This document shows positions 1 to 64,000 of a stretch of DNA of 64,000 nucleotides, in pieces. The stretch is from Anthoceros angustus (Eukaryota; Plantae; Anthocerotophyta): positions 124,001 to 188,000 of the forward strand of contig VJWM01000258.1 of assembly GCA_010909165.1 (NCBI GenBank), in the 5' to 3' direction. Made by a program: the position numbers and the translations under genes. Numbering within the stretch: position 1 is the first letter of the stretch; each line of letters opens with the position of its first letter. Below the pieces are notes generated by a model. The model made no database searches. It was not told the origin of the DNA and saw only the letters and a list, made by a program, of their open reading frames with translations.

Positions 1-651
1 TGTTGCAATCTTGTTGCAATCTTGAGAGAGGACAAAAGCACCTCTCACTTCATCTCAACATAATTGCAACACCATTGCAACATGGTTGCAACAAACGCTC
101 GGTTTGGTTTCCAAGCCAAAGTGTAACAAGAGGCCCAAAAAGTGTTACATGACCCCAGAATTGCAACATAAGTGTTACATCCAGGGGTCCAAATCTTAAC
201 ATAAAGTGTAACATGGGCTGCCATTTCTAGTAGGGCATGTGGCATGTGGATGGGCATGGACATAAGGATTTGTCCATATATATTAATCATAGAATATTAG
301 GTTAACATACAAAAGGGACAAAGGGATATTCATAGCATAGATATTTAGATATTATCTAGCAGGCTGATATCGAGGTAAAGGAAATATGATAGCGAGATAA
401 AGGGCAGCCATGGCCTATATATGTAGGGCCTGGGGGCCATTTAGAACTTGGATCAGCAGATGTTATCACTGTCTGATAGATTATCTTATTGATAATAAAG
501 GCAGACATACTTGTCCCACATCTTTTCCCCTTTCCTTGCATCTTGTTGGGTGTGTTAGCATCCCGGGTGGCTGGGAGCACTTTTCATTATTCGAGGGATT
601 AGGATTTTACCAACTTCTTCTTTTTTGTTTTGTGGCTTTGGTATTTTACCA

Positions 652-2244
652 ATGGATCTAGAAGCTGCAGCGCCTAGCTCTGAGGAAGTGACGATAGCTG
701 CAGCTGGCAACCCGAGCTCTAAAGGAGCCGCAGCTGCGCAAATTCCCCATCGCCGTCGCGGTCGTCCATTGGGGTGGAGGAAGAAACTTGCACCGGTGGA
801 TTCCAAAGCTAATCCTGGAGTTGCAGGAGCTGGAACAATTGCAGGTGGATCTCAAGGAGAGGCCAGAGCAGCTGTCGAGCAAGAGAAAGAAGTTTCCCTC
901 AAGCGTCGGGGGCGCCCCAACAGATCCAAGAACAAGCCCATCAACTTAGAGGACGGAGGTAAGCCAGATGCTGGGCTTCCCAAAGGATCTAAGGACAAGC
1001 CCGCAGAGGTAGGGGATGTTGCCCACCATGATTTGCAGCATCCCATTCCTGAAGCTGAAGTCGACAATGCCCCGCTTGCTGAAAGTACCGGTCCCGAGGA
1101 GCACAAGCGAAGGAGGAAGAATGAGGAGATGGAGGAAGGTGGCGCTTTGCATGGCCAGGTAAGTCCAAGGAGTATAGAAGCTCCTGGAACCGACAACGAA
1201 GGGGACACATGCGCAATGGAGCATACAGATTATGTTTGGGCAAGGAATGAACTTGCTTGCAGAGAATCGGAGATGTTGAATCGCATAGAATGCTACATGA
1301 TGGGTGATGGTGATTTGGAGCTGAGTGATTTGGAGCCGAAAATTACAGGGCACACGGAGCCAGGGCCAGGTTCTTCGCCTTCTTCTGCAGAGCCGGAGAG
1401 CTTGAGCTTGTGTGAAGGTCTTGATGGTGATGGGAATGTGATTCCCCGCTTCTTGGCATCCACAGGTCCAGAAGGGGATGCGACAGCTTCAGCCAACCCG
1501 AGGAATGCAGAAGCCGCGACTAGTGTGACAATGCCCCGGCGCCGCGGTCGACCCAAAGGGTCTAGGAACAGACCCAAGGCACTAGGGGACCCCGCCAGAG
1601 CCACTGGTGATGTCCAAGGCCAGCATTTGGATATCCCCTTGAAGAAGAGCATCATGAGGGGTATCCCCTTGAAGTGGGCTGATCTGGTTCTTGAAGCTCG
1701 GAAATGTAGTATGCAGGATGGCGTTCAGGGTAATGAGAGGCCATTCAGCAAGCATGCGGCTGTTTTTAACCAACAGGTCATTCAAGAGGATGTCAACTGG
1801 GTTGGGAATGAGGGAATTAATCCTGATCAAGGTCTTCAGGACGAGGATAATCGGAATCAGGATAACCTTGAAGCCGATCTGAATTTAACAACGTCGGTCA
1901 CGGGTTCAGCTGTCAACTTGAATTCCACTGCTGTGCTATTTCTTGAAGCTCGGAACCTTAGGAAACAGGGTGGCGTTCAGGGTTATGAAGGATCATGCGG
2001 GCAGCATGCTGCTGTTCACCTAGAGACCATTCAAGTGGGTGCTCAAGGGGTTGGGAATGAGGGAATGGATCCTAATCAAGCTATTCAGGACGAGGATATT
2101 GAAGACTATTGGAATCCGACAATGTTGCTGAAGGTATTTAGAGCTTCAGGTTGTCCCCCTTTACATATCGAGAATTTCCTTTGTCAAGAATCTTACTTGT
2201 CAGCATGGAACAGGTGTGGCCACCTCGGATGGAGCAGGATTTGA
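652..2244 (+). CDS. AT-hook motif-containing, largely low-complexity protein; possibly TE-borne or truncated
   Basis: Open frame from ATG 652. It has three AT-hook cores (RRRGRPLG, KRRGRPNRSK, RRRGRPKGSRNRPK) and an internal duplication (LEAR..QxGVQG..HAAV..VGNEGxxPxQxxQDED twice). The stop codon lies at the start of the downstream direct repeat. Confidence 0.6.
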   Translation: MDLEAAAPSSEEVTIAAAGNPSSKGAAAAQIPHRRRGRPLGWRKKLAPVDSKANPGVAGAGTIAGGSQGEARAAVEQEKEVSLKRRGRPNRSKNKPINLEDGGKPDAGLPKGSKDKPAEVGDVAHHDLQHPIPEAEVDNAPLAESTGPEEHKRRRKNEEMEEGGALHGQVSPRSIEAPGTDNEGDTCAMEHTDYVWARNELACRESEMLNRIECYMMGDGDLELSDLEPKITGHTEPGPGSSPSSAEPESLSLCEGLDGDGNVIPRFLASTGPEGDATASANPRNAEAATSVTMPRRRGRPKGSRNRPKALGDPARATGDVQGQHLDIPLKKSIMRGIPLKWADLVLEARKCSMQDGVQGNERPFSKHAAVFNQQVIQEDVNWVGNEGINPDQGLQDEDNRNQDNLEADLNLTTSVTGSAVNLNSTAVLFLEARNLRKQGGVQGYEGSCGQHAAVHLETIQVGAQGVGNEGMDPNQAIQDEDIEDYWNPTMLLKVFRASGCPPLHIENFLCQESYLSAWNRCGHLGWSRI

Positions 2245-2975
2245 GCATGGAAAACATTTCTCCAAGGTTATTGAATATGAGTTCTTCAATGCGTTCAATT
2301 AGTTGTGCTGATTCCTTCACACATTCTTGGCAAAACCTTAATTAGTTGTGCTGATTCCTTCACACATTCTTGGCAAAACCTTTTCTGTCTCAAAGCTTAA
2401 TATGTCCTCCCGGTCATTATTCTCCCTGCTATTATCTTGACCATTGTTATTGGCCATGTCAAGGTCATTGGCCATAATGCTTACTCTATATGGTCCGGCT
2501 AGCCTTTTCTTTGCTTAAATCTTGTGTTGCCACGTTTGAGCATGCTAAGTACACTTATAACGAATATATACTTTAAACATATAGTATAGATCCTCTTTGA
2601 GTATCACGCACATGTCCTCATCTTCATAATCGAGCCTACATGGTTGGGTATCCAATAGATCTTTATGTCCTTACTTATAATAAACTCTAAATAATAAAAC
2701 ACTTAAAAAGCTTTTTATATCTAGAAGAATACTCCCACTTTGTGAAGATATTAATTATGATAAAACTTAGGGATATAAAAAATTCGGAGTTAAAAAATAA
2801 AGACTCCAGAGTCATTTTGGTACATCTTTATATAAAAACTCAGGTGCTCCGCATAAGCATTCACCATCACCTGTAATTAACTTTTGACAATGGCCTCGAC
2901 CCGCTGAGGCGAGCTTCTTTCAACCTCCGGTTTCCGTGTCACTCTCTCCCGACTTGAAAATACGCGGCATTGCAT
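2243..2975 (+). repeat. Direct repeat copy A (~730 bp) of 5361-6058
   Basis: Colinear from GAGCATGGAAAACATTTCTCCAAG to GAAAATACGCGGCATTGCATT. This copy also has a local ~43 bp tandem duplication near 2298-2382. Confidence 0.9.
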
Positions 2976-3112
2976 TCCCCTTGCGGCATAATCCCTGTAA
3001 GCATGTCCACTGTCGTCGGCAAACATTGATTGTTATCGGCCTGATTTGCTTGACCTGTGCAATTCTCCCGGCCACCATATTTCTGCCTCTCTAGCCCTAT
3101 GTCCGGTTCTAG

Positions 3113-5346
3113 AAGCGAGTATGGAAAACATGTCTCCAAGGTTATTGAAGAGTATTCCATAATTGAATATGCCGCGGAAGGTTAGTACACTTAGGGCTCT
3201 AGAATTGTTGAATCCTATATGAATGCCCTACATTAAGGTTTACGTAGGGTTTAGGGTGACCTATGCTGAGTGGGTAACTAGGTGCGGGGTGTAGTCTATA
3301 GTGCGGTGCACGGTATATGGAGCGCGGTGCGGTCTGCGGTGGGGCATGTCCTAGGGGTTCAGGGCTTGCTTTGGGCCTCTATGGCTCTGTCGCGCTAAGC
3401 ATGGGGTGTTGGGGTTGATATCGCAGTAGGCATGGGGTGAAGAAAGTCGCAATGAGGACATGATTTTGGGTTTTTGGTGCGGTGGCTGTGGTGGGTGGTG
3501 TGGAGGAGGTCGCGGTTATTTTATTTTTGTTGATTTTTTGAGGTTATGGTTTCTATTGTCGGTAAGCGTAAAACAGTTAAATATGTAGACAACAGGGTAT
3601 CGATATTGGAGACTAGATAGATTAAGTAGTATTGAGGATAAATATGAAGATAACATGGTATCTATGAGAGAGACTAGAGTACATAATATTGAGGTGGAGA
3701 ATATTTCCTTAAAGGAAAAATTTGAGTCTCTTTTGGCTAAGCACCAATCTTTGACGTGGACTCAGAGAGGACGAGGGGGATGAGGAGGGTTAGGAGGACG
3801 AGGAGGATGAGGTCAATTCCATAATAGATTATCTTATAAATAAGAGATTTGATAGTCAAGATGCTATCCTTAGAAAATTGCAACAGGATCTTAATTCGGC
3901 AAGCTCATTGGCTAAAGATTTTGAGGCGTCTTTCCAGGTCAATTTTGATTCATTGCTTTTGCAAGTAAATGCCTTGCAAATTCCTATTCCTTGTGTGGGT
4001 TGCTTGTCGAAGGCAGAATTTGTACCTAGTTTGGAAGGCTATAAGAAGGTTATTCTTGAGTTTATATATGTCTAGAGGGAAGAAATGCATAGTTATATGA
4101 CCAAAAAGTTATAGGGTTTAGACGATCAAGTTGAAAGATTCTCTCGAAAAGGTTGGTGGAGCAAGGGTTACAAAATGAAGTTTTTTCACGGACCATGGAG
4201 AAGAATTTATGGTCCATAAATTCGGAAAATCATTTCACTTCAATGGAACAAGTTTTACCTACATATTTGGGTTACTGAAAAAAACCTCATGGGGGTTAAT
4301 GATCCCCCTACTCCTTCTTGTCATGGTGGCAACACAGTATTAGAAGTTGTTTCTAAAACGGCGGACCGTGCTTTGAACTTAAGAATTTCTGGTCTTGGTA
4401 ATGACATTGTTGCACCACTTATGGCTGCAAAGGAGTTTCTCAATAGGCTAGAGGTCGTTGTGGTCGTTCCTTGAGCCTTCTAGCTTGGAAAGGATCCTAG
4501 AAGAGAGCGCATATTGATTATGACTTTTCACTCTATGGATGATCGTCTTCTGGTTGTGAAGGCTAGGTCTATGTTACGGACGATCATGTCAAGGCATACT
4601 CCACACAACTTCATCAACAACAGCCCTCACCTCCATCTTCCAATCAGCCTGCATCATAGCCTCCGCTCGGCTGGGGCCACCATGATCGATACATCGATTC
4701 TAGGGCGTCACAACACATGACCCTCTCCTAGCTGCATTCATGCATATCACCCAACAAATCCACCTCGATCGTCAGTCTAGGTGGCGACTCAAAACACACT
4801 ATACAAGGACACGAGATCGGTCAACTCCAAAACAAGAATCCACCTTTTGTTTTGGTGACCGCCGTTTCATCATAAAAACCCCACAAGGAACACCTGCCGG
4901 TGGTGGGGGCGATTTCGACTCTAATTTAGGACTTCAAACAAACTTGCCCAACCGGCTGAAGATTGTTATTTGCCCAACCGCTGAAGATTGTTATTTGCCC
5001 AATGAAGATAGTTATTATTTGCCCAACCGCTGAAGATTGTTATTTGCCCAATGAAGATTGTTATTTGCCCAACCGGGCTGAAAGATTGATTGCCTTTGCA
5101 CCAGCAGATTTTCTCATATGGTCTATTATGTTTGCTTCCTCCTAGCTGCCACTATCTGAAAAAATATTGTGCTCATCCTACTTACCCACTCAGCATAGGT
5201 CACCCTAAACCCTACATAAACCTTAATGTAGGGCATTCATATAGGATTCAACAATTCTAGAGCCCTAAGTGTACTAACCTTCCGCGGCATATTCAATTGT
5301 GGAATACTCTTCAGTTACCTTGGAGACATGTTTTCCATACTCGCTT
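3113..5346. mobile_element. ~2.2 kb segment bounded by ~170 bp inverted repeats (3113-3282 / 5177-5346); non-autonomous TIR or fold-back-like element
   Basis: AAGCGAGTATGGAAAACATGTCTCC...GAGTGGGTAA is the near-exact reverse complement of TTACCCACTC...TTTTCCATACTCGCTT. The interior has decayed ORF fragments. No TSD was found. Confidence 0.6.
4944..5088 (+). repeat. Minisatellite, ~21-25 bp unit TTGCCCAA(CCGC)TGAAGATTGTTAT, ~6 copies
   Basis: Directly visible tandem units. Confidence 0.9.
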
Positions 5347-5360
5347 GTGCAATAGAATTC

Positions 5361-6058
5361 GAGCATGGAAAACATTTCTCCAAGTTTATTGAATATGAGT
5401 TCTTCGATGCGTTCAATTAGTTGTGCTGATTCCTTCACACATTCTTGGCAAAACCTTTTATGTCTCAAAGCTTAATGTGTCCTCCCGGTCATTATTCTCC
5501 ATGCTATTGTCTTGTTGTTATTGGCCATAATGCTTACTCTACATGGTCCGGCTAGCCTTTTCTTTGCTTGAATCTGGTGTTGCCACGTTTGAGCATGCTA
5601 AGTACACTTATAACGGATATATACTTTAAACATATAGTATAGATCCTCTTTGAGCATCATGCACATGTCCTCATCTTCATGACTGAGCCTACATGGTTGG
5701 GTATTCGGTAGATCTTTATGTCCTTCCTTATATTAAACTCTAAATAATAAAACAATTAAAAAGATTTTTATATATAGAAGTATAGTCACACTTTGTGAAG
5801 ATATTTATTATGATAAAAATTTAGGATATAAAAAATTCAGAGTTAAAAAATAAAGACTCCTGAGTCATTTTGGTACATCTTTATATATGAACTCCGGTGC
5901 TCCGCATAAGCGTTCACCGCCACCTGTAATTAACTTTTGACAGCGGGCCTCGACCCGTTGAGGCAGAGCTTCTCTTTCGAACCTCCGGTTTCGGCATCCG
6001 GGTCACTCTCTCTCTCCCTCCGATCTCTCCCGACTTGAAAATACGCGGCATTGCATTT
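5361..6058 (+). repeat. Direct repeat copy A' (upstream region of NPSN)
   Basis: Colinear with 2243-2975. Confidence 0.9.
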
Positions 6059-6626
6059 CCTTTCCGGTGGAGCTCGACGCATGGGAGGCGCTTACTGACG
6101 CTGTTTAGGGCCTGTCGCTGCTTTCTTTCCTTCCAGGTTTGTGGCTGCTGTGATTTGTCTTGCCTCCCTCTTGCCAGAATAGGTCTCGGAAGGTGCATGG
6201 TACACTGATCACGGGCACAGCGTCTGCCATGCAGGCTGAGAGCGCGAGCAGGTGATTGTTTGTTTACTGCCAGGCAAGTCTGAGATCGTTTCTGGATGGG
6301 GATGAACCCGCCAGCTTGCAACCACGGTGGCGGAGTTTACAGATTTGGTAATGCTTCACAGAGCGCCGGAGGTGTGCGAAAGTGCATGGTAGCGTAGGCG
6401 CAGGGTCACTGAAATCTTGGCTGTGTGTCGAGAGGTCTTTTGGAAGTAGCGTTGACGGGGAGCAAGAAAATTGGCGGACAGCTAGAGGCATTGTCGAACT
6501 GGCAGTGTTGCTGGGAAGTGCATTTGCCGTTAGGGATGTGTGGGCGGATGACTTGATTTTGAAGATTGCGTGGGAGGTGGCGGTGCTGGAAGGCTGCTGG
6601 GGAGTTCTGTGCGCTTGGGTACCGAG

Positions 6627-6672
6627 GGGTTGGGGTTGGGGTTGGGGTTCGGGGTTCGGGTGGGGTGGGGGC
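6627..6672 (+). promoter_or_regulatory. G-quadruplex-forming (GGGGTT)n tract in the presumptive NPSN 5' leader
   Basis: GGGGTTGGGGTTGGGGTTGGGGTTCGGGGTTCGGGTGGGGTGGGGG lies ~85 nt before the ATG. Confidence 0.55.
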
Positions 6673-6756
6673 TGGGGAGGGTGCTGAGGTCTCACCACGC
6701 TGGATAAGGGGTGGGCGCTTTGTGCGCTTGGACGAGTGGCATCGCCATCTCGGGAG

Positions 6757-9700
6757 ATGGCGGGATTTGAATTAAGTCCGCAGCTGGCGGATCTCGACGG
6801 CCAGCTGACGGACCACTTCCGATTTCTCACGTACGAATCTGCTCTGACCTGAATTTAGTGTGCATGCAGCCACTTTTGGCCACGTAGCCTCTTGAATCTT
6901 GTGTTTTGCTGGATATTGTACTAGAATGCAGTTGATTACGGGGCTGTTCAGCTTAAGTCTCAGCTACATGTTTCTCTCTCAAACCTTGATGAGGAATTTC
7001 TGATACAAGTTTGCATCATTGATGTGTCAGCGCTTGCCTTCATAGAATGGACTGCATCAGTTTTTTTTGGGTCCGTATTTTTGTGGTTCCCTAGGGTTTA
7101 CCCCTTTTCTGTGACATTTGCCAGGACTGGTTTCCAAAAATTGGATAAGATCAAAGATGAGAAGCGACAGAGTAAGCAGCTCGAGGAGCTCACAGCCAAA
7201 ATGCGTGAATGCAAAAGGTATGCTTTTTTGACATCTGGCAGGTCGGATTCCTCGAATTTCGTCCTGGGATGGCCTCTGTACTCGCAGGCTTGAGAGCTTG
7301 GGCTGCCTACTTTCCCGCTAAAGTGCTACTGGTGCTGGATTGTTGTACTCAGGCTCATTAAGGAATTTGATAGAGAGATCAAGGAAGAGGACTCTAAAAA
7401 TACTCCTGAGATGAACAAGCAGCTTAATGAGAAGAAGCAGTCACTTGTGAGTACTGCAGATGGTGTTGCACTTCTTTTATGTCAAGTCTGCTTTGAACGG
7501 TCTCTTCCCTTGTCCCTGCTTTTCTGTAGCATGCATCTATGGTGATCTTTTAATCATACGCTCTTGGTTGCTTGTACAGATCAAAGAGCTCAACTCATTT
7601 GTTGCCCTGAGGAAAACGTACTCTTCTCCCTTATGCCCTGTCTTTTGTTGCCACTGGTCTTATTAATTCAGAATCTTTGGCGGCCCTATCTGAGTCTAGC
7701 AGTGGTCACCCCATCTATGGTGAACTATCTGCCGCGTAGGGCCTAGATGAAAGCTGGCTAGAAGATGATGGTTAGTGATACCTGACTTTCCACCATATAT
7801 GTTAGCGACATTCGGTTAGTGTGACTGTAGTCTTGGACGGCCCTATCTGAGTCTAGCAGTGGTCCCCTTATCCATGGTGGATTATCTGTCGCATGGGGCC
7901 TAGATCAAGGCCTGCCTAGAAGATGATGGTTTGTTTTACCTGACTTTCCTCCATATATGTTAGCAACATTTGGTTCCTGTGACTGTAGTGTTGGACGGCC
8001 CTCTCTGAGTCTAGCAGTGGTCTCCCTATTCACCGTGTATCATTTGCCGCATGGGGCCTGTATCAAGGCCTGCCTAGAGGAAGATTGTTAGTTTTATCTG
8101 ACTTTCCACCATATATGTTAGCAACATTTGGCTCCTGTGATGGTAAGCTTAGACGGCCCTATCTGAGTCTAGCAGTGTTCCCCTTATCTATGGTGGATTT
8201 TCTGCCGCATAGGGCCTATATCAAGGCCTGTTAGAAGATGATGGTTAGTGTTACCTGACTTTCCACCATATACATTGGCTACACATGGTCCATCTGAGTC
8301 CACAGGGGTCCCCTTTTTCTTGTGAACAATCTAGTATTGTTATTGGTACCTGACTTCTCACCAGATACATTGGCTAAACATAGGTTTTGCAAGACTAGTG
8401 AGGCCGTGTATGTGTCTAGCAGAGTCTCCTTATGCATGGTTGATTGCTTCCCGCCTGTAAGGTTTGGAAAACTCTGTTGTCAATTCTTGTCAATTCTTGT
8501 CAATTCTTCTTGTAGCCTAAACTAATTTAGGGCTTTGGTCACTGAGTGGTGTGAGTCATTCCTGACTGTAATATACCAGCTATACTTTACTCTCCATTGT
8601 ACTACGTGGGTGCCGTGCCCGTGGTATGGAGGCTACGAGGGACTGACATGTACTGTTGGCCTTGTCAAAGCTTATGTTCCCGATGACCATGGGATGATGA
8701 GATTATATGCCAGAGATTCTCATGGTCTTATCGGGCTTGGTTGCAGGTATACAAGTACACTGGGAAACAAGAAGGACCAGTTGTTGGAGGGGGGAACGAG
8801 TGGTGAACCTTTGGCTGATCCAAATGTTCGAATGGCTTCGAGTAAGTTGGTCTGCTCCTCCTCTTGGTTGTTTGTGGCGTATCTAGGACTTATCTTTGAC
8901 ACAGTTTGCACGAGGATCATGGTAAGGTGGCTCGCTCATAGATCCTGTTGAATTTGTAGCAATGTCAAATCAGGAATTGATTGATGGTGGGAGAAAGCAG
9001 ATGGATGAGACTGACCAAGCAATTGACCGGGCTAAGAAAGTGAGCAAGTTGTAAGCTGTCGCAAATTCAGTGCATGGTTGGCGCATGTGGGAGAAGCTCA
9101 TCTGAGTCTTTGGGCTTCTCATTTTTTCAGGTTGTTGAGGATACTATCAATGTGGGTGCACAGACGGCAGCGACACTCAAGTCTCAGGTATTTATGGCTT
9201 ACCAGGCATCTGATGCTGAGTTTACTTCCAAAGACCTGGTCCATCTTGATTGCCGATCTACTTGGTTGTGTGGATAGTGAAGTTCTTGCACAGAATTTTA
9301 GCCCCCTCTAATTCACTGTCCGTCTTGACAGACGGAGCAAATGGGAAGGATTGTGAATGAGCTTGATACCATTTCCTTCTCCATAAAGAAGGCCTCACAG
9401 CTTGTGAAGGAGATCGGTAGGCAGGTATATATGCTTTCATAGCTCGGGTCCAGTGCACAAAATCCTCACAGTTGCGAGAATGAGGCAAACAAGGGGAAAC
9501 GTGTTGTGGTGCATGGAGAAATGGCTATAGATTATGGCGGTTGTGCTAATTCTGTTGCAACTGTGGTTACCTTTGAGCAGCTGGCTACCGACAAGTGTAT
9601 TATGCTGTTTCTTTTGCTGATCGTTGCTGGAGTAATCGCCATCATTGTTGTCAAGGTACCCGCGTGCTGTTTGTTGAAGGTTTCTGTGTATTGCATTAGC

Positions 9701-9870
9701 CTTGTTTGTATCGGGGTGTGACCTCATTGTTCGGTATTGCTGATGTGGTGGTTTGGTTGCGATGTCAGATTGTAAATCCCAATAACAAAAACATTCGGTC
9801 ACTTCCGGGTTTGACTCCCCCTGCCAGCAATTCCCGCAAATTATTGTCGGCCTTGCTTGATCTGGAGTGA
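6757..9870 (+). CDS. NPSN: Novel plant SNARE (NPSN11/12/13 family, Qb-SNARE), 10 exons
   Basis: Spliced peptides MAGFELSPQLADLDGQL / GFQKLDKIKDEKRQSKQLEELTAKMRECKR / LIKEFDREIK / IKELNSFVALRK / QMDETDQAIDRAKK / VVEDTINVG / TEQMGRIVNELDTISFSIKKASQLVKEIGRQ / LATDKCIM + TM helix / IVNPNNKNIRSLPGL. Introns are GT-AG. Confidence 0.95.
7682..8286 (+). ncRNA. Candidate tandem array of four box H/ACA snoRNA-like units in NPSN intron 4 (7682-7813, 7839-7971, 7997-8129, 8155-8286), with degenerate copies to ~8465
   Basis: Period is 157-158 bp. Each unit has a GGCCCUAU/RURGGGCC hairpin, then an H box (AGATGA, AGATCA, degenerate GTATCA, ATATCA), a second hairpin (GCUAG/UUAGC base, GUUAG/CUGAC apex), and ACA+3 nt. 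Unit length is ~132 nt. Confidence 0.6.
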
Positions 9871-11283
9871 GCTATGTAGCAGGAGCCAGCGCCTGGTTTG
9901 CTATTGGTTTCCAGAAGTGTCCCCTGGCATGGTTTAGAGGCGTGGGTGCTGACACCAGTTGGCCAAGGAATAAGATGGTGTGCCGCCCTTCCTTCGGCAC
10001 TTCTTCGCCAATTGCAGGAAGAGTAGCATATATGGATTGCATCTGTTGCGGTGGCAAGTGTCGTTGCCCTAGGGTGTACGAGCAGGTGGTGAGTGAGTGA
10101 TTTTGGTCTGACCACTCAAGTTGCAGCGCGCTACAAGATGAGTGGAAGCCTCCCAGCCCTCGCCACCGGCTCTGCATGAAGCGGACGAAGATGAATCCAC
10201 ATTGGTTGTTGTGTTACAATATTTGAGGATCCTGAAGTATCGCTCCTTGCCTTGGGGCTAGAGCGCTGTTGTTAGGGAGGAAGACTAATCCTTGAGGGAT
10301 TCAATTCTTATTGCCAATGAAGGCTAGCCACAATCGCCAGATATGGGTCTCGTGTTTTGAGAGGCCGTGGTGTCGGTGCTGGCTTTTGATTTGAAGTGGC
10401 ATATCATGCGGCAGCGGCAGCAGTAGGAGCAGCAGCAGGAGCAAGGCTGGCCTCTGCCGGATCATTTTATCCGGGCCGGGCCGGGGCCCGACAGCTCGTG
10501 TTAACTTTACTCCTTGCGGTTTGCGCGGCGGGAGTCGCCTGGCGTGTTTCCCTGTTTCCTGGCACGCATTATAGGAAGGTGTGATAGGTTACGTAATGCA
10601 CTCTATTTTTGTGATGATGAATCTCTTGATCAGTGAAATAAGGATCTGGTGAGCAGCCTGTGTTTAAGGCTGACAGCCTCGGAAGGTCGGCCCTCCGCAG
10701 AAGGAGGAAGACGCACATTCTGGAAGGTATGACTTTGACAACCAGGAGAGGGGGTGGTGGCAATTTCTCAAACGCGGCGAGCAAGAGCATTTATGATCCT
10801 TTGCGATAATGCTGCGCTGCCTGCGCAGCATGTTGGGCTGCGCGCCCCAAGTTGCGGTGATTAAACCAGTCGGCTTTGTCGCATCCCAGAGGCGGCTGAC
10901 AGAGGGTGCCTCGTAGGACCAGGCTGCCGCGCTGCCGCTGTTTCATTGCGGCGTGAAGCTTCAACGGTTTGCCTCCCCATTTTCCGATGCGGGAAACGGG
11001 GAGCGGCATTATGGGAAGAAATGAATTCGGCGGCGGTGACGAAGCCTCGCGAGTCCCTCCCCTCTTAATGCCCCCACTGCCGCCGCGGCCCGGTTCAGGC
11101 TTCCCTCCATTTTCTTTGCTTACCTTGGGAAGGCCCCCGCGTGCTCCTGCCATTCTTCACAATTTCTCCCTTCCACCTTCACCTTCCCCTTCCACGGGCC
11201 CGAGTATCTGCCCCCCAGCCCCCTTCCCATGTTGCAGGCCGACGCAAGCGGCTGGTGGCTGCTGCAGGCCCTGGCCGATCGCC

Positions 11284-12222
11284 ATGCCGGCGCCGCTGCC
11301 TCTGCCTCTGCCTCTGCGTCTGCCTCTCCGTCTCCGTCTCCCTGCTGCTGCTGCTACCGCTGCCGCTGCCGCCCACGCCCAGCACCGGCGGGAGATGGAC
11401 GTGCCCACCTGCCTGGAGATCGGCACTGGGAGGTACCTGATTCTGGAGCTCTGCGCGGGGTGGGCGGAGTCGAGGGAGCTGGCTGGAGTCGCCCGGCCTG
11501 GCAGCTCCAGGTTCAGTCCGAGTCCGAGTCCAAGTCCCAGCCTGAGCCCGAGCCCGAGCCCGAGCCCGAGCCCCAGCCCCAGCCCGAGCACCAGCACCAG
11601 CCCCAGCCCCAGCACCAGCACCAGCACCGACGAGGCGCCCAGCGAGCGGTGGAAGGCGCTGTCCCTGTTCCTGTACCCTGGGTACCATGTCACGGGCGTG
11701 GGCCGCAGGTGCGCGGAGATCCAAGTGAACCACGACTGGGTGCTGCCGTTCGACGCCGCCAGCGTCGGGTGCGAGCTCAAGATCCCGCACCAGGGCCTCA
11801 CGCCGCAGCTGCGCTGGAAGCGCGACAAGAGCAACGAGCCCGGGGCGGCGCACGACCTCTTCCACTCGCTCTTCGACTGCCATCCGCACATCAGCACCCA
11901 ACAGGCGGAGCGCTACTGGAACACCCGCCGGGGCAGCATCTCGCTTGCCCGCGTGCGCTCGCCGCTGCGCCAGCACATCAAGGCCAGGCAGGAGAGGTGG
12001 CATCTCAGCGGGGAGACCAGCGGCTCGCTCGGCCCCGGCCTCGCCTGGGCCCTGCTGCTCGACTTCCGGGGGCATCCGGAGGGCACCGATTTCTGCACGC
12101 CGCTCGTCTGCAATCTCCTCGCAAGGCTGCGTCAGGGCGCCAAGCCGTCTCCAGATGCCCGCCGCCTGCTCACGTTCTACGTGCAGAGCTGCTTGCACAA
12201 GAGCCTCTCCATCCACGCTTAG
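11284..12222 (+). CDS. Intronless protein of unknown function with Pro/Leu, poly-Ala and (Ser-Pro)n tracts plus a globular-looking C-terminal ~190 aa; start could be upstream at ATG 11011
   Basis: The frame is open 10969-12222 and the C-terminal part has strong GC3 bias. No family was recognised. Confidence 0.65.
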   Translation: MPAPLPLPLPLRLPLRLRLPAAAATAAAAAHAQHRREMDVPTCLEIGTGRYLILELCAGWAESRELAGVARPGSSRFSPSPSPSPSLSPSPSPSPSPSPSPSTSTSPSPSTSTSTDEAPSERWKALSLFLYPGYHVTGVGRRCAEIQVNHDWVLPFDAASVGCELKIPHQGLTPQLRWKRDKSNEPGAAHDLFHSLFDCHPHISTQQAERYWNTRRGSISLARVRSPLRQHIKARQERWHLSGETSGSLGPGLAWALLLDFRGHPEGTDFCTPLVCNLLARLRQGAKPSPDARRLLTFYVQSCLHKSLSIHA

Positions 12223-12734
12223 TTAGACTGAGTGCTGCATTGCTGTAACACTTCTGAATTCTCTGTTGCTACCGTTGCCGGTGGATGGAGGCCGACTGCG
12301 ACACATCCCCGCACAGCGAGAGCGAGAGGCTGTATGGATCCATGTCTGGAATCTGCTGCTATGCCAATTCCCCTCTTCCGTGTTTGTTTGGCACATCATT
12401 TATACACTGGACGTGAAATTTGATGTCTCGCCTTTTCCTTGCCATAGCCAATTCAGTCGAAGAACTGCTGTCCATAGCAAGGCGATGCATTCTGTCCATC
12501 CCTGCTTACATCGCAGATGACAGAATCTCCGTCTTCAACCTATTTTGTATTTTGTATGTAGCGGCTCACATAAGGTGCGGCTGCTTTGCGATTTCCCCGC
12601 AGCAGTATACACTGCATGTTCCGTGCATGTCTGCACGCCTGCTGTGCGAATTCGCGACAAGCGATTGTCCCCTGTTTCTAAGTTTGAAGGCTGAACAATG
12701 TTGTGAAGGTGAAATGTGATATGATCGCGAAGTG

Positions 12735-12920
12735 CAAGTTCCATCCAAAATTCCTGGGTTTCTGGATCGTCTCATTATGCCGGTCAAGTTCCATCAAAAA
12801 AAAAGTTCAGGATTCCCGGATTCAGTGGTTCTGCAGGCCAAGTTCCATCCAAAAAGTTCTGGATTTCCGGCTTGAGTGACTTCTGGATTTCCGGATTCAG
12901 TGATTTCTGAATATCCGGAT
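12735..12920 (+). repeat. Short degenerate tandem repeat (AAGTTCCATCCAAAA / GGATTTCCGGATTCAGTG)
   Basis: Three or more visible iterations. Confidence 0.65.
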
Positions 12921-13196
12921 AGTGTGATTACCTGGCCTGCTTGCCAACAGCAACCACAGGGAGCATGGTGACGCATTCTGTCAATCCCTGCTCACAGGCC
13001 ACGTATCATAACATGATATGACACTTCTTGCTCAGCCTATAGCTCATATTATTCTTGGTCCAGTGATGCTACTCCTGTTCTAAAAATTCTGCCTGTCAGT
13101 GAGCTCTCGTGTGGCAAAACTGCAGCTACTAGGGCGGCGGGAGCTGAAGTTACGCAATCTCAGCCGGCATCCCCGAGTTGAACCTGCTCTCAATCA

Positions 13197-14451
13197 TCAC
13201 AGGCGTGACTTTCTCTGACCAGCAACGAACTGAGGTTCCCGCTCCTCCACAGGCAGCTCCAGCTCCTTCTCCATGGGAAGGAAGAAGGCGTTCACAGTGT
13301 CCTCGCTCACGTCCTCCAGTCTGGCGGGCTCCCATTTGGGAGCATTGTCCTTGTCCACCAAGATGGCCCTGCAGCCCTCGTAGAAGTCATATGACAGCTT
13401 CCCCTCCATAAACCGGGAGCTGAGCCGGAACTCCTTGGCCAGGCACTGATGCAGCGACTGCTGCCTCCCTTCCCGGATGGACCTCAGCGTGACCTTCAGG
13501 CTAGTAGGGGAGGCCTTCCGGAGCTTCCCGATGGTGGACTGCAACCACTCGTCCCCGCTACGCGCCTGGGCCTCCCCTTCCAAGGCAGCCAGAATCTCCT
13601 CCACGCTCCCCCTCGAGAAGCACCGGTCGATGGCCTCCCGCCGCACCACCTGCCACGGGCTCTGCTGCCCGACGAACACTGCATCGCAGAACTCATTGAT
13701 GGCCGTACTCACCACCTCCGCGTCCGCCTCTCCAGCCCCCCCAACCTCTCCTCCAGCCACGGCAGCCGCTGCGACGGCACGAAGTGCGTGGCCAGGCCGC
13801 AGTGCAGCAGATCCGCCCCGTCCAGCCGGTCCCCCGTCAGCCCTAAGTACTCCGCGAAATGCCCCGGGAGCCTTGTGAGGAAGTAGCTCGCCCCCACGTC
13901 CGGGTGCAGCCCCAGCGCCGTCTCCGGCATGGCGAACACCGTCCGCTCCGTCGCCACCCTAAACCTCCCCAGCATTGACAGCCCGTTGCCCCCCCCCATC
14001 ACGATCCCGTTCAGCAGCGCCACATGCGCCTTCCGCAGCGTCCCGATCAGGTAATTCAGCGCGTACTCGTCCCGGAAGAACTGCACCCCTTCTCCGGCTC
14101 CCCGCCTTCCCCAGTGATAGCACGCCCCACGTCCCCCGGCGCAGAAGGCCCGCCCAACCCCTTCATCACCACCACCCGCACCCGCTCATCCTGCTCCCAC
14201 CTCTCGTAGAACTCCCGCAGCCGCACCGCCATGCTCAGGTTCAGCGCGTTCAGCTTCCCCGGCCGGTTCAGCTCCACCGTCCTCGCCGTGCCATTCTCCG
14301 AAACCACAACCTCCGCCTCCTCCGACTGCGAATGCGAATGCGCCTGCGCCGCCATGGCCGCCGACCTCGACGGTGAAGCTCCTCCCTCGCTCAAGCTCTC
14401 GCTCCCCCGCAACAGCGCCCGCGCCAGCGTCCTGCCTCCTGCCCAGCGCAT
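13197..14451 (-). CDS. 3-hydroxyisobutyryl-CoA hydrolase-like protein (crotonase fold), intronless, apparent frameshifts in G-runs
   Basis: Motifs LNRPGKLNALNLSM, (shifted) GRAFCAGG, NGIVMGGGNGLS, FAMPETALGLHPDVGASYFL, SPTSLKVTLRSIREGR and DFYEGCRAILVDKDNAPKW are spread over three frames. The N-terminus resembles a mitochondrial presequence. Confidence 0.9.
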
Positions 14452-15110
14452 GGCTCTCGCCTCCGCCTTTCTCTCCCAGCAGGAAACATCAGCCCTAGCA
14501 CAAGCCAAGGTCTTGGTGCCCGCTGATAGATAATAAATATTAATCTTTTAGTAAAAAATTACAGCAGCCTAACGTCCACCCCATGCAATTCGTCCAGCCG
14601 CCGTCTCCTCACAAGACAAGCGCGGATCGTTGCGGCTCGATTCGCAGAGACGTCCCGCTCGCTGGCTGGACTGCAGCTGGTTTCGGACCTCTCTTTGCAT
14701 TTGTTTAGTCGGGCGGATATTCCGACACACACACACATGTGTTAGAGCTCAGATGCCTTCTACTTGGAACGGCGGCTTCCACTTTAGAACGCCATTTGGA
14801 CTGTGCGGTGAATAATTCTGGTATGTAAGGGAGGAAGGATTGTGCTGCGTCGGGTTTTCGACTAGCTCGCTATGTCACAGCGTCTGCAGCGTGCTTCTCT
14901 CCAGAGATTGCTCAATGGATTGGAGGATGCTCGGGGAAAGATTTCTAGGTTGATTGAGGATGCTTTGGGATTGTTTGTGTGTTTGGTCAGGGTGGAGGAG
15001 GAGCACATGACCGTATGTAGGCTGAGTTTGGAGGTAAGCGCGGGGAGGCAGGAGTGTGCGAGCTGGGGTCGGCTGTGAGTGTGAATTGGAGGAAGGGAGG
15101 GGAGAGTTTC

Positions 15111-18069
15111 ATGAGCGGAGCTAGCGCAGCATGGGCGAAGCCTCTGCTGCGACGGTTACTGCGCATGGTAGCGGCTCCAGCGCCTGCGCCTTGGCTTGCG
15201 CTTGGCGTTTCCATGACTCCTCCTTGCATATCGGCGCTACCGTCTGGCGCGGCGTCTGCGGGGTGGAGGATTCGAGGACGATTTTTCCACAGGAGGTGAG
15301 ATCTCTCGTACGCCTGTGACTGGCAGGAATTTTGAGTTGTCGATGTCGCGAATGGGATGCCGGTATATGCGCAAATTGCGGTAGTGCGTTGTGGTGCACT
15401 TGTTCCAGGAGATTAGAAAATATTTTATTGCCGGGTGGAGGCTGAGTGTGGGAGGGACGTGGGAGGATCGGTGGGTTGGACAATGCGCTCTCTCACTCCC
15501 TTGGAGCTTCAATTCGGAAGCGTTGGGATGTGTTCGGCAGGGTCGGCAGGGTCGGCAGGGTCGGCAGGGTGATGCAGGCCGAGCGTGCTGAGTGATGGCG
15601 ATTCCGGCGTTGGGGTCTGATTTTGGTCTCTCGAGCAACTGTAGCATGCGGTGTGTCGGGGGATCGGTTGGGTTGTGCCCCCGCATCATTCTTGGATGGA
15701 AGGATGGTTAGGTTGCAAGATTAGGGTTGCCGTAGGCATCTGAGACTGTAATCTTCCCCTCGGTGTGTCCGCATTCCTGCGCCTGCTTCCCGTACCGGGG
15801 TGTCGTTATGTCCGCTCACTGGGAAATTTGTAGAGCCAGGCTCAGCTTTTGTGCCAAGCAGGAGTCTCTAAAGTGGTCTCACGGAAATGTTTCTGTTGCC
15901 TTGGCTCTGAGGAGAAGGTACTTGCGGGGCCTCTCACGTTTCTCCCATGCGTTACTTTTTGCGTTATCTCATGGCTTTGGGGTCTGAGCGAGGCAGCAGT
16001 TTGTGGACTGATTGCAATTTTGCACCAGGTTTGGATACCGGCCAGATACTGTCTGCTGCGAACCGCAGAACCAGATGGAGTCGCATACTTTGAGCCTCAG
16101 AATACCTGTCTCCTATCCGCCTGATGTGGTCGTTGCCAACCCGGGGGAATTGGAGAGGAAGAAGAAGGCAATCAGGGCCGCTGGCCTGTCGACATTGCAG
16201 GTGCTCAGTTTCCTTTATGGTGTCTTTCTCTGTAGGCGGTGTAATGTCAGACACGTTCTCTTTTGCTGCTGGCATATCGGCCCCCACCTTTTGGTCCCTA
16301 ATACAGTTGCATTGGCGCCTGTGACTTTACGTCTAGGGAGTCTCCAAGTAGTCATTGAACTTGTGTTGGGGGGTAATGCGTTTGACAAATCACCAGCTTG
16401 GGATCTCATGGTGGGGAATCTCTTGCCTGCGTTTTGCAGGTCATTGCTGACTTTGATAGAACACTCACCAAGTATAGAGTGGATGGTAGAAGGGGCCAAA
16501 GTGAGTGAAACTTATCATTCCTGTCATGTAGTCCTAGCTCATCGTTTCTAGTGTCACGGTGGCTGCTGGACGATGTCGATGTATAGTTGTACTTGTCTCC
16601 GTTACTGCACATCAAACATTCTAAATCTACGCTGCCGTTTGTGCTGTTGGAATTGGTCCGAGTAGGTTCTCATGCCCTTCTCTGCCAAGGAAATGTGGAG
16701 TACGATATAAAGAGGCAGCAGCTGTATGATCATTATTACCCTTTGGAGATATGCCCGACTATTCCAACTGACCAGAAAACTAACCTCATGGAAGAATGGT
16801 AAGATCTGTTGTCAATGGAATCCTTGGTGTGATTTGTGTACCATGTCTCTTGGTTGCTGACGGTCGTCATTCTGCTCCAGGTGGGAAAAGTCTCACGGTC
16901 TTCTGTTGGAGGGCGGTCTTAATTTTCGTAATATAAAGTGCTCTGTAGGAAATGCTCATATTGCCTTTCGGGAAGGCTTGTCCGAGCTATTGGAGATTCT
17001 TGACGTAAGTGGGATTTGTCTACCGTAGGTTTGCTTTGTGTGTAGACATGTCGCTTGACTGATTGGGTCTTACTGGAATGTGAAATGTGTGTGCTGCTGA
17101 ACTTGGGAGTAAGGAACGCAGCTGACCTGTTATCGTGTTTCTTGAGCAGGCCCAAGGCGTTCCATGTCTTATTTTTTCAGCTGGCCTCGCGGACATCATT
17201 GAAGAGGTATTTCTTGCATTTTGCGTCCAAACCAAGTATGCGTGGTGCATTGTGGGAGTAGATATCCTAGTTGTGGAATTTGTGACGAGACAGATTACTG
17301 GCAGTGCCCTTGGACCAGAACAACTCACAAGCAACCGGCTTTTGGATTAGGTTATGCGTCAAAAACTGCATCGAATCTTTGCCAACATCAGAGTGGTGTC
17401 CAATCGGATGACCTTCGATGAGTTAGGAAACCTAACTGGTTTCAAAGGTGAAGAATCAACTGAAGTGGAATTGCATCTTGTTAATCGCTAAGTTTGATTT
17501 TCTTACGCCGTTTGTTTGCATGTGCCAGGCCGTACCATTCATGTTCTGAACAAGAATGAACATGCCCTGGAGATGGCAGGGCCCCTGCACGATGAGCAAG
17601 GTCATCCTGTGGGACCTGAGAATGAGAACGGTGCCAATGTTGTGAAGGGAAGAACGAATGTGCTGCTACTCGGTGACCATCTAGGAGATCTGGGAATGTC
17701 GGATGGCGTCAATTATGATAACCGAATTTCCGTAGGGTTCTTGTAAGTATCTCCTCCTCGTGGTCTGATTTAAAAAAGTTTGGCAGCTCAGGTCTCCCCT
17801 AAGTAACCATCTTCTTTGGCACGTCAGGAACGAAAACGTGGAGAACTGGCTGGAGACTTACAAGAAGGCGTTTGACATCGTCGTCCTGGTTTGTATCTAG
17901 ACTAGATTCATCACTCGTCTGGCCGAGGATTGCTACGTGGGTGTGTGCTGCGTTGCCAAGTATTTGAGCTAGATGCTGACAGCAGCATCTTTCGTCTCGT
18001 CCTTTCCTTGGACAGAATGATGGACCTATGGACTGCGTTGTGGAGCTGCTGGAAGAGCTGAGCGCCTGA
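15111..18069 (+). CDS. Pyrimidine 5'-nucleotidase / cytosolic 5'-nucleotidase III-like (HAD superfamily), ~10 exons
   Basis: HAD motif VIADFDRTLTKY, plus YYPLEICPTI, WWEKSHGLL, IFSAGLADIIEE, IHVLNKNEHAL, NVLLLGDHLGDLGMSDG and the terminal NDGPMDCVVELL. The first exon is less certain. Confidence 0.9.
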
Positions 18070-19424
18070 CGACGGTGGAAGGCCACAATCTACGTCAGTA
18101 CCTCGCTTCCTGTCCCTTGTCTCATTCCAGGCCACTCACTACTTTGAGGGAAGTCCGATTGAAAGCTACACGTCTAACACTACAGGTGTGTACGTATATT
18201 GCACGCAGAAATTCCGTCAGGGCAGGAGCATGCTCTGAACCACTCACCAAGCAGATGCCCGAGACTGACAGACGTACCATTGCTTCACACAATCACGCAG
18301 ATGACACGGGATGTTTCTGTCCCGGCTGGCGGTGCAGAGCCGGGGAATAGGACATGCGTAGGCAGTCTATTTTTTATGTTCCGGCCCCAGTCAAAGTGAA
18401 TCTCTCGTCAGGCAGTGGGGTGCCTGCAGTAGAGTCTGGTCCCTTGTCATGACGCCTGTGATGGTCCACAAGAGCGCCGTGGCGTCAGCAGCAGTAGGCT
18501 GCCAGCGCCCTTGTGTCCTTTGCAGCAGCGATGAGCTTCCAACTTGAAAGCGCGTGATGTGTGAAAAGGAGGTCCGGGTCCAGACCCCCACGCAAGTGCC
18601 GCGCGGCCTCCGGTTTGGGTGTGAGCTGGCAAACTCCGCGGCTTCTTGCTGTCGCCTTCTCCGTCGCTCACACCTCGCATGGACACGTGACCCCTTCGGT
18701 CAAGGGCTCCGGCCTCCGACGGGAGGCTGGGAACGCCTTTTCACACCAAACCACAGTAGTTTCGTCGTTGCCGTTAGCTTGGGGAAGCCCGTTGAACCGA
18801 CTTGCCCGTCTTGCACTTGCGGATTCCAAAGGGTACACAGATCCCAGGAATGTGACCAGCCAATGAGCATCAAGGTTGGAGTAAATACATTACATACGTA
18901 GATATACCAAATGTAGAAATGGAGGAGGAGGAGATCCTCAGTGGGTGATGCCCAGGTAATTTCTTAACATTAGGTGAAGAGTTAAGCTATTCAGTAACCG
19001 ATGTGCAGCTTAGTCGACATAGCTTCCTAGTTTCACAGGGGCATGTTCTCTGGTGTGTTGCGGGGTGGTGTTAATGCTTTGTAAACTCCATGTGGAGTGT
19101 AGTTACGTTTGCATTTATGCTGCCGCCAGGAAGCTTCCTGGTGGCTCTATACATTGTGTAGAGCTGTCACAGGCTTGCCAGATCTGCCGTGGGGATCGTT
19201 GGCTTGCCAGTGTGTCGTCTGGACAAGTGCCTCGCTCCGCTGCGTGCGCGTGCGAGGCCGGGTCGGCCCAGAAGGCTGGCGGTCGCTTATCTGCTAGGCA
19301 CTCGGCTGCGCTGCAGTCTGTGAGGAAGAGCAAGCGCCTTGTGCTGCTCGCTCTGTGGATGCTGGATTGCTTTTCTGGTCGGGCGGGAGGCTGATTGTGT
19401 GGAGGAGGTGTGGCAGCTGCCAAG

Positions 19425-21764
<2,340 letters not shown>

Positions 21765-21930
21765 TTTGAATTGTCTGCTCGGTTCAAACAATTCTTTTGT
21801 CGATCATTCTCAGTGGCAGTGTGAACCATTTGCTGAAGGAGGTGTTCAGAAGTCCAGAACACCATTTCCACAAGTGTCACCAGCAAAAATTTGTTGAATA
21901 AAGCCAGAGTAAACTGTGTGTATCTTCTGC

Positions 21931-24752
<2,822 letters not shown>

Positions 24753-26777
24753 TAAACTGGACATTGTAAACTTATGGTGACAAATAAACACACTTGAAAC
24801 TCTTACTCGTGAGCCTTCGCACAACTGCTGAGGGATCAGTCTCAAGTGTCAGCAGACATGTTTGTCCTCCTCTTAGATCTTCCCATCAAATGCAACTGAT
24901 ATGGTCCTCTCCCAAATCCCGATTCCTCCACCACGGACTGTCCACTTGCCCATTCCTCTGATCTGTCCAACGCATTGTGGAGCAGATTCTCGGGTTGTGG
25001 GTCGTGCTCCAAATAGGGTACATACTTAGAGCGTGCAGGCATGTTACCACTTCACTCACCGGAGGCATCAAAAATTACTAAAGAAATGGTGCGCAAGGAT
25101 TCTTCACCTTTGTTTTACTTTCTGCATCAATTTATTCTGTTTGTGGTCAAGCCTTTTGGTAGACTAGAATGCTTGCAACGCCGAGTGTGGCAGCGTGAAG
25201 TGGGCGATTTTGGTGAAAAATATGAGGTGATGCGGAATACTAGCTGCTCTCAGCAGGGCATCCGGCAGGAAGGATGTACCTATGTACAAACAGCGTGAAA
25301 GGATATCTCTGACCTTGCAAGTTTATGCACCTAAGCTGTGAAGACGCATAGTCTGGATACCATTCATGATTAATAAAACACTTCAACATCTCACTCTCTT
25401 ATATCCACACTCTTTACAAGTCTCCACAAAGATCAATTGCTGACCAATCGGACCATTTAACGCAGTCTTACAATAGAGTCGTGAGGTACAGATGACAGTC
25501 TGATCATCGTCTTCTCACATAGTTGAAGACAGATTCTCCAGGACAGCATATACTGATATCCCGATCAGAAGAATGGAAAATGTGCAATTTGGTACCATCC
25601 CGTACCAATTACGCAGCATTTCGCAAAACAACCTGTAGCGTCCTCTCATTTTCAGAGAGACCGTCTCATTCTTGGAGAGACCTTACATCGTCCTGGTTGC
25701 AGACTTGACTTGGACATTTTATCGACCTCGATGATTTTAATTTGCAGGACACCAACGTAAAGGATAAAACTGCGGATTGTTATCTCATCCCAATCTAATA
25801 CACATGTATCAGAGTCTTGCAAAATTCATACACACTGTACACAGAAGTCGCCAATTGGATAAAGAGACTACAAAACTCAGAAATTTGAGGAAGCAAGGTG
25901 ACATCCACAAATTCATAGCCGACTACCCACAGTCAGATTCCATTGCGTACGTCATACGAAAAAAGAACCATGAATAGTGTCTAGCACCCTGTCGGTGACA
26001 TGTAGACGGAAAATTCTAATTGAAGAGGTGAACCGACTTAGAGCGCGGAGTGTGAAGATCTGGTGAGGGTGACTATTAATGACGCCGCTCGTTAGCTACG
26101 AGTAACGCAGCGTATCCATGTACAGCGTAGCGTTACACTCAGCTACCATGAAGACGACGTGAATCTATTCACAAGCTCCAGGACCATGAGTAGGAGCCAG
26201 TCAGCGAAGCTACTTCAGAGAGGAACACAAGCAAACAAGCGCAATGAAACACACCAGGCAGCACCACGATCTCAGATCTGCCCATTGGACACTTCACACA
26301 GCTCAAACGGTCCAGATCTTGACATAGAGTTACCGGACAGCAGATTCTACTTCGAGGATACCATCTGCACCTTGAGCTGATACAAGAGATCTGTAAGTTG
26401 CAGGAGGATTCCCAATTGGACCTGAACAGGCTTGAGAGAAGGACGACACCCTCCTCCCATGCCAATTTCAAGCCCAGTCAGGAGACCTCCTGCGCAGGAG
26501 ATCGGACAGATGATGCGCCGCCGTTGATGAACGCATACCAGAGCTCCAGACATGCGACAATTAAAGGCACCGCTGTGCGAGGAGCGCAAGATCAAGAAGC
26601 AGCAGAAGGCGAAGTGAGAAAGAGAAAGACCAAGACTTGTCGATCAACCAGACAAGTAGGCCTACTTATAGGACAACCGCGCTCTTTGCTTTGCACGCCC
26701 TCGCACGTACCTAACTGCCACCTCCACCGCCTGCGTGGCGCCCGAGGCCACAGTTACGCCATCACCCTAACGGCCCT

Positions 26778-26802
26778 TAAACCCTAAACCCTACCCTAAA
26801 CC
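26778..26802 (+). promoter_or_regulatory. Telo-box cluster (AAACCCTA repeats) upstream of UTP20
   Basis: AAACCCTAAACCCTACCCTAAACCT. Telo-boxes are characteristic of plant ribosome-biogenesis gene promoters and leaders. Confidence 0.65.
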
Positions 26803-27221
26803 TAGGTAGGAAGGACGGGTGAAGGACCCATGGACTACGAGGCATATCCGCTGATTTGTAAATCAACGAGACGCATGCCTGCTATATATGTATAGTCCGT
26901 TGACAATGGTATGGGTACATGAATGATAGAGTCTCAAGTCTGACTGCTGTCTGTGGGATTTGCAATTTTTTCAGAGGAGTATGCAGCTGCCAACCTGATG
27001 AGATGCATGCTGCAGGGTAAGCTGGAGCTCTCAATTCATCCATCTACGCACTACCCAACTGCAACAGCTTATGGGGTCGTAATTATGAACTCTGAAGCCC
27101 TTCGAGTCGGTGCATGCTGTACAGCCTTCGAGGATGAACCTGATTCTGTGCACAAGTATCTGAAGTGTTGGGTGTGAAGCTGAAATTTTCGGATTGTGGA
27201 CCTCACGTGCCTCGTCGAATC

Positions 27222-29368
27222 ATGGCGCGTGGGCCGGGGCAACCGCTCAAGAGCCTTAACAAGGGTCCTGGATCCAAGCGTTTTGTGGTACGTATGTTTC
27301 TGTTGTCCTCGTCCTCTGAAAGTAAAATTTGCCTTGGATATGGCTGAGGGAATCATATCTCACGTGGTCTTGCAACACTTTGCTGCAGTTCAAAAGCGCT
27401 GCGGAGCTGTTGGATGAGTTAGAAATCGATGTTTTTCGAAGTCTTGCTCCTGTTAAGTTTCAGCCTTCTCAGGGGTCGTCATTCTTCCATGAAAGTTTGA
27501 TTGCATGGAAGGAGCTGAATGCCGCTGCGGATTTTAATGAGGTGTATCAGCAGCTTTTCCCCATCGTGCAAACCCTTCCGCAATTGCTTCTTCACAAGGA
27601 CAAGATTGTCCAGGTCTTGATTGCTCATATTAAGATCGATGCAAGACTGTCTCTGGAGCCTATCCTAAGTCTGGTTTCCGACTTGGCTCGCGATTTGGGG
27701 CTGAGTTCCTTCCATTCTTGCAGCCTCTCCTGCTAGTGTATGTGGATTTGCTCCAGTTAGGAGGAGTTCGGGAGCCAGTTGTGTTAGGCCAGGTGTTTAA
27801 ATCGGTGGCCTCTATATTCAAGCATACGTCAGAGGCATTGAAGAAGGATATCCCGTTGGTTTTGACAGTTTCTCGGCCTCTAAGACTTTATTCTGAATCT
27901 CATGTCCAAGAGTTCTCTGCTGAAGCTGTTGGATACTTGTTTCGGAGCTGCTCTCTGAAACAGCTGAGGAAAGGAATCCGACGTATCTTTGCTGAGGTGG
28001 TGCATGATATGTCTGATGAGTCAATTACAGCGTCCAGTTGGCTGTTGAGCTTCGCTATGAAGGGTCTGCAAGTTTGCATTCCAGGGCTGAGCGAGTCCTC
28101 ACCTGTATGCTGGATTCTTCTTTGGTCGGTCCATTCCTTCAGAGGCAGGCAGGAAGGAAGGCCTTGCTGAAGGCCATCTGGGGGTGTTCCTTCATCTGCT
28201 TGAAGACATTGACCGCAACAGGCTTGAGCTGCTCTGGAGTTTCGTGACTGAGCAGATACTCAAAGACTTGTCAATCATCTCTGACATTGTTGACGTACGT
28301 CACATCAAGCTACCTGGAGCTCCACTATGTCCTTCCAGCTCTAAGTGCAGTACAGCACATGAAGATGAGCCCGCTGAGCCTGTGCTTCAATGATTCTGAG
28401 GTTGACATTGTTCAATTTAGGAGCAGGACAAGGAAACGGAGCAGGTGACTGGGGAGCCTGATGATAAGAGTTTTCACCTGACATTGCTTCTAGCCTTGCT
28501 TGCCAATATAGTGGAATTCAAGCGAGGACAATGTGTAACAGACTACAAGCCACTTATTGCCCTCGTCCCTAGACTCCTTCAGCTAAATGTCCTCTACTCG
28601 AGAACAAGAGCCCGCACAATTTCGTTTGCAGGTCCTCTTTCACTTGCAAAACTTCACCAAATGTCTCAATCAGGCTTGGCAGCTGAGATTCTGCGCTTTT
28701 GTTGGCTCTTGTAAGGAGTCATTCAACCCGGAAATACTGAGAGAGACCCTGCTCATATAGTTGTTGTTCCATTTGGGGAGTGACAATGTCTCTATCAGTA
28801 AGGGCTCATTGTTGTACTTCTTCATGTGGGTTTGTAGCCTGTCCTGAGTGAGAGGAGCCTCTAAATTGCATATGTTGGTTCTGTTGTGCAGGCTGATACC
28901 GCTTATTCGAGGATTGGTTGATCTGGGGTTGCCTCACGTTTCAACCTTTGCACCTTGGTTATTAGGTTTCCTGGATCCAAGCGTTTTGTGGACATGCATC
29001 CTGTACAGGTGCTACCGCTTGTGGTTGATGTGTGTAAGGAACTGGGTTGGCATTCTTGCCCCACCCTGCAACAGTATCCAGCTGATACAAGCGAATCGTG
29101 TCATACCTTGTGACACTCATTGGAACAGCCGTCATGCAACTTAAGAGCCATGGAACAAGGAAATTGTCAAGTGGATGCATCCTTAACAGATCCAGCGTTA
29201 CTGTGGGCTGGGCTAGAATGCTTCCATATGCATTTGCCCATGGGGAGGAACATGGAGATTTGGCCTGGGAGTATGCACCAAATTCAACAACAGGTTGTAA
29301 ATCCGCTACTGGAGAATCAGTTGATCTTAGGCTCCAAAATCTTTGCTAGGCGCAGCTCTCTGTGCACA
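27222..29368 (+). pseudogene. UTP20: Partial 5' duplicate of UTP20 with many small indels (probable misassembly)
   Basis: Near-identical to 29436-31604. It returns to the upstream sequence at the microhomology TCTGTGCACA (27145/29359/31595). Confidence 0.85.
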
Positions 29369-29435
29369 AGTATCTGAAGTGTTGGGTGTGAAGCTGAAAT
29401 TTTCGGATTGTGGACCTCACGTGCCTCGTCGAATC

Positions 29436-32400
29436 ATGGCGCGTGGGCCGGGGCAACCGCTCAAGAGCCTTAACAAGGGTCCTGGATCCAAGCGTTTTGT
29501 GGTACGTATGTTTCTGTTGTCCTCGTCCTCTGAAAGTAAAATTTGCCTTGGATATGGCTGAGGGAATCATATCTCACGTGGTCTTGCAACACTTTGCTGC
29601 AGTTCAAAAGCGCTGCGGAGCTGTTGGATGAGTTAGAAATCGATGTTTTTCGAAGTCTTGCTCCTGTTAAGTTTCAGCCTTCTCAGGGTCGTCATTCTTC
29701 CATGAAAGTTTGATTGCATGGAAGGAGCTGAATGCCGCTGCGGATTTTAATGAGGTGTATCAGCAGCTTTTCCCCATCGTGCAAACCCTTCCGCAATTGC
29801 TTCTTCACAAGGACAAGATTGTCCAGGTCTTGATTGCTCATATTAAGATCGATGCAAGACTGTCTCTGGAGCCTATCCTAAGTCTGGTTTCCGACTTGGC
29901 TCGCGATTTGGGGGCTGAGTTCCTTCCATTCTTGCAGCCTCTCCTGCTAGTGTATGTGGATTTGCTCCAGTTAGGAGGAGTTCGGGAGCCAGTTGTGTTA
30001 GGCCAGGTGTTTAAATCGGTGGCCTCTATATTCAAGCATACGTCAGAGGCATTGAAGAAGGATATCCCGTTGGTTTTGACAGTTCTCGGCCTCTAAGACT
30101 TTATTCTGAATCTCATGTCCAAGAGTTCTCTGCTGAAGCTGTTGGATACTTGTTTCGGAGCTGCTCTCTGAAACAGCTGAGGAAAGGAATCCGACGTATC
30201 TTTGCTGAGGTGGTGCATGATATGTCTGATGAGTCAATTACAGCGTCCAGTTGGCTGTTGAGCTTCGCTATGAAGGGGTCTGCAAGTTTGCATTCCAGGG
30301 CCGAGCGAGTCCTCACCTGTATGCTGGATTCTTCTTTGGTCGGTCCATTCCTTCAGAGGCAGGCAGGAAGGAAGGCCTTGCTGAAGGCCATCTGGGGGGT
30401 GTTCCTTCATCTGCTTGAAGACATTGACCGCAACAGGCTTGAGCTGCTCTGGAGTTTCGTGACTGAGCAGATACTCAAAGACTTGTCAATCATCTCTGAC
30501 ATTGTTGACGTACGTCACATCAAGCTACCTGGAGCTCCACTATGTCCTTCCAGCTCTAAGTGCAGTACAGCACATGAAGATGAGCCCGCTGAGCCTGTTA
30601 ACTTCAATGATTCTGAGGTTGACATTGTTCAATTTAGGGAGCAGGACAAGGAAACGGAGCAGGTGACTGGGGAGCCTGATGATAAGAGTTTTCACCTGAC
30701 ATTGCTTCTAGCCTTGCTTGCCAATATAGTGGAATTCAAGCGAGGACAATGTGTAACAGACTACAAGCCACTTATTGCCCTCGTCCCTAGACTCCTTCAG
30801 CTAAATGTCCTCTACTCGAGAACAAGAGCCCGCACAATTTCGTTTGCAGGTCCTCTTTCACTTGCAAAACTTCACCAAATGTCTCAATCAGGCTTGGCAG
30901 CTGAGATTCTGCGCTTTTTGTTGGCTCTTGTAAGGAGTCATTCGCAACCCGGAAATACTGAGAGAGACCCTGCTCATATAGTTGCAGTTGCTCCTTCTTG
31001 GGCCGGTGCATTTGGGAGTGACAATGTCTATCAGTAAGGGCTCATTGTTGTACTTCTTCATGTGGGTTTGTAGCCTGTCCTGAGTGAGAGGAGCCTCTAA
31101 ATTGCATATGTTGGTTCTGTTGTGCAGGCTGATACCGCTTATTCGAGGATTGGTTGATCTGGGGTTGCCTCACGTTTCAACCTTTGCACCTTGGTTATTA
31201 GGTTTCCTGGATCGTTTTGTGGACATGCATCCTGTACAGGTGCTACCGCTTGTGGTTGATGTGTGTAAGGAACTGGGTTGGCATTCTTGCCCCACCCTGC
31301 AACAGTATCCAGCTGATACCAAGCGAATCGTGTCATACCTTGTGACACTCATTGGAACAGCCGTCATGCAACTTAAGAGCCAAGTGGAACAAGGAAATTG
31401 TCAAGTGGATGCATCCTTAACAGATCCAGCGTTACTGTGGGCTGGGCTAGAATGCTTTCCATATGCATTTGCCCATGGGGAGGAACATGGAGATTTGGCC
31501 TGGGAGTATGCCGCAATTCAGCAACAGGTTGTAAAATCCGCTACTGGAGAATCAGTTGATCTTAGGCTCCAAAAATCTTTGCTAGGCGCAGCTCTCTGTG
31601 CACATGTTAAGCTATTGGAAGGGGCGTCTGCTGCAACTTGTGCATCCCTCTTGAGCCAATTTCTTGATCTTTTGAGGAGTCATGGTGATTCTCCTCATGT
31701 GCTCGCGGCTGTTGTTGATTTCCTTCGTTCATCAAAGGAGCAGGGAGAGGGCTCCACAGTATACCCTGCAGCTCTAGGAGCAGATGCCATTGTAGGTGCT
31801 CTTGAGGCTTTGCACGTTAACCTGAGCTCTCCAGAAAAGTCTCTCCGAGTTGCAACACTGCAATTGTTAACCTACTTTGAACAGCTTGACCTGCCAGCAG
31901 ACCAGGGTAGTGATGAAAGGGCAGGTGAGGCATTGAAAGATGTCTCTCGAAATCACTCGAAGTCACGCTGTCGGGTTGTGCAGCAACTCTTGTCAGTGGA
32001 GTCCGCCCCTGCTTCTGTGGAGAATTCTCGCCAAAGTGTCCTCACACTCTCCCACATTCGAGTCGACATCTGTTCTGGACGAGTACCTCTTCCTTATGTT
32101 GTTCCCCTCGCACATGCAATGATTGGATTGATGCAGAACAGGTTTCTGCCATTATGGGATGCAGCTGCACTCTGCCTGGCAAGTCTAATTGAGGCACACA
32201 GTGCTGCTGTGTGGGACGTGTTTATTCAGCAGCTCAGTGAAACGCAGGAGTCATTTTTGCTGCAACCGAGGCACAGCGATGTGACAGAGTCTCATGAGAC
32301 CCTTGTTGAGGATATATGGTCCAACTTCGATGTCTACGTCTCCAGTCGTGCTGAACACACTGCTGAGGGAAGTCTCTTGGGCATATTGATCAAAACACTG

Positions 32401-35400
32401 CAGAAGATCCCTGCGACTGCAGAAAGGCATTCTCGGGTGCTTGTCCCTCTTTTTCTGAGGTTTGTTGGACAAGGGGAGGACGTTGACAAAGACGGGGTTT
32501 CGTTCAAGACTACAGGAGGGAAGGAGTGGAAGGATGTTCTGAGAGAATGGTTAGTTCTTTTGAAGGAGTGCAGAAATGCGAGATCACTCTATCGAGGTCC
32601 TGATCTCAAGACTGTTCTTCTCAAGCAGCTGCTAATGGACAGAGACTCAGCAATACAGCAGTTGGTCTTGGAATGCCTGCTGAATTGGAAGGACAGCTAT
32701 TTGACATCATATCGTGATCACCTTTTCAACCTAATATCGTATCGGACCCTTCGTGAGGAGCTAACAACCTGGAATGTTGCAAGGGATGGTGGGCAGGTGC
32801 TTGAGGAACATAGAAACGGGCTTATTCCAGTTCTATTGCAAATTTTGTTTCCCAAGATCATGAAACGCAATGGCAAAATTTCAGGGAAGGCAGTAGCAGG
32901 TGTACAGAGGAGTGCGGTTCTTGGATATTTATTGCACTTGGATACACATGAGCTTTCTCCCTTTTTCTGCCAAATTCTAAGGCCCTTACAAGGCGTTTTT
33001 GCTGTTGGAGAAGACTCAAGGTTTGATTGGGAAGCAGCTTTGGGACAGGGTACTATCACTGAATATATTGCACACATGAGTGAGGATGAAGTGTCCAGGT
33101 TGCCATACAAGAAAAAAATTGGGTTTTTGTACATGTTCCAAGATCTCCTTGGCATATTTGATAGAGTTCGCCTTGGTGCGTATCTTCAACCTCTCCTTGC
33201 TCTCGTCTTCAAGTTTATGGCTGCAGCTGTGAACCAGGGAACAGAGATGAATCAGTTGCTTGTCGTGAAGGCTAGTAAGCTTGTGGATATGGAGATTGAG
33301 CCTCCTGAATGTACTGTGCTAGAAGACAATGACAGCAGTGTGAAGCAGTCACCTTGTTCCTTGTTTGACACGTGTCAACATGAGAATGTGGAGGCTGAAA
33401 CTTCTGAGTGTAGGCCGCAAAAATCTGGTGGGGGCCATGATAGGCTAGATCCTGGGACTAGGAAACGTAAGGAAAATTCTTGCATTTATGAATGTCTAGA
33501 AGAGGATGGTGGGCACTCTCCCAAGCGCAGGTGCACGACCAGTGGCTCAGAGAAAGACATTCGGTTAAGCTGCTTCACCATTGTGGCGACTGTGTTAACC
33601 AAATTTGAAGATCTGGTTCTTCCTGACAGTTGCTGGGATATTTTTTTCTCATCACCTGAGGTGTCATTGGGTAGGTTTCAGAAGGAGCAAACTGTAGTGC
33701 TCCCGGTTGCACTTTGTGATTGCTTCCTGGCAATGAGCAGGAGGATGGACTTGGCTCCACTGTTTGTGAAAGATAGGAATCTCCTACATAATATTCTCGC
33801 CATGCTGTCATTCAAGGGAACTTCAGGGACGTCTGTTGCATTTGTTTTATGCTTTATTGAGAACATCCTCGACCTTGAGAGCAATTCTATGGGGGAAGAA
33901 GAGCCACAGCCTGTGCACCTGATTCTCCTTCCACGCCTTCATCATCTTTTGTGTGGATTGCAAGACGTGCTCCTTAATCATTCATTATATGCAAGCAGAC
34001 CAAGGTCGGGTGCAGTCCTTGGCCGTGTACTGAAGATCCTGACCCGCTTGAGTATGTTCATCAAGGATGCACCAGATGCAACAGAAGTCAACAGTTTAAT
34101 GTCTGTGCTGCTATCTCTTTTGAAGAGAAAGAGGAGAATACAGGACGACGAGTTTCTGGAGGCGCTCTGTGTAATCCGTGGATTAGCAAATTGTGTTGAT
34201 GTCAGGACTGCTAGCAAGTGTCTGCTGGCTTTGGCGCCTTTCCTAACCTCAGAAGCTGGAAAGGATGTGCAAACTGTTGTCTGTGAGATCTTCCAAGGGT
34301 TGGCTGTTGTTCTCCCCTCGTTGTCCCCGGCGGTGACGCTGTTAGGTGACCTAATGTCTATGTCTACACGTGGACTTGAAGAAGTGGATTATGGACGCAG
34401 ACTGAATGCATATGAAGCATTGAATGAAGCTGCATTTTCTCAAATGACTTGGTCAGGAGCTCTTTTGATTTTATCAGTTGCTGTCCGCGATATTGCATCA
34501 GAGGACAGGTCCTTAAGGCTCAGTTCCAAAGATTGTGTTAACCTATTTATCAAGTTTGCAGCTTCTGTTCCTGAGCAGGGAGAATGCTTGGAGGTTGATG
34601 AGAAGCACGGTGTGTTGAATGACGGAGCGTCAGTGGTTTTGGATGGCGTGGAGGCTGTGGCAGACAAACCGGTAAAATCATTGGTTCGGTCCTTTCTTCT
34701 TCCTCAGGCAAGGAACGCGATGAACTCAGATGTGGCTACGGCCCGAGCTGAGTGGGTTTCTCTTCTTAGGGAAATGATTCTTAGATTTCCTAATATTCCC
34801 TCGCTCCATGAATGCCGGCCTCTAACAAGTGAAGATTTGGAGGTGGACTTCTTCTACAATATTGTCCATCTGCAGGTGCACAGGAAAATCAGGGCGATGG
34901 CAAGGTTTAGAGCTACCTTAGCTGGGCATCATCTTTCTGAAGGTGTACTTGTAAGGTTGTTTGCTCCTCTGTTCAGGAGTTTACTGTTTGAAGCAAAGAA
35001 GGACAAGGAGGGGAATCTTGTCGGAGCTGCCATTGAATCAATTGCATGCATTGCTGCTCAACTGCAATGGCACCCTTATTTTGGATTGCTTATGCAGTCT
35101 TTTCGTTTGGTGTCTTTAAGACCTGAGCACCAGAAGACAGTAGCAAGGCTGATCAGCTCAATACTAGATGAGTTTCACTTTCCTATGGTGCAAAGCCATC
35201 TGTCAGAAAGGGATGGTAATGGGGCTTCGATTGAGGCTGCGAAAGATGTGGATCTTTCGAGAGGGAGTCCTGAAGGCTTGAGGGTGGCTGCTGATAACAG
35301 AGAAGAGCGCCTATTGCCAGCTGATATTTGCAGGGTATTGCAAACGAAAGTTCTACCTGACCTTACTAAGCTGATGACTCTGGAAAAGGATAATATAAAT

Positions 35401-38109
35401 ACATCTTTAGCTGTGTCAGCTGTGAAGATCCTGAAGTTTTTACCCGAGGAAACCATGAAAATTGAGTTGCCTCCACTTGTCCAAAGCATAGTAAATCTTC
35501 TGAAGAGTCATCGTCAAGGAATTAGGGATGATGCCCGAGCAGCATTGATAGCTGTCACAAAAGCATTAGGTGCACAGTATTTGGAGTTTGTGGTAAATAT
35601 CATGCAATTTTCACTGACTAAGGGGTTTGAGCTACATGTTTTGGGGTTTACAGTCAACAGTATTCTGTTGAAGCTTCTCCCAGAGGTCCAAGTTGGAGAG
35701 GTTGACCATTGTCTGGGCAAGCTGCAGGAGATCCTCTTAAGTGGCTTCCTTGGGGAGGTTGCAGAAGAGAAGGATGTAGAAGGGATAGCAAGGAAAATGA
35801 AGGAGACAAGGCGCATGCAGTCTCTTGAAAGTATGCAATTGCTGGCAAGCTCAGTTTTCTTTCCGGCACATGCCATGACACTGCTGAAACCTGTTATTGA
35901 TAGCCTGGATCGGTGTATGACGCCCAAGGAGAAGAATAAAATTCAGCAGGTGCTGAAGGCATTGGCTATTGGCATCCAGAGTAACGCCAGTGTTACTGAA
36001 AATCACTTGCTTGTATTCGTCGAACAGTTGATTGAAGGTATGCACGGGATCCAAGAAAGCTCAGACAATTCCATGGTTAACTCTCGCCAAAATATCCACA
36101 TGACTGTAGAGTTCGCGCTTAATGTGTTGCACTGCAATCTCAAGACCATCAAAGTGAGTGCTGAAGATAAGGATGTCTTGTCCATGCTAGCTCGCTTGGT
36201 GGACCTTCTGCAGATATGTCTTGCTTCCAAGTATGATTCAATTGTCTCTCTGGCACTGAAGTGCCTTCGGCATCTCCTCAAGTTGCCTTTACCAATCCTT
36301 AGGTCTGTTGGAGACAGATTGACCTCAGATGTACTGTGTATAGCCCAGAGGTGTGGGACTGCAGAGACTGAGGTAATGAAGGCGAGCTTTGACCTCCTGA
36401 TTGCCCTCATCAGGCATCCTGAGATTGGTGAAGTTTCTCAAGAACAGTTGCATGCTCTTCTGGAGTTTCCAATTTTCAATGAGCTGGAAGGGCATACATG
36501 TGGAACAGCCTTGAACCTCCTTAAAGCAGTGATAGCTAGGAAAGTGTTAGTTCCCGAGCTTTATGATATTGTCCACAAAGTTGAGGAGCTAATGATCAGA
36601 AGCCAGGTTGAAGCTGTGCGGAAGCAGGCAAATCAAGTTGTGTTGCAGTTTATGCTGGACTATCCTCTGGGTTCCAAGCGGCTGCAGCAGCACTTAGACT
36701 TCTTTCTCACAAATACCTCCTACTCAGAGACCACCGGGAGGGAATCAGCCTTGGAGATGTTGCATACCGTGATATCTAAGTTTCCTGAAGCGCTTGTGGA
36801 GGAGCAAGCCGAGAGCATGTTTTTGGTATTGGTGACCCGGGTTGCAAATGAGGAGGCAAGTCATGTGAGGGCAATGTTGGCGACTGTTGTGAAAGGACTC
36901 TTCTGCCGTATTAGTCAGCCTACTTTGGACCGCATATTTGATTACTCTATTGCTTGGTACAGCAACCCCAATCGTCGTCTGTGGCGTCCGTCTGCTCATG
37001 TTTTAGGCTACTTAATTGAAGTTATGGGCAGCAAGTTGGGGAGGCACACTGAAACTGTAGTTAACTGTGTAGTCTCGTTTCTGAAGCATGCAAAAAAGGT
37101 TCAGAAGCCCACAGAAGATGAAAGAGCCCCCCTTTGGCAGGAAGTCTATCTGTCATTGCTTATGGTGGAAAAGCTGTTACAGAAGAACCCAGATCTTTGC
37201 CTTCAACAAGTTCTGGAAGGATTCTGGGATCTTGTGCCATCATTTCTGCTCCATGAACACACATGGCCTCGGAGGGTTAGTGAGCGTCTTGTGGGGGTGT
37301 ACTTTGCAGCCTGTGGGTTGCTGAGCAGGAGCGAGCTGGAAACAATGATATCAACTACAAAGCAAGGGTGCCTCGTCTATCGAAGGAAATTGATCCAGCT
37401 GGCTGCAGCATTCATTGATCAGCTTGATTGTGGGTCCTTGGATGCTGATTTGAATCAGCTTGCTGTTCAGAATTTGCTGTTTGTCACTTGCCTGTTTGAC
37501 TCAATGTCGTCAGGTATGAAAAGCAGTTTGCAGGATCCAGAGGAAACGGGCTTGTCAGCCCGTGATGAACTGGGGGTGGCAAATAAGTGCGATCCCATAC
37601 AGGCACCGCTTGCCACTGCTGCTGCTGGTGTACCAAATGGATCACACCCAGAAAGTAGGGATGATGCTGTCTATCTTATTTTTGCAAAGGTGGAGAAAAT
37701 CGCTTTGAGGATACATCCAGTGCAATCCAAAGCAGCTCTTCAGTGGTTCAGTGCTATGACGACACAGCTAGGAGAAAGGATCCAAGCCTATGTACCATGC
37801 ATGCTAAGGCCCCTTTACAAGATTTCTGGAGGATATACTGCTAGACTGGTTACGGATGATTTGCAGATGCTAGCAGCGGAAGTTTCCAGTCTTCTGCGAG
37901 ACACAATTGGTGCACATAAGTTTGAGTCTGCATATAATGTGATCCGGGAGGAGGTCCAGGGTCGGAGAACAGAGAGGAAACAGTCCGAGAAGATACAAGT
38001 TTTGAAGAATCCGGAGGCTGCAGCAAAGAGAAAGCTGGGCCGTGCTGTGAAGAAGCGATCTCAAAAGCGAAGGAAAATATTGGAGGCCAAAGTGGAGAGA
38101 GGATTATGA
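29436..38109 (+). CDS. UTP20: U3 snoRNA-associated protein 20 (SSU processome HEAT-repeat protein); two introns, ~7 kb last exon, two single-base frameshifts near the 5' end
   Basis: N-terminus RFVFKS..IDVFRSL..SSFFHESLIAWKELN, DRIM-domain region LREELTTW, and DFFYNIVHLQVHRKIRA, GFELHVLGFTV, AEEKDVEGIARKMKET, FMLDYPLGSKRLQQHLDF. Basic C-terminus NPEAAAKRK. Confidence 0.95.
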
Positions 38110-38337
38110 CATTTTACATCCTACCCATGAACACGTAGTGCAGAGGATTCTGGAATTCCATGTGATATGGAACCTGATATCTTGATGTTCAAGGTCTAGG
38201 GACATTAAAAATGGAATTCCTGCTACAAGTTGGAGACTGAAGGTTCCTACACCCCGCTGTAAGCGATCTGCAAGCGACCCTTGCGAACAGAGGTACTCTT
38301 GTCTGCAGTTAGAGCGTTGCCTTATTGGAGACGTTAC

Positions 38338-38590
38338 CTGCATTTCCCTTGTGTGCTAATTGCAGTTCCCCTTGTGTGCTAATTGCAGTTCCCATGTGTG
38401 CATATTGCAGTTCCCATGTGTGCATATTGCAGTTCCCATGTGTGCATATTGCAGTTCCTATGTGTGCATATTGCAGTTCCCATGTGTACATATTGCAGTT
38501 CCCATGTGTGCATATTGCAGTTCCCATGTGTGCATATTGCAGTTCCCATGTGTGCTTATTGCAGTTCCCATGTGTGCTTATAGCAGTTCT
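38338..38590 (+). repeat. 22-bp minisatellite ATTGCAGTTCCCATGTGTGCAT, ~11 copies
   Basis: Directly visible, with no spacers. Confidence 0.95.
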
Positions 38591-39166
38591 GTTTCATTTG
38601 ATGCAGAAGAGAATGTACCCGATTAAGCGATGTGAGCGACCCGAGTACTCAAGTTCGGAAAGAGCAGCAGAACAATTATTTTCTCAATCTGGCTTCTGAC
38701 GGGCCAACTAGCATTGATACGTACTGTGCACCTCAATGGGGGTTGCGGTTTTTGGGATTATACGATACTGTAATTCTCTGAGACAAGCAACAGTAGCAAC
38801 AGAAGCAACAAGCAGCTGTTGCAACCTGATGCCATTTGAGTCATACGCTACACACAATTACAACCAGCCGATCTTCGACTTTCTTGCCAGCACTTTCATC
38901 TACGTACTTAGTTTCCGTGGTTGTGTCCCCCTCTCCCTCGCCCCGGAAAAGCAGTGACAGAACCTTGACACGTCCGTAATTCGTCAAAGCTTAAAAGCTG
39001 TGTAATCTCACGATGCTTAGAACCTTACTGCTACTGAGTTCCTGTCTGATTCACCGTACTCGAGGCACCATCGAAACACATGCGGCACAGTATGAGCTCA
39101 AAGAAGGGTTCTCAAATCAAGAGCAGTGACGATCACTACAAGGTAGTCCATCCACTGATTTACTGC

Positions 39167-39479
39167 CTACTCCTTCTTGCCGACTCCGTGTGCCATGTTC
39201 CAAACACCTCGGATCTGAGACAAAACGTAGTGGCGTTTCGTGTTAGCACAAAAGCATGAGCAACATCACGTGCAATAGCAAGGATCTCAACAAGACTGTG
39301 CATGAACTTACAATCATCATCCCGGTGACAGCCACAAATGCTGCGGGAATGGCAACAGAGGTGATTCTGTCATACGGGCCTTTCAAGTGCGTCAGACGAT
39401 GCGTATTCTGAAAGTATTGTTGTTTCTTCAGGATATGTTCCGGGACCGAACCCGAAGCATGACCACTACCACCTGCCAT
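39167..39479 (-). CDS. Cytochrome c oxidase subunit VII-like (plant COX-X4 type), 2 coding exons (39479-39312, 39214-39167)
   Basis: EHILKKQQYFQNTHRLTHLKGPYDRITSVAIP...IRGVWNMAHGVGKKE* matches the plant COX7-like consensus (HTYLKGPxDKITSVAIP...NMSHGIGKKE). Confidence 0.9.
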
Positions 39480-40279
39480 ATCAACCAGCCTGCATCACAA
39501 CCACAGGTGCATCAGACGGCAATCACACTCTAACTCATAACCGCATAATCTGCATAAAATCGTTTCGCAGTCCGACACCTCCTGATCCGAGCAGCAAACA
39601 AACAAAAACAACTGTCCGAGCTCGCAGCTATCACAGTGGTTGCCACTGGCAGTTGTCCCGATACTGGACGCCTCTCAAAGGGAGAACTGCTGAGTGACCG
39701 GAATAAAGACACTGCCGAGGACCTAAGCATCAATCCCCCGCTACAGCAAGCTCAACAACAGTGGTGAGACCTGAGAAAGAGCACGGCTCGCCGATTGCTC
39801 CCACGGTTCCTTGTCCCAACTTCTTCTAGGGCTGTTTGGAAAATAAAGATGACCTGTTAGGACTCCCCTATTTTCAGGGCCTTGGTCACGTACATATTTG
39901 TTTCCGTGGCTGTTGTAGGCAGCCTGGAATGAGGCATTTCAAACATTGGCTGTCTTCAAGGCTTCGGTTCCGTTCACTAGAGATGCCACGCTGCGGTGCT
40001 TGCCTTGTGTGCACCTTTGAGAAGGGACGGTCCAACGTACCATACTTCTTGTGAAGCTCTTAAAGAGTATCTGAGCCGGTAATATTGATTATTAAAGAAA
40101 GTTTGATTGCATGATTAGAATGAAGGACGTGCTTCTTTGTTCTCCAGTGCTGGTGCAAAAGTCTTGTCATGAGCGTCGAGAAATAAACACTAGGACCGGC
40201 AGGCAGTAACTTCCCCACCAGCAGAAGATAACCAGGAGCATTCGCTAACCGCCTGTGGTTGTTTCTGGGATAGCCAAAG

Positions 40280-41650
40280 TCAGAGCTCTGGAAGTATCTC
40301 GGCAGTTGTGGTGCAGTTCCTTATTCCCTCCATTCTCACTTCGAAGGCAGCTGTGGCTGGTGGTAGAGATGGTGATTTGTAAAGATGTGCATATCGACAC
40401 CCATCTATCCAGAACAGCATCACTCGATTCGTGCATGAATGTGACCAGGTATCACCTGTTTGGAGAATCACTGTTAGCAATTTGATGTGACAGAGGAGAA
40501 AAAATTGGATTCGAGATAAGTACAAACCTAAGACAGGCACCAATCTCGACGACTGGCCGGAGACTCTGTGCGAGACCTGGTTCACCAAAACGACCTGCGA
40601 TGGTGTTTATGACATGTCAGTCTCAACCATGTGATAAGAATTCACCAACCCCCCATGACATCACATGACTGCATACCGCAATGTCATGCTCTTGAGATAG
40701 CTGCATAAGATCCTGAGCGGTTTGACTGAGAATGCGAGTTCTGGCACCCATGTCCTCATAGTCTTGGCGAAAATGGAATGTCAAGCTGTCAACCACAACC
40801 AACTTGACCTGCAAGCACACAATCAGTTGGGAGACTTGTAACGACAGTCGAGATCAGACACAGCCGGTACAGGTGGCTCTACCTGGATATGTGTGGCCAA
40901 AAACTTCCTGAGATTGTATAGAACAGCCTGTTGCTCAAAACTGTCATGGACACGGTAGTGGTAGATATGCTCCAGAAACTCTTCAGCAACTGAAGGCATG
41001 TCTGTCACTGCTTGCGAAGGTGTCCTCAGAAGCTCGATACACCCAGCAGCCATTTGCAACGCCCTCTCCACCATAAAACTGCCTTCAGAGTCTACCAACA
41101 GACCAGCCAAATAGTGACAAACCTGAAGAAACCCGAGAGGGGTAGTGATTTGGACAAGCCAGTGTTTAAAAATGTACCTATGTAGACAGCGTGTCCGTCA
41201 AGCCCCCCTAGTTGCCTAGGAACCTGCACATTTATGGCAAGCTGAATCCTGAAGAACAGCAAACCAAGACGTCAGTGGGAGGACACACAACCTAGCCTGC
41301 CTCTCTGTGCCCAAGTAGAGACATACCCAAGTTGAGTCTTGCCGATTCCCGGAACACCACCTAGCCAGCCAAGTGCATTCATGGTCACACAAGACAGACA
41401 TAGACTCTCAATTGTGCCGCAAGCTACAAAAGTTGTAAAGGAAGAATGATGAATCGACACTCACATACTTCAGTCACTTCTTTGGTTCGAATGCCGCCAC
41501 CCAGAACCTCATCCAGGTCTTTGCAGAGAGTGGAAATCGGCGATGCACTGTCTTCATCCCGCAACAGCTCCAGTGATGTTTTCCCATTAAATTTGTGCAC
41601 ACCTTGCTGGGATTGTTCCTCTACGATGTCCAGCTCATCATCAGACAACA
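40280..41650 (-). CDS. RAD51C: RAD51 paralog C, multi-exon; 5' end not resolved
   Basis: LDEVLGGGI..KEVTEV, Walker A GVPGIGKTQLG, IQLAINVQVP, YIDSEGSFMVERA, Walker B LVVVDSLTFHFRQD, VVLVNQV, LGDTWSHSCTNRVML and AHLYKSPS. Confidence 0.9.
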
Positions 41651-41941
41651 GGCATAAATAAAAATGCAGTAAGGGACTTGAGCGTTCCGCGTTTCAAATA
41701 CATGTGAGGGGCACCTGCATCCGCCATGTAGCCCTAGAGCATTTTTCCCGGTCTCCCTGTCGTAACCTGCTGCTGGTGTAGACGCAGCATTCCGGCAGAG
41801 AAATTCACAAGGAGAATCAATTGCGTACATAGTTCGAACGTGCCTAAGAGGGACAACGTGCGTAGTTCGAACGTGTGTCACGTAACGTGCTTAAGAGGAC
41901 AACATGCGTATAGTACATATGTATTCAACATGACGTGTGTT

Positions 41942-42105
41942 GTGTCTATGTAAAAGAGATGCCTTCCCGGCACTAGGGGTTAAGTTTACCGCACTCTATT
42001 GTGCTTGAGGAAAAGAAGACTTTGTGTCTATGTAAAAGAGATGCCTTCCCGGCACTAGGGGTTAAGTTTACCGCACTCTATTGTGCTTGAGGAAAAGAAG
42101 ACTTT
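41942..42105 (+). repeat. Perfect ~82 bp tandem duplication next to the LINE 3' end
   Basis: TGTGTCTATGTAAAAGAG...GGAAAAGAAGACTT occurs twice. Confidence 0.9.
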
Positions 42106-42109
42106 ATTA

Positions 42110-45100
42110 TAAAAAAAGAGATAAAAAAAATTCATTCGCCCTAAAAACACAGGGGAAAAATTTATTGCACTATATTGTGCTTCATAGTTCATACTTGCTG
42201 TGAGTGCTGTAGACTTTAAATGTACATATGGGACAATGGAGACTTTATTAAAAGAAGAGATAGGGAAAACCCATCTACCCGGAACCGAGGGGGACAACCC
42301 ACTAAAGGGCCAAGAGCCAAGGGGCTAGCCCCCACGAATGCCAACCCCGAAAGTACCTATCGCCCTGATTATGTCGTGGTCGGAGATGAAGAAAGCCTAC
42401 CTACAACTAGTGCCGATGACACCATATCTCCTGCGCTCGTTGCCATCCTGAAAGCGTTGGCTAGTGCCCTCTGCAGCGCGATGGATACCCGCTGTCAAAA
42501 AAAAGCCAGCACTGAGGAAAGAAGGAGACCTACCCCATTCCGACGATTGTGGTAAGCTTTAGCACAATCCTTAATGAGCTGGGAAAAATCCTTGCCCATA
42601 GCCCCGTGAGTCTCACTGGCGAGGGGGATGAATGCGTGGCCGTCCTACAAAGTTGTGTACTTGTGTACCTTGGCAGTCGCGCATCCCTCCGCCGCCTAGC
42701 CCGGAGAGTTGATAATGACATGCTCACAAATGACGTTCCGGGTAGGGTCCGTTACGATAACATCCGCAATAGAGATTTGGTTCCCTTGGATCAAAAATAG
42801 ATCCGCCCTGAGGGACACCCCATTGCACAGGGTACATGGACGCTCCCTGTATGGAAAATAACCGCTCTCCTTGGCCATTGAGAACATGACGTCGCGAACG
42901 GCATCATGCGTAGCGATACGTTGCCCTCCAATTGGACAGCGAGCCAAGTGGGACCTTGAGTCGTCGAGGGGGGGCCCACAGTTGTAGGCTAAGAGAGAAC
43001 AAGCCATAGGCTAGACCAAACCCAGGTGAAACCTCATCGCAATGAAAAGAGAAGTTGGTGCGATTCGAAAAGCCCAGATGCAAGGCCGAGCCAAAAGCTT
43101 GCTCCCATCCCCGAGCAAGAGTAGATGCGGGAACAAATAGGCCAGGGAATAGTAGAGTCCATATGGATTGCCTACTGCACCTGCCTGAACTGCTTCTCCT
43201 AGGGAGAGCCCTAAAGGCCACTTAGCCCTTCCACGGAAAACGAGGAAAAGGGAGGCATGGGGAGGGCCTCCAAGATGGGAATGTCTTGGATGAAGAAACG
43301 AGCGGTGAAGACGGGGCAGAGAGGGCCCAGCTTCCAAGGAAGATTGTCGGCGACGTGGTCTCCATGGCCAGCAAACGTGTGCTTCCAAAAGTGATAGGAA
43401 AGGACGCCTGCCGCTGCGCAAAGCTCCCTGCGGCACACTTGAAGGTCCCCGGTCCGATAATGTCTCCAAGTGCCTGCATACTTTGTAGATTAAAATTCCG
43501 CAAACTTAATAGAAAAGCTAGAGCCACCGTCATGGTGAGGTAACTCGGCCGACACGCGAAGCAAGACGAAAGGATGCCAAATGCCACCTGAATGCCCCAC
43601 CCTAAGAAATTGAAGAGAGGGAGTAATGCCAGATGAGGGCCAAACCTTGCACTTCATAATCTTAACCCTCAAACCTAAACGGGAGAGCTATGAGGAAAAG
43701 AGTGTGAAAGCTTCCCTAACCTGGCCCCCGGGTCCTAAGATGTGAGTGTTAACCGCCACGGACGGAAAGAGACGCTCCTCGACCGCGCCGGTAGTAATAG
43801 CCAGGGCCTAGAAAGTGCGCAACGAAAAGAGGTTACCTCCCAAGGGATCCCCCTGCCTCATGCTGGTCGCCGAGTCCAGCACAGTAACCCCTTCCTTAGA
43901 TGGTCCGTGCTGAAAGTAGAGGGTAGACGAGGAACCATAAAAAGAGTGGACGAAAGGAATAAGACTTGCCAGGTGCCTGCCTACATCCTTAAGCTATGTG
44001 AAAATTACCATCTTAGAGACCGTGTTGAAAGCGTTCTCGACGTCCATATGTAGGGCGTCCCAATCTTGATGTGACTCCATACCCTCCCGGAGTGGTAATC
44101 CCAAATTGGTGGGGGCAAAGATGTGCTTGGAACTGCTCCCGAAGTTGGATAGCAATGGTGCAACCTATATGGCGTAAGAATGCCTCCCCAATGGTGATAG
44201 GGCGCACCCCAGGCGTGGGCTTCTTTATAGTCAGTAACTTGTTGATCCCCAACACCCGAGAGATTCGGTGAAAAGTCTTCCTCTTGCCACTTCTGCCGCC
44301 AGAATGAAGAGCTCCGAGAAACCACTAGAAGGATCCTCAGGAGCAAAGTCATCATGAAGGTGACCGTTGATTGGCCCAGATAGACTACCCGATGAAAGCC
44401 GCAGGGCAATGGTAAGAGCCTTACCGAAGACCACCCTATCGAGACAAAAAGGCGCCTCCGGCATGTAATTCAGGATATCCTGTGGAATGAGGTTATCTTG
44501 GGCCAGATAAAGGGCACGGAGTGCAAAGATGGTGTCTTCGGAGGTTGGCACCACTGGCTCCAGGCGAAGTGCCCGAGCAGCCTTAGCGTATTTCCTAGCA
44601 CGGCCTAGCAAGAGACACCTCTTGAGCCCCGCCTTGGCGGGGTCCTGGTAGACTTAGTACACCTTGGCAGCCTCCAGCCTGGATCTCCCTCCTCTTGCAA
44701 AGCTTCCCCGGCCCGGAATCGACGGAGACGAGACATCGCCTTCTTATTGCTCGAAGAACCACCCCTGGAGCGACGAAGACACCACCGAGGGAGAGAAAGG
44801 AACAAAGTCCAAGCCGCCTCGTCCCTAGGGTCTAGCACAAGGTGATCCAAAGGAAGCCAGTAGGCAAAGCAAACGTTGTCATGCAAGCGCCTCGGGAGAC
44901 GCCGAAAAAGGCAGGGTCTCGGAAAGCGCGCTTCGAACAAGGTGAGCAGATGATGTAATTGCATTCGCAACCACTAGCAAGACTCTAGGGGTGGGACGAG
45001 GGTAGCATCCAAACTCGGAGCCAGATGTATAGTCCTACTGGAAGAAGCAAACCTCACCTGAGCCTCCCGGGTTGTTCGGTTGAAGTCCTTATGTTTGAAC

Positions 45101-45700
45101 CCAATGTGACATTTCTCCCCCTTGACTCCACAAAGACAAAGATAGCAGATCGGACAAGGGTGTCCTTGACTACCAAGGTGTGACCGTATGGGGGAGGGAG
45201 AAACAACGAGAATGGCACGATCTGTGGAACAACCTGGATGACCGGAGGGTGTCTGAGTCGAGGGGGCACCGGGTGCCAAGGACAAAGCATCCTCGGCAGT
45301 TACTAAACATACGGAGTGCACGCTCCGTATGGCGAGCTTGACTAGGCTGGCCGAAGGCCAGCACCCAGAGGGGCCGCAACTTGCCAAAATACCCGACAAC
45401 CCACCGCGTAGACCCCCCCTCCCGAAATCCTAAATAGAAACCCTAAAAGCCTACGGTCGGCCGGAACATGACGCCTTGCCAAAGCCCAGCATGAAACCAT
45501 GAGACCGATTTACATACAGACGTGAGAGCTTGCTCCCTGCGAAGAGTGCCGGGGAGAAGTTCGTGAAAGGCTAAAGGCGAAGACCGTTCGGAACACTTCA
45601 CGCATATTGGATTCCCAATCTTTCGAGTCATAGACCTGGCTGCTTCACAAGGGGCCATGGGCATGGAGGCTTGTGTGTAGTCTAGGAAGGGCTTCGGCTG
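42110..45700 (-). mobile_element. Decayed non-LTR retrotransposon with restriction-like endonuclease, CRE-clade-like
   Basis: N-terminal C2H2-like finger (CPICYLC..CHIGFKH). RT motifs VRPITIGE, HQFGITTPGG, DVENAFNTVS and RQGDPL, with the catalytic DD decayed. C-terminal HLARCPIGGQRIATHDAVRD, RADL..IADVIVTDP, KVHKY..FIPLASETHG and RVSIALQRA. Many stops and frameshifts. Confidence 0.85.
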
Positions 45701-45971
45701 GCCTAATTCTCAGGAACCAATGGTGGCCAAACAACAGAGCCGTTAGGTACAGCTAGGTATGTGGTTTGAGACATGCCCACGCTCGTCGCCGTCCCATGAA
45801 TAGCGTTGGCCAGCGATGTGCATACCCAGCATAATGTACATACCTAGCATCTCATGTTCAGTTTTTCTAATAGATTATAATATATTTATATTAAAAATAA
45901 ATAAATAATATATTTTTAATTAAAATAGATGAATAATACTTCCTTATTAAGGAAAGAAGAGACAAGCGAAC

Positions 45972-46125
45972 TCATCTACTAAAAAATATGAAAGAAACAT
46001 ATTAAAGAATATGAAAGGAAGATACTCAAAAACATGAAAGGAAGACCTGAAGGACTGGACTAAAGAAGAGCATCTACTAAAAAACATGAAAGGAAGACCT
46101 GCAGGGTCGGACTAAAGAAGAGCAT
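45972..46125 (+). repeat. Degenerate short tandem repeat (CATCTACTAAAAAACATGAAAGGAAGACCTG..GGACTAAAGAAGAG)
   Basis: Two to three visible iterations. Confidence 0.7.
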
Positions 46126-46255
46126 AGTTGCATGTTTAAAGTCACTTACAGCGCCTACTCAAGCTCCACATACAGTTTTAGACGTTAGATGTACATGACA
46201 AATTTTGGGCTTGAGACGAAACGGTCGTGCCGGCTCGCACGGCGGGTGGTGAGAA

Positions 46256-47603
46256 CTAACGAAGTGCAGTTTGCGCAGTTTGCGCGGTTTGCGTAGTCTT
46301 CGCGCAATGCACGACCCGCTGTTGCGCTGTCGTGCCTGAGACACAAAGCAAGCAAGCCTGGGATTAGAATGGATGGGACCAGCAGCCACATCACCGAATT
46401 CACATCGGAGCCGAGACACTTACAGAGCGTTGCGTAGCACGGCTGATTCCCGGCAGGATCTTCTCCTTCCGGTGGCGGATGTTCGCCGTACAACATCTCA
46501 CAGCTCATATCCTCGAAGTCTACGTCACCAGGAGCAACGCAACCGGCGGTAAGACGGAGGCATTTGGCGACAGTTGGCAAAAGAAGGACATCCTTAGCAA
46601 TGGTCGCATGACTCACTAGGTTTCATGTAGAGGGGCACGCCGAAGGAGGTGGAGATGAACTCTTGTGAAGGGACCTTACAAAGGTTCACGCACATCCCTA
46701 CGCAGTTGCTGGACTCCAAGAATCTGCACTTCTTGATTTTCACGCCACTCCACTGTTTCACGCCGTCCACCTCTCTCTCGATAGTCTGCACACTCGAGCC
46801 CTAGGCGGTGAAGTGAAGTGTGGATCGGGATTAAGTTCTCGAAACTGGCGGCCAGTGGCCAGTCAGATCTCTCACCTCTGCAGGCCCCACGAGCCATTGG
46901 AATAAAGCAGACGTGCTTAGGGCGTAGTACTCGCAAGCAAGCTTTTTCGACACCATGGAAAGCACCATCCGGGCCTGCAACGACGATCACGACCAGAACC
47001 TGAGTGACGTGTCTCGGAGACAGAACACATGTTCAAGATGCACCTTTGTGAAGAAAGCTGAAGCAACGTGCACGCCCAATACCAGCTTGAAAAAGAAAGG
47101 CGGGACAGATGCAGTAAGCACGCTGGTGACAATCAAGCGCTGCTCCAGCGGGCTCCTGCCTCGCACAATCCGCTTTGAGATGTCCACAAAGGCGTCATAT
47201 CCCTTCTCATCCGTGGTCTCGCCTGCAGGCCACAAGAAGCAGCTCCGAGTCGGGACACTTGTACGCTTTCACTCATCTGCCACAGTCTCGCAATCTCAAT
47301 TTCATTTGATGCGCACTTACCGCTGGTCTCGCTCATTTTCGACACCATGAAATGAATGACGCCTCGCTCCCACCATGCATCTTTGTACTGAGACACCTCT
47401 CCCATGGGAGCTGGCTCTCCAATTATTCGGCATCTCACGCCAAACCGTCTCTTGCGCTGGAGCCCGCTCACTGGACTGCCATCCCGGCGGTTCGCAGACA
47501 GTCTGGAGGCAAATTGAGGCTGCAACAGCCTCAACGAGCCTCCTTCAAGCCTGAAGCAACCGGCGGCAGGGGATGGATGACGGATCCCCTGTGAGCAAAT
47601 CAT
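46256..47603 (-). CDS. Beta-carotene isomerase D27-like (DUF4033), plastid-targeted, ~6 exons
   Basis: GEPAPMGEVSQYKDAWWE, GYDAFVDISKR, FQWLVGPAE, SGVKIKKCRFLESSNCVGMCVNLCKVPSQEF and FEDMSCEMLYG..QPC. Confidence 0.92.
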
Positions 47604-48861
47604 GACTCTGCAATCAAGCGGTCAATTGAGCGGTCAGGTCAGCCAATTGTTGCAGCTCTCGGGGCACCCTTGTACTACCACTTGGAACGACTAGACTGCA
47701 GGTCTCGGCTGGATCCACGCTTGGTTGCAACCTTCACCGAAATCCACGAAAATTTGTGCAAGCGTGTGGCGAGCCTCAGGAGTACCAGTGCGTGCATCGA
47801 GCAACTGCCGACAATTAAAGCAGCCGCCTTCAAGTTGAAGCAATCTTTAGCCCGGCCTGGCAATTTCTGCTCAAAAGGCGAGCATGGCATGGAGTCACAG
47901 GGGATCCCCTCCGTCAGATGCTTCCATGGCCTCCACTCACGAGAAGTCTTACAGCCAGACCGACCCGCGAGCTCAAGGTCCCCAGAGCGAGAGCCCGCAG
48001 AGAAGTTGTTGGAGTTTGAGTGTCGTGGAGGCCGGCCGTGGCGTTTCCGTTGAGCTCGTGTGCTGCCAACTCAGGCAAGATTAACTCCGCTCCGCCTGGC
48101 AGCCTGCTCAGCCTGCTCAGCCTGCAGTTTTGTAGGGACACGCTAACTGGCAGCCGACATGCCGTCACCAGCGCGGGCGAGGCAGTGGTATTGTGAAGAC
48201 AGCATCCGATTACATACACAGCATGGCAGCTTCTGGAGGGGCCAACCGCCGGTCTGTGTCGTCTTGCGATGCGGACCTGGTATCCGGTTTGCAAAGCTTT
48301 GCTTCCAGCCAAGACTTCTCCATTGCATTGACCTTTCTAGCCTAGTGGATGCTCCTATTCCAAGTTTCAGAATCTTGTTGTTAACCACTTTACCGAAAAA
48401 CCCTTTACCTTTATACAAAGTCTTATCTCGTAGCTTTACTGTATACCAAGACATAGGATGCACCCATCTACCATGCCATGCAACACTGTCACAGTAACCA
48501 GCATGGTGCTTTCCATGGCCATTGCTTGGTGCTTTCCGTGGGCTTTCCGTGCCTTTTCGACACCATGGAAAGCACGATCCGCTCAAGGGCCTACATGCGG
48601 AGTGCTCGCAACCTTACTCACCTGGACTTAAATAAAATTCTTCTTCTTCTTACAACACGATCCACTTGCATGGTATATTTATATAAATTTAAAAAAATTA
48701 CATAAATATTTCAAAATTTACATCGAAATCCCGCGCTGGTATTTGACTTTGCAGCACTAACGAGTGAGGGGCCCATGCAGTGGGAGACGAGGGCATGATA
48801 TTTTACAGCTGGGAATGAACAGCACCCCATCCCAGTACGGATACGTTCCACTGTTGGAGTT

Positions 48862-48982
48862 CCAATGAACTCATGTCTTGGATGTGTAGTCTAATTCCAA
48901 TGAAGTATGTGTGGATGTGTAGTCTAATTCCAATGAAGTATGTGTGGATGTGTCTAATTCCAATGAAGTATGTGTGGATGTC
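48862..48982 (+). repeat. 33-bp tandem repeat, ~3 copies
   Basis: Unit TGGATGTGTAGTCTAATTCCAATGAAGTATGTG. Confidence 0.9.
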
Positions 48983-49432
48983 ACTCCTTGAAGGGAGCAC
49001 AACTCCGCCCACTTGAGTCCATGCGCTTTCTGGCTTACAGACATCGATGTACTGTATGTACACCATGCGAAGGGCAGTTTAGGTCAGAAATGTTAAATGT
49101 TTTGGCGTCGCGCTGAGACGATTTGCGGATGAAGTCACTTGTAGTCTAGTCTAATGTCAAAAGCGAGAAAACGCGCTCGCTGGATGGTCCAAGCAGCAGC
49201 GGGCTCGTGTCCTGCCTCCAAGTGCTGCGTCGGAGACAGCGAGCCTGCTGCGTCCAGGTGTTGCATCTCTTCTCGCATCGCAGCCACCTGGTCGAGGGAC
49301 GGTGCTGCGAAGGGAAGGGGAGGGAAGGGAGGCCGGCAGGCAGATCTAGGCGGGCGCATTCTTTGTGCTCGCGACGGAATCTGCCAGAAGGAGCTGCCGG
49401 GACGGCAATCGGGTTGAGCAGAAAGATCACGC

Positions 49433-50503
49433 ATGATGGAATGGGCTTGCATGAGATCTGCGGTGCTGCATTCCAGCCCGATCCCGTACGATGTCTTGGT
49501 CTCCACCTCGGGCTCGCGCATGGCCTCCAGCCCGGCCTTCTACGCCACGTCTTCCATCTCGCGGGTGAGCTGCAGCAGGCGGCACCAGGGGAGCGCGCTC
49601 TCGGACTCGGAGTGGCAGCAGAGCAGGAGGAGGAGCTTGGCGGGAGGGCTGGGATTCGGGGACGCCTTCGGGGGCGGGGAGAGGCGGGAGCTCGTGGGGA
49701 GGGTGCAGGCTTCCGCGGAGGAGCAGCTACTCCTGGGTGACTACAGCGCAGAATGGGGACGCCTTGGGGAAGCGGCCAAGGCCAGGGAGAGGGAGCGGAG
49801 ACCTCGGTTGCAGAGGCAGGGGTCGGTGCGGAGCAAGGTGATGGGCTATATCGAGAGGCAGGCAGGGTATACGTGGCTGGTCGGGCCTCTTTTGGCTACT
49901 TCAGTGATTGTGGTGCCCGGAATTGTGGTTCCGATCATCGATCTGTTGCAGCAATCGTATCTGGTGGGGCTGGCAGCGTCGTTCGGGCTTGACATTCTGT
50001 TTGTCATGTCGGCGGACCTCTTCTTGGTGTTGGCGGACAAGGCTGGCCACCACCAGACCGTCCCCGGTGGTCCTGCTCCCTGGATAGGTCCTTGGGAGTA
50101 CACAGGTTATCCTAAGGGATTGCCTGATTTGCAGAACTACCTCACGTATGCTGGAGTTGGAGTTGCTGCCTTTGCCCTGTTGGCTTCCCTTTTCGTCGGG
50201 AAGCTTTTGGTTGCACTACCTGTTCTCGGTCCATATTTGGCCCTTATCTTTGTGCAGCTTGCGTATGAGAAGCTCTTGTCTGGTGATCGTCTTCCCAGCT
50301 ACCCCCTTGTCCCGATTCTCTACACCGTTTACAGGTTCCGGCAACTGGCAAGAGGAATGGAGCTGGTTGGTGCCTTGGGTGGAGGATTGTTTCTGGCCCT
50401 CACTTTGAAGCTGCTTATGGTAGTGTGGACTCTGTACTTTGGGATGTACCTGACTCAGCTGCCGTGGTTGTATTCTACCTGGAATTCTAACAGGGCTACC
50501 TAG
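49433..50503 (+). CDS. Intronless plastid-targeted multi-pass membrane protein (At1g48460/At5g63040-like)
   Basis: Ser/Arg-rich transit-like N-terminus and several TM helices. The motif YPLVPILYTVYRFRQL resembles the family's WPLVPIIFEVYRLYQL (recalled, not searched). Confidence 0.75.
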   Translation: MMEWACMRSAVLHSSPIPYDVLVSTSGSRMASSPAFYATSSISRVSCSRRHQGSALSDSEWQQSRRRSLAGGLGFGDAFGGGERRELVGRVQASAEEQLLLGDYSAEWGRLGEAAKARERERRPRLQRQGSVRSKVMGYIERQAGYTWLVGPLLATSVIVVPGIVVPIIDLLQQSYLVGLAASFGLDILFVMSADLFLVLADKAGHHQTVPGGPAPWIGPWEYTGYPKGLPDLQNYLTYAGVGVAAFALLASLFVGKLLVALPVLGPYLALIFVQLAYEKLLSGDRLPSYPLVPILYTVYRFRQLARGMELVGALGGGLFLALTLKLLMVVWTLYFGMYLTQLPWLYSTWNSNRAT

Positions 50504-50858
50504 CCTCTGTCCTGATTGTAACACTTGCTCGCATCATTAAATTTGAGCTGGTTGTCTGAAATAATCGACATGAGCCAGAGTCACTTACCCGGGGGCGAAC
50601 CCGGTGTTAAATGTTGCTAGTAACGGCCAGTTCAAGAACTCGTGCCTTCCATGTTTTCTTTAGCGATCTGTTTCAAGAACGTTACACATTGTGTGTGTCG
50701 GCTGTTGTCATGTGTGCTCAGGAGCAGTGCAGATGCAACTGGTGTGTCTTTTGGCAAAGGTTGTGTTGCTCTGAAAGCCGGATCTGTGGTGGGAGGTCGT
50801 GTGTGGGTTGGTTGTAGCTTCGATTGTCTGCTTGAGTTTTATTAGTCACCCACTCGCC

Positions 50859-52004
50859 ATGCCTAGCTTTCGACGCCATGGCAAGAGTGACAACATGACT
50901 CTGTGCGCAGTGGGAGCGATGGTGATGCTGACAGGGGTGCTGCTTTACATGTCCATGCTGCTCAGCCCTGCCCTATTCCGAGGCATCATTCAGGACGTTG
51001 TGTGTGATCATCAGAAGCAAGAGTATGTGGGAGGAGGGACGGATGCCCAGCAAAGGAGCCTTTTGCAATCACAGGCTCTCGCAGTAGCTGAGGTGAACCG
51101 CACACATGTGGTTGTGGAAGCAGGGGGAGGTGACCAGGCTCACATCCTAATTGAAGCCAGTCAAGTGACAGTGGATTGCAACTGCCCTCCCAGTAACGGT
51201 GGCAGTGCCGTGCTGAGAAGCAGAGCTGGGGATGCTAGTCACAAAAAGGTGAGCATCCTGATCGGCATCTTCACAACTGCTCCCAGGGCGGAGCGTCGGA
51301 ATCTGCTTCGACTTGCATATGGGGTTCAACACTCGGAGCATGCATTTGTGACTGTCAAGTTTGTGGTCGGGAGGGTGAAGAACTCCGAGGAGAAGATCCT
51401 ACTGGGAATGGAAATTTTGCACCACAACGATGTGCTCGTTCTGGACTGCGAAGAAAGCATCAACGACGGCAAGTCTTTCACCTTCTTCTCCACTCTTGCT
51501 GCCCAGGGCACCAAGTACGACTATGTCATGAAGTCAGACGATGATTCTTACTTGCGGCTAGATAATCTGGGAAGATCTTTGTACAGACTACCGAGGATAG
51601 ATGTCTACTATGGGTACATCCTTCCTTGCGAGAACACTGACCCCCATGCTTGGTACATGGCTGGCATGGGCTACGTGCTCTCATGGGATCTGGTGCAATG
51701 GATACACAAGTCGCCCATCCCCAGAGAAAACAGTGTTGGCACAGAGGATCAACTGATTGCAGATTGGTTCAACGCAGGAAAGAAGGCTAAGAATCGTGTC
51801 AACAAGAAGCCTCTGTTCTATGACCATCCGGAATTCGGGGGCCAGTGTTCCCATGAATTGGTCCCTGAGACCATTCTCATCCATCAGGTCAAAACTCAAG
51901 AACGATGGATCAATGTTTTGTCTTACTTTGAGGAGCAGCGGATGGTAGATCTGTTCCGAAGCGCAACTAAGGACAGCCAGCCTCCATCATTACCCGAATC
52001 CTGA
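50859..52004 (+). CDS. GT31 galactosyltransferase (B3GALT/HPGT-like), intronless, type II membrane
   Basis: N-terminal TM, and RRNLLRLAY, DCEESINDGKSFTFF, YDYVMKSDDDSY, YMAGMGYVLSWDLV and EDQ motifs. Confidence 0.93.
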   Translation: MPSFRRHGKSDNMTLCAVGAMVMLTGVLLYMSMLLSPALFRGIIQDVVCDHQKQEYVGGGTDAQQRSLLQSQALAVAEVNRTHVVVEAGGGDQAHILIEASQVTVDCNCPPSNGGSAVLRSRAGDASHKKVSILIGIFTTAPRAERRNLLRLAYGVQHSEHAFVTVKFVVGRVKNSEEKILLGMEILHHNDVLVLDCEESINDGKSFTFFSTLAAQGTKYDYVMKSDDDSYLRLDNLGRSLYRLPRIDVYYGYILPCENTDPHAWYMAGMGYVLSWDLVQWIHKSPIPRENSVGTEDQLIADWFNAGKKAKNRVNKKPLFYDHPEFGGQCSHELVPETILIHQVKTQERWINVLSYFEEQRMVDLFRSATKDSQPPSLPES

Positions 52005-52438
52005 TGGTAACTTTGCAATCTTTCTGCCTATTGTAAAACCTATCTGCAAACAGGACCTTCCAAGCCTACAGCTTGGGAAATCTGTATGCCTATGAAGTGA
52101 AGCCTTTCCAGGACATCACTCCTTCGCAATTTGATTTTGTATTCCAACCATACCAAGACTTCGTGGAATCAAAAAGACTTATGTTGAGGGTGGAAAACGT
52201 TACCCCCCTGACAACATGAAATGTAGCACAACCAAGCCCTGATTTTCGGCTGTATAATTTGATTCCCGCCGAAACAAACGGATAGACGTGAAGCCCCTGG
52301 GCCCGGAAAAACTCCTTTACAGCAGCATGATTGCCAGTCGCTACACCCGGCCATGGCAGGTGAAGCCTTCAAGAGAAATGTGAAGGCTTGAGGAGCTCGA
52401 GGACTTGCCTTGGTGCCCATAACCAGCCAAGCTTGAAC

Positions 52439-54028
52439 ATGGCACCGTGCACGGTGATTGTGCTGGTGGCTTTGTGGATGGTCGCGGCGCCTGGATGGCT
52501 GGCCAAGGGCGACGCCGGCACCTCATCTGTTGCTGCTCTGTCTGACTGCTCTCCTGCCCTGTTCGTCTTCGGCGCATCTCTTGTGGACGTGGGTCAGAAT
52601 GCAGCCTGCATGCCCTTCCGATCGTACGCCGAGTTCCCTCCCTATGGAGTCGCCTACTTCGGCAAGCCGATGCAGAGATTCAGCAACGGCCGCCTTTTCA
52701 TCGATTTCGTGTGTCAGTGAGCAGTTCTGCAATCCCACCTTCTTGTCTTGTCCTGACCTGCATTTAGCACAAGAGTGTGATAGTATTCAAATGTTGTTTA
52801 TTTTGGGTTCTTATTGTGCTGGGCGATGGTTAACAGCACAGGCTCTGGGGCAAGACCTTCTCCAACCATACTTTAAGACTGTGGGTGCAAATTTCATACC
52901 TGGAGTTTGCTTCGCATCGTCTGGTGCAACAGCTGAGAATACTACGGTTGTGGGAGATGGGAGCTCGAGCAGCGGGCTTTTTTCTCTCTTGGTGCAGATT
53001 GACCAGTTTCGAGCCTTCAGATCTTCCATTGAAGAGTCAGGTGTGGGACTTTGCAAAGTATTCCACCTGTTATGTGGAGAAGATGGTTGCTGCTGACACT
53101 GCCACTGTCCTGACAAAACCTAGCAGGTGCCACTACTGCCGGCCTGCCTTCCTCACAGCGTCTAGCGGAAGGGATTTACATCATGCAGATTGGCAACAAT
53201 GACTATCTGCACAAGGCCTTCAGGACCCCCGATTTTGATCCAGTGGCTACCGTTCGTTCAGTGATGACTCCAATAGCGACTGCAATCAAGGTAAAACCAA
53301 CACCCGCTCATCCCTCAGACTAGGTCTTGGGAGCGTTTGCGAAGGGTGTATACTGATGGATGGTTTTCTGCAGGGCCTATACGACGGAGGTGCCAGGAAC
53401 ATTGTGGTGACAAACGTGATGCCATTAGGCTGCATGCCAGTGATCCTTGCCAACTTCCAGCCACCTCCCGACAAGACAGATGAGTACGGCTGCATGATTG
53501 ACTACAACGAGCTTGTGCAACTCCACAACACGGAACTCGAGCTCTTGCTCAACAAACTGCGAGAAGAAGTGCAGGCTGCCAACGTTAACCTACTCATGTT
53601 CGACATGTACGGCATCTACTGGGACGCCATCACAAACCCATCCAAATACGGTGAGCAGAGCCTTCATTCCCTGTGCAGTGCACTGCCTTCAACGTCCTTT
53701 CCTCGTGTGTTCATGAACCGTCCTGGCAACAGGACTGACACACACCATACAAGCATGCTGCGGAGCTGGAGGGCCGCCTTACAACTACCGCAACGAGGTG
53801 CACTGTGGGAAAAGCGGCTACGTGAACGGCAACCTGGTCAGTGCGGACTCCTGCCCCGACCCGGACTCGTACATGATATGGGACTCGGTGCACGCGACCG
53901 ACGCTTTCAATTACCACATCGCCCAAGCTTTCCTCACAGGCGAGTACATGCTCCCGCCCTACTCCATCCAGGAAATTTGCAGACTCTCGCAGCATCTTGC
54001 CCACTCAACGTCGGCACACGCTGCGTGA
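52439..54028 (+). CDS. GDSL esterase/lipase, 5 exons
   Basis: Signal peptide, block I FVFGASLVDVG, RFSNGRLFIDF, FASSGAT, IGNNDY, LYDGGARNIVV, PLGCMP, ACCGAGG and WDSVH. Confidence 0.93.
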
Positions 54029-54138
54029 TGCTTATACCCAAGACCAGCCAAAAAACCATCCATCTCCATTTATTACAAGCTTTTAGCATACAACAGAAGC
54101 CCGCCCTTGAGCCCGGGCCGGGCAGCATCTCATGGCGT

Positions 54139-54540
54139 CTAAGATCGAGCAGCAGGAGGAGGAGGAGGCGGAAATTCGTCGGTGCAGTTCACGCAACGGA
54201 AGGCGTGCTTCCCCAGCAAGTGCCTGCATCGGGCGTAGACCCCGCGGTGGTTTTGGGGCGGCCCGAGGAAGATGCACAGGCAAACGTGCACCGGCACCTC
54301 CAAGATGGTCTCGCAGCACTGTGCGTCCACATTCTCAGGCTCGAGAGTCACAGGCAGCGATCCGTGGGTTGTCAGGGTGCAGTTGGGCGTCAGGGCACCC
54401 CAGTTGCACGCATTCTGGAAGCTCGGGGGGGCAATGCTGCACGCATAGCGTCCTCCTTCTACCAGCACTCGTCCATGCACATGGAAGCAGACCAGGAGCA
54501 GCACAGGCAAGAAAGCCCACGACCTCTTTCCCATCGCCAT
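54139..54540 (-). CDS. Small secreted Cys-rich protein, prolamin/LTP-superfamily-like
   Basis: 133 aa with a signal peptide, a C..C..C..CC..CxC..C..C pattern and a poly-Pro tail. Confidence 0.75.
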   Translation of the reverse strand: MAMGKRSWAFLPVLLLVCFHVHGRVLVEGGRYACSIAPPSFQNACNWGALTPNCTLTTHGSLPVTLEPENVDAQCCETILEVPVHVCLCIFLGPPQNHRGVYARCRHLLGKHAFRCVNCTDEFPPPPPPAARS

Positions 54541-54619
54541 TGTAAGTTGGTATGAGAAGAACGTTCAATGGCAACACATTCCCTCGCCCTCTATGGTACT
54601 GTGATGGGTCGTTGCGGGT

Positions 54620-56200
54620 CAAACGGTCAAACTGGACTCTCTGCCACCTGCAATCGGAAGCTGACCTGTTTGCCTCCGATTGCTGAAGCCTGCCCACCAA
54701 CCCGTTTGCGCTGTCGTGGCCATGTATGTAATGTGAAGCTCTCAGTTGAACTGCAGCCATGGCTGAAGCTCAAGTATGTATCCATGTGAAGGCCCATCAG
54801 AATACATAGGGCCCTTGAAGAGCCGTTTCCCATGTAACCCTGGCCTGGCCCTCAAAAAACGCATGGGTTGGATGCTCATGAAATGGAAAAGCATGTGCTG
54901 GGCCGCCACATGCCCTTGCGATACCGAAATCGGTCTTTACAAGCGTCGGGGTTTCACACTGGCAGCATACAGCACTTCCGCATGGTATGCCCAAAGTCCG
55001 AATCACAGCATGGTCCGCCCTTTAGCTCACGAACGATTGTAAAAGGGGTCGGAATCAGGTGTCCTCCTCTGCAATGTTGTGCCAAATCTGGACCCGTATT
55101 TTCAACTGGAAAAAAGGCAAATCCTGGACAGGACAGGCTGGAGGGTGAAGTTTCAGGATTGAGCATAATGGAGAATGTTCACCATGTATGACAGGGTACT
55201 CGCAATTTCGACCTCATCTCTTCCCAGTCGCGCAAGGTGGTGTGGCTGAAAACAGGTGCGACTGTTTAGTGGAGGCTGCAGGTGCAGCCGCCAGTCCATT
55301 CTATGTGAGACAGTGCCAAGCTGGCTTGCCTTTAAATTACCGTTGCTTCGGCTTGTCTGGCAACATGAAGACATCCGGAGCTTGACAATAATGTCCGGAG
55401 TTATTGGATACGGGTTTGGAAGGGCCGCATCTCATGCACATGGCTCATGAGGAGGTTGTCTGTACAGCCTTGTTCCCATGTCCGGGAAGGACCACTGGGA
55501 ACATTTTGTTACTGCAAAAGTTTCAGTTTCGAGAAAATGCATATGCCAACACTTTGTTGACGACGGCACATCCGAAAACTCGCTCCGAATGTGCTTGCAT
55601 GCTTTCACAGACGCGCCTGCCCTAGCTGGGTCATGTTACATGGTCAGTGCCAACGTTTGAGCTTTGTAGAGGAAGTGTGTGGTGCTGGTAGCATCCGTGC
55701 CCTAGCTAGGTCATCAATGCAGCCTGTGTGGCCATGGCAGTGGAAACCGAGCCGGACCCATGCTGCGAGGAAGGTGCTGGGCTTTGTTTCCCAGGCGTTG
55801 ATCGGGAGTGTGAAGAATCGCAACTTTCATGAGACTATACATGACACAAAAGAGAAAAATCCAATGCATTGGCACAAAGCGGTAAGAAGTGCCACAACTA
55901 TATGATTGTCAGGCCTGCTTCACACCTGATCCTGGCATCTGCAGGTAGAATCTGATGGCTTCAGATGGCTTTCCCTTTCGAGCAAAAGCCAAGATTATGG
56001 ACGACGACATGAACGCGTCTGGAACAAGCACCTTGGTAACGCTTGCACAGCTTCGTCCAATTTGCCATGGCAAGCGTAAATGCAGATGATGGGGTCGGCC
56101 AGAGGAATGCCCTGCACTCGTACCCACTTATAACAGGCAGAGAATGGGCCCGCTTCCCTAGACCCACAGGCCCACATCCCTCTCAGCCCCGCATCTTTCT
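54620..56200 (-). pseudogene. Degenerate pentatricopeptide-repeat gene remnant
   Basis: Fragments PIICIYACHGKLDEA and PDAFMSSSIILAFARKGKPSEAIRFYLQMPGSGVKQ, interrupted by stops and frameshifts. Confidence 0.65.
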
Positions 56201-57815
56201 CAGGACCAGCCGGAAACCAGACAGGCTAACAGAAAACCCTCACAGAGGACCAAGAGCTCCAACACTTCAACAGCCTCGCACCGCTCCACTCTCGCTGTGT
56301 CTGGTCAGGGTTTCACCCATAGAGGATGTGAATCTGGACAGCAAGCCAGCATCCCTCCTGGCCTGGTGCTCATCCACCCACTCAGGCTTGTACGAATTGT
56401 CGAGCAACAGCGGGGGCTTCAACGTCTTGTGCCATCCTGGGGGCTCTTGGCAATGGCATCCGCCCTGTAGTCCCACCACTGCCAGGGATCTGAGAAGAAG
56501 TCTGCCTCTGGTGCTCCCTGAGCTACTGCAGACGTTCCTGACGCCCAACATGCCTTTCCTACTACTTCATTGCAGGAACGATTATCGAGACGACGACGAC
56601 AGAGCAAGCGCTGCTCGTTTAGCAATCGGCATGTCTAGATAAAAATATTCCCGAATGTCATAACCCACGGTCATAAAACGACCTTCAAGGTCTTCCTTCG
56701 AGTAACATAAAGGCTCGTTTGACTGACTGGATGTCGGCTGTGAAGTGCAGGCTTCTCTTTGCTCCAGCTTCTTGTTGTCTCCCATTTATCATATTTCCGC
56801 TTGGAAAATGGGTAGTCTAACCGGAAGTCAAGTTCTGTTATATCCCAAGTCCTGTGTCTTGCAGAGAGGGACAAAGAAGCCGCTGTAAGAAGACCAGTAC
56901 CTGATTAAAATATTAATATCATATAATTTGTTACGTAAATGCTCATAATAACGCGCTGGGGGGTGATGGAGAGGTGCCAGGCGGGATGCCTTGAATGGAC
57001 ACCAAGAATCATTAAGAACGGACCTGTACATGGTGAATGATAAAGGCCTAAAAGCGTGTTCCCAACATGGGTGTACAGCGCGCGTACTTTGGTCATGCGG
57101 GATTCCGAACTGAAGCGCGAATCGCGATTTGTCAAGCGGGGCAGTAGCTGGCAATGGGCATGGTGGGATCCGTAACCGGCGCTGAAGTGCGCGGTAAACC
57201 GCGCGGCGAACTGCGGGGGGCAGCGGGGGAAGGCGGTGGCGCGCGGTTCGGCTCGGCGCGGGGCCGGGCCCGGGCCCCCCGCTCGGGAGTCGGGCCGCGA
57301 CCTGCGGTCCTTCCCTCCCGCTCGCGCGCTCGTCGCGGCGGGCGATACTCACCGGGCGGCGGAACCGGCTCCCGGAAACTGCTCTTTCCCGATAAATTAT
57401 TAGCGCGGCCGGAGTTTGCCGGTAACGGAGGCCCAGCCGGGCGACCGTTTCCGGTTTGAAAAGGGCGAGAGCGGGAGAGGCGGAGCATTCGCCGGGGGGC
57501 GGGATTCGCCGAGCGCGTCTCGCGCTGATCTCTGAGCGCGCTCTGCTCCCGCTCTGCGCTCGTCCCGTCCTCCTCCTCCTCCACCTCCTCCACCTCCTCC
57601 TCCTCCTCCTCGCCTCGTCCTGCTCCTGGTCCTCTCTCTGCGCGGCCTGCGAGCTCTGGCCACACAGCCAGCCCACATGAGAGAGGCGGGGCTCGCTCTG
57701 GCGGGATTGTCCCGCGTGAGCTGGCTGCTCAGTCCGGCCTGCCTGTCCTTTCAGGCTCGCATTTCCGCCGCTGCTCGCCGGACGGGCCCTTGCGCAACGG
57801 CAGCCGACCGGAGAC

Positions 57816-59246
57816 ATGGTACTCACGCTGCTGCCGCTGTCTCTGCATCCGATGCTGCAGTGCTTTGCCTCTTGCGGAATTCGCTTGGGAATGTTTGTGG
57901 TCAAGTCGGGGAGTGCTATGTGGAATTGGCGGCCTTTTGCTCCTCTCCTGTGTGCTCAATTATGGCGGCTGTGCAGGTGGGATATGCTATCACTCTAGTG
58001 CCTCAAAGGCCGGATTGGTTGGAGGCGCTGCTCACCGAGAAGTTCTTCAGTCCCTGCCTCAAGCACGCCGCTGCTAAGAAGAATGAGAGGAACATCTTCT
58101 GCCTCGATTGTAATGACAGCATCTGTCAGCATTGCCTCTCGCCGCACCGGACGCACCGTCTGCTCCAGGTAGTCACTCGAAGTGCCGTTTCTGCAGCTCT
58201 TACTCATGCCGAATTGCAACGTTTTGAGCTTGAGCTCTCTCAACTTGTTTGCCGCAAGTAGATCTCCGAAATCTGTGCTCAGCGGATCCGGAGCAGCTGA
58301 GAATTCAGATCTGGAGTCGCAGTGGCTGGCCGATTTAGCTGAATGTGGAGCTGCTGGCTCAACTCGAGTTCCTCGCCTCAATTTTCGGTGTTTGCTTTCA
58401 GATCCGGAGATATGTTTACCACGATGTAATTCGACTACAAGACATTCAGAAATTGGTGGACTGCGCCTTAGTTCAGGTATGGAATCGGGGGCATGGGAAG
58501 CGGTGGATTGGATTTAGTCTCATGCCGTTCAGATCTGCATGTGCTGCTTCAAAGGCAATTAGGATAATTAGTCTTGAGATTGGACCTCGCGACACTGCTG
58601 GCTGCACAATTCGTCGCCTCATTTCCTTGCCGCTCGCCGTACTTGCAGACGTACATCATCAACAGCGCGCGGGTGGTGTTTCTGAACCAGAGGCCTCAGC
58701 CCCGGCCTACAAAATCGCAGGGTAATGCGTGTGAAACCTGCGACAGGAGCCTCCAGGACGCCTACCGCTACTGCTCCGTTGCCTGCAAGGTGAGCAGTAG
58801 TGAATTCTGCCTTCAAAGTTCCCCCATTTCGTGCACTGCAGCCATTTCCGGAAATCGAACAGTGGTGCTCGATGCAGGTGGATGCTACCATCAGTCAAGG
58901 TGTGGAATTAGCGGGGATCTTGCCGCGCTGCAATAGTCTGCCCTTCACAGACTTCTGCCCCTGCTCGCCACCGGACAGCGACAAGACTGGCAAGGTGGAA
59001 ATTGAGGAAGACTTCTCTCCCAACTCGGTGCTGGATAAGCCGCAGTCTCTAACGTCGTCGGCCTCTACTGACCTGGACGACAGCAATTGTTGCGCCACTC
59101 TTACCTCCACCGCCACCACTGTGTCTCCATTCAAGAAGAGCAGAAGTTGTCGGCCCCCATCAACCCCGCCTGCCATCCCTCCGTCTCCCAGGATACCCTC
59201 TGTCAACAGAAGAAAGGGCACGCCACACCGGTCACCTAGTTACTAA
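57816..59246 (+). CDS. PLATZ zinc-binding transcription factor (probable ATG-only first exon at 57816, intron to 57976; alternative start 57962)
   Basis: [37 protein letters not shown] / [11 protein letters not shown] / [32 protein letters not shown] / [10 protein letters not shown]. Confidence 0.95.
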
Positions 59247-60864
59247 CCGCTCCCTGCCTTGCTTTCCTCTGAGGAAGCAGCTTGGCTTCGCTGCGGGGCA
59301 CTACTGCAGGGGCTTGCCCTCCTGCAAGAAGGAGGCTAGTTCTCTCGCTGCTGCGTCAGAGAGTTCTACTTATTCTGCTACTTTCTCTACTTGGCGTCAG
59401 ACCCTCCAGGTTGCACTTTCTTCGACCCAGAAGCATCCTTGTGTTTTATGGCCCTCTAGCTGCAGCGGTTTTTCATCGTTGCTTTCGTGTTTGCTGCCAT
59501 TGCCTCTGAGGATCAAGGGTTGCAGTTTTCAGCAGACATCTACCACTGAGGGTGGGCGGGTTATAACTTAATATGTAGCAGCTGGGCAGACTGGATTCGT
59601 TGATATACAAGCCATTGAGGTAAAATTTTTCATTTGAGGCTTGTGTCAAATCACGAGTGTATGGGAGATTCGTACAGAACCCTTCCGTACATATTTAGGT
59701 CCAAATATTGGGACCTTGAGCGGACTGTTCCTGTGTATGAGAATGAGAGGTGTGGATGGAGCAATTTCCGCCTGTACCATGCGTGGGCATCGTGAAAATC
59801 TCGATAAAAGCTGATGTTGTATCTGGCGGGTGCAGACGCTTTATCCCGTACAGAAATACGTGTTTGTATAGCCTACAGAGGTCTTCAGTGAGGTAACAGC
59901 AGACTGTCGACAAAGCTGTTGCCAGTTGGTGAATTCGTGAACATCGTTTTCACCTTCTGTTGAAATGTAACTACGGGATTTCACTTGTGTAGATCAGGGA
60001 TTTTGATGGAGGTTATCGTTGCTCGCGGAGAATCCTACAGTCTGCAGTCTGCTGACGTACAACGCGTTGATGATAGCGAACATCCAAGCTTCCAATCGAT
60101 AACTAAAACGTTAAGTTTTAATCGACAGCTCAAAACTAAAATATTACGTATGTTCAAATTGAGACCGAAATCATTGCTGTTCAAATCAAGAGTTTAAAAC
60201 CATTCCCTTGAAATGAAAAGTTAAAACCATGACTTTCAAATCGAGAGTAAAAAAAGATTCGAATGTATAGCACAAAAATATTAGCTCAAATTGATAACTT
60301 AAATATTACGTTAGACTAAATCCTATCCACTACTTCCAATCTCCTAGATCATCTGTTTATCCAGTACATGTCCGCGTGTAAGCTAGCAAGTACATAACCC
60401 AGACAAAAAGCCAGTAGCTGTCCGCGTATAAGCTAGCAAGTACATAACCCGAGCACAAAGCCGTTCTGGATATGTGACGTTTGGATCCATTGATAGCTAA
60501 AATATTATGTGTGATCAAATTGAGAGAAAATCATTAAGTTAAAATCAAGAGTTCAAACCATTAGGTTCAAATTGAAAAAACTTTTAAATATGAAATGAAA
60601 TGGATAGCTAAAAATATCATGTTAAAATTGAAAGCTAAAGTATTAGGTTAGACTAAATCCAATCCACTGCTTCCAATGTTCCCGATCACCTATTTATCCA
60701 ATTTTTTTCGGCACCTCACTTCCATGTCATGCAAGGAGGCCGGCAACTTCCTCGATGAAGCAGAGACAACAACTGATGGAAAAGCTTGAAAAGCATTTTA
60801 AGTACTTTGCTAATTCTGCCAGGTTTTATATCACCACTGATGCTTGAAATTTGATTTCTATACT

Positions 60865-63800
60865 GATTCCCGACTAGGTTATGGGCTCATTGACTAATCA
60901 ATGAAGCTGTGCAGTTGCCATTGCCTGTCAACGGTTCATGGTTTCTAGGTTGTGTGCATGCACCTTGGTGGTAGGCAACGCAACGCCGGAAGTGACAGGA
61001 CGCAAGTGCAACTGGAGATTGATGTTGGCTACCGAGGTCAATTTCTATGAACGCTGGCTCAACGTTGACCTATGAACGCTCCTCTCCTACCGGATACACA
61101 TTGGATTTTTCAACTAGCGAGTAACTAAAAGCTGGTATGCCTTTTAAGATGATATGTCACGACATGGAATTTCTACATTCGGATCATTCAAGAGATAATA
61201 TTTGAAGGTGAACATACACAAAGCGTTCGGGTCTTTGGGAAGGTTGTTTTTGATGGTTGTCGGAATATCCCTTTTAGGATGTAATTGCCAAATTCGTACT
61301 GAAAAAACGGGTTTAACTCACAGTCATGGCATCTTCCTTTCAACGGACCACCATAGCGTAATCGGTAGTACCACTTTCGCAGATGCGACTTACCAGAATA
61401 ATACCCATGTTGGCTCCCATCCTCGGGTAAAATACTTGCTCCGGATTTTTGGTGCCTTTTATTCCAATCATTGTGAAGCGAGCTGGATGATTGTGTGAAA
61501 TCATATTCTCGAACTAAGGAGTGCCATGTGTACACCCGCGCCTTTGAAATAATCAAACGTGTGAACGCTTGAACATTACGCGGGTGATGTCGGCCGCATC
61601 GACGGCCCGCCCGGCCTTGCGGCGCTTGGAATCATGATTACATAAACATTGATAGCGTCATTATACGATCATGATTACGACATGCGGTTATGGATTGTGA
61701 AAGCGATGTGATCAATGCTCAGCGCTATCGTCATATCTGAAAGGGTTTTCACTAGTGAAAGGCAACCATATATGCCAAGATGGTGTTGCGGCTTGACGGA
61801 AGCATGTCCACAATAGAAGGCGAGGTTTGCAAGGAACTCAATGCCGGCATGATGTCACACTTTTGTCTTAACATTTCAGGAGAAAGTAATATATTTTTCT
61901 ACTATCTTTGGACTCCGCAATCCAGTCGCAGCATGTTAGATATCATGAAACTAGGTGCGGAGTTGTTCCACACTTATTCCCAAACCCAAAACACATGACA
62001 TTACTCCTACTTTGAATCGAGACCCTCACCCTCCTTCAATGGTGTCATTACCATCATTGTCGCCTCCATCGCCTCATTGGAAGTGCATGGAATTCGTCGG
62101 AGCACTCACTTCTCCTTTATAGCTTTTTATCCGGCTCGTCTGAGATGCTTCACGGAAGTTAGCTTAAAACCCATAGTATACTATAACGCTTTTTTTACAA
62201 ACAAATTTTGATGTTTGGAGGTCTTTGCACTTTCACCTTTTCGCAAGTGGCTCTTCCATTTCACTCCTCGAGAAATACTCCCCAACATATTTGCCCTCGT
62301 AAGCATCGCAGGTCCGTCGCCACCGATTGCACAAGTATATAGGGTTCGGTGCAGAGGTGGATAACAATCTTCGATACTTTAAACGCCATGTTGTGTGTCG
62401 CCTTCACGGCGTCACAATGAACATTCTTCTCTATCTCCGTGATATTTCCATTCATCCTCCATTTCCTCTGGCGATAGTGCTTTGATGGGCCCTAGGTACA
62501 TGGCCTTGTGGTATATCGCATAATAAAGCCTCATCCAATCACTTCTTCCGGTATCTACTTGGAGGAATGCCTCACGCTGCCCCTGTCGTACCATCTCCAA
62601 GGGGTTATCGTCCAATGTTATGGTCTACTATATTTGCGATTTCAACTTGATCATTCTAGAAATCCATCCACCATTCTTCCTCCGCAGTAGTCAAATAAGT
62701 TGGTAGCTTTTATCAATCCTTTCTTCAAGTGATCTAACGCCTTGGTAAAGATTCTCACTTTTGTCTTGACAGGCTGCCATCAATTGGCCGATGATGTCTC
62801 TGGAACATAAGACAAAAACTCCATCTTTGAATTCTATCGATTCCGACTAGGTTATGGGCTCATTGACTAATCAATGCGGCAATACCATTGCTCATGGTTT
62901 CATAGTTTCTAGGTTGTGTGCATGCACCTTGGTGGGTAGACGCCAGTACGCCTCGATTCGTAGCTTGTACGCAAGTGCAACCGAGATTGATGTTGGCTAC
63001 CGAGGTCAATTTCTATGAACCGGCTCAACGTTGACCTATGAACGCTCCTGCCCTCCGATACACATTGGATTTTTCAACTAGCGAGTAACTAAAAGCTTCG
63101 GTGCGTCTTTAAGATGAATGTCACGACATGGAATTTCTACATTCAGATCATTCAGAAACAGCATAATATTTGAAGCGGCTGAACATACACCAAGCGGCTC
63201 CGGGGGTCTTTAAACTGGGAAGGTTGTTTTTGATGGTTGTCGGAATATCCCTTTTAGGATGTAATTGCCAAATTGCATCAAAAACGGTTTAACTCACACG
63301 TCATGGCATCTTCCTTTCAACGCACCACTAGCGTAACGGTAGTACCACTTCGCAGCAGACTTACCAGAATAATACCCATGTTGGCTCCCCATCCTTGGTG
63401 CAAAATACTTGCCTCTGGATTTTTTGCCTTTTATTCCAATCATTGTAAACAGAGCCGATGATTGTGTTGAAATCATATTCCGAACTAAGGAGTGCCATTT
63501 GCGTCTTTAAATAATAATAACGCGTGAACGCGGCATGGGTGGCACAGGCGTCGGCGCCCAGCATCGGTAAATGTTGCCGCCGCCAGTTGGAATCATGATT
63601 ACATAAACATTGATAGCCATTATGGATCATGATTACGACATGCGCTTGGTGGATTGTGAAACAGGCGATCAATGCTCACCAACGCGTCGTCATGCTCTGA
63701 TAAAGGGTTTTCACTAGTGAAAGGCAACCATATATGCCAAGATGGTGTTATGCTTGACTAAGCATGTCCACAATAGGCGGTTTGCAAGGAACTCAATGCG

Positions 63801-64000
63801 GCATGATGTCACACTTTTGTCTTAACATTTCAGGAGAAAGTAATATATTTTTCTACTATCTTTGGACTCCGCAATCCAGTCGCAGCATGTTAGATATCAT
63901 GAAACTAGGTGCGGAGTTGTTCCACACTTATTCCCAAACCCAAAACACATGACATTACTCCTCGCCTGAATCGAGACCCTCACCCCCTCCTTCAATGGTG
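60865..64000. repeat. ~1.2 kb direct duplication (60865-62044 vs 62839-64000) of decayed, probably TE-derived coding-like sequence
   Basis: Colinear copies that differ by many small indels and garbled patches. Only fragmentary minus-strand ORFs are present. Confidence 0.8.

What the first reader, a model, noticed from the sequence alone, without database searches (positions are those of the whole stretch)
7682..8465. Tandem intronic array of box H/ACA snoRNA-like units in a SNARE (NPSN) gene, with a plausible 18S Psi1181-equivalent guide
Seen in sequence: this is the gene's only ~1.1 kb intron, and it holds four 157-158 bp units plus two decayed ones. Each unit has a 5' hairpin (GGCCCUAU..GCAG/CUGC..RUAGGGCC), an ANANNA H box directly after it (7745, 7902, 8218; degenerate at 8060), a 3' hairpin, and ACA 3 nt from a ~132-nt end (7808, 7966, 8124, 8281). 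Many differences between copies keep pairing through G-U swaps. Established: this is the canonical H/ACA architecture, with the target U 14-16 nt from the box, and yeast 18S Psi1181 is the first U in the conserved UGCGGC-UU-AAUUUGACUCA. Inference: GCCGC(A) starts 14 nt before the H box and can pair with UGCGGC, while UGAGUCuAG can pair with UUUGACUCA, imperfectly next to the upper stem. The array may therefore be an amplified, diverging guide family in an unusual host gene. No target was found for the 3' pocket.
Basis: partly seen in the sequence, partly recalled or inferred. Interest (0 to 1): 0.82.

Follow-up and report, generated by a model that had tools for sequence, protein, structure and literature searches.

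The report
Tandem intronic rRNA-guide snoRNA family
An intron of a membrane-traffic gene in a probable hornwort holds four tandem copies of a small guide RNA, missing from Rfam and also found in peat moss, that most likely marks two known ribosomal RNA uridines for modification; it is an ordinary kind of RNA, but I found no plant guide reported for those two sites.

Summary
Confirmed. Intron 4 (7618-8746, spliced in RNA-like contigs) of an NPSN SNARE gene holds four 157-158 bp units (80-88% alike) and two remnants. Each unit has two hairpins, an H box (broken in unit 3) and ACA. Rfam has no match. The unit is not a satellite. Its 5' hairpin is kept in the same intron of a more distant relative whose other introns have diverged. 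Whole copies occur in Sphagnum (two, downstream of RPS9) and in a third, probably plant, contig (four or more, tandem), with compensatory stem changes and fixed box spacing. The 5' pocket ranks 18S U1181 (yeast numbering) first of 1354 rRNA uridines, through a widened pocket. New here: the 3' pocket fits the uridine equivalent to human 18S Psi1625 and tomato Psi1567 (6+3 bp, weaker support). Human SNORA5 guides this same pair, and both sites are pseudouridylated in tomato. Best reading: a bryophyte H/ACA guide family that works like SNORA5/snR85. Membership of those families, the mature RNA and activity are untested, and hornwort rRNA was replaced by proxies. The scan noted other duplicated H/ACA clusters in this genome, but not this family.

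The parts
6757..9870 (+). NPSN-type plant SNARE host gene: 10 coding exons (6757-6830, 7125-7217, 7353-7446, 7580-7617, 8747-8841, 8960-9039, 9131-9187, 9332-9424, 9581-9655, 9769-9870), 801 nt in frame
   Evidence: Splice joints in RNA-like contigs; exon-2 and exon-3 frames hit proteins named 'novel plant SNARE 13'
7618..8746 (+). Host intron 4, 1129 nt, the only long coding-region intron
   Evidence: Joint 7617>8747 GT..AG in runs X2 and X18; intron-spanning contigs at about 8% of exon depth, while introns 1-3 have none
7682..7813 (+). Unit 1, the most intact H/ACA snoRNA copy
   Evidence: Folds into two hairpins, -44.8 kcal/mol, z -2.3; both pockets and both boxes intact
7691..7700 (+). Unit 1, 5' pocket left arm; UGAGUC pairs with 18S GACUCA (yeast 1188-1193)
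   Evidence: GAGTCT is invariant in all family members
7731..7736 (+). Unit 1, 5' pocket right arm GCCGC(G/A); pairs with 18S UGCGGC (1175-1180) and starts 14 nt before the H box
7745..7750 (+). Unit 1 H box, AGAUGA
7761..7766 (+). Unit 1, 3' pocket left arm GAAGAU; pairs with 18S AUCUUC just after the predicted Psi-G (human 1625 equivalent)
7795..7797 (+). Unit 1, 3' pocket right arm AUA; 13 nt separate its first base from ACA in all nine full copies examined
7808..7810 (+). Unit 1 ACA box
7839..7971 (+). Unit 2: H box 7902, ACA 7966; one C>U wobble in the 5' pocket (C in organisms B and C); weak 3' lower stem
7997..8129 (+). Unit 3, a decaying copy: H box GTATCA at 8060, 3' pocket arm changed, stems damaged; ACA 8124
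   Evidence: (116.6 bits against 135-140)
8155..8286 (+). Unit 4: H box 8218, ACA 8281; two compensatory changes in the 3' lower stem
8290..8383 (+). Remnant 5: internally deleted copy with no H box, keeps ACA at 8378
8402..8462 (+). Remnant 6: decayed 5' hairpin only
   Evidence: 12.5 bits

Best explanation
The units are tandem-duplicated genes of one box H/ACA snoRNA family. They are transcribed with the NPSN pre-mRNA and cut out and trimmed to about 132-nt RNAs ending at ACA+3 (inferred from how plant intronic clusters are known to be processed). The RNAs bind the CBF5/NOP10/NHP2/GAR1 core (inferred). The 5' pocket guides pseudouridylation of the 18S uridine equal to yeast 1181, human 1238 and tomato 1184 (about 85% likely). 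It pairs 6 bp on the 5' side of the target and 5-6 bp further downstream, leaving about 4 target bases open instead of 2. The 3' pocket probably guides the uridine equal to human 1625 and tomato 1567 (about 65% likely). The family therefore works like human SNORA5, and like yeast snR85 for the first site. Units 1, 4 and probably 2 are usable, redundant copies; unit 3 and the remnants are decaying. Shown here: anatomy, splicing of the host intron, conservation, covariation and complementarity. Inferred: mature RNA, protein binding and catalysis.
For: (1) Conservation in place: the 5' hairpin is 81% identical in the same intron of L001 (z 13.5), close to the exons (83-84%), while introns 1-3 score z 0.9-2.0. 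(2) Whole-unit homologues occur in Sphagnum and in contig L110, 66-79% identical. (3) Structure: 94% of cells paired and 7 of 27 pairs with two-sided changes; 0-1 of 500 shuffles reach these values and slid controls give 35-46%. (4) ACA is invariant 13 nt after the first 3' pocket base. An H box or its ANANNNA variant lies 14 nt after GCCGC in every full copy except unit 3. (5) U1181 ranks 1 of 1354 and 1 of 1180. (6) U1565 came up in a scan run before I knew its significance (rank 4-5 for units 1 and 4), ranks 3 in the fixed-register family scan and lies 14 nt before the m7G site. (7) Tomato LC-MS shows Psi1184 at 100% and Psi1567 at 85-92%, 14 nt before m7G1581, both marked as found in human (PMC9483110). 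(8) SNORA5C is listed with 18S U1238 and U1625 (PMC10835520). (9) Pockets tolerate up to 6 unpaired target bases and modify the 5'-most U; 8 bp is the minimum (PMC6049503). (10) Intron 4 has its own contigs in RNA-like runs, while introns 1-3 have none.
Against: No Rfam family matches, even at E<=10 on one unit. No raw reads were available, so no RNA ends were seen (one search used contigs only). The target rRNA is a proxy: green-plant rDNA from contaminant contigs L013 and L024, not hornwort. The strict two-unpaired-base scan did not return U1181, and the invariant U after GAGUC faces a U in the target. The 3' target drops to rank 59 of 1354 when all registers are allowed, its right arm is only 3 bp, and the Sphagnum 'b' copy has lost the left arm. 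Units 2 and 3 do not fold better than shuffles. The covariation count uses related sequences, so it is not a probability.
Confidence: 0.8

Rival explanations
1. It is a real H/ACA snoRNA family, but one or both pockets guide other sites. Candidates are the 25S uridine equal to yeast Psi2416 or an snRNA uridine for the 5' pocket, and 18S U151 or no target for the 3' pocket.
For: The 25S site scored 26 for unit 4 in the strict scan and has no assigned guide in Arabidopsis (U2406 'nd'). 18S U151 is the top hit for the 3' pocket in the register-free scan. snRNAs were not tested.
Against: The 25S site needs 17-nt spacing and a mismatch next to the target, leaves the invariant GAGUC unexplained, and scores zero in the family scans. 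U151 needs a 5-nt bulge in the guide and the opening of an invariant G-C pair, and it is not among the tomato pseudouridines.
Confidence: 0.13
2. The family is functional elsewhere (Sphagnum, other loci), but this array is mostly a decaying local amplification with at most one active copy, or the structured intron mainly acts in cis to slow splicing of NPSN.
For: Unit 3 and both remnants are broken, and units 2 and 3 fold no better than shuffles. The intron is retained at about 8% of exon depth.
Against: Unit 1 is intact and unit 4 carries compensatory changes. The array persists in organisms B and C, and the hairpin persists in L001. In Sphagnum the family lies outside NPSN, so it is not tied to this intron.
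Confidence: 0.05
3. The array is a satellite, minisatellite or transposon fragment that only resembles an H/ACA RNA.
For: Head-to-tail repeat in which the spacers are duplicated too (64-86% alike); no Rfam hit.
Against: Conserved in the orthologous intron of a distant relative and in mosses at another locus, with box spacing and covariation kept; no other copy in the 64 kb window.
Confidence: 0.02

Closest known systems
Human SNORA5 (ACA5; SNORA5A/B/C)
   Same: Two-hairpin H/ACA guide for 18S U1238 and U1625 (PMC10835520), the same pair predicted here; intronic and multi-copy. From memory, not checked: its 5' hairpin takes U1238 and its 3' hairpin U1625, as here.
   Different: No Rfam match at any threshold tried. 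From memory its 5' pocket pairs right up to the target dinucleotide, whereas this family pairs further downstream (1188-1193) and leaves a wider loop. Different host genes. Common descent is not shown.
Yeast snR85
   Different: No sequence match in Rfam; a single known target; not a tandem intronic array.
Plant intronic and polycistronic snoRNA clusters with paralogous copies
   Same: Several snoRNA copies in one long intron or downstream of a ribosomal protein gene; paralogues and clusters are common in plants (PMC5122169; PMC12218528).
   Different: Here one family is amplified head to tail together with its spacer. I found this family in neither Rfam nor the searchable part of these papers' supplements.
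Arabidopsis snoR161 and snoR134 (neighbouring 18S U1188 and U1192)
   Same: H/ACA guides for uridines in the same 18S stretch.
   Different: Different target uridines. This family lacks the AAUUAAG-type arm that the 1187-equivalent site would need.

Membership tests
Box H/ACA snoRNA | Hairpin-hinge-hairpin-tail secondary structure | tested here: met
   MFE folds of unit 1 and the moss copies; consensus fold and covariation
Box H/ACA snoRNA | H box (ANANNA) in the hinge | tested here: met
   Units 1, 2, 4 and L110a/c have ANANNA; some Sphagnum copies have the ANANNNA variant; unit 3 is broken
Box H/ACA snoRNA | ACA after the 3' hairpin, three bases from the mature 3' end | tested here: inconclusive
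   ACA is invariant at a fixed place in nine full copies, but the RNA end was not seen because only contigs were available
Box H/ACA snoRNA | Pocket about 14 nt from the box, with two arms complementary to a target around a U | tested here: met
   5' pocket 14 nt, 6 + 5-6 bp with a widened gap; 3' pocket 13 nt, 6+3 bp with the usual two-base gap (about 14 nt rule in PMC5778458)
Box H/ACA snoRNA | Accumulates as a discrete RNA bound to CBF5/NOP10/NHP2/GAR1 and directs pseudouridylation | not testable with these tools
   No raw small-RNA reads, immunoprecipitation or pseudouridine maps for hornworts were available
SNORA5 / snR85 families (Rfam) | Scores against the family covariance model | tested here: not met
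   No hit at the gathering threshold or at E<=10; none for the moss copies at E<=1
SNORA5 / snR85 families (Rfam) | Guides 18S U1238 (yeast 1181) | tested here: met
   By prediction only: rank 1 of 1354
SNORA5 / snR85 families (Rfam) | Second pocket guides 18S U1625 | tested here: inconclusive
   Rank 3 in the fixed register, rank 59 register-free; the site is modified in tomato
SNORA5 / snR85 families (Rfam) | Common descent, shown by homologues that link plants to animals or fungi | not tested
   No algal, vascular-plant or protist homologues were found; no human sequence was fetched or compared
Satellite or transposon-derived repeat | Dispersed or neutrally evolving copies, with no positional or structural conservation | tested here: not met

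The most novel reading that the evidence does not exclude
The widened 5' pocket is kept from hornworts to peat moss. It clamps 18S on both sides of a 7-nt loop (U1181-U1187) and covers the m1acp3-Psi1191 site. It may be a distinct pocket design that modifies more than one uridine in that loop (dual-guide pockets are known, PMC8763049), or that orders the modifications of this P-site region during ribosome assembly. Its repeated tandem amplification would then reflect a need for dosage.
Probability: 0.1. Interest if true: 0.65.

Novelty: new member of a known kind. Interest (0 to 1): 0.42.

Why it matters
Two 18S pseudouridines shared by tomato and human (tomato 1184 and 1567) have no guide in the Arabidopsis compilation I could read (PMC8351944). 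This family is a concrete candidate, and its profile can now be used to look for the flowering-plant counterpart. If the pairing of both targets on one RNA is inherited, the SNORA5 arrangement goes back to the plant-animal ancestor even though sequence models do not detect it. The conserved wide pocket is a natural test case for H/ACA pairing rules. The tandem copies themselves are ordinary plant snoRNA evolution.

Tried and rejected
Rfam on the whole window, a 3-kb region, one unit and the moss loci: no real hit. Strict hornwort pattern in metagenomes: none; the relaxed pattern gave 3 true loci among 120, and the rest looked like chance bacterial matches. 18S pattern in viral contigs: none. 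The exon-5 protein search found nothing, and the exon-3 search gave no further recognisable hornwort contig. Pfam on single exons found nothing, as the pieces are short. NPSN loci of other plants (L002-L004, L092-L095) lack the unit. The supplements of two plant structured-RNA papers hold no matching motif in the files searchable here (200 of 621 files for PMC5122169). Rejected targets: 18S Psi1187 and Psi1191 equivalents (arms absent), 25S Psi2416 equivalent, 18S U151. Two papers (Chlamydomonas snoRNAs; the original ACA5 description) were not held. The large protein search was not needed and not used. snRNA targets were left out because no tool-derived plant snRNA sequence was available.

Full report
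Observation. The array is real: period 158, 3.8 copies at 7677-8272, 84% matches. Unit motifs occur only here in the window, far above chance. Units start at 7682, 7839, 7997 and 8155 and are 80-88% alike. Two remnants follow, at about 8290-8383 and 8402-8462.

Host. Contigs of two RNA-like runs show all nine predicted coding-region introns spliced, including 7618-8746 (1129 nt); the others are 91-294 nt. The exons add up to 801 nt in frame. Exon-2 and exon-3 frames hit proteins named novel plant SNARE. The joined protein was not built; exons were searched apart by reference. Earlier scan notes call this genome a probable hornwort, which I did not test directly. In both RNA-like runs intron 4 has contigs of its own at about 8% of exon depth, while introns 1-3 have none. 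This shows retained or stable intron RNA but cannot show mature ends. The array is also present, in several copies, in DNA of two related organisms, on contigs about 90-95% identical to the window.

Conservation. L001 is a Logan contig of a more distant relative (exons 83-84% identical). It carries the 5' hairpin in the same intron at 81% identity (z 13.5), while introns 1-3 are near background (z 0.9-2.0); the contig ends at the hairpin. A relaxed pattern built from the pockets and H box found whole units in three metagenome contigs. L149 and L190 are Sphagnum: a neighbouring protein clusters with S. fallax and S. troendelagicum proteins, and both genomes carry the same two copies about 0.5 and 1.1 kb downstream of the RPS9 stop codon. 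L110, of unknown but probably plant origin, has at least four tandem copies. NPSN loci of other plants lack the unit. In a tree the four window units form one group apart from the other copies (100/100, midpoint root only, L001 left out). Amplification therefore happened separately in different lineages and the host locus has changed.

Structure. The consensus has two hairpins, each with an internal loop. With the pockets left open, 94% of cells pair and 7 of 27 pairs change on both sides; shuffles and slid controls do not reach this (the sequences are related, so this is not a probability). GAGUCU, CAG and UG.CGC are invariant. GCCGC starts 14 nt before the H box, and AU(A/G) starts 13 nt before an invariant ACA, in all nine full copies; about 14 nt is the known ruler (PMC5778458). 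Unit 1 folds best (z -2.3), unit 4 moderately, and units 2 and 3 no better than shuffles. Unit 3 has lost its H box and part of the 3' pocket. Rfam finds nothing.

Targets. Hornwort rRNA was not available, so I used green-plant rDNA from contaminant contigs, delimited by Rfam. The 1181 region is invariant among them, and the 1565 region has a non-angiosperm form and an angiosperm form. For the 5' pocket, GCCGC(A/G) pairs with 18S 1175-1180 and (U)GAGUC with 1188-1193. U1181 ranks first of 1354 uridines with fixed arms and with free registers. A strict scan allowing only two unpaired bases misses it, because about four target bases stay open. Yeast experiments show that pockets accept up to six unpaired bases and modify the 5'-most U (PMC6049503). 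For the 3' pocket, the strict scan returned 18S U1565 among the top five for units 1 and 4 before I knew what it was. GAAGAU and AUA flank the U-G dinucleotide with 6+3 bp. It lies 14 nt before the m7G site, as tomato Psi1567 does before m7G1581 and human 1625 before 1639. It ranks 3 with fixed arms but 59 with free registers, and one Sphagnum copy has lost the arm, so this target is less sure. Tomato LC-MS shows both sites modified, Psi1184 at 100% and Psi1567 at 85-92% (PMC9483110). Human SNORA5C is listed with exactly U1238 and U1625 (PMC10835520). An Arabidopsis compilation lists neither site nor a guide for them (PMC8351944). That two separately derived predictions land on the target pair of one known snoRNA is the strongest argument for the 3' assignment.

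Mechanism. Shown: anatomy, host splicing, conservation, covariation and complementarity. Inferred from known H/ACA biology: release from the intron, trimming to about 132 nt, assembly with the CBF5 core and isomerisation of the two uridines. Confidence is about 0.95 that this is an H/ACA family, 0.85 for the 5' target, 0.65 for the 3' target and about 0.5 for descent from the same ancestor as SNORA5.

Comparison and novelty. It works like SNORA5 (both sites) and snR85 (first site), but it fails the Rfam membership test, so I do not file it in those families. Paralogous, clustered and mobile snoRNAs are normal in plants and other eukaryotes (PMC5122169; PMC3511168), and the scan has unverified notes of other duplicated H/ACA clusters in this genome. 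My literature searches found no description of this family, but coverage is incomplete and an unassigned Arabidopsis snoRNA could be its counterpart. Verdict: a new member of a known kind, interest 0.42.

Noticed in passing
L149:1005-1060 (Sphagnum, just upstream of the first family copy): A stretch with TGATGA that may be a box C/D snoRNA in the same cluster downstream of RPS9; Rfam gave no hit.
   Followed up: no
L149:1713-1849, L216:4485-4621: The second Sphagnum copy keeps the 5' pocket but has lost the GAAGAU arm of the 3' pocket in every Sphagnum locus fetched, a possible subfunctionalisation.
   Followed up: partly
L110:2070-2713: An independent tandem array of at least four family copies (one decayed, one cut by the contig end), with no host gene on the contig; organism unknown.
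   Followed up: partly
window:7618-8746: Intron 4 has its own contigs in both RNA-like runs, at about 8% of exon depth, while introns 1-3 have none; slow splicing or a stable intron RNA.
   Followed up: partly
window:8477-8508: A 10-bp unit repeated 3.2 times in the same intron, after the array.
   Followed up: no
window:6626-6677: A GGGGTT-type run upstream of the NPSN start codon, G-quadruplex-like.
   Followed up: no
window:31084-38109: A 2341-aa uninterrupted ORF that resembles UTP20, a ribosome biogenesis factor (by eye only).
   Followed up: no
window:19865-23383: Duplicated myo-inositol-phosphate-synthase-like coding pieces; already noted by the scan.
   Followed up: no
L005-L091: Dozens of bacterial and archaeal genome assemblies carry eukaryotic (mostly plant) rDNA contigs as contamination.
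   Followed up: partly
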